A DNA stretch of 8,369 bases. Source: Octopus sinensis (taxonomy: Eukaryota). Below the pieces are notes generated by a model. It searched no databases and was not told where the DNA came from. It worked only from the letters and a program-made list of their open reading frames with translations. The DNA is taken from the NCBI RefSeq assembly GCF_006345805.1, contig NW_021828436.1, positions 1 through 8,369 on the forward strand, read 5' to 3'. Of this stretch, positions 1 through 8,369 are shown in pieces (within the stretch, counting starts at the first letter, position 1; every line of letters starts with the position of its first letter). A program made the translations under genes and the position numbers.

Positions 1-64
1 CAGTTCAATTTTCACTCATTATTTATATTTTTTCCTTTCTTTATATATGTATATATCGTGTGTG

Positions 65-95
<31 letters not shown>

Positions 96-294
96 ATCTG
101 TATGTATCATTCATCATCATTCATATATTTCACTCGTCATCATTCTAGGACCATACTCTCATTGATATGGGTGTTACACCTCTCTCTGAATCTCACCATT
201 CATCACAGTCCTTCATCATTGTCATACATATATGCACACACATCCACAAACACACGCACACACACACACGCATGTGTGTGTGAGTGTTTACGTC

Positions 295-529
295 TTTTTG
301 TGCTGACGTCACATGATAGCTGTAAACGAGAGTCCCCCGTCATAGGCGCCAGTGTCTTTCCATTTCCAACCTTCTGCCAAAACATGTCTGGCCGCAGAGG
401 AGAATATTGACCCTGCTTGGACACTGGTCAGGGTTGGCCAGAGGACTGGCAACCTGGCCATAGAAACTTTACCACAATAAATTTCATCTGACCCATGCAA
501 GCATGGAAAGGTGGACATTAAAAATGATG
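295..529 (+). mobile_element. SINE-like repeat, family A, 3' body and tail
   Basis: Ends in acccatgcaagcatggaaaggtggacattaaaaatgatg. Colinear over about 230 bp with the reverse complement of 4601-4856 (acccataccagcatggaaaagtggacattaaaacgatgatg) and shares its tail with 3970-3995. Start boundary is approximate. Confidence 0.8.
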
Positions 530-540
530 TGTGTGTGTGT

Positions 541-632
541 CTGAGGGATCGTGTGTTCAATTCCTGGACCAGGTGGTGCATTATGTTCTTGAGCAAAACC
601 CTTCACTTCATGTTGTTACAGTTCACTTAGCT
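541..632 (+). mobile_element. tRNA-derived SINE, family C, 5'-truncated head plus CORE-like segment
   Basis: B-box-like tgttcaattcc (554-564) followed by tgttcttgagcaaaacccttcacttcatgttgttacagttcacttagct. Aligns with the reverse complement of about 4410-4500 (ttcaattcctagaaaaggtggc...cttcctttcatactgtttcagtatactcggct). Confidence 0.75.
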
Positions 633-725
633 CTAGACGAGTGTCTTCTACTGCAACCCCCCCTAGGTCAACCAATTGCCCCGTGAGGGAACATGGTGGC
701 AGATTGAGAGCATACAGAAGCCAGT

Positions 726-763
726 TGTGTGTGTGTGTTTGTGTGTGTGTGTTTGTGTGTGTT

Positions 764-839
<76 letters not shown>
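726..839. repeat. Interrupted (TG)n microsatellite
   Basis: About 114 nt of TG with periodic TTTG interruptions; source of the VCVC/HTHT ORFs. Confidence 0.97.
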
Positions 840-865
840 CTTTTCTTCTCTCAAGTTGCCCCAGC

Positions 866-1063
866 CGTTCAAGAATTTGGACCTGGAAGATCTCCATTTC
901 CAGCGACTTCGAGGGCCACCTCCCAGTGGTGTTGGGCGTCAACGAAGAGCCCTTGACTACAACAGGACAACCAAAGTTTATTTAAGGTCCGGGGTCTCCC
1001 GTACCCTAAGCCCTTGACCATTACCTAATCACCCTTACCCGTCTTGTTGCTTAACAACAACAA
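866..1063 (+). mobile_element. 198-bp retro-insertion (unassigned family) with 14-bp TSD and (AAC)n tail
   Basis: Exact direct repeat caagttgccccagc at 852-865 and 1064-1077; aacaacaacaacaa runs into the second copy. Removing the insert and one repeat restores a family D tail. Confidence 0.8.
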
Positions 1064-1745
1064 CAAGTTGCCCCAGCATGGCGACAGTCCATTGTCTGAA
1101 CAACTGAAAGAATAAAGAACAAGAATGTCTTGAAATTTATGTAACAGCTTCTATTTTTGCTTCAGGAAATACTTTGTGGTAAACAAAGTATTCTTATTTA
1201 GCCCGGGTCAACCCTGGACAAGTAAACATTATATTCTCACAGCAGTGGTGGTGGATGGGGTAGCAGTTAAATGGATGAGTCTGTGATATAAGTGATCCTG
1301 ATGTCTATGACAGTGGAGGTGGTGGTTCAGTTACAGTAGGCTACTGATGTGTATGTGTGGTGGGTGGTATTACGAAAAAAAAAAAAGGAAAAAACCAAGG
1401 GGGAAAGCATTTGCTTATGTGTTGGAAAAAAAATTGATGAAAGAATTATCTCCCTTAGGACACTCTATCTATGATGTCACGCTCCAATTCTGCTTTGCAC
1501 CAAAAGTTGTATCCTGAAACATACATAAATACACACATTCATACATACACACACCTTTTCACATGTATACACATAACAGACTCATACACATGCATTAATG
1601 CATATATGTGTGTGTGTTTGTAATTAAGCCAATCTCTGTAATGTTTGATACTGTATTAAATATATATGAAAATTTCTTTTTATAAATGTCCATATGTATA
1701 ATTCTGTGTCTATCTTCCCCTCTCTCTCTCCCTCTTTCTCTCTCC

Positions 1746-1773
1746 ATATATATATATATATATATATATATAT
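1746..1773. repeat. (AT)14 microsatellite, left flank of the foldback element
   Basis: Pure AT dinucleotide run; the matching right flank (AT)6 is at 2001-2012. Confidence 0.97.
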
Positions 1774-1827
1774 GGAAAAAAAGTCAAGGGAGAAAATGCT
1801 AAAATAATTTTATAAAAAACATTTTAG

Positions 1828-1857
1828 TACCGGTTTCGGTCATTGAGACTTTTTCAA
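1828..1857 (-). ncRNA. Minimal hammerhead ribozyme-like motif, mirror copy (likely defective)
   Basis: Minus strand reads UUGAAAA-AGUC-UCAAU-GACC-GAAA-CCG-GUA. Stem II has an A.C closing mismatch and no stem I forms. Confidence 0.3.
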
Positions 1858-1916
1858 TTGTAAGCATGGAAAACAATTAAATTTTTCCAAAATTTAATCG
1901 TTTTCCATACTTGGAG

Positions 1917-1946
1917 TTGAAAAAGTCTCAATGACTGAAACCGGTA
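1917..1946 (+). ncRNA. Minimal type I hammerhead ribozyme-like motif (U3:A8 core variant)
   Basis: UUGAAAA (CUGANGA with compensatory C3U/G8A), stem II AGUC/GACU with a 5-nt loop, GAAA, palindromic ACCGGU stem III, and a GUA cleavage triplet. Stem I is weak (2 bp, 2 mismatches, 2 bp). Confidence 0.45.
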
Positions 1947-2190
1947 CTAAAATGCTTTTTATAAAATTATTTTAGCATTTTCTCCCTTGACTTTTTTTCC
2001 ATATATATATATCAACTTGTGTGTTCCTTTTCAACCTTCTACATTTATATATATATATATATTTATACACACACACACTCACCTATCAAATTGATTGAGG
2101 AATTCTAAGATTGCATCAGGGGACAAATATGTGGGGAGGAGCAAATGTAATTAAATCATTTCACTGCTATTTTATTTCTTATTTCACGAA

Positions 2191-2340
2191 GGCAGTAACT
2201 TGGCAAAATTCTGAGGGCACCGGACTAAATGCCAACTGTAATTGGTTACGGCCCTCTTTTCTCACCAGGTTCAGATTCCACCGAGGTCGACCTTGCCTTT
2301 TCCATCCTTCTTTTAGGACCAATATACAAAAGAACCAATT
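2191..2340 (+). mobile_element. tRNA-derived SINE, family B, diverged copy
   Basis: A-box-like tggcaaaattctgagg and B-box-like ggttcagattcc (2268-2279), then gaggtcgaccttgcctttccatcctt, which matches the reverse complement of aaggatgagaggcaaagttgacctc in the 2571-2907 copies. Confidence 0.75.
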
Positions 2341-2384
2341 CTATGCTCTTCTTGGTGTATATATTCCTTTTATAATTGTAATGG

Positions 2385-2445
2385 GGATTTTTCTACCATG
2401 ATACAAGCTAGGGGGGATGGATGCTGTCAGCCTTTGAATTGCAGA
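2385..2445 (+). repeat. Fragment of repeat family E
   Basis: 15-nt exact match gggggatggatgctg (2412-2426 vs 4201-4215), plus colinear ctacca and tttgaatt, with 4138-4276. Confidence 0.55.
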
Positions 2446-2550
2446 GGCCCACTTTCATTAGGAGAAAAACGCCAAAACTTGAAATACGGAAGTCTGATAA
2501 AGAATCATATATTCGTTAGCACTTGCAATGAAATAGACTATAACATCCAG

Positions 2551-2860
2551 CAACCTTAATAATCTATTAATTATAATAATCCTTTCTACTAAAGGCACAA
2601 GGCCTGAAATTTCATAAGAGGGGACAAATCGATTACATCGACCCCAGTGTATCACTGGTACTTAATTTATTGATTTTTGAAAGGATGAGAGGCAAAGTTG
2701 ACCTCAACCTTAATAATCTATTAATTATGATAATCCTTTCTACTAAAGGCACAAGGCCTGAAATTTCAGAAGAGGGGACAAATCGATTACATCGACCCCA
2801 GTGTTTCACTGGTACTTAATTTATTGATTTTTGAAAGGATGAGAGGCAAAGTTGACCTCA
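2551..2860. repeat. Tandem duplication, period 154 bp
   Basis: 2551-2704 vs 2705-2858 differ at only 3 positions (2575/2729, 2615/2769, 2651/2805); there is a 2-nt 'ca' junction microhomology. Confidence 0.97.
2571..2704 (-). mobile_element. SINE family B, 3' half (copy created by the tandem duplication)
   Basis: Near-identical to 2725-2858 but stops before the B box. Confidence 0.8.
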
Positions 2861-2907
2861 GTGGAATTTGAACTCAAAATACAGGGACAGGCCAAATGCT
2901 ACTAAGC
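2725..2907 (-). mobile_element. SINE family B, 5'-truncated
   Basis: Minus strand has B-box-like gagttcaaattcc followed by gaggtcaactttgcctctcatcctttc...aagtaccagtg...ggggtcgatgtaatcga. No A box. Confidence 0.8.
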
Positions 2908-3125
2908 GGGCCTTTTTATTATGAGTACAAAGGCCTTAGATATTTGGAGAGGAGTCTAAGTAGTTACATCGAAACCCCAGTGTTCAACTGGTACTAATTT
3001 TATCAACCCTGAAAGTATGAAAGTCAAAGCTGACTGTGACACGGTTTGAACTTAGAATATAAAGACAGATGAAAGGCCCCCAAGCATTTCGTCTGGTGTG
3101 CTAACGACTTTGCCAACTTGCTCCC
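2908..3125 (-). mobile_element. SINE family B, near full-length, more diverged
   Basis: Minus strand: A-box-like tggcaaagtcgttag, B-box-like agttcaaaccg (3042-3052), and a body colinear with 2725-2907 (gttacatcgaaaccccagtgttcaactggtac vs gattacatcgaccccagtgtttcactggtac). Confidence 0.8.
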
Positions 3126-3184
3126 TTCAATAATGTTTTGATAATAAACACAATATGACCGTTTTACATATTTATTAATACAAG

Positions 3185-3216
3185 TCTTTATTTTTTTACC
3201 TATTTTACAGGTGAGT
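3185..3216 (+). other. Juxtaposed 3' and 5' splice-site consensus (candidate recursive splice site / zero-length exon)
   Basis: tctttatttttttacctattttacag|gtgagt: 19 of 23 pyrimidines before CAG (3208-3210), then a perfect GTGAGT. A possible branch point ttaat lies at 3175-3179. Confidence 0.45.
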
Positions 3217-3280
3217 TCAACCAAAAATATACCATATTACATATATATTACATGAAAAGGGATTTGACAAATCCAGGCAG

Positions 3281-3330
3281 TATATATATACATACATATA
3301 TATACATATATATATATATATTTATATATA
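3281..3330. repeat. (TA)n/(TACA)n microsatellite
   Basis: Direct reading of the sequence. Confidence 0.95.
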
Positions 3331-3736
3331 GTATGTAAATATTCAGGTATTGTGATCTATTCATTTTCTTGTTTAGTTATAATTTTTTAATTTTGTTCTT
3401 AATATTTTGGCATCAGTTGTAAAATATTCTTGTTTTTATTTAGTACCACATTTCAGAAAACTTTTTTCATCTTTTTCTTTAACATTATCGTCACCACATC
3501 ATCCTGGTGTGAACGTTTTGACCACAAAACCATACCTGTACTAATTACATAGCCGCACCTGTACTGTCATAAAACAGTACCTGCTCTGATTATATAAAAA
3601 AAAATGGATCTCTCTCATAATGAATCTCTGACAGATTCATTATTTTTTTAAGCCCTTTTTTATTATCTGACACAAGATCACCTCCTCCAATGTCCCCTCA
3701 CCTCTCAAAATTCCTTGCTTTGCAGGTTACTTGGTG

Positions 3737-3995
3737 GCCCTGATGGTGCCACATAAAAAGCATCCAGTCTACACTGTGAAGTGGTTGGCATTTGGAAGGG
3801 CATCCAGCTGTAAAATTCACACCAAAACTGACCTTACCTGTGCTAGTGCCACGTACAAAGTACCCAATCCATTCTATAGAGTGGTTGGTGTTAGAAAGGG
3901 CATCCAGCTTAAACAGACACAGAAGCTTGATGCAGTCTCCTACCTGGCCAGCACCTGCCAAACCATCCGACCCATGCCAGCATAGAAGGCAGACC
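3737..3995 (+). mobile_element. SINE-like repeat with family A tail and two internal 100-bp-period units
   Basis: gtgccac...gtggttgg...aagggcatccagct occurs at 3746-3809 and 3846-3909 (49/64 identical). Tail is ccgacccatgccagcatagaaggcagac. Confidence 0.75.
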
Positions 3996-4137
3996 TTCAT
4001 CTTCCAAGTTGTTCTGGTTTGGAATTGTCATCGCTGCTTCTGTAGCTTTGCTTATTTTTCAGGGTAGAAGTGTTGGCCCTACACAAACCCATTTTTAACT
4101 CTGAGAAGAGGTGGTCCATTATTAGTCTGGCCCATAT

Positions 4138-4276
4138 CCTTTGACCTGTCCAGCAAGGGAAACCCTACCAGGTGCTTGCACTCCAAAGGGATACTAGCGA
4201 GGGGGATGGATGCTGCCAAGTTTTGAATTATCTCTCAGGGTTACTGAGGTATGCATGCCACCACATCACAATAAGG
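4138..4276 (+). mobile_element. Repeat family E; resembles (from memory) sequence near the 5' end of RTE-clade LINEs
   Basis: gacctgtccagcaagggaaaccctaccagg...ctctcagggttactgaggtatgcatgccacc. A partial second copy is at 2385-2445. The family assignment is recollection only. Confidence 0.45.
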
Positions 4277-4296
4277 ATTGAACCTGGTGGCGGTAT

Positions 4297-4549
4297 GGAC
4301 TAGACTCATTAGGCCAGAACTTATCCCAGTTTCCATGACTGTGAGTCAAAAGACAATCCTATTGACAGGACTCCAGCCCTCCACCAGGTTGACTCCTAGA
4401 TAGAGCTGGGACTCATTTTCAGCCGAGTATACTGAAACAGTATGAAAGGAAGTACTGTACTCATTCACACGATCTGCCACCTTTTCTAGGAATTGAACCA
4501 GCAACTTTATGATCAGGGACTCAATACTCTAAGCACTAGGCTGGGCACC
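4297..4549 (-). mobile_element. tRNA-derived SINE, family C, near full-length, diverged
   Basis: Minus strand: A-box-like cagcctagtgct (4532-4543), B box ggttcaattcc (4489-4499), a CORE-like middle homologous to 541-632, and a tail gaaactgggataagttctggcctaatgag. Confidence 0.75.
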
Positions 4550-4600
4550 ATTAATATCCCTTCTGGGCTTCCATATGCATATTCCACTCAAAACTAGTAT

Positions 4601-4856
4601 ATCATCATCGTCGTCATCATCATCGTTTTAATGTCCACTTTTCCATGCTGGTATGGGTTGGACAGTTTTCTTGAGGCAGATTTTCTATGGCTGGATGCTT
4701 TTCCTGTCATCAACCCTCACCTGTTTCCAAGCAAGGTAATAGTCGCCCCATGGCCAGACGACATGTTTTTCATGGCAGATAGGAAATGGATGACACTGCT
4801 TGTATGACAGTGGCACTCATTTACAACTATTGCATGATGTCAATACAGGGAGACAC
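4601..4856 (-). mobile_element. SINE-like repeat, family A, with (ATG/ACG)n tail
   Basis: Reverse complement is colinear with 295-529; the trinucleotide tail is at 4601-4625. Confidence 0.8.
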
Positions 4857-5025
4857 TTGACACTTGCACACACACAAAAGCAGGAATAATATTTTGATAT
4901 TATTTATTTCCTTTTACACGTTTCATTTGATATTAGAAACTTCTTACAGAATTCAATGTGTGTGTGTACGTATATATATTTACACACACACATACACACT
5001 CGTGCACATGTGTGAGTATGTATAT

Positions 5026-5034
<9 letters not shown>

Positions 5035-5074
<40 letters not shown>
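5035..5074. repeat. (TA)20 microsatellite
   Basis: Pure run abutting the 3' end of the family D SINE. Confidence 0.97.
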
Positions 5075-5075
<1 letters not shown>

Positions 5076-5454
5076 TCTTTTACTTGTTTCAGTCATTTGA
5101 CTGCAGCCATGCTGGAGCACAGCCTTCAGCAAATCAAACCCGGGACTTATTCTTTGTAAGCCTATTACTTATTCTATCGGTCTCTTTGCTGAGCTACTAA
5201 GTTACGGGGAGGTAAACACACCAGCATCGGTTGTCAAGCGATGTTTGGGGGAGGGGGGGACAAACAAACACACACACACACAAGCATACACACACACATA
5301 CATATATACGACACGCTTCTTTCAGTTTCCATCTACCAAATCCACTCACAAGGCTATAGTAGAAGACACTTGCCCAAGATGCCACGCAGTGGGACTGAAC
5401 CTAGAACCATGTGGTTGGTAAGCAAGCTCCTTACCACACAGCCACTCCTGCACC
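5073..5454 (-). mobile_element. Full-length tRNA-derived CORE-like SINE, family D (typical abundant octopus SINE, from memory)
   Basis: Minus strand: A box tggctgtgtggt (5433-5444), B box ggttcagtccc (5391-5401), CORE-like cttgggcaagtgtctt, internal (TG)n, and tail gtcaaatgactgaaacaagtaaaagagta. Confidence 0.9.
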
Positions 5455-5854
5455 TTTATGTATAAACACAACATATGTATTATGTGTATATATTAGAAGA
5501 AATGAGGTACTCAGAAAATCGGATGGTTTTATATTTACAGATATTGATTTGTATATTACATGTTTTTATACATCATATAACTTATATATACACACACGTC
5601 TATATATATATATATATACACATACTTACACATATGTGTATGTATTTATATGTATGTATGTGTGTGTAGATAGAAAGTGTAGAAGCCCTATATATATATA
5701 TATGTGTATATATATGTATATATATATATTGTATTGTTAAACATGTCCTTGCCTTTTTGTATTGCTTCCATTCTGTGTCTGCTGTGTAACCCTCGGCCAG
5801 ACCTCACTGAGATGATCTTATGATCAATGCCATACCTTCCAAAACAGCCTACCA

Positions 5855-5925
5855 CCACACAGAAGGACAGAACCTGAAACCATGTGGTTGCAAAAAAACG
5901 AACCAACCACATAACCATGGGGGCC
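5855..5925 (-). mobile_element. Degenerate family D-type tRNA-derived head with a different body
   Basis: ccacacagaaggacagaacctgaaaccatgtggttg matches 5382-5417 at 30/36; the downstream body (5740-5854) does not match family D. Confidence 0.6.
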
Positions 5926-6033
5926 ACCAGTGCCCTCTTGCACCGAGACTAGGATCTGTCTGATAATTTAAAGGGGGGGGGGGAAATTTCTCCTCTCTTC
6001 GCTCCTTATTTATTTATTTATTTATTTAATTAC

Positions 6034-6153
6034 CAGGGCCTGAAGGAAGCGGTAGGGGTAGGGGGTAGGAGTGGGGGGTGTACTGTGCCCTACTGCCTTC
6101 CATAATATCTACCGGGTCCATCTCCATAGAGGCTCCTACAATTTGGTTCTCCC
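6034..6153 (-). CDS. Candidate 120-nt phase 1-1 coding exon, (G)ENQIVGASMEMDPVDIMEGSRAQYTPHSYPLPLPLPSGP(G); product unknown
   Basis: Complex sequence with no similarity to repeats seen in the window. Open frame bounded by aaagccag| and CTG|gtaatt. Both splice sites are mediocre and no homolog is recognised. Confidence 0.22.
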
Positions 6154-6204
6154 CTGGCTTTGATGTATGTAATAGCAGTGGGTTGGGTAGGAGAAGGGGA
6201 GGTA

Positions 6205-8369: not shown

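What the first reader, a model, noticed from the sequence alone, without database searches (positions are those of the whole stretch)
1774..2000. TA-targeted 227-bp foldback element carrying two mirror hammerhead-ribozyme-like cores with a compensatory U3:A8 pair
Seen: a full palindrome (112-bp arms, no indels, 7 mismatches, 3-nt loop) between (AT)14 and (AT)6. Each arm reads UUGAAAA-[AGUC ucaau GAC(U/C)]-GAAA-C-CG-G-UA (1917-1946 on +, 1828-1857 on -). Established: the hammerhead core is CUGANGA/GAAA/NUH; positions 3 and 8 base-pair in the active fold and U3:A8 is a known natural covariation. Penelope-like retroelements carry minimal type I hammerheads with a palindromic stem III (here ACCGGU) that cleave as dimers, and they often show inverted pLTR copies. 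Both core deviations are exactly the compensatory pair. Four of the 7 arm mismatches cluster at 1858-1865/1909-1916, just 5' of the core where stem I would form. Inference: what looks like a DNA MITE may be a non-autonomous, microsatellite-targeting Penelope derivative mobilised through RNA. Caveats: stem I is weak, and the long hairpin would compete with the ribozyme fold, so this copy may be inactive.
Basis: partly seen in the sequence, partly recalled or inferred. Interest (0 to 1): 0.75.

Follow-up and report, generated by a model that had tools for sequence, protein, structure and literature searches.

The report
TA-flanked foldback repeat, hammerhead look-alike
A 227-bp near-perfect DNA palindrome sits inside a TA microsatellite of octopus-like DNA; it is most likely an ordinary foldback transposon relic, and its hammerhead-ribozyme-like string fails most tests that could be run here.

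Summary
There are two 112-nt arms (1774-1885 and 1889-2000) with 7 mismatches, no indels and a TCC loop, lying between (AT)14 and (AT)6. As RNA the element folds at -151 kcal/mol (z = -28).

The string UUGAAAA-AGUC-ucaau-GACU-GAAA-CCGG-UA is at 1917-1946(+). Its mirror at 1828-1857(-) simply follows from the palindrome, and there helix II closes with an A·C mismatch.

The hammerhead reading mostly fails:
- No Rfam hammerhead model matches, even at E<=10 on 80 nt.
- Helix I has 2 contiguous pairs in one arm and none at the junction in the other.
- The G10.1-C11.1 pair typical of Penelope hammerheads is absent.
- The fourth helix II pair looks like a CpG-decay product.
- The two cores lie on opposite strands, so one transcript cannot form the dimer.
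- The long hairpin out-competes the ribozyme fold completely.

Against dismissal, the match is expected only about 1-5e-4 times per element by chance. The U3:A8 pair, palindromic helix III, inverted copies and (TA)n targeting all have Penelope precedents in the literature.

No second copy could be reached with these tools, so covariation, target-site duplication and family membership remain untested.

Best reading is a TA-flanked foldback MITE-like repeat (about 0.5). A Penelope-derived inverted pair is about 0.17, and a local palindrome about 0.2.

The parts
1746..1773 (.). (AT)14 microsatellite flanking the element on the left. It is self-complementary, so it extends the palindrome and hides any TA target-site duplication.
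   Evidence: (TA)>=5 tracts cover only 4.1% of the window.
1774..1885 (.). Left arm of the foldback element, 112 nt.
   Evidence: 105 of 112 positions are complementary to the right arm, with no indels.
1886..1888 (.). Central 3-nt spacer TCC.
1889..2000 (.). Right arm of the foldback element, 112 nt.
2001..2012 (.). (AT)6 microsatellite flanking the element on the right.
1917..1946 (+). Hammerhead-like string: U3 U4 G5 A6 A7 A8 A9 / AGUC-ucaau-GACU / G12 A13 A14 / A15.1-CCGG-U16.1 / A17. It is the only place in the window that meets a minimal descriptor with helix II of 4 bp or more.
   Evidence: No Rfam hammerhead hit. The hammerhead fold scores +4.3 kcal/mol against an MFE of -10.4.
1828..1857 (-). 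Mirror copy of the string on the other strand. It has C instead of U at 11.1, so helix II is 3 bp closed by an A·C mismatch, and helix I has no pair at the junction.
   Evidence: No Rfam hammerhead hit.
1858..1865 (.). Cluster of 4 of the 7 arm mismatches, partnered with 1909-1916. This is where the 5' strand of helix I would lie, and the changes are not compensated on the 3' strand.
   Evidence: clustering P = 0.018.

Best explanation
The feature is a short, non-coding, AT-rich foldback repeat inserted in a (TA)n microsatellite of an octopod-like genome. It is two 112-bp inverted arms joined by 3 nt.

The most likely origin is a miniature inverted-repeat element left by a TA-targeting cut-and-paste (DDE, Tc1/mariner-like) transposon, essentially its two terminal inverted repeats joined after loss of the interior. 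With a TA duplication, the element proper would be 1773-2001 (TGGAAAAAAAG...CTTTTTTTCCA).

Shown here:
- the palindrome and its TA flanks;
- the lack of coding capacity;
- a decay pattern dominated by transitions and CpG loss, about 6.5% between the arms.

Inferred:
- mobility as DNA;
- that any transcript folds into a 112-bp double-stranded hairpin, a likely small-RNA precursor, rather than into a ribozyme.

The hammerhead-like string is best read as a coincidental or, at most, long-dead resemblance. In this copy it cannot work as a self-cleaving ribozyme.
For: Palindrome and flanks:
- Whole-length inverted repeat with no indels and a 3-nt spacer, folding at z = -28.
- It is flanked on both sides by (AT)n, while such tracts cover only about 4% of the window and of an Octopus vulgaris locus. 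That points to TA-directed insertion.

No coding capacity:
- No ORF over 30 aa inside the element.
- No Pfam domain in six frames of about 1-4960.

Genomic context:
- The window shares its SINE-like repeats with an O. vulgaris chromosome at 74-86% identity.
- That genome is reported to hold 73 Tc1-Mariner and 65 MITE families among recently active elements (PMC13282606).

Against a working hammerhead:
- No hammerhead model of Rfam 15 matches at gathering score or at E<=10, even on 80-nt stretches.
- Helix I is G-C, A-U, then two G·A mismatches, then U-A, U-A in the right arm. In the left arm the junction position is unpaired and only three scattered pairs exist.
- The hammerhead fold costs +4.3 and +10.3 kcal/mol, against MFEs of -10.4 and -8.1.
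- Helix II pairing probability is 0.00 in the full element and 0.03 in the right arm alone.
- The closing pair is A-U or A·C, not the G10.1-C11.1 said to be highly conserved in Penelope hammerheads.
- The U at 11.1 sits where the other arm has CpG. Two of the 7 mismatches are at CpG (P = 0.05), in a region with CpG o/e of 0.41. The ancestral state was therefore probably C, giving an A·C mismatch.
- The two cores lie on opposite strands, so no single transcript carries the two copies that a dimeric hammerhead needs.
Against: - No second copy was found: none in the window, none in 24 kb of O. vulgaris DNA, and none in any searchable collection.
- The multi-copy nature that defines a MITE is therefore unproven.
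- The target-site duplication cannot be read in an (AT)n context.
- No autonomous partner or matching terminal repeat is known.
- The hammerhead-like match is not trivial. With an order-3 octopod background it is expected 0.57 times per Mb per strand (helix II of 4 bp or more), or 0.97 (3 bp plus a 1x1 mismatch). That is about 1-5e-4 per element.
- Each of its oddities has a documented Penelope precedent: U3-A8, palindromic helix III, a 2-bp helix I in D. virilis, paired motifs on opposite strands 100-700 bp apart, and a (TA)n bias.
Confidence: 0.5

Rival explanations
1. Penelope-like origin. The two arms are the 3'-terminal 112 nt of a (TA)n-targeting Penelope-like element or of its non-autonomous derivative. 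They were laid down head-to-head by reverse transcription primed on both strands of the cut target, or by snap-back of the cDNA. The outer ends are then the RNA's 3' end, and the string is a decayed minimal hammerhead of the U3:A8 type.
For: - The sense strands of the two strings diverge from the centre, with the presumed 3' ends abutting (TA)n.
- That is the geometry of an inverted 5'-truncated copy and of an enzyme that cleaves and extends both strands (PMC11167929).
- (TA)n is the preferred target of Naiads, and a bias was proposed for Neptune. Naiad remnants occur in Octopus species.
- Penelope-like elements are present and partly recent in O. vulgaris.
- U3-A8, palindromic 15.2-16.2, a 2-bp helix I and dual motifs on opposite strands are all described.
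- Chance expectation of the string is about 1-5e-4 per element.
- The right-arm homodimer MFE does form both helix II hairpins and the intermolecular ACCGGU helix.
Against: - No Rfam hammerhead hit.
- The features reported to emerge consistently in Penelope hammerheads are absent: helix II of 6-8 bp, a bulge between positions 9 and 10.1, G10.1-C11.1, and helix I of 4-5 bp.
- The inferred ancestral state at 11.1 makes the motif worse, not better.
- The (TA)n-targeting Naiads lack canonical hammerheads.
- Two independently truncated copies would not be expected to break at the same nucleotide. Only the snap-back version explains the exact symmetry.
- No RT or GIY-YIG remnant nearby.
- Chance alone predicts about 3000-8000 such matches in a 2.7-Gb genome.
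Confidence: 0.17
2. Local, non-mobile palindrome. A fold-back inverted duplication arose in situ next to an unstable (TA)n tract, through hairpin or cruciform-induced breakage and snap-back repair as in palindromic AT-rich repeats. The element would then be single-copy, and the hammerhead-like string accidental.
For: - No other copy was found anywhere.
- The symmetry is exact about a 3-nt spacer whose surroundings (AAATTT...AAATTT) are themselves self-complementary.
- (TA)n tracts are very frequent here, and the flanking tracts continue the palindrome.
Against: - The amount of source-genome DNA searched was tiny (about 32 kb), so absence of copies means little.
- The unequal (AT)14 and (AT)6 flanks and the sharp GG...CC ends look more like an insertion into a pre-existing tract.
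- The size, AT-richness and TA context are those of typical MITEs.
Confidence: 0.2
3. Sequencing or assembly artefact: a chimeric fold-back read that produced a false palindrome.
For: Fold-back chimeras are a known artefact of long-read and amplification-based libraries (general knowledge, not tested here).
Against: - The arms differ at 7 positions with a biological signature: 6 transitions, 2 of them at CpG.
- The palindrome is short, internal to the window and bounded by unrelated unique flanks.
Confidence: 0.03

Closest known systems
Palindromic Tc1/mariner-derived MITEs, such as human MADE1 (from Hsmar1, the source of the miR-548 hairpins) and Stowaway-like elements
   Same: Small, non-coding and AT-rich. 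Almost the whole element is two inverted arms around a few central bases. TA context at both ends. The transcript is a long perfect hairpin, and Rfam miRNA-hairpin models give sub-threshold generic hits.
   Different: There is no sequence similarity to any known family that I could test. Copy number, target-site duplication and an autonomous partner are unknown. The arms (112 nt) are longer than those of MADE1. The comparison with MADE1 rests on my own knowledge, not on a tool result.
Minimal type I hammerheads of Penelope-like elements (Cervera & de la Pena 2014, PMC4209133), including the U3-A8 Cercyon variant and dual motifs on opposite strands
   Same: All invariant core positions are present with the documented U3:A8 pair. 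Helix III is reduced to A15.1-U16.1 around a palindromic CCGG. The cleavage triplet is GUA. Two motifs lie close together on opposite strands. The DNA is AT-rich.
   Different: Helix II is 3-4 bp instead of 6-8. There is no G10.1-C11.1 pair and no clean bulge between positions 9 and 10.1. Helix I is at most 2 contiguous pairs. No Rfam hammerhead score. No adjacent pseudo-LTR or ORF. The two motifs are exact palindromic partners rather than independently truncated copies.
(TA)n-targeting Penelope-like clades (Naiad; Neptune proposed), with inverted 5'-truncated copies (Craig et al. 2021, PMC8557442)
   Same: Insertion in a (TA)n microsatellite that hides the target-site duplication. Inverted-repeat architecture. 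Naiad remnants are reported in Octopus species.
   Different: Naiads lack canonical hammerheads. There is no RT or EN remnant here, and no 30-40-bp 'tail' asymmetry can be recognised. The element is only 227 bp and perfectly symmetric.
Metazoan non-LTR retrozymes (Cervera & de la Pena 2020, PMC7229834; Li et al. 2026 preprint)
   Same: Non-coding, low-GC units of a few hundred nt that carry a type I hammerhead with a weak helix III.
   Different: Retrozymes are head-to-tail tandem repeats with one hammerhead per unit on the same strand, which is what allows dimeric cleavage and circularisation. This element is a single inverted pair.

Membership tests
Hammerhead ribozyme (type I, minimal Penelope type) | Invariant core: C3 U4 G5 A6 N7 G8 A9, G12 A13 A14, A15.1-U16.1, H17 | tested here: met
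   Both arms read U3 U4 G5 A6 A7 A8 A9 ... G12 A13 A14 A15.1 ... U16.1 A17. C3:G8 is replaced by U3:A8, a covariation reported in Cercyon Penelope-like elements. Allowing it raises the chance rate of the descriptor about 5-fold in this AT-rich background.
Hammerhead ribozyme (type I, minimal Penelope type) | Helix II abutting A9 and G12; in Penelope hammerheads 6-8 bp with a conserved G10.1-C11.1 pair and a bulge after position 9 | tested here: not met
   The right arm has 4 bp with A10.1-U11.1. The left arm has 3 bp closed by A·C. The U at 11.1 is probably derived by CpG decay. Pairing probability is 0.00-0.03 in context.
Hammerhead ribozyme (type I, minimal Penelope type) | Helix I formed by the strands 5' of position 3 and 3' of position 17 (4-5 bp in Penelope hammerheads; 2 bp in the D. 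virilis variant) | tested here: not met
   The right arm has G-C, A-U, G·A, G·A, U-A, U-A. In the left arm the junction position is unpaired and only three scattered pairs exist. The full hammerhead fold scores +4.3 and +10.3 kcal/mol. The four clustered arm differences fall in the 5' strand and are not compensated.
Hammerhead ribozyme (type I, minimal Penelope type) | Short helix III with palindromic 15.2-16.2 and loop, enabling a dimer | tested here: met
   ACCGGU is present in both arms. The intermolecular 6-bp helix appears in the homodimer MFE of the right arm.
Hammerhead ribozyme (type I, minimal Penelope type) | Two copies on the same RNA (tandem) so that the dimer can form in cis | tested here: not met
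   The two strings lie on opposite strands. A transcript of either strand carries one core plus its perfect complement, and folds into a -151 kcal/mol hairpin.
Hammerhead ribozyme (type I, minimal Penelope type) | Recognition by curated covariance models (the hammerhead families of Rfam release 15) | tested here: not met
   No hammerhead hit at gathering score, or at E<=10 on 381 nt and on 80 nt around each core. Caveat: the minimal Penelope variants may be poorly represented in these models.
Hammerhead ribozyme (type I, minimal Penelope type) | Covariation of helices and of the 3:8 pair across family copies; self-cleavage | not testable with these tools
Penelope-like element or non-autonomous derivative | Adjacent RT plus GIY-YIG ORF, or sequence identity of the arm with a pseudo-LTR or 3' end of such an element | tested here: inconclusive
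   No Pfam domain appears in six frames of about 1-4960, but a non-autonomous copy needs none. No octopod Penelope-like sequence was available for comparison: supplements are not held and the protein searches were exhausted.
Penelope-like element or non-autonomous derivative | Insertion signature: tandem or inverted 5'-truncated copies, optional 30-40-bp tail, microsatellite target | tested here: inconclusive
   An inverted pair with the presumed 3' ends outward in (TA)n is compatible. The exact symmetry, with both arms ending at the same base, is not what independent truncation predicts.
MITE (non-autonomous class II element, TA-targeting) | Terminal inverted repeats, small size, AT-richness, no coding capacity | tested here: met
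MITE (non-autonomous class II element, TA-targeting) | Target-site duplication of fixed length (TA) | tested here: inconclusive
   TA can be read on both sides (1771-1772 and 2002-2003) if the element is taken as 1773-2001. In an (AT)n context any even-length duplication would fit.
MITE (non-autonomous class II element, TA-targeting) | Multi-copy family with common ends, and terminal repeats shared with an autonomous transposon | not testable with these tools
   No eukaryotic genome collection is searchable by DNA here. Only 32 kb of octopod-like DNA was in hand, and it holds no other copy.

The most novel reading that the evidence does not exclude
The element belongs to an undescribed family of very short, non-autonomous Penelope derivatives that mimic MITEs. 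These would be snap-back or twin-primed cDNA pairs of the last ~112 nt of a (TA)n-targeting Penelope-like RNA, each arm carrying a U3:A8 minimal hammerhead with an unusually short helix II. If so, part of what repeat annotators call TA-flanked foldback MITEs in cephalopods would really be retroelement products.
Probability: 0.15. Interest if true: 0.5.

Novelty: new member of a known kind. Interest (0 to 1): 0.27.

Why it matters
If it is an ordinary foldback MITE, it matters little beyond repeat annotation. It would be one more TA-flanked hairpin element, a possible source of hairpin small RNAs, and a cruciform-prone site in a microsatellite-rich region.

If the Penelope reading were right, it would show that a retroelement can leave MITE-like palindromes in (TA)n tracts. 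It would also extend the range of minimal hammerhead variants to U3:A8 with a 3-4-bp helix II. Even then, dual Penelope hammerheads on opposite strands and (TA)n targeting are already described, so the gain would be incremental.

The practical lesson is that a relaxed hammerhead descriptor is expected thousands of times by chance in an AT-rich 2.7-Gb genome. Single-copy matches therefore need family-level covariation before they mean anything.

Tried and rejected
1. Exact-pattern scans for two conserved 21-22-mers of the arm:
- viral contigs: 0 hits;
- GTDB genomes: 0 hits;
- JGI metagenomes: one hit, L001. It is a chance 21-mer inside a coding-looking contig that has no inverted repeats of 20 nt or more.

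2. Reaching genomic copies through protein space. I used the three reading frames of the element joined together, with X at stops. No hit at E<=10.

3. Reaching the source genome through a repeat-derived ORF (3731-3985): no related protein. An exact look-up of the neighbouring ORF 2111-2401 was not on record.

It gave one O. vulgaris locus of 24.3 kb. That locus confirmed shared SINE-like repeats but held no copy of the element. Its long 'palindromes' are plain (TA)n.

5. A literal search of 8 million papers for six sequence strings of the element: 0 papers.

6. Supplements with Penelope consensus sequences are not held. Lunse et al. 2017 is not held.

7. The Rfam miRNA-model hits (MIR7533 at 70 bits against a gathering score of 230, and others) were rejected as generic long-hairpin matches.

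8. ARAGORN found no tRNA-like gene in the window.

9. Six-frame Pfam scans were run only on about 1-4960. The microsatellite-dominated remainder was not scanned.

Full report
**What is there**

The window is eukaryotic, non-coding and packed with microsatellites and SINE-like repeats.

At 1774-2000 lie two 112-nt arms that are reverse complements of each other at 105 of 112 positions. There are no indels, and the arms are separated by TCC. (AT)14 precedes the element and (AT)6 follows it. Because (AT)n is self-complementary, the tool extends the palindrome to 124-nt arms.

As RNA the element folds into one hairpin of -151 kcal/mol, against -35.8 +/- 4.1 for shuffles (z = -28).

**Where it comes from**

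A cephalopod rhodopsin, used only as a handle, led to a 24.3-kb stretch of an Octopus vulgaris chromosome. Three repeat families of the window recur there at 74-86% identity: 5073-5463, 2557-2907 and 2925-3121. The window is therefore octopod or closely related DNA.

A recent repeat annotation of O. vulgaris lists both Tc1-Mariner/MITE families and Penelope-like elements (PMC13282606). Both candidate origins are therefore available in such a genome.

(TA)>=5 tracts cover 4.1% of the window and 3.8% of the O. vulgaris locus. Sitting inside one is unlikely for a random insertion, but it is not extraordinary.

**The hammerhead-like string**

Positions 1917-1946(+) read UUGAAAA AGUC ucaau GACU GAAA CCGG U A. 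The other strand of the left arm reads the same, with C for U at position 11.1. That mirror copy follows automatically from the palindrome and adds no evidence.

All invariant core positions are present if U3:A8 is accepted in place of C3:G8. That covariation is indeed reported for Cercyon Penelope-like elements. So are palindromic helix III, action as dimers, a 2-bp helix I in D. virilis, and pairs of motifs on opposite strands 100-700 bp apart (PMC4209133).

**Tests of membership**

- No hammerhead model of Rfam 15 matches at gathering score or at E<=10, whether 381 nt or only 80 nt around each core is searched. The hits that do appear are generic long-hairpin miRNA models far below threshold.
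- A minimal descriptor finds only the right arm. The descriptor was: core with C3:G8 or U3:A8, helix II of 4 bp or more abutting the core, GAAA, a 0-4-nt palindromic insert, U, H.
- Helix I is G-C, A-U, then two G·A, then U-A, U-A on the right. On the left the junction position is unpaired, and only three scattered pairs remain.
- The complete hammerhead fold scores +4.3 and +10.3 kcal/mol, against MFEs of -10.4 and -8.1.
- Helix II is 4 bp (A-U closing) or 3 bp (A·C closing). It lacks the G10.1-C11.1 pair, the 6-8-bp length and the clean bulge after position 9, which the 2014 study found to emerge consistently in Penelope hammerheads.
- Helix II has probability 0.00 in the full transcript and 0.03 in the right arm alone.
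- The two cores are on opposite strands, so a single transcript cannot form the dimer that a one-base-pair helix III requires.
- In isolation, two right-arm RNAs do form both helix II hairpins and the intermolecular ACCGGU helix in the predicted dimer MFE. A trans dimer is therefore conceivable, but only for an RNA that lacks the other arm.

**Decay pattern**

Six of the seven arm differences are transitions. Two lie where one arm keeps CpG and the other has TpG/CpA (1838/1936 and 1875/1899; P = 0.05). The region has a CpG o/e of 0.41 after masking microsatellites.

The likelier ancestral base at 11.1 is therefore C. That means the fourth helix II pair of the right arm was created by neutral decay, and the ancestral motif was a poorer hammerhead than the present one. 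This is the opposite of what a decaying ribozyme predicts. With only two sequences, the direction of change is an inference.

**Is the string chance?**

I used an order-3 background trained on the window plus the O. vulgaris locus.
- The descriptor occurs 0.57 times per Mb per strand.
- A variant that fits both arms (3-bp helix II closed by a 1x1 mismatch) occurs 0.97 times per Mb per strand.
- Simpler backgrounds give 0.1-3 per Mb.
- That amounts to about 1-5e-4 expected matches in this element, but roughly 3000-8000 in a 2.7-Gb genome.

The match is thus unlikely for this one element, yet of a kind that chance produces in thousands per genome. On its own it cannot decide the question.

**What could not be done**

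The decisive evidence is a set of genomic copies, and none could be obtained.
- DNA scans of the viral, prokaryotic and metagenomic collections gave nothing, apart from one chance 21-mer.
- Two attempts to reach copies through predicted proteins failed.
- The window and the 24-kb octopus locus hold no other copy.
- No paper contains the sequence, and the Penelope consensus supplements are not held.

Covariation, target-site duplication, empty sites and comparison with Penelope 3' ends or with transposon terminal repeats are therefore all untested.

**Most likely explanation**

A TA-flanked foldback repeat of the MITE kind. It would be the two terminal inverted repeats of a TA-targeting DDE transposon joined after loss of the interior, inserted in or beside a (TA)n tract, and since decayed by about 6.5% between arms (JC distance 0.065).

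Any transcript would form a 112-bp perfect duplex, a plausible substrate for small-RNA processing. At the DNA level the element is a cruciform-prone palindrome. I put this reading at about 0.5.

- Shown: the structure, the flanks, the non-coding nature, and the failure of the ribozyme fold.
- Inferred: the mode of movement and the fate of the RNA.

**Rivals**

- *Penelope-derived inverted pair (about 0.17).* The presumed sense strands diverge from the centre, with the presumed 3' ends in (TA)n. This matches inverted 5'-truncated copies and an enzyme that cleaves and extends both target strands. (TA)n is the preferred target of Naiads, which leave remnants in Octopus. Against it: those (TA)n-targeting Naiads lack canonical hammerheads, the exact symmetry of the arms needs a snap-back event rather than two truncations, and the motif lacks the family's emergent features.
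- *In-situ fold-back duplication next to an unstable (TA)n tract (about 0.2).* It fits the absence of other copies, but very little DNA was searched.
- *Assembly artefact (about 0.03).* It is unlikely given seven biologically patterned differences between the arms.

**Comparison with known systems, and novelty**

In architecture the element is closest to palindromic Tc1/mariner-derived MITEs. In its internal string it is closest to the minimal Penelope hammerheads. It cannot be filed as a hammerhead, because helix I, helix II and the covariance models were tested and not met. Its filing as a MITE is provisional, because copy number and target-site duplication could not be tested.

Either way it would be a new member of a known kind. 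Even the most novel reading would be an incremental extension of published Penelope biology. Interest is therefore modest.

Noticed in passing
window 2551-2860, with a third diverged copy at about 2925-3121: A 154-bp unit repeated in tandem at 98% identity (score 599). It carries a SINE-like sequence (…GGCACAAGGCCTGAAATTTCA…CGACCCCAGTG…CTGGTACTTAATTTAT…). Related copies occur in the O. vulgaris locus L002 at 77-86% identity. ARAGORN calls no tRNA in it.
   Followed up: partly
window 5073-5463: A roughly 390-bp interspersed repeat (…TCATTTGACTGCAGCCATGCTGGAGCAC…, with an internal (CA)n/(TA)n stretch) matches L002 twice, at 19319-19747 and 20155-20507, with 74-77% identity. This is the main evidence that the window is octopod-like DNA.
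   Followed up: partly
window 6885-7140: A minisatellite of 54-62-bp units, each made of (AC)n(AT)n plus the unique core ACATACGCAGTCACAAACGTGT. There are about 3.2 copies at 82-88% identity, inside a 300-bp AC-rich tract with strong GC skew (-0.58).
   Followed up: no
window 6218-6317 and 6454-6514: A (GGT)n/(GGC)n trinucleotide tract is followed 175 nt later by a roughly complementary (CCA/CCT)n tract (61-nt arms, 70% complementary), forming a loose inverted pair of microsatellites.
   Followed up: no
whole window: Strong CpG depletion: o/e 0.39, or 0.41 after masking dinucleotide repeats. The O. vulgaris rhodopsin locus L002 has 0.84. This suggests the window lies in a methylated or otherwise CpG-decaying compartment.
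   Followed up: partly
L001 64-84 (JGI metagenome contig Ga0206696_1310221): The only collection hit to a 21-mer of the arm lies in a 1156-bp contig that reads like a repetitive surface-protein gene. It has no inverted repeats of 20 nt or more and no further similarity, so it is a chance match.
   Followed up: yes
window 3698-4067: A repeat with the motif …GGTGCCACATAAAAAGCATCCAGTCTACACTGTGAAGTGGTTGGCATTTGGAAGGGCATCCAGCTGTAAAA… occurs twice in tandem-like fashion (about 3740-3830 and 3850-3910). Its ORFs have no relatives in the protein database.
   Followed up: partly
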